A stretch of 64,000 nt of DNA, taken from contig NC_085847.1 in the NCBI RefSeq assembly GCF_035594765.1, positions 6,572,001-6,636,000 of the forward strand, given 5' to 3'. The notes beneath the pieces were generated by a model, which saw nothing but the letters and a program-made list of their open reading frames with translations, searched no databases and had not been told where the DNA came from. Of the stretch, positions 1 to 64,000 are shown one piece after another. Numbering within the stretch: the stretch's first letter is position 1; the number at the start of each line of letters is the position of its first letter. The DNA comes from Anolis carolinensis. Lineage: Eukaryota. The translations under genes and the position numbers were made by a program.

Positions 1-3000
1 CAACACTAAAGACTCTTAACCAGTACCAGAAATGAATTTTAAAATAGCTTTCTGTATCCTAAGGAGATGTGGTTTTCATTCTGTACATTTTTAGCCACCT
101 ATGTGTCCCCAGAGGGTGCCAGGGGCTGACAAATGACTGAAGTTCCCATCCTTGCCAATAGCCTGAGGAAGGTGGGCTTTGGAGTTAGATTCCTCTGGAG
201 GACTCTAGCCAGGGGATAGCTTGGGACAAATCTGGGGGGAAAACTTTGGAAGGACTTGACAGACTTGGGATGCAGTTTAACCTATCTGGGTGTCTCAGTT
301 TATTCCTCCTCCCAGCAAATCGAGACCGGGCTGGCAACTCCTGCCAACTATACAAAAGAGCTTGATCAGAAGTCAAGCTTTCAAAGTCATAATTTCAGTC
401 TTCTCAGTGGAAGTGTTAAACACTGATCACCAACCACACCAGCTCCATGTACGGCATTCCTTAGAATTACTAATTAATAATAAATAATTCAGCATTTTGC
501 CCAACCCCAAATTTGCTGATATCTCGGGCTATGATCCAAACAAAAAGCTCTTTGCAACCAAAAAAGACCAAACACCTGTCTAAATAACTAGAAGAGTATC
601 TGCTAACGGAAGGCAGGATGCATAACTATTGGTATGAATAACCCTATCATTTGGGAGGATGCATATGTGGCCATTGTTTGGGGTCTAGTCCCCAGCGGCC
701 GGCCAGGCAGTTCCTGGCTCAGATGTCTTTGGTCTGGGACTTACACAACCCAGATTGGAGATAATTGTAGGGGAAGCGGCTAGAGCTTAGTTATCTCAGG
801 AAAGCGAGACGCAAGGAGATTATGCTGGTCTCATCTCAAAGCCGTGGATCACCAGGTTGGTGTCTCCAAGGTGAATGTCATTTAATAGTTGGCTGCTTAC
901 CGGCTTAAGGTGCTTACGGGTTCCTGTCTAATCGTTTCTTTCATTTCCCACCTCTGATGACACAAGGCTTATTTCAGGATCGGAAAGCTGGCCTGTGCCG
1001 GGAGGGACACAATCCTGTCCGAGGCTTGCGGAGCTGTGGGCAACCTGGAGTAGGCCAGCCTTCCCTGTGACAGCAACAGAACAAAGCAATATCCTTTGAA
1101 CTGCCATGGTTCAATGCTATAGGATCCTGGGACTGTAATTTTACAAATCCTTGAGCTTTGCCTACCAAAGAGTGCTGGTGCCCCATCATGCTACAATTCC
1201 CAGGATTCCATAGCAGTTCAAGTGGTGTAAAGCTGCATTAACGCTACAATGTCCATGCACCCAGGGAGAGGTTTCTATGGTGCAAAAAGAATATATGTTG
1301 TATTTTACTATGTTATTTAACTATTTTAATTGTTGTATTATTTTATTGTATTATGATATACTGGTAGTGATCCTGCCAGTTGTGTAAGCCGCCCCAAGTC
1401 CCCTTGGGGAGAAGGGCGGGGTAGAAATATCAGAAATAAATAAAAAGAAGACCTGCTCAATATACATCTGCTAACCTTTCATCCAGTCCTAGCACTATGC
1501 ACATGGGAAACGAAAGAATCAGCCCTGCTAAGCCTTTTGGAAGCAAAGAAAACATTGTGTACTCTTCCCATCCGTTCTGCTTTGCCCAGCCGATGGGTCC
1601 ATGCCCTTGACCTAAAGAATTCCAGTGGGAGAAAAAAATACAGCATTCTTCCCCAAGGTTGACTCCAGCTTATGGGGCTTTCTTGGACAGTTCCAGTTCC
1701 AGCTTCCTGCGTTGTTAGCTGTAGATTTCAAGATGTCTTTACTTTCTTGTTCCTCCAAAATCATAGCGACAATTTTTTCAATGCTATGTGTACAGTAGTA
1801 TGTAGATGCACCTTTCAATGTTGAACCCTGTTCCGCCCCCACCACCCCTGGCAGAATAGATTCAGCACCTTGGAAAGAGACTATCAAGACAGAGGGTGCA
1901 TCTACACTGTGGAATGAATAGTTTGACACCACTTGAATGTCCACAGAATACTGGGAGTTGTAGTTTTACAAGATCTTGAGCCTTTTCTATGCAATAGAAT
2001 GGAACACACGGCCACAGAGGGTGGGTTATGGGCACCTTTTAGCATGCTTTAGTTGTGCATTTTTCCATGGCAGAATGGGGTCAGATTAGATGGCCTTTGT
2101 GGTCTCTCCCAACTCTAGGATTCTTAGTTCTGATTCAAGTGACAGGGCTGCTGTATTCTGCCATACTGCCTGCCACCCAAGCCGTAAATCCAGATCTATA
2201 AAACAGTGCCAGGACTTAGAAATATCAAGAAAGGAGACCATTGAGCCAAACAGACATGAAGTAACAATGGGTTGAGAAAGGTTTGCAGATGAATGCTCTC
2301 CTGGTACAGGCTCCTTTTTGTCCCTGGCTCTTGTGCCCACCACAGGTGTACGTGACGTGACCCGCCCTTCCCTTTCATGGGCATGGGAGTCCATCAAAGA
2401 CTTGCTTTTCCCAAGAAGGATTCCTTTCTAGTCTGGGCCTCCTTGTGAATCTGAAAAGGAGGGAGGAGAGACCTCCCAATGCCCCTGCTTCACTCTCTTT
2501 TCATGTGGAAATGAGAGAAAGATGGGAGACCCTTAGGGTCACCGGAGAAGGGCTGGACTCTTCAATGCCTTCTGGAGGAAAAGAGCCAGCCAATCGGTCC
2601 TTTCTTGGGGCTCTTTGTGTCCCAATTTGGCAGGGGCCGTCCAGATTACTCCTCTGCCATCCCACTGTTTGAGCTGCTTTTAAAAGGTCCCTGTTTCTCT
2701 CTTTTACAAAGCCTTGAGCTTTTTCTACCCAAGTGTGCGGGTGCCTTGCAAAACTACAACTCTTGGGATTCAACAGCATTTAGCTGTGACAGTTCAAGGA
2801 ATGTCAAATTGAATTCAATTGACGGTGTAGATCCAGCCCCAGTTTATGGCAACTGAAGTTAACTAAGGACAAAGGAGAGAGAAACCGGGATATTTAAAAA
2901 GCGACCAAGAAAGAGGGCCAAACGAGTCGGAATTGGCCCAAACTGGGACAGCTGGTGAGTCCGGCACTTTGCCATTCAAAGGACATCTTTCTCTTCTCCT

Positions 3001-3419
3001 CTGGAGCTGCTCCCTCGCCATCTCCTCTGATTACCCATTTTGAGAGATAGGGAGAACAAGTTGTTCTTTCGCTCCTGTCCTTTTGTGAGAAAAAGGTAAC
3101 GTCAGGCGGCCTTGTTCGTTGGAGAGGAGAAAAACAGCTCATTCTCTCCCCTCTCGCCTGTTCTGAGGGGGGGGGGGGAGAAACGTGGCACTCTCACCGG
3201 CCAAAACGCGCCAGGGCTTTGTGGGCGAGAGAGAACGCTCCTTTGTGATGGGGGAACAGGGCTGCCTGTTCCATTGGCAGGGACCCCGGGGCTGGTTGGT
3301 GCCCATCTATGGCGCAACGGGCAAACTGACTCGCTGGCAGGAGCAATGGGCTCATTGGATACAAGCTGGCGGTCAGAAAGAATGGTCACTTTAGGCCATG
3401 ATCAGCAGAGGCAAAGAAC

Positions 3420-3870
3420 ACTAGCTGTAGAAGGAAAGCAGTTGGACACCACTTTGACTGCCGTCACTTAATGCTACGGGATCCTGGGAGGTGTAGTTCC
3501 TTCTCTACCCAAACCATAACTCCCAGGATTCCATAGCATTGAGCCAGGGCAGTGACCCCACATGAACTGCTGTGGATCAATGCTGTGGAGTGGTGGGCTT
3601 TGTAGTTTGATGAGGCACCAGCACTCCTTGGCTGAGGAGACCTTGAAAGACTACAACTCCCAGAATCCCAAAGCATCGAGCCATGGCAGCTTAAGTGAGG
3701 TCAAATTGCATTCATTCTACATTGTAGATCAGGCATGGGGAAACTTTGGCCCTCCAGGTCTCTCACAACTCTCACAATTGCTAACTGCTGGTAGACTGTA
3801 AGGAATGGTGGGAGTTGAAGTCCAAAACACCTGGAGGGCCAGCATTTGCCGGTGCCTGGTGTAGATGCAC
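3420..3870. mobile_element. Non-autonomous palindromic DNA-transposon (MITE) fragments; many more copies across the window (e.g. 1100-1263, 1890-1990, 24480-24880, 37390-38020, 51410-51560)
   Basis: Recurring GGGTGCATCTACAC / GTGTAGATGCACC ends and internal CTGGGAGTTGTAGTTT / AAACTACAACTCCCAG inverted modules. Family not identified. Confidence 0.6.
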
Positions 3871-4469
3871 CCTCAGTGGAGGGAGAGCAGAGGATGAAAG
3901 GCGGGAGGAAGAATCTTGCCTTTCCCAGTGGGCTCAGGCAAAAGCAAACTGCTGCAAACTCCCCTAGCTTATGCAACTTTCCTGTCCATAAGAACTTTTT
4001 GCTTTCTGAGGATGCTCAGCCCCTTGCACCTCAGTTTCCAGGTGCCAAAGGTTAGAGCTTGTGCGTGCAATGTATATTTGGCCCACTCCGTCCCAGGCAA
4101 ACAAGCCCGTGAAGGCCAAGGGACTCCACCTGCCCCCTTGGGCTGGCTCTCTTGAAAGCATGGGCTGAGCGGTGCCCTCCTCTCCCCCTGAAACCCCTCC
4201 TCCAGAGACCCAGTTCCCAGGGTCTTCGCATGAAGATTTGCACAGTCCTCAGCCAGCCAGCCGGCTTGAAAGGCAGGACAATGGCATTCCACAGGCCTCC
4301 CCTTCTTCCCCCCTGGGCCCCTTGCACAAGGGACCGAAGAGAAAGAGGAGGGGAGGGCCTGCCAGATTGCAAGGGGCAAAGAGGTGGAGAGCCAGCCAGG
4401 GATTTCCAGACATACAAGAAAGGGAGGAGGACGACGACCAGAAAAGACCAAACACCTTGATGATTTTCC

Positions 4470-4502
<33 letters not shown>

Positions 4503-5089
4503 TCAATGCAGGGCTCCAAATACAGTATCCAGTACCCTAGTGGGGTTTGTTACCCAGACCACTGTCACAAATGACAAACCAAGGCATCTTGGGTGAGTCA
4601 CACTCTCTCAGCCTCCCCTCAAACAAATCTGGGATAGGTTCACATACGTCAGCAACAACTCGGGGTGCATCTACACTGTCGAAGGAACGCAGTTTGACAC
4701 CAGTTGAACCACCATGGCTCTATACTATGGCATAATCCTGGAAGCTGTCGTTTGGTGAGGCGCCAGTCCTCTTCGGCAGAGAAGGCAAGAGATTACCACA
4801 GACAACATTTGCAATCCAATGCGCCAAAGTTGAAACCGGGACGACGACTGTGGAACCAGTTTAAAACCTAAACCATTACAAAAGAACATGAGAAAAGCCC
4901 GAGACTCTCCCATGTCACCCTGCAAAGGACATGGCTTTGAGTTGGCCAGGCGCATCACCTGAAGCGCGGTCCTGCTTCGGAGAGCGAATGGCCAGCCTGC
5001 CATCTCATTGCACCTTCGGGTACTGCAACGGAGCGGACCCATGCTTTTATCCCTGGGTCTAGTCTGGGAAGGCCTGAGAAATTCAGGGC

Positions 5090-5245
5090 CATCCCTAGAC
5101 TTTCCACAGATATATATTAACCTCTTTGCTTAGTTTTCTCCATACCTCACAACCTCTGAGGATGCCTGCCCTAGATGTGGGTGAAACGTCAGGAGAGAAT
5201 GCTTCTGGAACATGGCCACACAGCCCGAAAGACATACAACAACCC
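5090..5245 (+). mobile_element. Penelope-like element terminal fragment with hammerhead ribozyme motif
   Basis: CCTCTGAGGATGCCTGCC...GTGGGTGAAACGTCAGGAGAGAATGCTTCTGGAACATGGCC; five related copies in the window. Confidence 0.75.
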
Positions 5246-5593
5246 TTCAGGGCCATTGTCTGCCTTTGGGAATTGGATCTCCCCACCTTCATGTCTTCAT
5301 TCAAGTCTAAAGAGAATTGGAAGTGCCACCCTCACCTCCTTTTCCCAACAGAACCCTTTGGCCAATAGGTTTCTCTTGTCCAAATTGTGTCCTTCCAAAA
5401 AGTGGCAAATCCCCAGGTTTTTTCTTCTGGGTTTTATATTGGAATTTCTCCAGACCTTACTTAAAAAGCTTTGATATTTTACTTTGGAAACACAGACTCC
5501 AAATGGTCACTATAGTGGTATAGTACAATCTAGTAATATATAATACTAATATTGTGCTATGTTAATAATATATTATATAGACATATAATATAT

Positions 5594-5926
5594 GCCCCGA
5601 TGGCGCAGCGGGTTAAACTGCTGAGCTACTGAACTTGCTGAACAAAAGGTTGGTGGCTCGAATCCGGGCAGTGGGGTGAGCTCCCACTATTAGCCCCAGC
5701 TTCTGCCAACCTAGCAGATCGAAAACATGCCAATGTGAGTAGATCAATAGGTACCGCTCTGGCGGGAAGGTAACCCTGGCGCTCCATGCAGTCATGCCAG
5801 TGGCCACATGACCTTGGAGGTGTCTACGAACAACGCTGGCTCTTTGGCTTAGAAATGGAGATGAGCACCAACTCCCAGAGTCAGACACGACTGGACTTAA
5901 CATCAGGGGAAAGCTTTACCTTTACT
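5594..5926 (+). mobile_element. Sauria SINE, near full length
   Basis: tRNA-like head (GGCGCAGCGGGTTAA...GGCTCGAATCC), core GCTTCTGCCAACCTAGCAG...GTGAGTAGATCAATAGGTACC, BovB-like tail ending GGGGAAAGCTTTACCTTTAC. Confidence 0.85.
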
Positions 5927-5932
5927 ATAGAC

Positions 5933-5966
<34 letters not shown>

Positions 5967-5984
5967 GGTTTCCTCCTTTTTGTT

Positions 5985-6132
5985 GAAATTGTCCACATGC
6001 TTGTGGATTTCAATGGCTTCTCTCCAGCAGACCTCCCAACCTCTGAGGGTGCCTGCCATAGATGTGGGCAAAACGTCAGGAGAGAATGCTTCTGGAACAT
6101 GGCCAGTCAGCCCAGAAAACTCACAGCAACCC
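5985..6132 (+). mobile_element. Penelope-like element fragment
   Basis: High similarity to 5140-5245. Confidence 0.7.
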
Positions 6133-6200
6133 AAAGATAATACTGTTTCATTATTGTATATGTCGATTTTAAGTTGTGATGTTTTTAATTGTGAGCCGCT

Positions 6201-6202
<2 letters not shown>

Positions 6203-6289
<87 letters not shown>
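6203..6289. repeat. Compound microsatellite (AAT)n(AAG)n
   Basis: Directly visible; other (TTA/AAT)n tracts at ~5936-5967, 7099-7122, 7640-7670 and 50820-50845. Confidence 0.95.
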
Positions 6290-6290
<1 letters not shown>

Positions 6291-6479
6291 TTATTTATAT
6301 CCCGCCTCCATCTCCCCCGAAGGGGACTCGGGGCGGCTTACAGCAAAATCAAAATACAAACAATGATAAAATATAAAACATCTGTATGGAGAGAGACAGC
6401 GGGATATCAATCAACAAATAAAACATTGAGAAGCTCTAATAATTGAAGTCTATGGGCAGTACTGAACGAACCCGGAATT

Positions 6480-6840
6480 CGCCGCCCCCTTGTGATTCTA
6501 ATTGTTACAGCTCTGTGTTAAGAGTGCGGTAAGAAGGCGGCTCCATGATGCAATTAGTCAGCGCCGGCTTGCCGTCGTCGCATTTCCGGTTCCGGTCGAG
6601 AGCGGAGCCTGAGGAGAAGGAGGAAAAGGACATGGCGGCCATGGCAGCTTCGGCGCTCGGCAAGCTCTCCCGGCAGGTGGCGGCGCCGGCTCCGCAGGCC
6701 GGGCTGAGGCGGTTCTTGTCGGCCACGGCGGGGCATGGAGAGGGAGGCTCCGGTAGGCTAGGCCGCGGCGCCGGGGCCTCGACCGGGTGACCTTGCGGGG
6801 AAGGGGGGGGGGGGGCGACTACATTTCCCAGAATCCACAG
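6480..6840 (+). promoter_or_regulatory. COX6A1 CpG-island promoter
   Basis: CpG-rich; tandem ETS/GABP cores TTTCCGGTTCCGG (~6583-6595); YY1-like ATGGCGGC over the start codon; ZNF143-type ACTACATTTCCCAGAATCC at 6818-6836. Confidence 0.75.
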
Positions 6841-7639
6841 TTCTTGAGGGAAAACGAGCCTTCCTAGGCTTTGGGCCTGGTCCCCTTCTCTTCGTTGGCC
6901 TCCCTTCAGATGAAACATTTCTCATTTGAATTCAGACAGGCTTTGGAAATAGCAACCGAACTGTTTTTCAGAGCTTTGGATCTTTTCAAAATTCCATGTT
7001 ATGCTTTTCTTGCTTGAATCTCAATTAAAATTCAGACTCAACTTTAAATTCAGCACTAGTATCTTGGCCAGTTTTTAATTATATCTTGAATAATACCAAT
7101 AATAATAATAATAATAATAATATAAGAATTAGTTTTATTTCTATCTCCCGCCCCTTCTCCCCAAAGGGACTCGGGGAGGCTCACAAGAAAAAAACAAAAG
7201 GCTGCAAATCAAAAACAAAACACAATAAATTAAGGATAAAACAATAAACATAGTTAAAACAGGGTTGCTATGCGTTTTCCGAGCTGTCTGGCCATGTTCC
7301 GGGAGCATTGTCTTCTGATGTTTTGCCCACATCTATGGCAGGCATCCTCAGAAGTTGAGAATTCTGCTGGAAACTTGGCAAGTGGGGTTTATATACCTGT
7401 AGAATAATGTCCAGGGTGAGGGAAAGAACTCTTGTTTGTTGGAGGCGAGTGGGAATGTTGCCATTGGCCAGCTTGATTAGCACTGAATAGCCTTGCAGCT
7501 TCAAAGCCTGGCTGCTTCCTGTCTGAGGGAAATTGACATGGCAAGATGGTTGAGGTAACTAGCAGCCTGCAAATCTCCATTCTATTAAAGGCTACTCTTG
7601 CTGCAAAGTTTCCCCATCTTTAACGCCTGTGTCATATTC

Positions 7640-7674
<35 letters not shown>

Positions 7675-8919
7675 TCATTTCTATCCTGCTCTTCTCACCC
7701 CGCAGGGGACTCAGGGCGGCGTACAACATGCATTTAGGCAAAAATTCAATGCCTCATTATACAAAGCAAGTAAAGCATAACATAAAATCAATAGAAACAA
7801 TCAACATATACAATTTAAAACCATTAACATTAAGACATTAAAACATAAAAACAGCATCTAGATACACTCTACTAGCCCCTCCCCATCATGATCTTAAGGT
7901 CTTCTTTCACTCTCTTCTAATGTTAATAGGATGCACTGTATCCTAAGGACAGCAATATTGGTAATGATACTAGTGTTAAGGATGAATAGGCCACCAATAT
8001 TATGTTCTTGTGTGTTTGTTTCCTCTCTTGTAGCCCGCACCTGGAAGATCCTGAGCTTTGTGGTTGCCCTTCCTGGGGTTGCCGTCTGCATGCTGAACTG
8101 CTATCTGAAGGCTCAGCATGAACACGAGAGGCCCGAGTTCATTCCCTACTCGCACCTTCGCATCCGGACCAAGGTATTTGACTCACATCATTCCTAAGCA
8201 ACTCTTCTTCTTTGGCCCTGGTGCCCAGTTTGAAAGCTAAACACAGTTATTAATCCCAGACCCATTGAATCAATGAAACTGATGCCAGTGTCCCTAATCA
8301 TCATGTGAATCTAGCCTAGGTGATGGCAGAGCCACTGACTCGCATGGGTTTACCTATGGGTTACCTCGCCATCCAGCACTAGTGTAGTTTGAGATTGACC
8401 CAGATGCCAGATTTAAGAATTTTAAACATCTTCCAACTTGTAAGATTGGTATTTGTAAATTTTGAATATGTTTTTAAACCGTTTTGAGGATTTTCACTGT
8501 TCATTTTTCATTAATACCACTGATGTTTAATTCTATTTTAATGTTTGTATATATTTGGATTTTAAACTGTATTGAAATGCTTTTCACATAAGCCACTTTG
8601 AGTCTCCTTTGTGGAGAGAAAAAGCAGGGTATAAATAAACATTATCATCATCATAATCTTGTATAGTAGCCAGTTAAAAAGATTGTAAAAATTTAGATGC
8701 TCCAGGTTCTTCTTTTGTGTCTTTCCACCTTCAGACAACACTGTCTAGTCCTTCTGCTTGTGGGAGACTCTTTTCTCAAATGGGTTTTTACAAAGTGATG
8801 TGTGGAAACGGCCCTTTCTTGTCTCTCAACAGCCCTTCCCTTGGGGTGACGGGAACCATACTCTTTTCCATAACCCCCATGTTAATGCACTCCCAACCGG
8901 CTATGAAGACGACCATTAA
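6632..8919 (+). CDS. COX6A1: Cytochrome c oxidase subunit 6A1, 115 aa, 3 coding exons: 6632-6752, 8034-8173, 8833-8919
   Basis: Spliced translation [15 protein letters not shown]...[81 protein letters not shown] matches the COX6A family. GT-AG introns with consistent phases (121+140+87 nt). AATAAA at 9075-9080. Adjacency to TRIAP1/GATC indicates 6A1 rather than 6A2. Confidence 0.96.
7262..7535 (-). mobile_element. Penelope-like element fragment in COX6A1 intron 1
   Basis: Reverse-complement copy of the same family; shares ~270 nt with 53700-53965. Confidence 0.75.
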
Positions 8920-11342
8920 GTGAACGGACCACTGGCCTGTAAGGACCATTGAAGGTAGCTGGACCAGAACCTAAGCTGGGACCCACTAATATAAATGTTC
9001 TGCATTCCATGTACTGTCCAATTATGAATGGCGTTCTGACCTCTGGCAGCGTTTTGCTGGAGGCCACTTAAAAAAATAAAATACATCTGTTCAAGCTTTC
9101 CTCTGAATTCTGCTTCTCTGATATATTCTTTGAGCCAATGTGGAGGGAATGCATTGGTGCAGCAGTGTTAAGAGAAAGCGTCCTGCTGCAGTAGTTAAAG
9201 ATCCTCTTAGGAGACAAGTTCAAATAAGGAAATAGTATAGGGCTACCCCACCACAATCTAGAAGGCACCAACATCCTTCTGAAACGTCCGCACCACATGA
9301 ATTTGTCTGACTATTTAAATTGATAGATCAAATATGTTTGATTAAAGTTTCTGAACAAGAAAACTCTCCTGAATGCCTATGAAAGAAAATCCACAGCAAA
9401 CTAGGTGTTTAGTATTATAAACGTTGGTACATTTCTATTGACTCCACTTAGAATTGCTTCCAACTCCACAGCCCAAAGCCTGAGTGGGTAGATGCCTTTT
9501 CAATCAATGCATACAGCTATTTGATTGTCGGCTTTTCAGGAGGGGCTGTATTTTTCTCTGAGGTTGCTGTTTATGAATCCTGGCCCATGTGGCAACATGA
9601 AGGGAACATGCTTACTAAACAGTCCTGCCAAGAAGGCTGCAAACTCAGGGAATGAACTTGTGGTTTGTCCATAAGTTAAACATCTTTGCCCTCCTCATTG
9701 TAATACCCCCCCCCCCCAAAAAAGTACAGCCCACAACAAGATACTGCAGTTCTACATTTTATTTGCCAAATTCAAGTCCCATTATTGCCCATAGCAGAAC
9801 ACAGACACAGACATACAGAGCAGCTTGACTATAAGGCACTTTCTGTGGCAAGAAATGTCTACAGCAGCAGCCACAATCAGGGAGCCTTTTTTCCTTCTCT
9901 ATGAAGAACAGAAAGATCATTTCCAGTTTGGAGGGTGCCTTGGGTGAGCGGTTTGTTTCCCAATAGCAACTTCCCAGGTCTTTGGGGGAGGGGGGAGGAA
10001 TCAAAGTACTCCAGAACATGTGTTTGGTAAGCATCCCTTCCCAGATGTCAGCTTTCCACTACTACTGTGATTCCTCCCAACCTGGAATGGAATTTGCTGG
10101 CAAGGTCCAAGCCAACAGACTGGACAGGGTCCTCTAGACTCTCAAGCACACCCAGATGGATGCCTCGATAAGGGAAGGAGAGGGATAACATGTTATCATT
10201 AGCACTGAACTAAAACCTAGCCCCTGCTACAAAAGCCTGGCGTGGCTGGAAGCAAAGAGATGCAAGGATTTTGCCTCTTGCGAGAGACCGTGGGCAAGAA
10301 GACAAAAAAGTGCCGCATGCAAAGCTCTCATCCCAAGTTGTAGCCTTGAGTGGCTTGAGCTTCGCTTCCTTGGGACCACGAGAGGGCATCACAACGAGCA
10401 CGGCAAGCACTTGGATTGGGGAAGAAATCATGAGGAGTTATTCTAGATAATCTAGATATTGGACTGCAACCTGCAGCATTTTTCACTTCTGGTTAAACCA
10501 GCTAGGACTAATAGGCATTGCAGCCCAATAGATGGAAGATCACAACACTCACCTCAGATTTATATCTTAAGATAGCAACCCACTTGCCTTCCCTCCCAGA
10601 TTTCCTTTTATGATATGGAGGCAGGCTGTTAAAATGAAGCTGGCTCATTTAAACCAGCTATGAATCTGGATTGACACCTATAGGCCCCTCATTTGTGCCC
10701 TCTGCTTACTGATGCATGAGGTGCAGAAGTGGAATGGTACCCACTGCTCTTTGTCATTCTTAAAGGGACAAGAAATATAATCATGTTCACCTATCCTTGT
10801 TTTTCACTAGCCAATCCTGATAGCTGGACAAAAGTTCTAAGCACATTTCTTTTGTCAAGTATGGACCTAGAACTTTCCCATACAGGAGGGAAGATTATGA
10901 ATAAATAATCATGCCGAAAGGATACAATCAATTTCAGAAGCATAATTCTCCTTGGATGCTACATTTTTAAACCCTGCTGCAGCTGAAGGGGAGGCCTTTC
11001 TGGAGAGTTTTGGGAGGGACAGAGAAGATTGACGGAGACAGTCCACCAAAACAGATTGATCCAGTCACCAACCAGACCCTCAGACAGTCCTTTGACAGCA
11101 AAGTTCCCAGAAATCAAAGCGAGCATACGTCATCCCTATAGCTCTCCCTGATTATGCGGTTAAAAATACATTCAGTTGAAAATCGGAAACCCTTCCCCAA
11201 GTGTCAGTAAAAATGGAGATACAACGACAGGATTCGAGGGGAGGCAAATCCTGGGGTTTCAGTTCGTCATCTGCTCCGAAAGGCTTTGCCCGTTTGCCAG
11301 CGCTTGAAAGATCCTTTTCCAGCCCCCCCCCCCCCCCAGCGG

Positions 11343-14337
<2,995 letters not shown>

Positions 14338-14679
14338 GCCGGACTGCCGCCAGTTAGTTTTTCTGGGAATTCAATCTCTCTAACATGACTGTTCTTGAGT
14401 ATGGGATATATGCTTAGAATGTCAGATCTAGTCTAGCATTAAGTGTATCTCTACCCATTTAAGTTGGGCCTGGCTATACTTAAAAGGGAATCTTTGATTA
14501 TGGCCAAAGGAAAAGGGGGGGGGAAAGCACCCTATATTCGGAAGAGGGCCCACTTTAGAAGCATGGAATGAGGACAGAGCTGCAAGAACGCTCCGAAAAA
14601 TGTGTGTAAATAAAGAACAGACTTTGTTTGTCACATCCCATCTCAATTTGTAACTTAAAAGGGGAGATAAAATGAATTA

Positions 14680-14999
14680 CAGTAGAGTCTCACTTATCCA
14701 AGATAAACAGGCCGGCAGAACATTGGATAAGCAAAAATCTTGGATAATAAGGAGGGATTAAGAAAAAAAGCCTATTAAACATAAAATTACATTATGATTT
14801 TACAAATTAAGCACCAAAACATCATGTTTTACAAGAAATTGACAGAAAAAGCAGTTCAATACACAGTAATGTTATGTAGTAATTACTGCATTTACGAATT
14901 TAGCACCAAAACATTGCAACATTTACTACAAAAACAATGACTGCTAAAAGGCAGACTGCCTTGCATAATACAGAACTTTGGATAAGTGAGACTCTACTG
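14680..14999. mobile_element. Tc1/mariner (Tigger-like) MITE
   Basis: Same TIRs as 13212-13632, flanked by TA on both sides. Confidence 0.9.
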
Positions 15000-15580
15000 T
15001 AACTGTGAGAAGTAGCCTCTGAAGGCATCTGCTGGTAGAGGAGTCTTTTGGTAACGCTGTATGCTTTTAAAGTCCTCTGGTCCGTCTTTCCTGCCTAACA
15101 GTCAGCCTCTAAAACTAGGGAAAGTTTGAAAATGTATGAAATGTCATCAGTGCTCTCACATAAAAACTGGGAGTGCGTTATATCTTAAAATATGGTCGTA
15201 TTTCCCCTGCATTCAAGTTTGGTGTGTGTGTATAAAAACAAGCTGTCATAGCTTTCAAGGAACGGGATGCATTGATCAGTGTCTGAAAGAGCAACATACG
15301 TTAAAAGAAGCCAATATTTTTTAATACACAAACAGAAACACTCCATGTCAAAATACCACAAAGACAAGGAATCGCAAAGTAACTGGGGAAAAACTGTTAA
15401 AAGTGAATTATCAATGCTCGGTCAGCTCTGTATAAAAACTATAGAGCTGCTGTTTACTAAACAATCTGTATTTCAACAGTTTGAATAGGCAATCTATTTC
15501 AGAATAGGAAGGTCAGTAGCACTCTGCTGTAGAAACGTATATAGGAAACACTTTGTGAAATTGAAAGCCATTTCCTCCAT

Positions 15581-15586
15581 TTTATT
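15581..15586 (-). terminator. Probable distal SRSF9 polyadenylation signal
   Basis: AATAAA on the minus strand with upstream TGTA elements; a further ATTAAA at 15320-15325. Confidence 0.5.
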
Positions 15587-17884
15587 AAACTTTAGGTACA
15601 ACACATGCAGCCTGGTCCAATGTGTACATTTGCACAGAAGTCCCACTGACATCAATAACGCTTGCATCCATACGTTTGCAACCTTAACAGGAAAGAGCAA
15701 ACAGCTTTTGGGTACACACTAAAACACAATGGGCAGAATCCTGTTGGTGGCTAGGAAACGCCTAAAGTGAGGAGCGGGTTGGGGGATATTTCATCTCAAG
15801 GCATACTACTACTGTAGTAACCTTGACCCACTCCTTCCTTCAGTTAAAATGAGATTAAAATAAAAGGTGATGCACCTTTGGATAAACGCTTATTATCAGA
15901 TGTTTGATCCTCACAGCAGGTGCCTTTCTTGATGGGATGTAGCCCTCTTGACTACCTAGGCCCTGCCCATGGTTTTCTATCCATAATTCCATTGAAGTCC
16001 CTCCTAATATTACATATCACTTTCAAATTTCTTCTAGAAAGAACCTTTTATAAACATATCTAGGACTCCTCGAATGCCAGCTCTGATCCCACAAATGCTG
16101 TAGCCTTTTATTTGCCAGAACGGCCCTTTGTGAACATAAGTAATTTAAAAAAATCTCTGCTCAAGGAGACGCAAGGTTCGGATGGATTCCCTCAAATGAC
16201 TTTTTTAAAAAAGGCATTTGGAATGATGGCTTACTCCTAACTGGGAGCCCCCAAATCAGGGATCAAGGCAAAAATAGTGTTGGCCTTTTAAAAAGGAAGA
16301 TCCAATAATGCTGGAAGACTTTTGCCCCTTAGGAATAAACGCCAGGCAACGCTAGCTTGGACGGAAGGCCATTGGAGAACAGAATTGATTGGTTTCTGTT
16401 CTGATCTGACCCACTGCCTGTCTCACCCACTTCAGCAGAGAAAGACAGCAACTGGGGCGGGAGGAAACTGCTTCCGACCTTCTGTGATTGAAAAGTGGCG
16501 GTGGGCTCTTTTTCTAAGGAGTTCTTGTGGAATGGGCTGCGGAAGACGTCTGTGCGTTGGAGACTGCCCTTCCTTGGCCTGACAGACTGGAGGGAAGCTT
16601 TCAGCCTAGCTGAGATCTGGAAGAAAAACATGTATATTTGTGGCTATGATGCTATTTGGCCACCAGAGTAGCTACGCTGTTGGCTTGAGACTACTCTTTG
16701 GTCCTTGGCTATACAGTAAAAGCCATAGCATGCCCCTCACAGTCTTTACCGGGGCCTAACTGGGGTTTCTACCAGCAAAAGTCACCAACAGGATTCTGGC
16801 CCCCCGACATAAACCTACTATCAAGCTCGCAAAATGTATGGTAGAGATTTTATTGGATATTGAGGGCAACGCTTGGGAACAAACGAAAGAGTTCACATTC
16901 TTAGGACTACACTTCCAACACAACACTAGCTGAACTGCTCAACACAAACATGCACTTTAGCCTGTCAGTCGTCGTCTGTGTCTTCAATGAGGTCATGTCC
17001 CTGCAGCCATGCCCATATTCAAAGCCAAAGCCAATTCTTGTACGGTGCTCCATTGGGACTATGGTATGCAACCAGGTTGTTAAGAAAGTCTCAGCAACCC
17101 CCTTCATGTCTGGGATGTCAGTTTACAAATCCACTATAAGGCCAAACGGATGTTTCAAGCGGTGGAGAACTGAAGCAGAACTTGAGCCAATGTTTCTAGA
17201 GGACACATTTTGAGAGACACAGAAGGCCGCCACCAATTTCTGCCAGTCCTTCCTCGGCAGTTCCTTCCGTTACCATTCAAACCTTTCATGGGCATTTGCT
17301 CATGAAATGATGGACACAGACTGTTGTTGAAGAATTGCATGGGGCTTTTAGGAGTTAAAATTTCTTCTGTGCTTCCACCACGACTGTCACACAAAAGGTT
17401 AAAAGACTTCTTCCCCCAGTAATAATAAGCAGTTTAAAATCCAGGTCCAGCTGTTCACACCAGGCTCCCAATCGCTACACAGAAAGACACCCCCCAAACA
17501 CATCTGAGTTACAGAAACATTGAAGCATATTTCAGGACACCAACACAGGTTGAGCCATACAGGTTCCCCACTGTTTGAAAGCATCTTCCTGCAGACAAGC
17601 CACACCTGCGCACTAGCTGTCAAGCTCACCTCCCAGCATTCAGAAGGAGAAACAAAAAACAATGTACATTTTCCAAACCAAAAGTGTAAAGTGGCAATGG
17701 TTGATAGGATCCATTACCAATACTTCCCTAGTAAAAACGGTTAAGTCATAAAAAAAAGATTTGAATAGAAAGGGAGAAAAAACAAGGCTTCCTATGAAAG
17801 ACTATATCCATCCATTTTGGAATGTAAACTCTGAGCGGAAATAAAGAGCTCAGTTCACATTTGAAGAAGTCTCTGTTGGGTAAC

Positions 17885-20800
17885 TCAGAAGGGCCTGAAG
17901 GGAGAAGAGTAGCGTGGCGATCCCCTGCTTTGGTAGGGAGAATCGCGACTCCTCGAACCAGAACGGGAGCGCGAGTAGCCATAGCTGATGCTTCGTTCGG
18001 GACAAACTCTGATATAGGACGTCTCACCCTGGAATTTAAAAAAGAGAAAACCCAAGTGTTGGCATGACTTCCCAGGGTCAAGGTTATGAATGAATGAATG
18101 CCCCAAATGGAGCTCAGTAGTAACCCAAGTGGCTCAAGGTTGAAGTTTCCACACACAGGCAGTACGGATCCTTCTCCCGAGGCCTTGGCCCCTTGAGGCC
18201 TAGAGGAAGGGCATGGCACAAAACGGCTACTACGGTGCAGGCTACTAGGAAGGCTACCCGAGCCCAGGAAACTAAGAGGAGGGTGAAGAGGTCAGTTTCC
18301 AACTTTTGACTGCCAGAGGGCAAGAGATGGAAGCTAGTGCAGTCCTTCAACATAGGTGGGAGATGCCTTGGTGAATTCTCTCACCAGCTCATCTGAATTT
18401 AATGGTATCTCAGAAGATTCTGGAGGCAAAATCCCACAGCAAGCAGCATCCAGCTGTGACAGAAGGGGTGGCTGCAGCAGCTCATGCCAGCCACTGAAAG
18501 AAGGTGGTTTCAAGTGAGACAGCAGTGCCCCAAGGTTGGGGTTCCATGCACAGAGGGGGAAGACTGCTATCTGGCAGCCATGGTTAAGACTCATCGGCTC
18601 CTTTGGTCAACAAGGCTGTAGTTGGCTGATATAGGCCCTGGCTGACAAGTCAAAGTGAGCTAGCCTCATTGAGACAGACAGCCAGTAGCCGTTTCTGGCT
18701 GTCAAAGGGAAAATAGGAAAGCAAGGCTGCTCAACTTATCCAGAAATCAGAGACAAGTGCTCCTTTTCCATGTAATCTTAAGAAGGAAAACATGACACCT
18801 GATCTTGGCTGTCAAGGCTCAAACCGTGCCATCGTGGGGCAGGTTTCCCAAAGCGTTGGCAGCTCTCACATGGGATTCCCAACAGGCTAAAGGGATTACC
18901 GTTGGCCACCAATTCCAACACAATCGCTAGATCGTGCCCTGGAGCCTCTTGGGAGCATCACAACAGGACGGGTTATGGCATGTTCCTCCATGACGGGCCC
19001 ACACAAATGCTCTTCACCCACAGGCAGGGACCCACCTCATGAGAGCGGAATTTGGTGTCATCCAGTTTACGCAGTGCGTATTCCATGTCTTCCTTGCGGA
19101 GAAACTCAACCACCCCCATGCCATCTTTCTGTACATCGGCATAACATACATCACCAGCTTCGCGCATGTGATCTTTCAGGTCCTGCCAGCTGCCTGATGG
19201 AGGAAGCCCTGAGCAGTGAGAACAAAAAACAGAAGAGACGGTGTAAAGAGGTGACACTAGCTGCTTAGACTGTGCCAGGGAGGGTCCCTCCTGGGTGTCC
19301 AAGGTGCCACACTTTCACGGACTTCCTGCTTATTCCAGACACTCAGTGCTACAATAAGAACAGAGGGATCCAAAGAATAGCAGTTAACTTCCATTCCAGA
19401 GCGGGTGAGCCCTCCATGTCCTCAAGGCAGTCCCCTGGGCAGCTCTAGGATGGAGAGTGCTGGGCAATGCAGAGGAATCCTCCTGTTGGTCCAATGTACA
19501 CTTATCACCCCTAGCTCTGACTGGACAGACTGTACTCCACGTATGACTTAAGTTATTCGGGATCAGATGCCCATCCAAGAATGATAGTCCCCTTCTAACA
19601 GTATGAGTCTGGGTCCTTAGATTCCAACAGGTCATCCTTGGGTTGTGGAGCAAGGAGACCTGGGTGTAAACTATCAGCATGGTCACTAAGAACAGACAAA
19701 GGTGAGTGGTTCCCCTGTTCCACATCATGTCCTGGAGACTAGTATGCTCCTGGCAGTTTTGAAGAATGCTTCGCAATACTTTATAGCAAGGCAAGTTCTC
19801 AAAATTCATGCCCAAAGTCAAGGGGTTTCTCCAGACATCCTCCCTGCCCTCCTAGGCTTCTGGGTGGGAGATGTACACCCAGGGTTCAACTTTTTTTTTT
19901 CAGGTCCTGTTGTAAAGCGGAAGAGATTGCAATTCAGTGGCTTCCTCACAGTGAACACTCCTATTGCTAGCCACGTCAGCATGCAGAGAAGCACATTTAG
20001 TTCACTGGGTTTTACTTAAGAAGCGTGTGGAAATACACAGGGTTTAAGTGGACCATTCCATAAGTCTGGCCAGGGAATGCTGAATTTTCTCCAGAGATTT
20101 GATCTCCATGGCAAAATACTTCCAGTTCTCTCCAGTGAGGGGATTTTCCACCTGTCTCTCCCAACTTACTAACCAGATTCCTGTTCCAGATAGGCCAAAG
20201 TTGCTTTCAGGAATCCACAAGGCTATCAATTCAAGGCTCTAATTCAGGTTAGTTTTCTCTCATAAGTGTAGTACAGCTACTGCATCACCGGCCCTTAAGA
20301 GACTCAGTTTTGTCCCACCGCATCCATTCCTTTAAAGTTACTTTAGCTGTGTGATGTCCCAGCATACTACAAGGTTCTTCGTCCTTCCCTTTACCCACCC
20401 ACAGATTTGCCCACTTCCACGTCCATGATGCACACCTGTCTACAGGCAGAGACATTTTGGCTCACCATTCCTTCATCAAGATGAATTTCCCAAGCAAAGA
20501 GGCTTCCTCCATGTATAAAACCAGAAAGTGGTCTTGTCCTCTTGCAGCTCTGAAAAAACTCCTAGTATGAAGTAGAGAAGGAACATACCTGAAACCAGGA
20601 CTCGGAATTCGGAGCGCCGTGACGGAGGGCCATTCCTCCCCCGAGGCCCCCCACCAAAACCACCCCGGCCTCGGGAAGGCTTGGGGAACTCAACACGCAG
20701 GCGGCACTGGCCATAATCGTAACCATTCCTCCCATAAACTGCATCCTCCGCATCTCTGTGAACAAATAATATAGGTCTGTATTTAGCACTGCTCAGCCAC

Positions 20801-23800
20801 TGTTAGAGAACATGAAAGGTACTAGAACTGTGGCAGTTCCAACTATAGAAATATTGAGATGTAGGCCTCCATGGGCAAGAGATATCCAGTTTCCAAGTCG
20901 ACAGGTATCAGTACTTGGCAATGAGCACACCTTAAGGACTAGATACTTTCTGGGAAACCAAGATGGTCCTCTCTTTCGATCACAGCATGAAAAAAATGAA
21001 CTCCACACATTATTCAACATCAAGGCAAAGTAATGTGCACAAAGGGATTCAGAAATGTCATGCTTAGTAGCAACAAGTGTCTGTGGGTCATAGCAGTTGC
21101 CCACTTTGCTCTTGACATGGAAAAAAAGCATCAGGGATTTTTTTTTATTTTCCAAGCACCAATTACGGTGTTGACTTGGTTCTCTCTCTGCAGCACAATC
21201 AAGAAGATAGCAACCAAACTAACAGAGGTTAGTTCCCGGAGCACTATTATATCAGCTATCTAAAAAGGCCAATGCCAACTGCCCAGAACAAGCTACTCAA
21301 AATAATTAAAATTAAAAAGCCAGCTTATATCCTTAGTGGAGCAATCATTCACTTCATATGTTACCTTCCAAAAGAATATAAGGAATATTTAACCAAGTTA
21401 CAGGTAACACACAGCTCAGAAGACAAAAATAAAATTCCAAAGGAGTGTACTAATAAAAAGGTTTTAAAAAATAAAATACAGCAAAGACAAGAGAAGTTAT
21501 AGGATGGAAGATACTTTGGGATTTTGCACTGGTAGTCGGTTACAACTGAAGATGGGTCTTGCAATGTGATGCGGCTCCAAAGAAGAGCGACTACTATTTT
21601 AGTATTCATCAACAGAGCCACATTTCCAACTCCACAGAAGCAACAATTTGACTTTGTTCTGTACTCAGCCAGAGCTCATCTGGATTACTATGTCCATTTC
21701 TGCCATATAGTATGCAAATATCAAAAGTCCATTTGTTGGGGATGCTCTGGACATCAAGGAGTGAGGTTTACTATAGTCCACAAGCCGTTCCAGTTCTATG
21801 AGCCTGTTGTACAAAATAACAAGGATCCAATTTTATTTAACAATGTTCTCTAAATACAGCAATTGGCTTGCTTGTAACCAAACATAATTTATCTCACAAT
21901 ATGTCCTGCTCCTGACGTCAGTCCAACAGGTTGTATGGTATTCAGCAAATAACTGTTTTGAGGTAAGCATTGCTTAAACCTCGGTATCTGAAGAAAGTTA
22001 TCTGGTATCCCAAAAGGTTGGAATCAGCATAGTATATACTGAAATCAGAATGGCGCACATTTTACAGTCGATTAGACATATACATGAGAGGCAGGAGACC
22101 TATGGCCAGTGTGAACCTCCACCTGGATCATACCAGGAACGTTTTCAAGACTCAGGAGGAAAAAGAAGGGGCACTTTTTCTGTCCAATACTGAGAGAAGT
22201 TGAGGAAAGATGGGCCATTTCTCCATCTATGCGGTAATATTTCCTTGAATAGATGTTTAATATCATGCTGTTTCCCCAAGAGTTGTCTTTTTTTTTTTTT
22301 TTTTGGTAGTGGCACGAGCTAAATACCATAAAGGTACCTCACAAGACTGATGCACACCTGTGTCATTGTAGACCCTGCACAGTGAATTCCCTGTGCAACT
22401 GTAAATAAGCCATAAATGCATTCTAAGATTGCGTTCTTGTGATAACAAGGAGTCAACAGCATCTTGCTCCAAGCTAACAAATTTGCAGCAACGACTGCAT
22501 TTTCTTATACAAAGGTCTAGCTCAGATATCAATTCTCAGCAGCTCTTGCACCTAGGAAAAAGGCAGGCAAGAGAGAGAGGCAGAAATGCTGGGGAAGGAA
22601 AAGAAAATGCAGGTACAAGCAAAATATCAAATGAGATGATAAATGCTCTGGAGAAAAAAGACAGTCGCTATGACACAGAGCAGACCGCAGGAGCCAAGTG
22701 CCTTCCAGGCTCAAGTCTGTAAAGGCACAGAGTGAGGGATTTGCTGGCAAGCTGGGAAATTAGTAATGCAGCCATCATAACCATGTTGTTCTACAGATAC
22801 AGCACAAACCCCCCACAAAAAAAAGGATTATCTCCTCTCGCAACAAAGGCAATTTAAAGGTGAGGAAGGAGGTCAATACAAAGCACTGATATTTTTTGTT
22901 TTTCCAAGTCCAGGTTTCATGGAATTCCAGCCCACCTTTTCCACACACACCACACACGGAAAGGCACCATTTTGGGGTGGGGAGCCGAACCCTGCCAAAC
23001 AGGCTTGCCACTCCATTTGTGGCAAGGTTTGAACGATCTCCAAAATTCCATTTCAAAAGAAGTGTCATCTTGAGAGCATCTAAAATAGTGAATTTTGAAA
23101 TCACCCAAACAAGAGCCATGTTTTGAACAGAGATCAAAGAATTTCAACACTCCCCCCACACACACACACATTGCCAAAAGACACAAACATTTTTATGTTT
23201 TTGGCAACAATCCTTAAAAAGTACACAGGGCCCTTTGAAACGCTTGAGTTAAGACAATGGGAAAACCACCGAGCTGCTTCCAAACCTTGCCTCTTCCATA
23301 AATTCACGAAAGGGCCATAGGCAAGCCAAACCCTTTTGGCTCCCCTGCATCCATGTTTTGAATATAGGAATAATAACGACGGCCTTGTAAGAAGTGTGTT
23401 GAAGGTTCTGCAGGATTACAGCAAAGGGCTGCATTTCTCGTTTAAATGACTGGTGCTCTTTAGGGTGTAATTTTTTAAAGAACAATTATAATGGAAAAAT
23501 GGTAAACATGTTTACAATATAAATATTGTTATAAACATTAACAATCATGGTGCTCAGTTAAGAATTGACATATTGAGGAAAGAGAGGAGGTTCCTAGTTC
23601 TGAAATGCCCATCCTAAAAAGATATACTTTGTGCCCAATGATAGTCTCTTCAACTGCAAGCTTTTTATGCAGGCATAGGCATGTTCTCCATTAAACTCTC
23701 GTGTTCTTCTGTTATGTGCCTGTATTGTTTTATGGCACTACCTTAAGCTTTCAAATAATCTGTTATTATTGATGTTGTACAAAGCCTCAGGATATTACGT

Positions 23801-25892
23801 GATGAGGAGCAATATATACAGAATTCAAAGTGATAAATACAAAGGGCACGCTTTGGTTGCATATGCAGATGAAGAAAGCCAGAAGTTTTCCTGGGAAGCC
23901 TTTTGCAGGTCCTTCCGCTTATTCTGATAAAACTATGCTCAAGTTGAGTGGAAGCTATTATTGCTCCCCCTGAAAGCTCCTAGAGGCAGAAATCTGTGGG
24001 ATCCTATTTAATATTGAAAGCAGCTTGCTGTGAGCTTTGAATGCTGGGCTGGGATTTCTGGAGCACAGGATTTGAACCAGTTTTGCCTTGGATAGCTACT
24101 GGGTGACCCAGGGGAAGTCCCACTCTCTCAGCCTCAGCGGGAGGAAAGAAGGGCCAAACCTCCTTTGGCAAAATCTGGCCAAGCAAATCTAGAATCGAGT
24201 CATCATTACGTCACCCTGGAGGCACACAACTCTAACCAAACAATCTGCACGTGGCACAGGATGAGTGACAATGAACCCAAAGCCAAGATGGCTTGTGTTG
24301 GGACGTTCAACTTCATTGGGCACACATACAAGCTCTGGCCAACAAACCATATTAGCCTTTCAAAGCATCCAAAGATGGTTGCAATCCACTACCAACTTTG
24401 GTTTGCCAGGAACCACTGGAAGCCATGGCGAAGAGTCACCTTCTACCCTGCAGAATGAATGCTGTTTGGCCCTGCTGAAATGGCCAAGGCTCACTGTTAT
24501 GCTATCCTGGGAGTTGTAGTTTGGCGAGGCTCCAGCACTCTGACAGGAAAAGTCCTGTAAAATGGCAACTTCCGGGATTCTAAAGACTTGAGCCACAACT
24601 ACAATAGAGTCACACTGCCTTCACATTAATGCAGCCGGACTCCACTTCCACTGCTGTGGTTCCATGCTACGTAACCCTAGGAGTTGCAGTTTTACAAGGC
24701 CTCCTCTGCCCAAGAGTACTGGGGCCTCATCAAGCTGCAACTCCCAAGAATCCATAGCATTGAGCCATGGCGGATAAGAGTGGGGTCAAACGGCATCCAT
24801 TATGCACCCAGAAGAATGCAGTCCAAGATGGCAGCTGAAGTGGGATCTAACAAGATTAATTCCACAGTGCAGATACCGCCCTCCTTACCTCAGGCAAATC
24901 GTCTTGGAGCTCCAAACACAAACCAACACTCAGGCCCCATGTACATTGCCATATGATGCAGTTATGTGCATTATAGGGTCAACACAACCTCATCTAATGC
25001 AGTTACATGCATTATAGGGTCGATATATTGTCTGATGCAGTTACATGCATCATAGGGTCAATATAGACTCGTCTGAAGCAGTTCCGTGCATTATAGGGTC
25101 GATATAGATTCATCTGCTACAGTTACATGCATTATAGGGTCAATATGGACTCATCTGATGGAGTTACATGCATTATAGGGTCAATATGGACTCATCTGAT
25201 GGAGTTACATGCATTATAGGGTCAATATGGACTCATCTGATGGAGTTACATGCATTATAGGGTCAATATGGACTCATCTGATGGAGTTACATGCATTATA
25301 GGGTCAATATGGACTCATCTGATGCAGTCATGTGCATTCCCTGAGTCCACACTGACCCTACAATGCCCTTTCCGACTGCATGACGTTAAGGGACGACTTC
25401 CCGCTCGCTTCCGCCCCAGGGAGAGCCTGAAAGTCCACTCCCAGGGCGGGAAACGGTGAGGCAATGGAGCCGAACCCCGCTGGGCGCGCCTGGGCCTAGC
25501 CGAGGCCCCTCAGGAAAAAGGGCGGGAAAGGGCGGCGAGGCCTACTCCAGAGCCTGGAGCCTGAGGAGAACCCCTGCGCGGGCGTGCCGGAGACCCCGTG
25601 CCCCGCTCCCCTTCCCCCTTCCCCCTCCCCTCACGCACCGCGGGTCCTCGAAGCGCACGAAGGCGAAGGGCACTAGGCCGCGCTTGCTCTTGAGCTCGAT
25701 GTCCCGGATGCGTCCGTACTTGTAGAAGAGCTCCTCCAGGTCCTTCTCGCGCACGTTGGCCGGAAGGTTCCCCACGTAAATGCGCCCGTCGCCGGTGCCC
25801 ATCCCGCCTCCGCCGCGGCCTCCGCCGGAGCCCCCGGGGCCTCCTCCCCCGCCTCCGTAGTCCATCATCTCCCGGCCCCAGCCTCCGGACAT
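17885..25892 (-). CDS. SRSF9: Serine/arginine-rich splicing factor 9 (SRp30c), 245 aa, 4 exons: 25892-25639, 20755-20589, 19208-19036, 18028-17885
   Basis: RRM1 (RIYVGNLP...[34 protein letters not shown]), pseudo-RRM2 with [20 protein letters not shown], and short RS tail ([33 protein letters not shown]). Phases consistent (254+167+173+144=738 nt). Confidence 0.97.
24953..25335. repeat. 41-bp minisatellite, ~9 copies, in SRSF9 intron 1
   Basis: Unit GGAGTTACATGCATTATAGGGTCAATATGGACTCATCTGAT; identical units start at 25160, 25201, 25242 and 25283. Confidence 0.95.
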
Positions 25893-26200
25893 CCTCGCTG
25901 CCTTCCCAACGCCGGCCCCGAATCACCCCCGCGGCCCAGACGCCTCAACGGCCTCCTCAGAGCCGGACGGACGGAGGGCAAAAAATCCAAGGCGAAGGAA
26001 GGCCCTTAAAGGGGAGGAGGAGGGAGAGCCGCTCGCCGCGCGCCGCCGGCCGGAATGAACCACATCTGCACACACCCCTCGCGCGGAAGGGGAGGGAGAG
26101 AGAGCGCCCCCTCGGCCCGCGCGCATGCGCCCAGGACTGCGGTCGCGCAGGCGCCCTGGAGGGTTAGCACACAGGCAGCCACGCATTTCCCACAGGGCTA
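25893..26200 (-). promoter_or_regulatory. SRSF9 5'UTR/promoter CpG island
   Basis: CpG-rich; NRF1 palindrome GCGCATGCGC at 26121-26130; CGGAAG ETS core. Confidence 0.75.
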
Positions 26201-26539
26201 GGTTGGAAACTGCAGCCTGCACTTCAAGAGACTTACACTATACCATGCAGTTCAATGCATTGAAACAGGATTGTATCAATCTACACCGACCAAACCATGC
26301 AGTTCAATGCAATTACACTGTGTTATATTATTACATTTATTATTATTATTATTAAAAAATGCTTGTAAACAGCGACAACCATGCATAGTTTGTACAGTGG
26401 AGCTAACCTGTAGGATTGGGTTTTGCTGACACTGGAATGAAGAGAGTTTGATACCACTTTTAACAGATGCGTCTCAATGGCATGGACTTATTGGGAGTTG
26501 TAGTTTTGTGAGGTCTTTGGCTGTCTCCATTTACAGATT

Positions 26540-26790
26540 TAAAGTGGGCCCCACAGTTCAAAAGAGAGATTGACTCTAAGCTGGAAAATATCCAGAGGAA
26601 GAGGGGCGACTGAAAGGATCCAAGGTCTAGAGACCAAGAAGAATCCCTCTGAGGAGCGGCTGAAAGAGCTGGGCCTGTTTAGCCTGCAGAAGAAAAGGTT
26701 GAGAGCTATGTATAAATATGGGAAAGGATGTCATAAGGAAGAGGGAGAGGCTTGTTTTCAGCTGCCCTGGAGACTAGGGCTAGAAGCAAC
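26540..26790 (+). mobile_element. CR1 LINE ORF2 3' fragment, decayed
   Basis: Remnant translation EERLKELGLFSLQKKRLR...YKY.KG, typical of the CR1 RT C-terminus. Confidence 0.85.
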
Positions 26791-27019
26791 ATTGGCAAAA
26801 TGAGATAAATCCCAACAAGGTATTTGCTGGAGGTGTAGGAAATAGAAAGAGACATTCTCTGATATGTGGTGGACCAGTGAGACCTTACAGGCATTTTGGG
26901 ATATGGTAGCTAAGGAGACAAATAAAATGCTACATAATAAAATTAAAAAGCCCAGGGTTATGCCTCTTAGGTTTACGTCGAGAAAACAATAATCAAAACA
27001 ACAAGAAATATATCAATAT

Positions 27020-27460
27020 AGCATGGCAGACGATTGGACTAAATGGCCCCTGGGGTCTCTATGATTCTGTCTATCATTCTCCTTCTCTGGAGGCCTTTAA
27101 ACAGGCTAGATGGCCATCTGTCGGGGATGCTCTGATTGTATTTTTCCTGCAGGGCAGAAGGGAGCTGGACTAGATGGCCCATGTGGCCTCTTCCAACTCT
27201 AGGATGTTCTCTATCTATCTCAGACATGGACTTCAACTCCCAGAAATCCCAGCCAGAAGTCCAAATCACCTGGAGGGCCAAAGTTTGCCCATGCCTGGTC
27301 TATCTCCTTCTCTGGAGGTCTTTAAACAGAGGCTGGGCGGCCATCTGTCAGGAGTGCTTTGATAGTGCTTTTCCAGCATGGCGGGGGGTTGGACTAGATG
27401 GCCCATGGGGTCTCTTCCCACTTTATGATTCCATTCATCTCTCTCCTTTGGAGGCGTTTT
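27020..27460 (+). mobile_element. Three tandem CR1 3'-end fragments
   Basis: Repeated TCTCCTTCTCTGGAGG...GGCCATCTGTC...TGGACTAGATGGCCC...TCTTCCAACTCTA(T)GATTCT. Confidence 0.8.
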
Positions 27461-27639
27461 AGACTTATTGATTGCTTGATGGAATGCTTTTGATATGAAA
27501 TTAATAATTAGATGATGCATTCTGCAGTGTGGATAGACTTGGGGGCCTTTTCAACCAGCTGTTTGGGCCTCCAACTCCCAGAATCCCCGACACTTGAGGG
27601 AAATAGCTGGGGCTTCTGGGAGTCGGAGGCCTGGTGCTG

Positions 27640-27979
27640 CTGAGAAGGAGCGAGGCGGGGATGTCTCGCCCACGCCGTCGCCGGGGCAACGGACGCCAGC
27701 GCGGTGCATGCCGGCCCGCAACAAAATGCAACAATAAAACTCTCCGGGAGGCGGAGGCGGGCCAGCCAATGAGCGCCGAGGCGTATTGTTGTCGTAGCCA
27801 ATGACGGAGAGGAAGGGCGAGGGGCGGCACTGAGGGCGAGGCGGGCGATTGTGTCGAGTGAGCGCGCGCGCGGCGAGAAAGGCCAGCGAGGGCGTTGGGG
27901 TCCAGCGAAGGGCCAGCGGTGTCGCCCGCTCCGTCAGAGTCCCTTCCCGCCGTCCTCGGAAGCAGCCCAGCGGCAGACG
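27640..27979 (+). promoter_or_regulatory. DYNLL1 promoter and non-coding first exon
   Basis: CpG island; two CCAAT boxes (27766-27770, 27798-27802); GC boxes; splice donor at 27980. Confidence 0.75.
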
Positions 27980-28179
27980 GTGAGAAGAAGGCCCGGGGAA
28001 GGCCAAGGGAGCCTTTCAGCCATGAGCCAAAGGCGCGGAGCGGTTCTTCTTCTCAGGCAGAACGCGCCTTTGGCTCTTCATTTGCTGCTTTCCTCAGAGA
28101 GACTTCCCTCAAAGGCCATTTCAACTCCCCCTTAATATCGAAGGGGTTTCAAAAGGCCTCGAAAGAAAGGCATAAAAAG

Positions 28180-29410
28180 ATCCTAAAGTTACAAATGAGG
28201 TTGGGAAGGGGTCGGTTGGAGCAATCAGATTCATAGTAGCCATGATTGTGATTAATATTTCATTATTATTATTATTATTATTTGGTCATTATTACCACGC
28301 CTCCCGCTGAGGAAAAGCGGGCAACCCATAAGATATGGATATGTGTCTTATTATTACTATTATTTATTCCAAAGAGACATTATTGTTATGTTAAGAATAA
28401 TATATTATTAGATTATAATATTCTAAAGTTAAAAATGATGCTAAGAAGGGGTCGGTTGGGAGGCATTATTTTAGCTACTATTATGATTAGTATTTCACTA
28501 TTATTAACTATGTGGTTTTTAAACTTGGTGGTTTTTTAATACATTATAACTGTATCCTCAATTCGCATCTAACACAAAAAATAATAAACTATGGTAATCA
28601 TATTTTGATTTTTGTTATTCTCAAGCCTTTAGGATAAAAGGATAATCATATTATTATTATTATTACTACCACTACGATTATTTCTTCCACAGAGACATTA
28701 TTATAATATTCTAAAGTTAAAAATGATGTTAGGAATGGGTCAGTTGGGAGGCATTTGGGGCAATTACATTCATATTACATTAATTCATATTACATTAGCT
28801 ATTGTTATGAATAATTATATTTTTATTATTAATCATGGTTATGGTTATTATATCTTGATTTTTGTTATTCTCAAGCCATGAGGATAAAAGAATAATAATC
28901 ATTTTATTATTATTGTTGTTTTTTTCATAGAGACATCATTATTATAATATCATACAGTTACAAATGATGTTAGGAAGGGATTGGTTGGAGCAATGATTAA
29001 TATTGGCAATTGTTGTAATTAGCATTTCACTATTATTAATTATTATTATATTTTGGCTGTTATTACCACGCCTCTAGCCATGAGGAAAGGTGGGCAGCCA
29101 ATAAGATAAGGATAAGAATGTTTCTTATTATTGTTATTAGTATTATTATTACCATTTTTTCCACAGAGACCTCATTGTTATAATATTCTAAAGTTAAAAT
29201 GATGTTAGGAAGGGGTCGGTAGTGAGGCATTTGGGGCAATTTATATTATGTTAGCTATTATTATGAGTTGTAATTCTGTTTTATTATTAATAATAATCGT
29301 AATAATATTTTGATTTTTGTTATTCTCAAGCCATGAGGATAAAAAACCAGTTATCATCATAAGGAATATGTGCCAAAATATTGCCATTATTATTATATTT
29401 CCTATCACAG
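28180..29410. repeat. AT-rich ~235-290 bp tandem duplication, 5 units, in DYNLL1 intron 1
   Basis: Anchor CTAAAGTTAAAAATGATGTTAGGAAGGGGTCGGTTGG recurs at ~28183, 28423, 28711, 28953 and 29188. Confidence 0.85.
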
Positions 29411-29800
29411 AGAAAACACAATAACTTTTAAAAATATATTTATTCAAAAATAGTAGAGATGTTTAAACACAGACGAGAATAAAATAGGGTTGTGGGAAAG
29501 TGCAAGTTTTCTAACCATTGGGAGCTTTACATTGGGCATGATAGGAAGGGGGTTGGATTGGATGGCCTTTCGGGGTGTTCACATTACATTCTGAAACTGG
29601 AAAAGAATCAAGCAACTGGAGGAGACAAGTCCTGAAATGCAGGATGAAAATGGCAAAATGAGGTTTGCTGCCTGCGTTTCAAACGGGGCGCCCCGAAGGG
29701 CATGGCCTAGAGCCACTTTTGGAGGGTCGTTCAGGGTCCTTTTGGGGGTGGATGATGATGGTCTTGAAATGCAGGGAGCTACTTGGTTGGCTGTGTGTAA

Positions 29801-30883
<1,083 letters not shown>

Positions 30884-31881
30884 ATAATGGGACTGTTCCA
30901 CCCGAAGATGCGTTTGGTGACGGGACGAACACGCTAATTCCAAATAGACTGACGTCTTCAGCCTTCCCCAGGGAACACACTTTGGTTCTTTAAGCCTTTT
31001 GTTTAATGGACAGGTACTCCTCTGTACCAATTTGTGGTTTTGTTGTGGCCATAAAAAAATAGCAAAAAAAAAAAAAAGACTGAATGTATTTTCTTTCAAA
31101 AAAGAAGTGTTGGTTCCGTTTCCTAATAAAATGGTTGGGAATACTCAATCACTATAGTAACTCCTGTACACAGCCCAGCTGATCTATAGGACCATCTCAT
31201 TTGGCATTGTTTAATGCAAATTATTTAAATATTCCTCATTTTTTTCACCCTTGCTCAAGACTACACAGTTCCTATGCAGGAATTTAAATACCTTCTGGCT
31301 CATAGGAATAATCAGATATTATAGTCTAAATATCACTAAGGACTGAATCTAAATAAAATAGACACATTGACAGCATTGCTGGTTGGGTAAATAATGATTA
31401 ACATTTACAATAATTTAACATTGTGGGGTCTAGCATTAATATTAGCCTCCGGCTGTGCTGTTTCATGCCGCAGGGAAAAAACAGGTGACATCTTGCATTG
31501 ATAAGCATCATAGGGTTCCTTACTACACCGAAGAGCACAATCCAACCATTGTGTTATACTAGAATGAAGTATGAAGTGGGGTTTTCCGCTTGCATTCATG
31601 GTCAACGTGCTGGTTAGGACTGGATTGCACCATTTCTGTTCAACATAGCTTCAGTTGCAACGGTGGGTTTGTAGTGGTTTGATCAAGTTGCCTAGTAATG
31701 GATACTGCTACTGTATGTCACAACTGATAAGAAATGCTGATCTTCAAAAATAAAGGCTTTGCCATGATCTCACAAAGCAATGCAAGTGTTCTGCAGACAC
31801 ACCTCGACATAAGAGAGCGCTATGACAAGATCTCACACACTGGAATGAAACGAGAAAAATCTGAAAACCTAAATATTTGCT

Positions 31882-31890
31882 TTTAATAAA
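31882..31890. terminator. Overlapping polyA hexamers: ATTAAA (minus, COQ5) and AATAAA (plus, possible distal DYNLL1 site)
   Basis: TTTAATAAA between the convergent DYNLL1 and COQ5 3' ends. Confidence 0.5.
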
Positions 31891-32272
31891 TATAACAAAA
31901 TATCACTCACATTCCTATATGGGATAGAATAGATCAAGGCTACTTAGAAATACAGGCTTTTATGGACCAGTTTGTCTTCCATCTTTGGCACCCACTACTA
32001 CATTCAGCGGTAGAAAAAGAATTCTTGGAACCTTAGAATGAAAACATTCTTTAAAAAACCCTAATGGGATATAAAAGTGATTTTTTTCTCAAGTCCTAGT
32101 TTCAAGCGGTAGAGGCCTTGGGGTGTTGTTATCCAGCACAACAAAGAGACACTTGAACACTTGCCCCCTTCCAAGACTTGCAATGTCTCATGATTCTTCC
32201 AAGGGATGAATTCTCATTGGCAGTGTGTGTGCTGGAAGGCCCAACTGGGTGAATTTATAATACCGGAAAACA

Positions 32273-35217
<2,945 letters not shown>

Positions 35218-35440
35218 CTTGGCCGCCCTCCCACCTCAGCCTCAGGGGGGCGGTCCCGCCCTTTCCTCGCCCCGCCCCCAAACCCAGGAGCATGCGCTGT
35301 GGTGCCACCCTGTGACGTCAGTGTGGGGACGCCCTGGAAAGGAGGGCACCCCCCTCCCCCTCCCTCTTCCTGGGAAGGCTCGGCTTCTCTTGGGCGCTTG
35401 TGCTTCCCAGAGCAATGTGCGCAGACCGGTGGAGCCACTC
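35218..35440 (-). promoter_or_regulatory. COQ5 promoter
   Basis: YY1 consensus CAAGATGGCGGC spanning the start codon; GC boxes; NRF1-like GCATGCGC (~35290); full CRE TGACGTCA at 35313-35320. Confidence 0.7.
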
Positions 35441-35534
35441 TTCATGGCCCCTTGGCTGGACAAGAACAGTCTTGGAATAGCATGAGGTGGAGAATTACAC
35501 CTTATTACTTGAAAAAAAATGGGACATGCACATA

Positions 35535-35834
35535 CAGAAGAGTCTCACTTATCCAACGTTCTGGATTATCCATTTTTGTAGTCAATGTTTTCAATACATT
35601 GTGATATTTTGGTGCTAAATTCGTAAATACAGTAATTACTACATAACATTAATGTGTAATGAACTACTTTTTCTGTCAAATTTGTATAACATGACGTTTT
35701 GGTGCTTCATTTGTAAAATCATAACCTATTTTGATATTTAGTAGGCTTTTTCTTAATCTCTCCTTATTATCCAACATATTCGCTTATCCAACGTTCTGCC
35801 GGCCCGTTTATGTTGGAGAAGTGAGACTCTGCTG
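35535..35834. mobile_element. Tc1/mariner (Tigger-like) MITE, opposite orientation, between the COQ5 and RNF10 promoters
   Basis: TA|CAGAAGAGTCTCACTTATCC...AAGTGAGACTCTGCTG|TA; internal sequence is the reverse complement of 14680-14999. Confidence 0.85.
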
Positions 35835-36144
35835 TATGTACTTCGATGTGTCTATTGAAACGAGCAGGACAGGCTTCTCTCCCTGCCCTGACACTGTGGG
35901 ATGAAGGCAATTGGATGCCACTTGAAGGGAAGTTCCAGTTTTGCCAAATCTGTAGCCTTCTCTGCCAAAGAGTGCTGGGGCCTGTCCAGCTACAATACAT
36001 CATATGAAATGCTATCGTAATTATAAAAAAGATTCCCTTTGTTTCATGTCCTTCACGCGAGGTTTTGAAGCAGAGGTGGGAGGGCCGTCTGTCGGGAGAG
36101 CTTGGATGGTATACAATAAAAGCATGATTATGATTGTTGTTGTT

Positions 36145-36288
36145 CTAGGGTCAATATAGTTATGTGCATTATAGAATTAGGCCAGAGTCATCCGATGCAG
36201 TTCCATGCACTGTAGGGTCCATACAGATTCATCTGACACAGTTACATGGATTATAGGGCCAATATAGACTCATCTGATGCAGTTCTAT
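36145..36288. repeat. Degenerate ~3 copies of the same 41-bp unit
   Basis: CAGTTACATGGATTATAGGGCCAATATAGACTCATCTGATGCAGTT. Confidence 0.8.
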
Positions 36289-36329
36289 GGGCAAACTTGG
36301 GCCCTCCAGGTGTTTTGGACTCCCAACTC

Positions 36330-36985
36330 CCACAATTCCGAGGGCGGGCGGGCCCAAGTGTGCGCGCGCCGGAGCGGGAGAAGCGCCCTGGAAGCGCCAC
36401 AAGAAGCGCTTTTGGAGCCCGGCCTGCCTTGGAGCCCGTTCCTTTGACGTCACAAAGGCCCACGACACAATGCCCGCCGGGAGGCGTAGTCCCTTTTCGA
36501 GCGCCCGCTGGGCGCCGTCCTCATTCCTCTCCGGAGGAAGGGACCACGAGCTCCAGCATGCATTGCAGCCGAGGCTCGCCCCGCCTTTGCCTATAAGTAC
36601 CTCCATCCGGGGCTTTGGCAGGGCACTGCTGTTTGGCGACTCGTCGCCATTAAGGGGCAGCGGCGGCGGGGCTGTTTGGGCGGCCCGGGGGGCTCCCTTG
36701 GGCGGCGAGCGGCGAGCGGCGAGCGCTCCTTCCTTCCTTCTTTCCGTCCGTCCCTCCCTCCCTCCCTGTCCCCTGCTCTCCGCGGCCTGCCTGGCTCGGC
36801 CCCACCACCCCTCGGTTCTTTTCGGGAGGCCAACGATGTCGCCATGAGGGAGGCCGAGAGGAGCGCGCCGCGCCGACCCCGTCGCCGCCGGGCCATGCGC
36901 CTGGCCTTGGGCTTGGGCCTCGCGTCCTCATCCCCGCTCTCGCTTCTTCTTCGTCTCCACAGCGGCGCCGCGGAGGCGCCTTTGG
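36330..36985 (+). promoter_or_regulatory. RNF10 promoter and long GC-rich 5'UTR
   Basis: CpG island; CRE TGACGTCA at 36445-36452; GC box CCCCGCC and TATAAG (~36592); uATGs at 36836, 36844 and 36895. Confidence 0.7.
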
Positions 36986-37182
36986 ATGCTCCAGAGCCCC
37001 GCGCCGGGAAGCCCAGCGGTTGCGGCGGCGGCAGTGGTAGTTGCCACGGCGGCAGCGGCAGCCAACCCTCCGGCAGACAGGATGGACAAGAGCAGCCCCT
37101 GCGGCTCCGGGCCCGGCCCCGGCGCCTCCGCCTCCTCCTCCTCCTCGGCCGGCGCCGCCAAAGGACAGCCGCCGCGCTCTAA
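36844..37182 (+). CDS. Upstream ORF overlapping the RNF10 start out of frame (112 aa; second in-frame ATG at 36895)
   Basis: gccATGAGG at 36844 and gccATGCGC at 36895, open to TAA at 37180-37182. Overlaps the RNF10 CDS by 197 nt in another frame. Translation is inferred, not shown. Confidence 0.5.
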   Translation: MREAERSAPRRPRRRRAMRLALGLGLASSSPLSLLLRLHSGAAEAPLDAPEPRAGKPSGCGGGSGSCHGGSGSQPSGRQDGQEQPLRLRARPRRLRLLLLLGRRRQRTAAAL

Positions 37183-37240
37183 CTCCGCCGGGCCCGCCGG
37201 GGGAGAGTCCAAGCCCAAGGGCGGTAGGTCCCGGAATTCA

Positions 37241-37271
<31 letters not shown>

Positions 37272-40200
37272 ACACGCCTCCACTCTTGGGCTCGTCCTGA
37301 GGGATCGAGTCCCCGGGACCCGCTGACAGCTGAGGCCTAGCACAGCCACGGCTGCCCTGCCCCGCCCCGCCGGTTCTTTTGGGACTCCCCACAGCAGGAA
37401 CCCTGGGGGTTGAAGTCCAAAGCCCCTCTGCGACTCTGGTGCTACAGGTGTTTGGGACTTCAGCTCCCAGGAGCCTCTGCGAGCTTTGGTAAACACGGCT
37501 CTCTCTGAGGCCTAGCACAGCAGTGGCACTTCTGAGGCACTTCCCTGAGGCGTTGAAGTCCAAAGCCCCTCTAGAGCTGTGGTTCTCAACCTGTGGGTCC
37601 TCCAGTGCTTTGGCCTACAACTCCCAGAAATCCTCCCCCCCCCCCCTCAGCCACTTCAGGAAGGGGCCTGAGGCAGAGATTTCTGCGAGTTGTAGGACAA
37701 AACACTTGAGGACCCACAGGTTGAGAACCACAGCTCCAAAACTATGGTGCTACAGGTGTTTAGTACTTCAGCCCCCAGAAGCCCCTGCTGCTGTGGCCAA
37801 GGAGCAGGCACTCTGGGAATTGAAGTCCCTGGCCCCAGAGATTAGGAAACCCTGCCTTGTTGACACCTGAGGCCTAGCCTAGCGATGGCTGTCAAACTCA
37901 AGTCCTTTGGGTATTTTGGACTTCCACTCCCAGAAGCCTCCGCTGCCTTGGGCAATGGGCAGGGCCTCTGGGGGCTGAAGTCCGACAGCCCTGGAAGGCC
38001 AGAGGTTGGGACACATTCATGGTGAAAGGAATGCCTTGGCTCCTTGCGACAGAAGCACAGGAGGAGGAGTTTTGGGAGTGTTTTCCCTTTCCCAGATCCC
38101 GTGGCAGCAGAAGGGGTGTCAAACTGGATTAATTTAAGAGTGTAGATGCACCCTTAGCTTCCTTCTCCCCACCCAAATGCCCATTTCCTGTTCTTTGGCA
38201 CCTGCATACAAAACGCCTCAGGAGGGTTCCCTGGATTATCTAGATTTCCTTTGAGGAAACGATAAGGCTCCTTTCAGGGAGTTGGGGGGCCCTAGTTGTT
38301 GTCAGCCGTTGCTCTGTCAGACGTGGCCTCCCCAAGTCCAAACACAAAATAAGTGGCGTGCATGTCATTTTATTTACAGTATTTTTATTTAATTTTGAGT
38401 GACACGAAGCCGAGCTTGTGAATATTGAACCCGTCGGAAAGACACTGTTTCCATGTTTGCTGTGTACCAGAGTTTGGACTCAGGTCCCTAGGAAACTGCT
38501 TTTTCCAGAAATATGTGTTTTTTGTTTACTTAAGAGTTGTTTTGGATTTTTTTTTTAATGAGTGGCTTTTTGACAAATGTTGTGAATGCCTGGATAGCTC
38601 ATACGTCCTTAAAAAGGCTTCACTAGAAACTGTCTTGCGAAAGAAGTGCATTGGGCAGATGAGTGTCAGCAGCTGCTGGAGCTTTCAGCCTTTGTTGGGA
38701 GACGTAGGTACAACCTTTCCCAATCAGGAAACCCCTGAATTAAAATCATTATAGCTAGTTTTTGTGGGGGGAAAACTATTCTTTAAGTCTCTGACTTTGG
38801 CAGAATCCCTAGTGAGCTCTCTCAGAACCCTTGAATTGAATGTGAGGCCCTCTCTCCCATCCCTTTGTTGCTGATGTTATTTCTCCCTCCTAAGCTGTCA
38901 ATTGTTACTGCCCTAGACAGTTTTGTCTTTTGCTGGAGCTAAATCAATTTCAATGATCTCAGGATATTGCAAAATTGTAGAGTCTCGGTTTAATATCTTA
39001 GCTCATTTCAGAGTCTAGTAATATGCTGTCGGAGCAGCAAGACTGTATAGTGTGGGGCATTTTTTGATGATGACTGGAGCAGTGATAGTCCAATCATAAG
39101 AGAGCTGGTTCTGCTGGGTTGTGTTGTTGTGTGCCTTCAAGTCATTGCCATCCTGTAGATCACAAGGGATTCATAGCAAGATTCATTCAGGGGTGGTTTA
39201 CCAGCATTGCCTTCCTCTGATGTTGAGAGAAGGTGACTTCCACAAGGTCAGTTGATGGGTTTTCATAATTGATCCAACTCCGGAAGAGTCCAAACCAATA
39301 TACCATATGGGGTTTAGTATCCAATGCATCCTGTTTCCAGTATGTTGCCCTTATTTGAGGCCTAGTACTTCTACAAACCTTGCTTCTCAGGCTAGAGGCC
39401 GTTCTTACTGTGGAACAGACCCATAGAAATGTCAGGCATGAAAACATCCTCTCAACAGCCCAAAGCCTGGGTAAATAATGAGCGGCTTTGCTTGCCAGCA
39501 GAAGGAGAACAAAGAGAGGGCAAGGAGAGCTTCTTGTGGAAGGACGTTCCGTGGCTCTTGGCCTCATGCTTGTGACGAAAACGAAGGTCTTTGAAGGGAG
39601 TTGTTACTGCTAGTAAGGAACGTAGCGTCATGATAACAGGGTTTTGGTTGAGCGAGGGGTACTTTCTTTCCTTGCGCGGAGTGGCCGTGTGTGCAAACAC
39701 TGATTGTGTTGTAATCTGCCTGGGCAGCAGTGCAAATGGCGGAGCCTCATGATGTAATCCAATAATCCTATTAAGGTCAGTGTGGCAGTTCTTCTGTTGC
39801 AGGATGGCTGGTCTGTTATGGGTCGGCTGTCACCAAAGGCCCACTTGTCAAGGAGGAGCCTTCAGAAGGGCCCTGGCTTCTCTTGGGGGCTCCACAATCC
39901 CTATTCCGTAGGAGACTAAATTGCAGACATTCTCAGTCATGTGAAGGTGCTTTTGTATACATTTGATATGTTAAAAGAACACTGCATTCATGCAATTACA
40001 AAGAATCAAGAATTAAACAAAATCTGCTGGTATGTGGAAACAGAAGAAAATACCTCATTTTTATGTTCAGCATCTATAATGTTTATTGGTTTGTGTGTGA
40101 TGAGATCTTATGTGTGAGGTTTATATTCAGCCTCAACATGGCCTAGCAGTGGGTTCTTTCTTAGAAATGCTTTATACTGTCACAATGACAAGAAAAAAAA

Positions 40201-43200
40201 TACATTTAGAGGGGACTGTTGGTAGGAAAGCTGACTTTGTGCTACAGATTTCACAATGTGTTGCTGAGGGATGAAACCTTCCGCCTGTAGATGCAATTGA
40301 AAAGGCAAAGATTTCCCTAAACATATTTTGTAAATGAATGTGGATGTAGTATACACAAAGATCCGAGTTCTTTGGTCACCTTGAGTCATTTCTGTTGATC
40401 TTCACAGCAGCTTTCAATACCGTTGACCATATTATTTTTTGGATCTCTTGGTCTGGGATATATATAGGAGTCTGAATTATTTTGTATGCTACTTAAAATG
40501 AAATTTCACCTGTGCTTGATAGCCAGCTATTGCTTTGGCATGGTCGAAGCAACCTGACTTAAAAGGGCTGCTTTTTAATTGAGTTAATGAACAGCATAGT
40601 CAGGCCCCCATTTTCCATTCCCAGTACTTTCACTGTTAACATCGAGCCTTCTCTCTTTTTAGATGGAAAAAATGCGAATGGATCCAAACAGCGTTATAAC
40701 CGTAAACGAGAAGTCTCATATCCCAAAAATGAGGGCTTCTCGGGCCAGTCCCGTCGCTCCGCTTCACAGAAAAGCAAAGCTTTTAATAAGGTGCCTCCTC
40801 AGAGAGGAGGACAAGGCAGCGGCGGCAAGCCTTTTAGCTCTTCTTCTAATGGTGGAAGACGAGATGAGGTGAGAGCTACACACATTGATATGGTGATATA
40901 AAGATTAGTTTTCCATAGAAAGAAGTGTGAGTGGTATTTTATGGGAAACCGTGGATGCTTGGTACGTACAGGGATCCTGTAAAGTGCTTTTACTCCCCTC
41001 TTCCACTGGATATGATGACAGGCATGAGTAAACATCACTGCTTTTGTGCAGTCAGAATAGAGTCATGTTTCCAATACATTACTGGTTTGCGTTGATGAAA
41101 CGAGTGTGTTTCGCTTACAGAATTAATGGAGGCAAAGAAGGAATGTAAATGGTACGGGACTGGACTGGATGGCCCTTGGGGTCTCTTCCAATTTTATGAT
41201 TATTTATTTATTTATTTTTCAAACTTATATGCCGCCACTCCCCTAGGGCTCAGAGCGGCTTACAAGAACCAGCTAAAATCAACAATTTAAAAAACATTTT
41301 AAAAACATCCTAAAAGCACCTTTTAAATTATTATGTGTTAAAAAGCTATACTGAGAATTCTAACCATATAAATACCAGGTTGACTTCATGTCACGCTGTG
41401 TAGATGCATTCACTATAGCTTTACAGTGAATGAAAATTATCCCAGCAGCTTGACTTGTGAATTTATTCCTAATTGAATCATTCTGAGGTATAAGAGTCAG
41501 GCAACTGATTGGTTTGAGCGTTGCTGTCTGTTACTTTATCTGCTGACGCTGCTTCTTCCATTAAAACATTGGATGCAGAAACCTTTGTAGCCACTTCTCC
41601 ATAGCTTTGCGCGTGTTTGTTTAAGTGGCCTTTATCTAAGCTTCTTGTTGGGCCGTGCATCCCAACGTTACATACATTAAGTCATTTAAACATCATAATA
41701 AGCATGCAGTTCCAGGGAAAGAAAGCTGACTCAGAAAATTGTTCTTCCATGCATCAGCCACTCGCTGACTAGTTTAAAAGCAGGTTTGTAAAGAAAAAGC
41801 TCACTGAAATGGTTGAGGAGATGCAGGGAGGCACATCTCCAGTGGAAGTGGCTCAATGGCCGTGATGTGGCCCTTTGCAAATGCTTTCTTGGTATGTCTT
41901 TCTAGGTAGCAGAGGCCCAACGGGCAGAGTTCAGCCCTGCCCAGTTCTCTGGCCCCAAGAAGATTAACCTGAACCATTTGTTGAATTTTACCTTTGAGCC
42001 TCGTGGCCAGGCCGGCCACATTGACGGGAGCGGCCGTGGCACTTGGGGGAGAAGGAACAAGTGGGGCAACAAGCCTTTCAGCAAGGAGCTCTTCCTCCAG
42101 GCCAAGTGAGTGGGTCCATACTGGTTCAGATCCCCGTGAGAGGTTGCCAGCCATCTGTACAGGTGGGCTTTCGTGGCAGCCAGGTGTCCCTGTTGTGGTT
42201 GCATTGCCATTTCCATAGCCCTTGTGCCATGGGTATGACTCCTGAATCTCATTCCTTGCTCATGTGCCACACAGAGCGACACAGCTCTGATTGGGAAAGC
42301 CAGTTCTGTCCTAGTCCTGTGCCCAAAATAATTTCAAAACCAGAAAATCCTAGGATTGGATTAATGTGCCGTTAGTTGATCATTGTTATATGGGATTCTC
42401 TGTTCCAAAGCCTTTATTTCTTTTCCCAGTTGCCAGTTTGTGGTGAGCGATGACCAGGACTACACAGTCCACTTCTCTGATCCAGACACTTTGGTCAACT
42501 GGGACTTTGTGGAACAAGTGGTTAGTAGGAACCGGCTTGCCGTAGAAGTCTTTATTAGCGGCCACTTATTTTCTAAACGAACCTGTCGCTCAGCTTTATC
42601 CTCATACAAGACAGTGTGGGAACAAGCTTTAGAAACATATATGTATGTGTGTGTGTTGGGGGGAGATGGGAGAACATTAAGGTAATTTAATACGTTGGGA
42701 TAAGACTTTAGCAAAAGCTGTTTAGCAAGCCCTCATTCTGTGTTGCTGCTGTTTGTTGTACTGTATAATTGCATTATTGGTTAGTGTTTGTTGTTTTACT
42801 TGAGAGGATAGAAAGAATATGAGTCTTACAGTTAAGTGTTTATCTTGAAAACCATGCAAGTGTTCAAGTATTGTTGGACTGCAACTCCCAGCATTCATCA
42901 CCATTAGCTATCCTGGCAAGGGTTGATGGGAGTTGCCATCCAGCAACATCTGTTGGGCCTTATGATTCCCACTCAGGCCCCAAGGGGAAGATACTCCCAG
43001 TAGACCTATAGAGCAGCCTCTTCGACCTGCGACCCTCCAGGTGTTTTGTACTTCAGCTCCCAGAACTCCTGACCATTGAACAAGCTGGGAGTTGGAGGCC
43101 CAGACACCTGGAGGGCCGCAGGTTGAAGAGGCCTGCCATAGAGAGCGATACACCGGATTCTTTTGGCACTTTCCAGCGGATTTGCAGCCACGAAGTGCCG

Positions 43201-46200
43201 TCCTGCCCGATCTGCTTGTACCCGCCCACGGCCGCCAAGATCACCCGCTGTGGGCACATTTTCTGCTGGGCCTGCATCCTGCACTACCTGTCTCTGAGCG
43301 AGAAGACTTGGAGCAAATGCCCCATCTGCTACGGCTCGGTCCACAAGAAGGACCTGAAAAGGTAACGCGGTTCTTGAAGCGGGCGCCACCTTTGCCTCGC
43401 GCGGCCAGTCTCCCGTCACTTAGTGCTTCCCTTGCTTCGCAGTGTTGTCGCTCTGGAAACCCATCAGTATGCAGTCGGGGACACCATTACCATGCAGCTG
43501 ATGCGGCGGGAGAAGGGGGTCTTGATTGCCCAGCCAAAGTCCAAGCTGACCAATGTGACGCAGCCGATCCACCTGGGAGGTGAGCGCTGAGGGTGTCATG
43601 GAATGGAAGGCAGTTATTGCAAGCATCCTGCCTCCAAGATCTTGGCAGTGGTTCTTCAGAGGCCCATCGTAGCATCTCTAAGCCTCCCTTCAGAAGCAGA
43701 AAATCACCCTAATCTCCCATTTTGCGTGCCCCTTTGTCCAGATGAGCAACACAGCCAGTATTCAAAGCTGCTTCTGGCCTCGAAGGCTCAGGTGCTGCAG
43801 CAGGTGATCTTGGAGGAGAAGGCCGCCCTCCTGCGTCAATACGAGGAGGACAAGCACACACCCGAAGCGTGTTTCATTGAAGCCGCCATCCAGGAATTGA
43901 AGGTGAATGCCCTCGAGATTTCACCGGGGGAGGGGGGGGGTGAGGTCTGTCTCCGGTGTATTCTGTTCTGTACCATGATATCTGTTAATACTGATTCCTT
44001 TCAGCATTTTCATTGTGCAGTCCTTTGTTTTGACAGAATTGTTTGAGGAAATTGAGTACATATAAGCATAGATTCTGCTCAGAAAAATAGCTTGAATCAA
44101 TAGTTGTCAAGGCAGTGTGTAAGACATGTATTATTATTACTGCTCAGAGTTCCCAGAACTGTATTTCAACATTACCACATGTAAGTTGTGTGGATTTTTT
44201 AGTTTTACTGCATAGTAATGGGAGAGGAGAGATACTACAGCACCCAGCATGCCTTGTTCTGGAGAGTTTGGCTGTATTTGGGTTTAGTTGATGCTGGAAC
44301 ATCATGATAGCCAACTCATTGGGGAGGAAAAAGTCCCAAATATCAAAGTTTAATGTTGTGACATGCTATAATGGACAAGACTTCCTGGTATTTTTGTTGT
44401 CAAGCTGACAGAAAGGGGTCAATGGTTTTGGTATGCCAGGATAAGCAAAGGAGGACCCAAATGGTTGTGTGCATAACATGGTGCTGCTTGGCTTGGCCTT
44501 TAGGACCGAGAGGGCACATTGCTGACTGGCAAAAACCACAATGCCGGTGTTGTCGGTACCACAGCAGCTTTGGAAGAGATGGTTGTAACGGAGCTGCCTG
44601 ACAAGGAAGCAGCAGCAGTGGCAATATCCCAGGAGAAAAAGGTACGAGCCCCGAGTGTGTCTCCGCTTGGTGCCATGAAGGTCTTTGGAAGGGAGTCATC
44701 CTAATTGGAGTGGTATGGCTTGAACCCCTGTTAAGGAAGTCTCCCTTTTCCAGACCGATCCCTAGAAAGTGGCGGCAGAGATGCTTCAGGGCGCAGTGGC
44801 ATTCTGTAGCAGAGGGTCTTGTGGCTCCAACAGGGATGACAAAGATGGCTGCTAACTATTTTCACTTTCAGCAGTGCGTGATACAATACCTCTCTGCATT
44901 TGATGAAGAAATTGTGATGTCTCCCTCTGAGGATTCTGCAAGCGGGATTCAGGCCCCGTTGGAAATGGAAGAGTCTGCAGTGGACAACAAGGAAGAGCCT
45001 GACCTGGCGCTGAGTGAAGGGAACAAATCTTGTCTGGCCGAATCTGCTCCTGAGAAATCTAGAACGGCACTCGGCACTGGCCACCCAAGTAGCTCCCCTT
45101 TCTACTACTTCTACCAAGGTTAGTGGGATGCTAAGCTGTCGTGCTCCTTGGAGAAGGTTTGCATCTGAATTGTTGCACCGACTTTGATGTCCAACCCTGA
45201 CCGGACTCTCGTCGTCGGGAATGGGTCACTGGACAGTTTGGATGGAAGCAAGCAGGGTGTGGGGAAACCTGGGGCTGCTGGACGTGGAGGGTGGCGCTGT
45301 TCCCTGCGCTTCCAGTCACTCTCCCGTGCTTCTCTCCCCTTCCTGCAGCTGAGGACGGGCAGTGCCTGTACCTCCACCCAGTGAATGTCCGCTGCCTTGT
45401 CCAGGAGTACGGCAGCCTGGAGAAGAGTCCTGAGAAGATCACTGCCACCGTGGTGGAAATATCTGGCCACTCCATGACCGAGGTAGCAATGCTTCTCATT
45501 ACAGTGGTGACTTTAGCAGGTTCTGTTGTGCCAGGGAATGAGAAGTTAAATAGCACGTGACTTAGTGGAGCTTGACCACCTTTCTTTTTGGAGGGATGAC
45601 TTAGGTAAATCCATTCTTTAAAACCCTGGCTCCTCCTTGCAGGATGTGCGTCAGCGCCATCGTTACCTTTGCCATTTGCCTCTCACTTGCGAGTTCAGTA
45701 TTTGCGAACTGGCCCTGAAGCCCCCTGTTATCTCCAGGGAAACCATGCAAATGTTTTCAGGTGAGCGCTCGTTTCCCTTTCCGTTGTACGTTGTTCCTTT
45801 GTCCGTCCTCAGCTGTAGTCAAAGAGTTTCTGCTCATGTATTTGTGGCTTGTGTCGACAGTGAGATCGTTGGGTTTGGTGAATTTGAGGAAGCTGTAAAT
45901 GCAGTTGAACTATTAAACCTGAAAGTAAAGCTCTAGGGCCGAGCTTGGAAAGCACTGCCTGGGAGGGACGAGGGGCTGCCAAGGGGTTAGTGAAATAATT
46001 GATTTTGCTTTTAGTCCTTTGACTCCCCAAATGTTTCTTAGATGACATTGAAAAAAGGAAGCGTCTGAGACAGAAGAAAGCTCGCGATGAGCGACGCCGG
46101 GAACGCAGAATTGAAATGGAGGAAAATAAAAAGCAGGGGAAGTGTAAGTGGCATTCTTACGTTGGTCCTGTGTCTCTTTCTGTACTTTTGAATGCAAGGG

Positions 46201-47597
46201 CTGAGGGTTGACACACATAGGCAAGTCCCCGAGCGGTGTTGAAGGCTTCCCTGTGCCTGCCTTTGGCCATTTAGTCTGGCAAGGTAGCCAAGGAGAAGTG
46301 TGGCTGCACATTTGCATCTAGTGGGACCTAGCACCCAAATCTGTCCCTTGGGTGGACTCTAGTGGTCTCAGGAGATGTTCTTGATTGAACAGGACTGTCA
46401 TAAAGATGGAACTGAAGAGGTTTTTTTTGTCTGCTTGCTTAGATCCAGAGGTGCGTATTGCTTTGGAGAATCTGCAGCAGTTCCCTGCCTTCAGTGCATG
46501 TTCAGGAGAATCGGATGGGACCGAGACCCAGAGCACCCCTTTGATGTCTTCCTCGGGCAGAAGCCCTGTTTCTCAACCAGGTGAGCAGCCAAGTGCCTCC
46601 AGAATGAAGTATGCTATGCCCTCACTTGAGAAAGTGCTGTCAGATGACTCTCCGTGGGCTTGAATCTTGAGCGTGCGGCCTTCCTCCTTACAGAGCCCTT
46701 GCTGACTCCGCTGTCCTCTGCCACCAGCCCTGGCAGCCCTTCCTTCAGTCCTGGGAACCTGGAGGAGGAAATGGCCCTCCCCTCATTTGCTGAGGTGCGT
46801 GGCCCTTCCTTTGTGCCCGGCTTGGCTTTGGAGGAATTATTTAGCAGATGGACATCCTGCTGTCCACAAAAGGTTTTCCAAGCCGTTGACATTCCATTAG
46901 CCTCTTATAAACACATCTCTCTCCTTGACAGATGCTGAGAGCTGGAAAAGCTAAACCAGACACTTGGAATATTTCCCAGCCAAAGAAGAAAGGTGAGCGA
47001 TGGTCCCATCCACGGTACAGTGCTTGTGAAAGTGATCTGTCTGGCCTGCAGCGAGCTAAAAGTATTTTTTTCCTTCCAGAAGAGAATGCTAACCTGGCCC
47101 CTCCAGCTCCGGTGGACAGCGATGGGGAGAGTGACAATTCGGACCGTGTTCCTGTGCCTAGTTTCCAGAATTCCTTCAGCCAAGCTATTGAGGCAGCCTT
47201 CCTGAAACTGGATAAACCATCCACTTCCGACCACCACTTGGGTAAGCAGAGCAACGATGCTCAGCTTCTTAATCCCAATACAGTCCTCCCTCCCTCCCTG
47301 TGAAGGCTCCCATAGTCCCAATGGCAAGGGCAGTGTGGCCATGCCTCAGGAGCACTTTCGGATCTTAAAGAGCAAAGGAAAATGTGGCAAGCCAAACTAG
47401 ATGGCTGCCATATTGTACAGGCACCAAGATGGGGTTGCGTTTGGGGCGTGATTCTAGTTAGCAACTCTGGCGAAGGTGTTCCTCCCGAAGGCCACCTAAG
47501 GCTTGACTCTTGTTCCTTTGCAGAGGAAAAAAGAGGCAAGAAGAAGAAGCAGAAGCAAAAGCTGCTCTTCAGCACTTCGGTCGTCCACACCAAGTGA
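36986..47597 (+). CDS. RNF10: RING finger protein 10 E3 ligase, ~830 aa, 17 exons: 36986-37223, 40663-40868, 41906-42105, 42430-42520, 43177-43361, 43443-43579, 43742-43902, 44504-44641, 44872-45118, 45349-45482, 45643-45760, 46042-46143, 46443-46580, 46694-46794, 46932-46992, 47080-47241, 47524-47597
   Basis: C3HC4 [46 protein letters not shown]; [17 protein letters not shown]; YYFYQAEDGQ; C-terminal [19 protein letters not shown]. Phases consistent across all exons (2493 nt). AATAAA at 48477-48482. Confidence 0.97.
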
Positions 47598-49680
47598 CCC
47601 TCCTAACAGACAGACTCGGCCTCCTGGTTTCTTTGTTTGCTTTTGTGTTTTTTTGCTGCTATAGACAAAAAAAAGGTATTTAAACGGGGGCAGAATAGGT
47701 TTGTTTCTGGGACGTGGGGTGGGCTTTAGGGCATTTTAATGAAGCAACGGGTTCAGTTCGTATTGAAGCAGAAAGTCTTGAAATGCAGATTGGGAAGCCA
47801 AAGTTTCAGGGTTGGGCCAGGCTTGGTGCCTTTGGCCTGGGGTGGCTGGTGCAGCTGCTTTTGACACTCGGGAGGCAGAGAGAGGACGGGAAAGGGACGG
47901 GAAGGAGCGTGGCAGTGGGCCAAACATCCCCTCCTCTGTCTGTTTGCCCCCTTTCTGTAAACGGGGAGATAAATGTACTGGGCTCTAGAGCACTGCCTGA
48001 ATGTGCGGCATCCATGGACTCCCCTCACAAAGCAAAGGGGGAAAGGAGTGGAAGCCATTCAGCTCCTGCTCAAAGTTGAAGGGCTATGCGCTGTCTAGGG
48101 TCGAAATGCCATTGTATTCAACGAGGCGAGAGACACTCTTGGCCTCCTGGTGCTAATTCGATCACTTGGAGGGAGAATTCAAAATGCGTGCTTCCTTGAG
48201 TCAAACAGGGTTCTCCTCAATGTGCCGCAGGCTGTCCAGGGCGTATGGGCCTCGTGTTTTCCTGGCCCTGGGGTTCCATTGGGGTTGTATTCTGTGCGTT
48301 TCAGCCATCCTTCTCTCCCACTCCCCCCCCCCCCTTATTTTTCTTTTTGGTGTGTGGAGAAGTCTCCTTTGGCACTGCTTTGTGGCTTGATCTGAAACTA
48401 ATTCCTACTAAAAAAAAAGTGTCAGTTCCGTTGAATACGAGGGACATGTCAGTGTACTATACCAGCAAATAGTTGCAATAAAATCATATGCACAACAGCG
48501 GTGGCGTTTGACTCTGTGCCATTTTTCCTCTTGTTGAATCTTTTCCTTAGCGGCCTACCTCTGGTTGGTCACATTGAATTGGCCCCTTCGGCCTGAATTG
48601 GGATCATGTGCAGAGGGGGAGCTACAAGGGGGGGTCATGCTCCCTTCAGACTTCCGCTGGGCCTTTTGAAGTTGCTTAGTTATCTCAAGACAAGGTGTGA
48701 AGGATTGTCAAGGTCCCTCCCTCTGCAGTGCGAGAAACTGGGGACTAAGGAACACTTGGTGGGTTGCAGAATGCTTGTCTGGGGGGGAGGGGGTGCCCTG
48801 GTCTTACCCCTTACCACCATGAGAGGGTGCTGTTGCCTTGCTTTTCTCACTGATCAACCAGAATAGTTCTACTGGTAGAGACCCAGGTATGGTGTTTGAG
48901 CTATATAAGTGGATCTTGAGCCAGAGCTATGAGGTCCTGTGGAGGATGGACAATACAGTGGGGCTGTGGGATCTGCTTAGGGTTTGGTTCTAGGACACCC
49001 CCCCCCCTTTTTTTCAGGTCCTATTATATAGTGACGTCCCTTGTGTAGAATGGCACAATCAAGGTTTGGTTTTTGAAATTATTTTTTGGGAATCTGTCCC
49101 AGCTGTGGGTGAGTGGACATGGAGGGCTCTGTCTCCAGCACCATCCCTCTTCTATGGCTGCTGCCACCAATAGCATTCTGGTAAACCAGGACTGAGAAAT
49201 ACAGATTCCACAAAGATGTGTTGCAGGGCATTTCCCGTTGTCCCTCATGACTGGCTTTGTGGGTCTTGGCCTGCGGGCGGGCGTTCCTCAGCTTCTCCTG
49301 GTCATGCTTTACACCTTGGGTTACCTGGCAAAAACAGTGCCCTTGTATTTGAAATGTCTCATCTGTATTAACAGGGAAAGCTTTGAAGTGGGCAAGAAAC
49401 AAGAGGAAAGATAGCAAGGATTTGAATTGAAGTCCAGCCACATCTAAGGGGCTGCATGACTATGAGCTACAGAGTTCTTTGAGTCTTTTAAAAATGAAAT
49501 AATGTGATTCCTTATATTCCAGGGAATAGGTAGAAACCAGATGACTACTCTTTGCTTTTAACTTATTTTATCAACACATAAAATTAACACAGGCAAAAAA
49601 GAGTGGAGGGAGGGGTTTCACTCTTGCTGGGAAGCACCGCTGAGATTGTCTGTTATGACTCTTGGAGGGAGAGGAGCGGC

Positions 49681-52216
49681 TCAATCCATCACCGCGCTGT
49701 CCTCGCTTTCATCTTTGCTCTCAAAGGATGAATCTCCTTCAAGCGCACAGCTCTGGACTGACTCCTGGATGGCTTGTTTGTCTGCTGCAACAAGTAGGAA
49801 GAAGAGCTCTCAACACATGCTGCGCTTGATACGGCTTCTCAACCAGCCCCAAATATGCCAGGGAGCCATTTGTGTAGACAGCCAGCCCATCGTTTTGGAT
49901 TTATTGGCGGACATCTTACCATGCTCCATCCCCTATTAGACGGCCCTAGGTATCTTGAAACCTTGGTCTCATTTTCAGACTGCTCCGGGAAATAAGCAGT
50001 GGATTTACCTTCGCTGGTGCAATTGTCTAACGCCGACAGCAGATGGTCCTGGTTGTATTGAATTAGGAATTTCTGACAGGTGCGGATTGTGGCTGATGGA
50101 GGAGAAAGAACAAATCAACAGGGTGATCAGGACTCTTGGCTGAGAAGAAACAATATAAACCCTTGTGACGTCTTGAAGGAGTAAGTTCTCCTCTGCACTA
50201 TGCAATTATAGGCCTATGAGTCCCAATGGAATACAATGGCTGCATCCTGTGGAATGTGAGTTTGGCTGAGAATTCCAAATAACTGCCAATCTCCAAATGT
50301 CATGGCAGTTAAAGTGAGATCCAAATGCTGTAACTGCGTACTGTGGGGAAAAAACCCACACCGGTTTATTGGCCTAAAGGAAGGGTACGCTATAACTCTT
50401 AACCACACAAGTACCAAACATTTGATAGAGTCAAGGCTCCCGGTGTTTTAAAATATACCAGGGATGACCAATGGGCCAGTGATCATGCTTTTGAGAGGAC
50501 CTTTTCATCGGCCGCCCCAGGATTGTGGAACAACCTGCCAGTAGAGATCTGACAACTAGATCAGCTGTTGGAATTTAAAAACCATGTAAAGACCTATCTC
50601 TTCTGGCAGGCCTACCCAGCCAGTCTTAAATGTGTAAATTTTAAATGCGTATCTTGTGTTTAATCTCTATTGCGTATTTTAATATGTATTTTATAGAAAC
50701 ATGCTTCAATACGTAGCTTTTATAGAAATACATTTTAATAAGTAGATTTGTAGTATTTTTTACAATGTTTATGTGTTTTAATTATTCTGTAACTGCCACA
50801 AGGAGAGGCAGATAACAAAATTATTATTATTATTATTATATTATTTAAAAAGAGAGCACTCACCTCCAATATGCAGCATATTAAAAGAACAGGGATAGCG
50901 CTGGTTCTTGTTCTCTAAGTGAGTGATAAAAGGCAGTGATGACCCGAGGAGCCGATAAAAATCTCTCCGGCAACATAAGAGGACGATCCCAGTGTAGGCA
51001 TTGAGGTACTTCACTGGGGGGGAAGAAATGAGGAGAGAGCAATGTTTTGTTGGGCAGGGAATAAGCAAGACTTTCCTGAATGGTTTGATGATCAAAAGAC
51101 TTGGAAAACTTTGGGACATTTTGGGCTGCTTGTCTCATTGTTGGGCACAAAATCAGAGACTATCAGGAGAAGCTTGAGAGGAGCTGCAACCCGTTTCTCC
51201 CAAAGAAGGAGAGGGCTACCGACCTGAAAAGGCAATGGAGCAGCAGGCCAGGCCGAAGTCGCCATACATCCGGGCCACAATGTTCTTCACTGCGCTGTGC
51301 ACCGTGCGCTCCTCAATGAGCTGGCGGCAACGGGGGTCTTCGCACAGGATCTCGCAGAGGAAGTACCTGTGGAAATAGAAAGGACAGCTATCACAGGAAT
51401 GGCACAAACTAGCTGCATCCACACTAGAATGAACACTGGGACCACTTGAACTGCCGTGGCTCCATGCTGTGGGATCCTGGGAGTTGTAGTTTGGCACGTC
51501 TTCTCTGCCGATTGACAGCTGCCCTGATTCCATAGCAGGGAGCCGTGGCAGTCAAATCCACATCATTAATTTGTCATTCAAGCTGGGACTCAAGTCTAAA
51601 CATGGAATCAATTTCGGGTTCATACACATAGAGCCTGAAGGTCATTTTGTTGTCATTATTATGTTTACGCCTGGTGGATTTTGGGAATTGCAGTCTCCGC
51701 AAAGGAACTCCTCCCAACAGGCCAATGGCTGGATCGAGGAGATGCTCCCCCCCGCAAGAGGCACAGAAGCATCCCAATATATGTGAAATGTTTAAAACAC
51801 TCTCCATTTAATACTACAGTTTATTATGTAAAATATTATATTTTATATGATTTAAAATATATTTTAAAAATTAAAATATTTAAAATATATTTTAAAATAT
51901 ATTTTAAATAACTGAAAGCACTATATTGGACACGATTTAAGGTATTACATTTGACATGATTGCAAAGTATTTCAAAGTATTTCAATTATTCTATTTTGCA
52001 TTATTTTAATTTATTTGTAAAGCATTAAAATACCTAAAATATATTCTTACTTGAATCTTCCCGCCTGCTATGACCATCATGTAGCAAATATAAGGAGTCG
52101 ATGAAGTCTATGCATCAACTTCATGCTGGTGCATCTACACTGGAGGGTTACCGCGGTTTCACCCCGCTTAAAGTGCCCTGGCTCCATGTGGCTCACCTGT
52201 TTTTAAATCTCACCAT
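49681..52216 (-). CDS. POP5: Ribonuclease P/MRP protein subunit POP5, 166 aa, 5 exons: 52216-52197, 51366-51224, 51013-50864, 50092-50009, 49784-49681
   Basis: MVRFKNR/YFLCEILCEDPRCRQ...YGDFGLACCSIAFS/VKYLNAYTGIVLL...PFITHLENKNQRYPC...HIG/ATIRTCQKFLIQYN.../ADKQAIQESVQSC...AVMD*. Phases consistent (501 nt). Confidence 0.95.
50480..50845 (+). mobile_element. L2-clade LINE 3' end in POP5 intron 3
   Basis: Remnant FSSAAPGLWNNLPVEI*QL..LLEFKNHVKTYLF, followed by a T-rich 3'UTR and (TTA)n tail. Confidence 0.7.
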
Positions 52217-52780
52217 CTCTCTTCCGGAGTGCCAATGCGGCAGCCGCCGCCGGAGAAGGAAAGCCTGGACTCTCCGAGTCTGACTGGCTGAAGCGGTTAA
52301 TATCCGTTAGACTTTTAACGCCCACTTCCGGAGGACCGTTGCATTCTAATCCTCGCGACTCTATGGGGGAAATCCATAGAGAAACTATAGAGCGGCCAAA
52401 CGCCTCGATTTCCGGGTTTCCTTTAAAGCTCTTTTTGTCAGAGCGAAGGCGAGTTGGCTATTCCGAAGGGGCGGGGATGACTGACGTCACGAGAGAGCCG
52501 CCTTCCTATTGGCCCGCGCGTAGCTGCATGTGCTTGACAGTACTAACAGTGGGAACGACTTTTAAAAAAGCTTTCTGAGCCGGCCGCGGCTTTTTTTCGA
52601 CTGACCAATCAAGGTGCGGCTCGCGCGTTGTGGCCCCGCCTTTCGCCGGATTTAAATAGGATTGGCTCTGGCTAACTATCCGTCTCGTTGAAACGCATTT
52701 TGATTGGTTTTCCTGACCGCACGCGCGGGAGGGAGGAGAAGCACCGAGGCTATAAAAGCGAGTCCTTTATTTTTTTTTTA
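52217..52780. promoter_or_regulatory. POP5 promoter plus divergent CCAAT/TATA promoter
   Basis: ETS CACTTCCGG (~52323); CRE at 52482-52489; CCAAT/ATTGG boxes at ~52508, 52605, 52661 and 52703; TATAAAAG at 52751-52758 on the + strand. Confidence 0.7.
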
Positions 52781-53316
52781 CCTCAGAAACAGAACGCGTT
52801 CATGAGCGCGCCTTTTTTGTCTTGTGGCCGATAGGAGGCGCTGGCGCCGAGGTTTGAGGCGCCAAAGCGTTTCCTCCTCAAACACGAGGGACTTCGTGTT
52901 ATATAAGAGCAGCGCGATGGCTCCCTCCGAAAAGCAGGAATACAATACAGGCCGAGCATGCCTTATGTAAGAATTCAAAATACTGCACTCCAAATATTTC
53001 ATGTGCAAAATTATTTCAGATATTGTGAGGAAAATTACCTCACGCGGTAGGTCTATGAAGCAGACATGACATTCATGTTGAGGGGGTCTCTCCACATGGT
53101 GGAATTAAGGCGGGTTTGGACCACTTGAGTGGCCAGGCCTCAGTGCAGTGGGGTCCTGGGTGATGCAGCCCGGCAAATATTGAACCATTGTAATGGGTCG
53201 CAGACAATGAGATCCGGACTGCGGATAGCGGGAACCAGAAGCACAGATACCGAGGTCTGTTAAGCGGGTGGTCGGTACACTTATGGATTCGTAGCTAGTG
53301 AGACCAAGAAGCTATA

Positions 53317-53657
53317 CAGTATTCCTTCACTACTTCACGGTTCATTTTTTGCGGATTCACTCTTGCGGTTTTTCAATAAACTCTAAAAGACTATAATAAA
53401 TCATAAAAAATGACAATTTCCATCCTAAGGAAGGGAGGAAGGAGAAGCCGAAGGGAGAGAAAAGGAGCCCAAGTAGCAACGGGAGGAGAAGGAGGCGATT
53501 TATCAACACATGACTGGTTGATAAAGACTTAAAATACTGTATAACTACTAAAATAATATATAAATATTAAAATAAATATAGTGTCCCTACTTTGCGGATT
53601 TTCACTTATTGTGGTGGGTCCTGGAACCTAACCCCTGCGATAAGTGAGGGAACACTG
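53317..53657. mobile_element. Second Tigger-like MITE family
   Basis: TA|CAGTATTCCTTCACT...AGTGAGGGAACACTG|TA imperfect TIRs with TA target duplication. Confidence 0.75.
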
Positions 53658-53667
53658 TAATCCCAAT

Positions 53668-54005
53668 GTGTTGTCTAAGGCTTTCATGGCCGGAATCACT
53701 GGGTTGCTGTGAGGTTTTTGGGTTGTCTAGTCATGTTCCAGAAGCATTCTCTCCTGACATTTTGCCCACATCTGTGGCAGGCATCCTCAGAGATTGTGAG
53801 GTCTGTTGGAAACTTGGCAAGTGGGGCTTATATATCTGTGGAATAATGTCCAGGGTGGGAGAAAGAACTCTTGTCTCTTTGAGGCACGTGTAAATGTTGC
53901 AATTGGCCATTTTGATTAGCACTGAATAGCCTTGCAGCTTCAAAGCCTGGCTGCTTCCTGACTGGGGGAATCCTTTGTTGGGAGGTGTTAGCTGTCCCTG
54001 ATTGT
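53668..54005 (-). mobile_element. Penelope-like element fragment
   Basis: Same family as 7262-7535 (GATTAGCACTGAATAGCCTTGCAGCTTCAAAGCCTGGCTGCTTCCTG). Confidence 0.75.
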
Positions 54006-56677
54006 TGGACAAGCAAGGATTCAATCCCTGGTCTCTAGAGCCATAGTCCAACACTCAAACCACCACTTTGTGCTTCTCCATAAATCCAGCATACAGAACA
54101 CCTGGTTTCCTCCCCTGTGCTTCCCTGTTCCAAACGGCCCCTTCTCTTCCTCCGCTTTACCTGAGGCCCTGGCAGAGAAGCCTCTGCATCCCCCAGGTGC
54201 CACCTTCTGTCACATCTTCTGGCTCGGTGGGCTCAGGTTGCTCTGGCCCAGCCGGCCTAATCCCCCCTCCTAGCTGGAGAATGGCACAGCTGGGTCTCCA
54301 GCAAACGGGGCCGCGTGAGTGCGCTCTGCCCTGTAATCTGATAGGACGTGTGCACAGTGCGTGGCGTTGAGCTGGGCTCGGTGCACCGCAAAGGGCTTCT
54401 ATTTTCGGCCCAGGAGCCTGATTAGGGAAGACACGGAAAGCCAAAACAAGGAATCTTCAGAGAGACAGACCAAAGCAAGGGAGAGGGGGAGAGAGAGAGC
54501 CCCTTCCTCCTTCATTTCTTGGTGTAAGCCACAATGCGGTTCCCTGAAAGCTGATGCTTGTCCATGTTGGAACCCAAGTGTCTGGTTTTGACATGCAAAG
54601 AATCTGACAAATACAGATATTGTGTAGAAGAGGACAGCATAAGATGCAGGTATCAAATAATCATGATGGCTGAGAGCATCAAATGGAACTAAACTGCATT
54701 TTGTATGCAGGGATGTTGGAATTGTTTTTTAGGAGGATCTTAACATTGGTGGGCAGGTTATTAATTTTACTTACCTGAAGAGCAGTATACTCTTCCCATC
54801 TATTAGCACTGCAGCATCCTTAAATAGAAAGATTTGTACAAGTATAGTGTAGACATAGAAGTCCCTTTTATGAATTCAGGGTAACGTACTCCCAAGTAAG
54901 TGCATCTAAGATAGATTGCAAGCAACCTGAGTGTAGCAGGGATTCCTTTGGCATGAACATGTACTGGTCTATAGCACATTAGTTCTCTTTTCTTCTGATA
55001 AGTGACATCAAGTCCCCTTGGACAATTTCTGCTTGAGAGGTAGCTACAAGGAATCTGAGACATCTCTTAGGTCTCCCTGAGAAAATTGCCTTCATAAACC
55101 CAAAACAGTTTGCCTTGAAGGGCGGAGAGAATCCTATCAAGGAACTGGGATTGCCACCACCAGAGAACTGTGCAGAGGAAGGATGCAAAGCATCCCAGAC
55201 TTGCCAAAGTACTTAACATCACTTAACCCCTGGCATAGCAGAGGGAGGGAGGGACGGCAAGAAGCGAATTGCACGTAGTTCATGCCCCATAATATACCAG
55301 CAAACACACTGGTTATTCTTGAAGGATGAAAATGAGAAAAAAGGATTTAGCCTTGGGAAGGATAACTACAATAGGTTTGGGGGCCAGGTTTCTTGGAATG
55401 ATAACCATTTACTTTAAAAGTAACTTTCCAAATTGATCTGGACCCCTTTAGGGTCTGTATTAAACCAAAGTGAAACATGTCGGGCAATCTGGTGCTGGAT
55501 CAGTCCCTTGATGTCTTCACATGGCCCTAATCACAACACAGAAAAGAAACAAGACAAGAAAGCTGGTAAGCCTTCCGTCAAGTGAGTCTTCTCCTACGCA
55601 GAACAGAGCATTGTTGCACTTGCCCCAGAGCTTCTGACAACCTTAATTTGTTTCTGAACCTGACCTTTTATATTCTGGCCTGAGGGATTTTCTCAGAGTT
55701 GCTAGGGTGAGGCCACTCGCACTGCTAGATGTGGCCTTTTCACACAACGAGCATCACAAATCTTGCCTTCCCAACTTTGTTCTGCGGGAGCCAGCGGCAT
55801 TCTGAGCAAATTTAACAGAAGTAGAAGGTTATTTGACTGGAGACCCAGGTGGAAAGCAGGAGAAAGAGCAATCACAGAAAAATCTGCTCAGGTCTAGTTG
55901 TAGAATGTGCTGCACATTTAAAATAGCTTGATTCTACTTTAACTCTCTCTGTTCTCAACTAGGGAATCTTGGAATTTGTAGAGTGGTAGGTTACTTAGAA
56001 TTCTATGTGGGAGAGCTTTGTATCACCCCTGAACTCCTGCACTAGAAGGACTTTTGTCAGCAATCCATAATATCTTCAAATGGCAAATGTCATAATTATG
56101 GGCAGTAAAATATATATTTCCTTTTAAATGTCTGGAACTTCCCACTGCTCTGGCTCACAGAACAACCCTGGGGATTATGTGGGGGAAAGGAAAAAACATC
56201 CCTTTCCTCTTTCTATTGTTTTTGTGCAGTTTGAAATCATTTCCAATTTATGACAGCTCCAAGGTGAAACTATCATAGGGTCTTCTTTGCAAGATTTGTT
56301 CAGAGGCAGTTTGCCTTTGCCTTCCTTTGAGACTGAGACGGTGTGACTTGCCCCATCTGTCTTCCCAGCCAAGTGGAGATTTGTACCTTGGTGTCCTAGA
56401 ATCCTAGTCTGACACTCAAACTGCTACTCCACGTTGGCTCTTTTATTACTGTGTATTTGAGGCAAATGTTGAATATTTGCCCTTTTGCATTTCACACATT
56501 TTCTCTGTTTAAATGCCATCCATTTGTGGTCTTGGAAGATGGGCAGGCAGAGTAATTCTAGCCTGTGTTTAGTTACCCCTAGTGAGTGATGTGAAGATTC
56601 CTCTGAAATATGCCATGAGAAATACATTTACAGGCATCTTTTTTTTTTTTTTTTTGCAGAAGCACTCTCACAAGTAT

Positions 56678-56862
56678 TGTCGAAGGTTTTCACAGTCAGA
56701 ATCCCTGGGGTGTTGTGTGGTTTCCGGGCTGTATGGCCAATGTGTTCTAGCAGCATTTTCTCTTGATGTTTTGCCTGCATCTGTGGCGAATGGCATTTTC
56801 AGATGTTCTGATAGTAGTAAAGCATTTACTACCATCAGAGCCTCTGAAGATGCCAACCACTG
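56678..56862 (-). mobile_element. Diverged Penelope-like fragment with fold-back inverted end
   Basis: Similar to 53668-53790; followed by an inverted copy at 56825-56854. Confidence 0.6.
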
Positions 56863-59069
56863 TCATGAGTATTTTAAGTTAGATTGCAGCTGTGACAATG
56901 GGAAGGTGTATTAACCCTTTCCCCCATGTTAAGCCCAAATGCAAATGATATCTTTCAAGATACCATATACTATAGATCATTGGCAGCTGCGTCAGTGGGC
57001 AATGAATCTTCTCCAACATTTAAACCAGGCTTTCGGGGAGCCATCCTAGATATTGAACCCCTTCTCCTACAATAAACTCAGCAACTTGAATACTGTCCTA
57101 AACCTAGAATAGATTCACTGCCTCACTGACATGGGGGCTATCTGCCATTATGACCTCTAAAGCCCTGTGCAGCATAGATCCAAAAGGATTTTAAATGGAG
57201 GAGGTGTTATTTTGTTTTTCTTTTCTTTCATCTGTTATGTTGTAAATATAGTAAAACAGCCTTTGATTCAGTGCCAGTTTTTGAAACAATAATTGGATTT
57301 TTTTTTACCATTATGGTTGAGTGTAGCTGTTCTCTTGAGTCCCATACTTGGAAAAAATTGGGATATATATAAATACAATGAAATGTGGTGGCACAAACCT
57401 AGAACCATGGGCAAGTATCTGGAAAAGGCAGCATCGGTGTGCCTGAAGCATCAGCTAGGACATAGACAGGAAAGCATCCAGCTTCTCATGCCATCACCTG
57501 GACACCCAAGTGGTTCTTGCTTGTGGGGCTGTGACTGAGATGATTGTCGTTGTTGAAGATTACATAAGTAGCGTGGCGTGGGAAGACACGGCAGCATCCT
57601 TTCGGCGCGGCTGTTCCACCAAAAGCATATTTTCATCCTAAAATAACCTCCTCAACTGAACATACAAAACAATCTGGCTAAAATTAAAACAGCCATTTGA
57701 AGCCTCCGTCTGTTGCTGCCTAAGGCTTTTTCATTATTCTTATCCCCCCACCCCCCATTTTCTCTTTTTGCAAGTTCACTGAAACAGAAAGGAATATTTG
57801 GGGGGGACACACTGGCTTCGAGCTTCATGCCCTAAGATGGATGGTGGGACAGTTCTTTCTGTCTCATGTCCATGGATGGTCAAACCCTAACTGAATGCCA
57901 CACTGAGCTACATTTCCACAAATCAAAGCTTGTCTAGCCATTGCATCCAGTCTCTGCCTTCCCAGTGAGGAGTCTTGTCTGCAGCTTTCCTGTAAACAAT
58001 TTAAAAAACACAATTTGGTCGTCCTCTGGCCTCCTTTCCAAAAAAAACCATCTGCCACTGTTGCTTTGAGGGGATGAGGGACCCTACAGGCTCATCAGCC
58101 CATCTGCTAAAGAAGGCATCGCAGATGTGCCTTGAAGTGAGCCAGTGCTCTCAACCATGCATGGCAGTGGAGTGAGTCAAAGGTTGAGGCTTTCCATTTC
58201 TGCCCTTGGTTCTTAGCATGAGTGATGTCTTAGATGAGGCACACAGTGCCGGTGCACAGCTTAAGCCAAGATATAGTCACTATTGGTCGCCTTTGATGAC
58301 ACAGTTCATGGGGGAGAAGGTAAAAACAAAGTGGTACTCGCACCAACCATTCTCCTTTTCCAAAAGCACAGGGAACCTTGAGAAAAAGTGGAAGGAATTG
58401 ACTGGAGTCCAGAGAGCGTATTAAGATTTGCCACCCCGTTGACATGGGCGCTACCACTGTCACCTAGACAGTAGATTTGAGAAATGGCACCATCATCTTG
58501 CCGCTGATCTTTCTTTCTCTATGTTATTTTCTTCCTCTCTTCCTCACATGCACACCCCATGCTGTGTTCCAATCTAGAGCAGTGTGGGGAAGAGGGCACA
58601 TAATTTTCACTTTTCATTCTGTGTGCAACAAAGGGGAAAGATCAGCAGTAACAGCTCAGCAAGAGGAAGAAGATGACCACTGAGAATCAATTGAGTGGGT
58701 TACTGAGCATTATTGCAAAACTCAGGATAAAAAAGTTCTGCAAACCTGGAGCATGAGGAAGACAGCCAAGAAATGATTTTCATAACTTACAGTATTCTCA
58801 GTGATCAGCTGCTGGCTTCTGAGTCAGTTTGGTAGTGATTCTGCTCCAGGTTTTAGTGTGAATCCAAAATGGGTTTATCGCCCTAGGTAGCTTTAAATGC
58901 CCGGGGGGGGGGGGGGATTCCAAAACAGACTTGCTACTACATGTTTAATTATTTCATGGTTTTATATTTTATGTTTTTCAGTTATACTTAACACGTTCAT
59001 TGTGATTTACGTTTCTTTATGCATCATGATTTGTTCTTTTGATTCGCTGTTCTGATATAATTCTTTGGA

Positions 59070-59126
59070 TTTATTACTCCACTTTGCATTATTATTATTC
59101 CACTTTGCATTATTATTACTCCACTT
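59070..59126. repeat. 21-bp tandem repeat, ~2.7 copies
   Basis: TTATTA(C/T)TCCACTTTGCATTA repeated. Confidence 0.8.
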
Positions 59127-60959
59127 ACTGTAAGGCACAGGAACCCATTATCACTAGAGTGGATCAGATACTGAAGTTCAGGTATGAAGGTATCTGGGGA
59201 TTCAGTCCTCGGAAAGGAATGTGCTCAAAGGGAAATCCAATAAGTTTATCCTTGTCACAGTAAAGAAGAATAAATCACTGGCAGCATGTCTTCTACATCT
59301 GACTCTGGAAATCTGGCTTTGCAGAGTCACATGACGGGACTGTGCCCTAAAGCGGACCTGGAGTAGGTGTTCTCCAGCCTAACAACCTAAAGTCAGTTGC
59401 TGGACCGGTCCAAGGTATGGCCCAAAACTCATCACTGTGACACACATGGCCTGGTGAGGCATCCATCACTCACCAGCTTTGGGAGCTATGGCATGAAGAG
59501 AGGCAGCCTGGGACAACCTTCTCTCATCCAGGCTTCCTCCATGAACTGGCTGCAGCGGGGCAGAAGTAACCTTTGGGGAGCAGGAGCAAAACAGCCAAGG
59601 ATTAGTTATGTGTTGGGCTGAGACTCTGATTGGTAGCCAGAGGGCTTCAGCTTGTGCTGGTGTCAGATTTGTGCCCAAAAGATGCCAATCACTGCCATGC
59701 TAGGATGCACAGATCTGAAATGTGTAGCTAACCAGCTTCGACAAAGAGCTATCCATCTGTCCATTCCAGCCTCAGTCAAGTCTCAGCCTTTATGTACCAC
59801 CAACAAAAGAGTTTGGCGGGAGGAGGGCAAATTTGGGAAGCTACTATTAACAAGCATAGGTTGGAGAGCACCCCTGAGCCCTCATTTCTTGCAGGCCAAA
59901 TTGCCTTGCCTGCTCAAGAAGCTTGTCTTTGTAGGCAGCTGGAATCCAGCACAAAAGGAGGGAACCCACCGGAAGGCCTCCCTTGAGATTCAGCCAAAGG
60001 AGACGGGGAGCTTTACAGCCAGGCAACTGACCCACTTTGGGAAGCGTTTAAAAATATGTTTAATATTATTGGTCCTTTCAAGACATGTTTGCACTTGAGT
60101 CAAAAGAGGTAAAAAGAGCCGTCACTTGTCTAACTTTGCACTTCGTTGGCTGGCGAGGGGGGAGGGGAATCAAAGACAACATGTGAAAGAATTACATCTT
60201 ATGGCCTTCAATTGACAGGCTTCACCAGCAGCCCTGCAGGGATGGGCACTCAAGATGGCAGCCGGGACAACTTGTGCCTGATTCTGGCAGGTCACATGCT
60301 AGGGTTGCAAGCCCCTTGAGGAGCTAGATGTCCTTCATCATGCTAATACATGCTAATCCTCACTTGGGCAGTCGACTGGGGGCACCGACTGGCAACCCTT
60401 TGATGGCACCCTCCAAAATTGCTGACTCTTCCCAGGCATTAGTCTTGTGTCACAAAGAGGCCTGCTCTCCAAGCTGCTGGATTCTTGGAGCAAGAGCTGT
60501 ACTCCTTCTACATAAGTGTTGTAATTCCATCAGGGGTGATTGTGGCCTTATGCTCTTCAAGTATGACTGGCTTCTTTTGGGGTGCCTGAAGTCCAAGAGC
60601 TGTTTGCTTCTTCCTAACTCTGACAGAGCTGTCTGATTTCACTTTCTGTTCACCTCAAAATAGTTTGCTGTCTTTTAGCCCCTGTCTGTCAAGTGCCAAG
60701 ATCTATTGTGCCACCAGTCTGTTGTCTGCCAGACAGATTGTAAAACTGATTCTGTTGTGCGCCTTAAACTGACTGCATAGTCTAAAATGGGCATCAGAAT
60801 CCTCCAACCCTTCAGGTGTTGTTAGACTGCAAGTTCCAGCACTTCTTATCTTTGTCTGTGATGACTAGGGCAGGCTTGAAAGCTCATCTACACTGTATTA
60901 AGGAAGTGAGCCTAGACTGGAGGTAGATGTTTGGCCAGATCTGGAGGAATATGGTGATT

Positions 60960-61115
60960 CAGGAGGCCAGAGTCCAATTTCTTGACCAACCATGAAACCC
61001 ACTGCATGACCTTGGGCAAGTCACACACTCTCAGCCTCAGTAAAAAGCAGTGGCAAACCTCTTCTGAACAAATATTGTAAAGAAAATCCTATGATGAGAC
61101 ACTTTGAAATGAAAC
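60960..61115 (+). mobile_element. tRNA-derived SINE fragment; related copies at 13718-13825, 24065-24230, 56230-56430(-), 39110-39300(-)
   Basis: Shared core TGACCTTGGGCAAGTCACAC(T)CTCTCAGCCTCAG...GGCAAACCTC(T)TCTGAACAAAT. Confidence 0.6.
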
Positions 61116-62260
61116 AAGAGACAGTGCCAGAAGGTGAAACTCCCAAATTGGATGGCACTCGATCAAGATCAGAGAACAACTATGAGTAGTGCTGACGCTA
61201 CTGGCACAACTGGATCAAGTCAAAAAGACATTGAGTTGTTGACATGTTCAGAAGTGGAAGAAAACTCCAAAGCTGTACAACTATTATAGAAATGTTTGCT
61301 GATAGTTACCGTATATGTGTTGGATTACACTCTATTGCTTTGGGAATTTGGTCCCAGGCTGTCTTTTCTCCCAGCTAACGGTTCTAGCACCTTGTCCATC
61401 AATATACAGTCTGATGTGTTCTTTCCTCTGACTCATAAGCTTCTTTTCTTAACAATCAAACCTTCATGCTTTTCCTCTTTGAGAAGTTGAGGAGATTATT
61501 AAAGTACCTAAGTAGCTGGAATCACTTTGCCTTGAGCCTTTTAGGTCTCCCAAAAGCACTTGAGACTAATTAGTCCCAAATGGGCCACTGGTCTGTTGTG
61601 TTGTCTGTCAAGTACTCTTGTCATTTGACCACATTTGCCATGTCTGTCAGGACTTAGTAATCCTCACACATTAAGGCTCCCTGCATAATTGGGGAAAGTG
61701 CTGTTCAGCCTTGCTTTGCATAATTCCCACAATGCAATGCAGATTTGTTTCCCCAAATCATTAATAAGCAATAAGGACATTATATAAGCAGTGGCACTGG
61801 CTTTCCATCCTTTTTTGCTTTCCTTGTTCAAGCATTCTCATTGCAAACCCTTTGAAATTATAGGTGAAGTACGTCTTTGGCCAGGGACAAGCTGCAAAAG
61901 AAAAGGGACTAAGCTGCCGTCAGGAATCAAAGGAATACATTACTTATGTGTAACAAGAAATATTATTGGGACACCTTTAGGATGAACTGATTTTACTTGA
62001 TTATTTGATAGAAAAGAGCTTAGTCTTCAATGTGCCACAAGACTTGTTGATATGCTGGAATATATTCATATTTCTTTATAGCAGAGGGAGAGGGGAAGCA
62101 GGGCTCTTCCTTCAGCTCTCCTGAAAGGTCAGCTTTCTTGGGCTGCTCCCTAAATGATGGCCAGTGAATTCCACATCCAGGCTTTGAGGAATTTTCTCTG
62201 GATATTTATCCATTTTGTAAAGGAGCCCTTGAAACTACTGGAACTGTTTTGGGGATAGGT

Positions 62261-62281
62261 TTCAGCACCTTGGAGAGCTCC
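62261..62281 (+). promoter_or_regulatory. REST/NRSF RE1 site
   Basis: TTCAGCACCTTGGAGAGCTCC versus consensus TTCAGCACCnnGGACAGCGCC, with canonical 2-nt spacer. Confidence 0.7.
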
Positions 62282-64000
62282 CTTACAGCCTGAATAAAAG
62301 ACAAAGCAGACTGCTCACTCCACACAGGTAGAAGTTGCCAACTGCCATAGTTTTTTCCGTTTGAGCTGGTGTTTTCTTAAGTTACAATAATGATGACGAT
62401 ACCGGTGATGGCAAATGGTTCTATGGATTCCCACTTCACCCCACCTCATGTTTTGCACTCATGATCTTGACATTACCTGAGCCCCTATTCAAGAGGTTTG
62501 TTGACCAGCCTCACCTGCCCTCAGGGCAATAGGATCTTGTTTGTTTCCATTTCTGTGCTAGAGACCAAGGCGTCAGGAGCAGATGCATCAAAGGTGCTGA
62601 TACTCCAGGCAGATCACAGAAATAAGATCACGGTTTAGCAAAAGGTTTCAATTACTCCAAACTGGCACTGGTAGCAACTTGCCTCCTCTAGTTTCCACTG
62701 ACAATTAGCACTCATGCACCCTGCTCACTCTGAAAAGTGGAAAAGCCTTGAGAAAGGGGGTAAATGTCCACATAGAATGAGGGAAACATCCATTGCCAAT
62801 GACAGGTGGTGGCATCTTTGTCAGAAGAGAAGCAAATCTGCTCTGGATTTCAGTATGAACTTGAAAGGAGCTATCCTAAGGTGCTGAACCCTATCCCTAC
62901 CATTCAGCACCTTAAGAAGCTCTTTTGAAGTTCAGACTGGAACCCAGAGCAAATTTGCAACATACACATAGAGACAAGACACACGCCATTGACATGGAGA
63001 CCACCAGCTGCCTCTGAAAGCAGCACAATGGTATTTTCTTACATGCAAATCAGATCTGAAAACACCAGTGACAAAGAAAGCGCTAGACTGAATCAAACTG
63101 ACCACATTGTATGTTAAAAATGAGCAAACCATTTGTGAGCTGGTGGGCTAGAAAACTGTTAGCTGAGGCGAGATGGCTATCTGTCAGGCCTGCTGCAGTT
63201 GTCACCTGTTCTGCTGATCGGGCATTGTGCAGTGGATTGGACTCTTTAAAATCCTTTCAAACTCTGTAATTCTGCCATTCTATTCTAAATGACCAGCTGC
63301 TGCCAACTGAAGCTGGCAGCAGGAGGAGGAGGGAAGGAGAAGAGGCAGAGAAACCTTGTCCAAGTTCCAAATTATTCGAGGTTTGTTTGTTTGTTTAATG
63401 AATCCCTTTGGAGTCCTTCAGAAGAGCTCCAAAGTCCAAAAATAAAACAAAACCAGGCTTTCTTTCTTCTTTTGAAGTGCCCAGTCCTGTCTCTTAAGAT
63501 TTTGTGCTTCATCAGTCAGCCCAGGAAAAGAGGGCTGTGAGCATTTGGCCTTCCCTGTTGCACCCCACACACAAGGAACTTTCCTCATACCTGGTGAGCC
63601 TTGGTCTTGACTCCTTATGTGAAGAACCTTGTAGGTCACCCATTGCAGGGCTGTTATTGAAGAGGAAGGGTATGAAATGTCAACAGAATTCATTTATTAC
63701 ATGAAGAACACAGCTGCTGATGGAGGATATGTATATGACTTGATGAAGCAGCGAGAGACCAATATCCCTGTTGCGTTGGTCACTATATAACCCCTTTATG
63801 TATTTATTATAGGAGCCACATTGGATCTGTGCAGAACTTATAGAAAAAGAGGCTTGTAGAGGAAAGCCTCTCCCCTGCTATATTCCTGTCCCAGCCTACA
63901 AAATCTTCACTTCCCAGTGTCTCATCATCAGGGCTTAGACATGGAGTAAGAAGAGTTGACTCAGAATCATCCCCAATGGGCATTTCACAATTGTTCACCA

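What the first reader, a model, noticed from the sequence alone, without database searches (positions are those of the whole stretch)
36836..37182. ATF4-like uORF switch on RNF10, the 40S ribosome quality-control ligase
Seen: a 3-codon uORF ATG TCG CCA TGA (36836-36847) whose stop overlaps the next start (ATGA). A second uORF with two gccATG starts (36844, 36895) runs 197 nt out of frame over the RNF10 start to TAA 37182. The main ATG (36986, tggATGc) has weak Kozak context, and the strong in-frame ATG (37082, aggATGg, MDKSS) also lies under the uORF. Distances from the uORF1 stop are 47 nt to the inhibitory ATG 36895 and 138 nt to the main ATG. Known: ATF4 uses a 3-aa uORF plus an overlapping uORF for delayed re-initiation under eIF2alpha phosphorylation, and RNF10 ubiquitylates uS3/uS5 on stalled 40S. 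I recall a translated uORF being reported for mammalian RNF10. Inference: RNF10 synthesis could sense ternary-complex or 40S availability through its own leader, forming a feedback loop.
Basis: partly seen in the sequence, partly recalled or inferred. Interest (0 to 1): 0.8.

Follow-up and report, generated by a model that had tools for sequence, protein, structure and literature searches.

The report
Conserved RNF10 leader uORF cluster

Summary
Every coordinate in the finding checks out. A 3-codon uORF (36836-36847, MSP-stop) has a TGA that overlaps the ATG of a 112-codon uORF (36844-37182), which has a second in-frame ATG at 36895. That long uORF runs out of frame across both RNF10 starts: 36986 in weak context and 37082 in strong context.

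I fetched the same locus from the lizard Phrynosoma and from three bird-like contigs. All share the layout. ATGTCGCCATGA and CGGGCCATG are among the four longest invariant runs in a leader that is only 35% invariant. Spacings are held to within 6 nt, and every indel inside the long uORF is a multiple of three.

This is already published. Ford et al. 2025 (Cell Rep, PMC12008924) report three AUGs in the human RNF10 5'UTR, conserved from human to frog. They also report translated uORFs and a >9-fold reporter de-repression when the uORF starts are mutated. Relief came with 60S-biogenesis failure. A mouse and human RNF10 uORF peptide is also published.

The specifically ATF4-like, eIF2alpha-dependent reading fits the architecture but is untested. 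The inhibitory AUGs lie 0 and 47 nt after the short uORF.

Verdict: real, functional, already known.

The parts
36592..36627 (+). Putative core promoter: TATAAG (36592-36597) and an Inr-like GGCACT (A at 36625), about 33 nt apart. Inferred transcription start near 36625.
   Evidence: Read from sequence. The TATAAG and the CACTGCTG block are kept in Phrynosoma; ACTGCTG is invariant in all five sequences. Not confirmed by reads: searches gave none.
36625..36665 (+). Cap-proximal conserved block: ACTGCTG, then GGCGACTCGTCGCCATTA and GGGGCAGCGGCG. It holds a small palindrome (GGCGA-CTCG-TCGCC). Function unknown.
   Evidence: Longest invariant runs in the five-sequence leader alignment: 18, 12 and 7 columns. 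Its reading frame relative to the uORFs is not conserved, so it is not a coding extension.
36836..36847 (+). Mini-uORF ATG TCG CCA TGA (Met-Ser-Pro-stop); A at -3.
   Evidence: The invariant 12-column run starts exactly at the ATG and ends exactly at the TGA in lizards and birds. The A at -3 is also invariant.
36844..37182 (+). Long uORF, 112 codons plus TAA at 37180-37182. It is out of frame with RNF10 and covers both RNF10 starts. It is the orthologue of the published mouse and human RNF10 uORF peptide.
   Evidence: The ORF is present in all five sequences (94-112 codons) and always ends inside exon 1 after both main ATGs. All indels inside it are multiples of 3. The Phrynosoma copy is annotated as a hypothetical protein, P0001. 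The N-terminus resembles the mouse peptide MKAENRCRRRPPPA.
36895..36897 (+). Second in-frame ATG of the long uORF, 47 nt after the mini-uORF stop.
   Evidence: CGGGCCATG is an invariant 9-column run. It lies 44-50 nt after the mini-uORF stop in all five sequences.
36986..36988 (+). First RNF10 start codon (MLQSP...), in weak context.
   Evidence: T at -3 and C at +4 are invariant in all five sequences. It lies 132-138 nt after the mini-uORF stop.
37082..37084 (+). Second in-frame RNF10 start (MDKSS...), in strong context. It is still under the long uORF.
   Evidence: Purine at -3 and G at +4 in all five sequences. ATGGACAAGAGCA is invariant.
36986..37223 (+). Coding part of RNF10 exon 1; donor G|GTAGGT at 37223/37224.
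   Evidence: The same GGCG|GT donor is present in Phrynosoma and the bird contigs.
43177..43359 (+). RING-finger exon of the same gene, used to confirm what gene this leader belongs to.
   Evidence: Pfam zf-C3HC4 and zf-RING_UBOX, E about 7e-8. Further RNF10-like exons run to the stop at about 47595. The order DYNLL1, COQ5(-), RNF10 matches Phrynosoma.

Best explanation
This is exon 1 of RNF10 in a squamate reptile. Its roughly 360-nt leader carries the orthologue of the upstream-ORF cluster that represses RNF10 translation in human cells.

Inferred path of a scanning 43S complex:
1. It meets uAUG1 (mini-uORF, A at -3). Complexes that start there make Met-Ser-Pro and terminate.
2. Eight nt on lies uAUG2. 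It starts the long uORF and catches complexes that leak past uAUG1.
3. uAUG3, 47 nt after the mini-uORF stop, starts the same frame. It catches complexes that have resumed scanning and re-armed quickly.
4. Any ribosome translating the long uORF is carried out of frame past both RNF10 starts and ends 41 nt before the first splice donor. RNF10 is therefore made only by complexes that escape all three uAUGs.
5. Escape becomes more likely when commitment at an AUG is slow or re-arming is delayed, for example when 60S subunits or ternary complex are short. RNF10 would then rise when initiation complexes stall.

Shown here: the sequence layout and its conservation. Shown in human cells by others: translation of the uORFs, repression, and relief on 60S-biogenesis failure. 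Inferred: the division of labour among the three AUGs.
For: Layout at the stated coordinates.

Gene identity:
- RING exon and a run of RNF10-like exons ending ...[11 protein letters not shown].
- DYNLL1, COQ5, RNF10 synteny with Phrynosoma.
- The uORF peptide resembles the published mouse RNF10 uPeptide N-terminus and the human epitope RLFGQQQRA.

Conservation between a lepidosaur and birds:
- ATGTCGCCATGA and CGGGCCATG are invariant islands in a leader with 35% invariant columns.
- Spacings are 44-50 nt and 132-138 nt.
- All indels inside the long uORF are multiples of 3, while upstream indels are of arbitrary length.
- The weak context of the first main AUG and the strong context of the second are kept.

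Literature:
- Ford et al. 2025 report three 5'UTR AUGs conserved from human to frog, two of them opening frames distinct from the CDS. They report Ribo-seq occupancy, a >9-fold reporter increase when the uORF starts are mutated, and de-repression on GTPBP4 depletion.
- RNF10 protein rises about 2-fold on RPL knock-down with no mRNA change.
- RNF10 translation efficiency falls together with ATF4 and MDM2 in eIF3 subunit knock-downs, which hints at dependence on re-initiation.
Against: - No transcript evidence for this species. The transcription start is inferred from a TATA/Inr-like pair and conservation only.
- Twenty runs hold 95-100% of the sampled words of 36600-37226. Fourteen of them are only guessed to be RNA and six are of unknown kind; none is on record as RNA.
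- No translation or reporter data exist for any sauropsid.
- My own comparison covers only one other lizard and three closely similar bird-like contigs. Mammal and frog conservation rests on the paper's statement, and I could not see its figure.
- The published authors describe the contributions of individual uORFs as complex, so my division of labour among the AUGs may be too tidy.
Confidence: 0.85

Rival explanations
1. One reading: an ATF4-type delayed re-initiation switch driven by eIF2alpha phosphorylation. The mini-uORF is the permissive first uORF. When ternary complex is plentiful, re-scanning 40S subunits re-arm in time for uAUG3 and are wasted on the long uORF. When it is scarce, they pass uAUG3 and start at the RNF10 AUGs.
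For: - Both structural requirements are met and conserved: a 3-codon 5' uORF, and an inhibitory uORF overlapping the CDS out of frame.
- The spacers are held within 6 nt across lizards and birds, while the rest of the leader has indels of up to 44 nt.
- RNF10 translation efficiency drops with ATF4 when eIF3 subunits are depleted.
- RNF10-dependent 40S ubiquitylation and decay are stimulated by ISR-activating conditions.
Against: - uAUG2 overlaps the mini-uORF stop, so the spacer is nil. uAUG3 is only 44-50 nt away, about half the ATF4 spacer (from memory), so many re-scanning subunits should pass it even without stress.
- The first RNF10 AUG is in weak context.
- The only published trigger for the reporter is a 60S-biogenesis defect.
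- No paper in the library links ISRIB or eIF2alpha-P to this leader.
- From memory, RNF10 is not among the classic eIF2alpha-P-resistant mRNAs.
Confidence: 0.3
2. The long uORF is conserved mainly because its product, the RNF10 uORF microprotein, has a function of its own. Repression of RNF10 would then be a side effect. This is not exclusive of the main explanation.
For: - Every indel inside the uORF is a multiple of 3, also in the part upstream of the RNF10 CDS.
- The N-terminal motif M-R/K-x-A-E...RRPRR...RAM is kept from lizard to bird and resembles the mouse peptide.
- Literature: the peptide was detected by antibody and mass spectrometry. It is listed as a conserved microprotein whose ORF scored in a CRISPR viability screen.
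Against: - Only 35 of 112 positions are invariant. The middle third is unalignable between lizards and birds, and length varies from 94 to 112 residues.
- The C-terminal half is constrained anyway by the overlapping RNF10 codons.
- Frame preservation is equally required for the uORF to keep covering the RNF10 starts.
- A CRISPR hit on a uORF cannot be told apart from an effect on RNF10 itself.
Confidence: 0.2
3. The invariant GTCGCCAT-containing blocks at 36643-36650 and 36839-36846 are DNA-level elements, such as YY1-like sites just downstream of the start site. Their ATGs would then be incidental.
For: - The same octamer GTCGCCAT occurs in both invariant blocks.
- It contains the GCCAT core of the YY1 site (from memory). 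In birds the mini-uORF reads AAGATGTCGCC, which is close to AAGATGGCGGC.
Against: - Invariance runs exactly from the A of the ATG to the A of the TGA, and the -3 purine is kept while -1 and -2 vary.
- A third uATG with no such motif is equally invariant.
- Frame and spacing are conserved.
- In human cells the corresponding uORFs are occupied by ribosomes, and mutating their starts de-represses a reporter driven by a heterologous promoter.
Confidence: 0.05

Closest known systems
Human RNF10 5'UTR uORF cluster (Ford, Garshott, ... Bennett, Cell Rep 2025, PMC12008924)
   Same: Same gene. There are three AUGs in the leader. One opens a very short ORF in the CDS frame, and two open an ORF in a frame distinct from the CDS. 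The paper states conservation from human to frog, and the lizard and bird copies here fit that description.
   Different: The human leader is also reported to have two further 5' uORFs with non-AUG starts, which I could not identify here. All functional data (Ribo-seq, luciferase, GTPBP4 knock-down) are human, and none exists for sauropsids. I could not see their alignment figure, so the one-to-one mapping of AUGs is inferred.
ATF4 (and GCN4) delayed re-initiation leaders
   Same: A 3-codon first uORF is followed by an inhibitory uORF that overlaps the main start out of frame. The main start lies far enough downstream (132-138 nt) for re-arming.
   Different: Here the inhibitory frame has two AUGs. 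One overlaps the first uORF's stop (ATGA) and one lies only 44-50 nt on, against roughly 90 nt in ATF4 (from memory). The main AUG is in weak context with a strong in-frame AUG 42-99 nt further on. The known trigger is 60S shortage, not eIF2alpha phosphorylation.
RNF10 uORF microprotein / uPeptide (Zeng et al. 2023, PMC10654591; Sandmann et al. 2023, PMC10032668)
   Same: The long uORF here is its orthologue, with similar N-terminal and C-terminal motifs and the same overlap with the RNF10 start.
   Different: The mouse uORF is given as 261 nt, against 339 nt with the stop here. The middle of the peptide is not conserved. No function of the peptide itself is established.

Membership tests
RNF10 leader uORF cluster (Ford et al. 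2025) | Lies in the 5' leader of an RNF10 orthologue | tested here: met
   RING exon, RNF10-like exon series, DYNLL1-COQ5-RNF10 synteny, and a uORF peptide matching the published RNF10 uPeptide motifs. Caveats: the name rests on literature motifs, synteny and memory, since no search returned a protein named RNF10. The transcription start is inferred, not mapped.
RNF10 leader uORF cluster (Ford et al. 2025) | Three AUG codons in the leader, conserved across vertebrates | tested here: met
   There are exactly three ATGs between the inferred start (about 36625) and the main ATG. All three are invariant in Phrynosoma and three bird-like contigs. Mammals and frogs were not tested here; that rests on the paper's statement.
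RNF10 leader uORF cluster (Ford et al. 2025) | Two AUG-initiated uORFs in a frame distinct from the CDS | tested here: met
   ATG 36844 and ATG 36895 share one frame, which is out of frame with ATG 36986. The same holds in all five sequences.
RNF10 leader uORF cluster (Ford et al. 2025) | uORFs are translated and repress the main ORF, with relief on 60S-biogenesis failure | not testable with these tools
   Only human data exist.
ATF4/GCN4-type delayed re-initiation leader | Very short 5'-proximal uORF that permits resumed scanning | tested here: met
   Three-codon uORF at 36836-36847, invariant. Permissiveness for re-initiation is assumed from its length, not measured.
ATF4/GCN4-type delayed re-initiation leader | Downstream inhibitory uORF overlapping the main start out of frame | tested here: met
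   The uORF at 36844-37182 covers ATG 36986 and ATG 37082 in another frame in all five sequences.
ATF4/GCN4-type delayed re-initiation leader | A spacer between the first uORF's stop and the inhibitory AUG long enough for most subunits to re-arm when ternary complex is plentiful | tested here: inconclusive
   The first inhibitory AUG overlaps the stop. The second is 44-50 nt downstream, about half the ATF4 spacer (from memory). The spacing is conserved but may be too short for tight basal capture.
ATF4/GCN4-type delayed re-initiation leader | Main-ORF translation induced by eIF2alpha phosphorylation and dependent on the first uORF | not testable with these tools
   No experiment of this kind turned up in the paper library.
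Conserved functional microprotein | Amino-acid-level purifying selection beyond what frame-keeping and the overlapping CDS require | tested here: inconclusive
   Indels are all multiples of 3, and short N-terminal motifs are kept. Only 35 of 112 positions are invariant and the middle is unalignable. Four sequences are too few for a dN/dS test.

The most novel reading that the evidence does not exclude
The mini-uORF may be more than a re-initiation ramp. It ends in Pro-stop, and its stop sits on the next AUG.

An 80S ribosome terminating slowly there would physically cover uAUG2 and make following 43S complexes queue behind it. That is the kind of stalled or collided pre-initiation complex that RNF10 ubiquitylates. 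The RNF10 leader would then be a built-in substrate and gauge of its own pathway, giving direct autoregulation. Its output would be set jointly by 60S supply, ternary complex and RNF10 activity.

The total invariance of all 12 nt, wobble positions included, is compatible with this. It is also explained by the double duty of TCGCC as codons 2-3 of the mini-uORF and as the Kozak context of uAUG2.
Probability: 0.12. Interest if true: 0.65.

Novelty: already known. Interest (0 to 1): 0.25.

Why it matters
RNF10 marks stalled 40S subunits for removal, so how cells set its level bears on ribosome homeostasis and ribosomopathies. The published human work already shows that the leader uORFs set that level.

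This window adds independent, sequence-level support that the arrangement is under strong constraint in sauropsids. The constrained features are:
- the exact 12-nt start/stop overlap;
- the two spacers;
- the frame of the long uORF;
- the weak-then-strong pair of main starts.

It also sharpens an open question: is the sensor reading 60S supply, ternary complex, or both? The conserved 44-50 nt spacer and the stop/start overlap are concrete handles for reporter experiments.

Tried and rejected
1. Mapping the transcription start with reads. The look-up of sequencing runs listed 20 holders: 14 only guessed to be RNA, 6 of unknown kind, none on record as RNA. Two local scripts compared fetched loci with the window: one search used the whole window as a local BLAST database inside the sandbox, and one search used 41001-48000 only.
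2. Getting a protein named RNF10 from a tool. The PDB sequence search gave only other RING proteins. The word search with the RING exon gave 33 unnamed fragments. Its best hit, P0008, sits on contigs L005 and L006, which are genomic contigs of another species and not transcripts.
3. Full-length orthologues, and so mammal or frog leaders. I did not use the large representative search, because the operators reserve it for open proteins or claims of absence. I sought no human sequence.
4. A known RNA family or unusual RNA structure in the leader. There were no Rfam matches at E <= 1. The leader folds no better than shuffles (z = +1.33).
5. The conserved cap-proximal block as an N-terminal extension of a uORF from a non-AUG start. 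Rejected, because its frame relative to the uORFs differs in the window, Phrynosoma and birds.
6. Scans of metagenome contigs for the invariant 12-mer. Not run, since any hit would probably be host or human contamination that I could neither identify nor use.

Full report
**What is in the sequence.** The finding's coordinates are exact.
- ATG TCG CCA TGA occupies 36836-36847 and reads Met-Ser-Pro-stop.
- The ATG at 36844 shares three bases with that stop. It opens a 112-codon frame that ends at TAA 37180-37182.
- A second ATG in the same frame lies at 36895.
- The RNF10 reading frame starts at ATG 36986 (MLQSP...) with T at -3 and C at +4. It has a second in-frame ATG at 37082 (MDKSS...) with A at -3 and G at +4.
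- Both RNF10 starts lie under the long uORF, in another frame.
- Exon 1 ends at 37223 (GGCG|GTAGGT), so the long uORF terminates 41 nt before the first splice donor.
- The region is a 70% G+C island.

**Which gene.** Downstream open frames give a series of exons, including a RING finger, and end in ...[11 protein letters not shown] at about 47595 (Pfam zf-C3HC4 and zf-RING_UBOX). The neighbours are DYNLL1 and COQ5 (minus strand) upstream, by colinearity with an annotated Phrynosoma platyrhinos chromosome. Earlier notes of this scan place SRSF9 and POP5 in the same window. That is the order I recall for the human RNF10 region.

No tool returned a protein labelled RNF10. The name therefore rests on three things:
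- the synteny;
- my memory of the human protein termini;
- the match of the long uORF's product to published RNF10 uORF peptides, which is the most direct evidence.

On that last point, the mouse peptide begins MKAENRCRRRPPPA and a human epitope reads RLFGQQQRA. The bird copies here begin MKEAESALRRPRRSPP and contain RILGRQQRA.

**Is it more than chance?** Within this one sequence the case is only suggestive. Three ATGs occur where dinucleotide shuffles give 1.14 (P = 0.077). A very short uORF whose stop overlaps another ATG arose in 0.14% of shuffles, and that test was chosen after the fact. The length of the long uORF means nothing, because all three frames are almost stop-free in this exon.

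The decisive evidence is comparative.
- A word search with the long uORF's product found one protein, a 'hypothetical protein' of Phrynosoma platyrhinos that starts at the second in-frame ATG.
- A search with the exon-1 frame found three unnamed Logan contigs, plus UniRef entries from parrot, goose and duck with nearly the same N-terminus. On that basis I take the three contigs to be avian.

All five sequences share the following:
- ATGTCGCCATGA is identical, with A at -3.
- The second in-frame ATG lies in an identical CGGGCCATG, 44-50 nt after the mini-uORF stop.
- The first RNF10 ATG lies 132-138 nt after that stop, with T at -3 and C at +4.
- The second RNF10 ATG is in strong context.
- The long uORF ends in TAA inside exon 1, after both RNF10 starts.

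In a leader alignment with only 35% invariant columns and indels of up to 44 nt, the four longest invariant runs are:
- an 18-mer and a 12-mer near the presumed start site;
- the 12-nt mini-uORF, from the A of its ATG to the A of its TGA;
- the 9-mer holding the third uATG.

Every indel inside the long uORF is a multiple of three (3, 6 or 9 nt). Those upstream are of arbitrary length. Lizards and birds diverged roughly 280 million years ago (from memory), so this is strong purifying selection on start codons, their contexts, the frame and the spacing.

**What is already known.** Ford et al. (Cell Rep 2025, PMC12008924) examined the human RNF10 leader. They report the following:
- at least four translated uORFs in Ribo-seq data;
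- two AUG-initiated uORFs in a frame distinct from the CDS;
- a more than 9-fold rise of a reporter when all five putative uORF starts are mutated;
- de-repression of the wild-type leader when 60S biogenesis is disturbed by GTPBP4 depletion.

They propose that conditions favouring stalled pre-initiation complexes also favour RNF10 synthesis.

Other papers agree. An independent study found RNF10 protein up about 2-fold on RPL knock-down with no mRNA change (PMC11604940). The long uORF's peptide has been detected in mouse and human cells (PMC10654591). It is listed as a conserved microprotein whose ORF scored in a viability screen (PMC10032668).

They are also published. The three AUGs in this window map naturally onto the paper's three: one short ORF in the CDS frame, and two starts of an out-of-frame ORF. 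I could not see the paper's alignment figure.

**How it most likely works.** Shown: the layout and its conservation (here), and translation, repression and relief on 60S shortage (human). Inferred: the roles of the individual AUGs.
- uAUG1 and uAUG2 are 8 nt apart, both with a purine at -3 and a non-G at +4. Scanning complexes should split between them.
- Starting at uAUG2 commits the ribosome to the long uORF and so past both RNF10 starts.
- Starting at uAUG1 gives a tripeptide, after which the 40S can resume scanning. Re-use of the overlapping uAUG2 is unlikely without a re-armed ternary complex.
- uAUG3, 47 nt on, catches subunits that re-arm fast.
- The rest reach the weak AUG at 36986 or the strong one at 37082.

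Anything that slows commitment at an AUG or re-arming would shift flux to RNF10. That includes shortage of 60S subunits or of ternary complex. The drop of RNF10 translation efficiency together with ATF4 in eIF3 subunit knock-downs fits dependence on re-initiation (PMC11534336). Termination of the long uORF upstream of all exon junctions could also expose the mRNA to nonsense-mediated decay. That is an inference and was not tested.

**The ATF4 comparison.** Two structural hallmarks are met: a 3-codon first uORF, and an overlapping out-of-frame inhibitory uORF. The spacer criterion is doubtful, at 0 and 44-50 nt against roughly 90 nt in ATF4 (from memory). The defining behaviour, induction by eIF2alpha phosphorylation, has not been tested for this leader in any paper I could find. 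It works somewhat like ATF4 on paper, but it should not be filed as an ATF4-type ISR switch.

**Other readings considered.**
- A function for the uORF peptide itself is possible and not exclusive. Only 35 of 112 residues are invariant and the middle is unalignable.
- A DNA-level reading is weak. GTCGCCAT occurs in both invariant blocks and holds a YY1-like core. However, conservation is bounded exactly by the start and stop codons, a third motif-free uATG is equally conserved, and the human reporter effect follows the start codons.
- No Rfam family matches, and the leader is not unusually structured.

**Limits.**
- The transcription start is inferred at about 36625 from TATAAG at 36592-36597 and an Inr-like GGCACT. 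The TATAAG is shared with Phrynosoma, and only the ACTGCTG part of the Inr-like block is invariant in all five sequences.
I worked beside those places afterwards and sent none of their letters to a search tool.
- Twenty runs hold 95-100% of the sampled words of 36600-37226. Many are small contig sets, of a size I would expect from RNA assemblies. Fourteen are only guessed to be RNA, six are of unknown kind, and none is on record as RNA. I count this as weak support at most.
For that reason I have no full-length orthologues and no mammal or frog leaders of my own. I sought no human sequence.

**Verdict.** This is a real, strongly conserved translational control element. It is the orthologue of one described and tested in human cells in 2025. 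It is new only as a sauropsid instance and in the detail of how tightly the 12-nt overlap, the spacers and the frame are held.

Noticed in passing
window 36625-36665: A block of about 40 nt at the presumed start site is better conserved than any coding part of exon 1: ACTGCTG, then GGCGACTCGTCGCCATTA, then GGGGCAGCGGCG. The runs are invariant from lizards to birds. The block holds a palindrome (GGCGA-CTCG-TCGCC) that folds as a small cap-proximal hairpin. It shares the octamer GTCGCCAT with the mini-uORF. Its frame relative to the uORFs is not conserved. Function unknown; it may relate to the two non-AUG uORFs reported for the human leader.
   Followed up: partly
window 36445-36452 and 36551-36568: Upstream promoter motifs read by eye: a perfect CRE palindrome TGACGTCA, and CTCCAGCATGCATTGCAG, which resembles a ZNF143/SBS site. 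Phrynosoma has a similar CCAGCATGCCTTGCGG. The bird contigs have ACTACAAATCCCGTCATGC at the matching place. The ATG inside this motif lies upstream of the presumed start site.
   Followed up: no
L001 10001-10276 (Phrynosoma platyrhinos, GCA_020142125.1): The public annotation calls the long uORF, from its second ATG, a separate 91-aa 'hypothetical protein' gene. It starts its RNF10 model only at 11622, so the true exon 1 of RNF10 appears to be missing from that model.
   Followed up: partly
window 37241-37277: A C17 run followed by (CA)10 begins 18 nt into intron 1, directly after the donor site.
   Followed up: no
window 37330-37860, and 42966-43076: Several copies of an interspersed repeat sit in RNF10 introns. 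Its translation repeatedly reads ...[11 protein letters not shown]..., and it contains GTTGAAGTCCAAAGCCCCTCT. Probably a SINE-like element. Similar pieces match near 3500 and 61000 of the window in the BLAST against L001.
   Followed up: no
   Followed up: no
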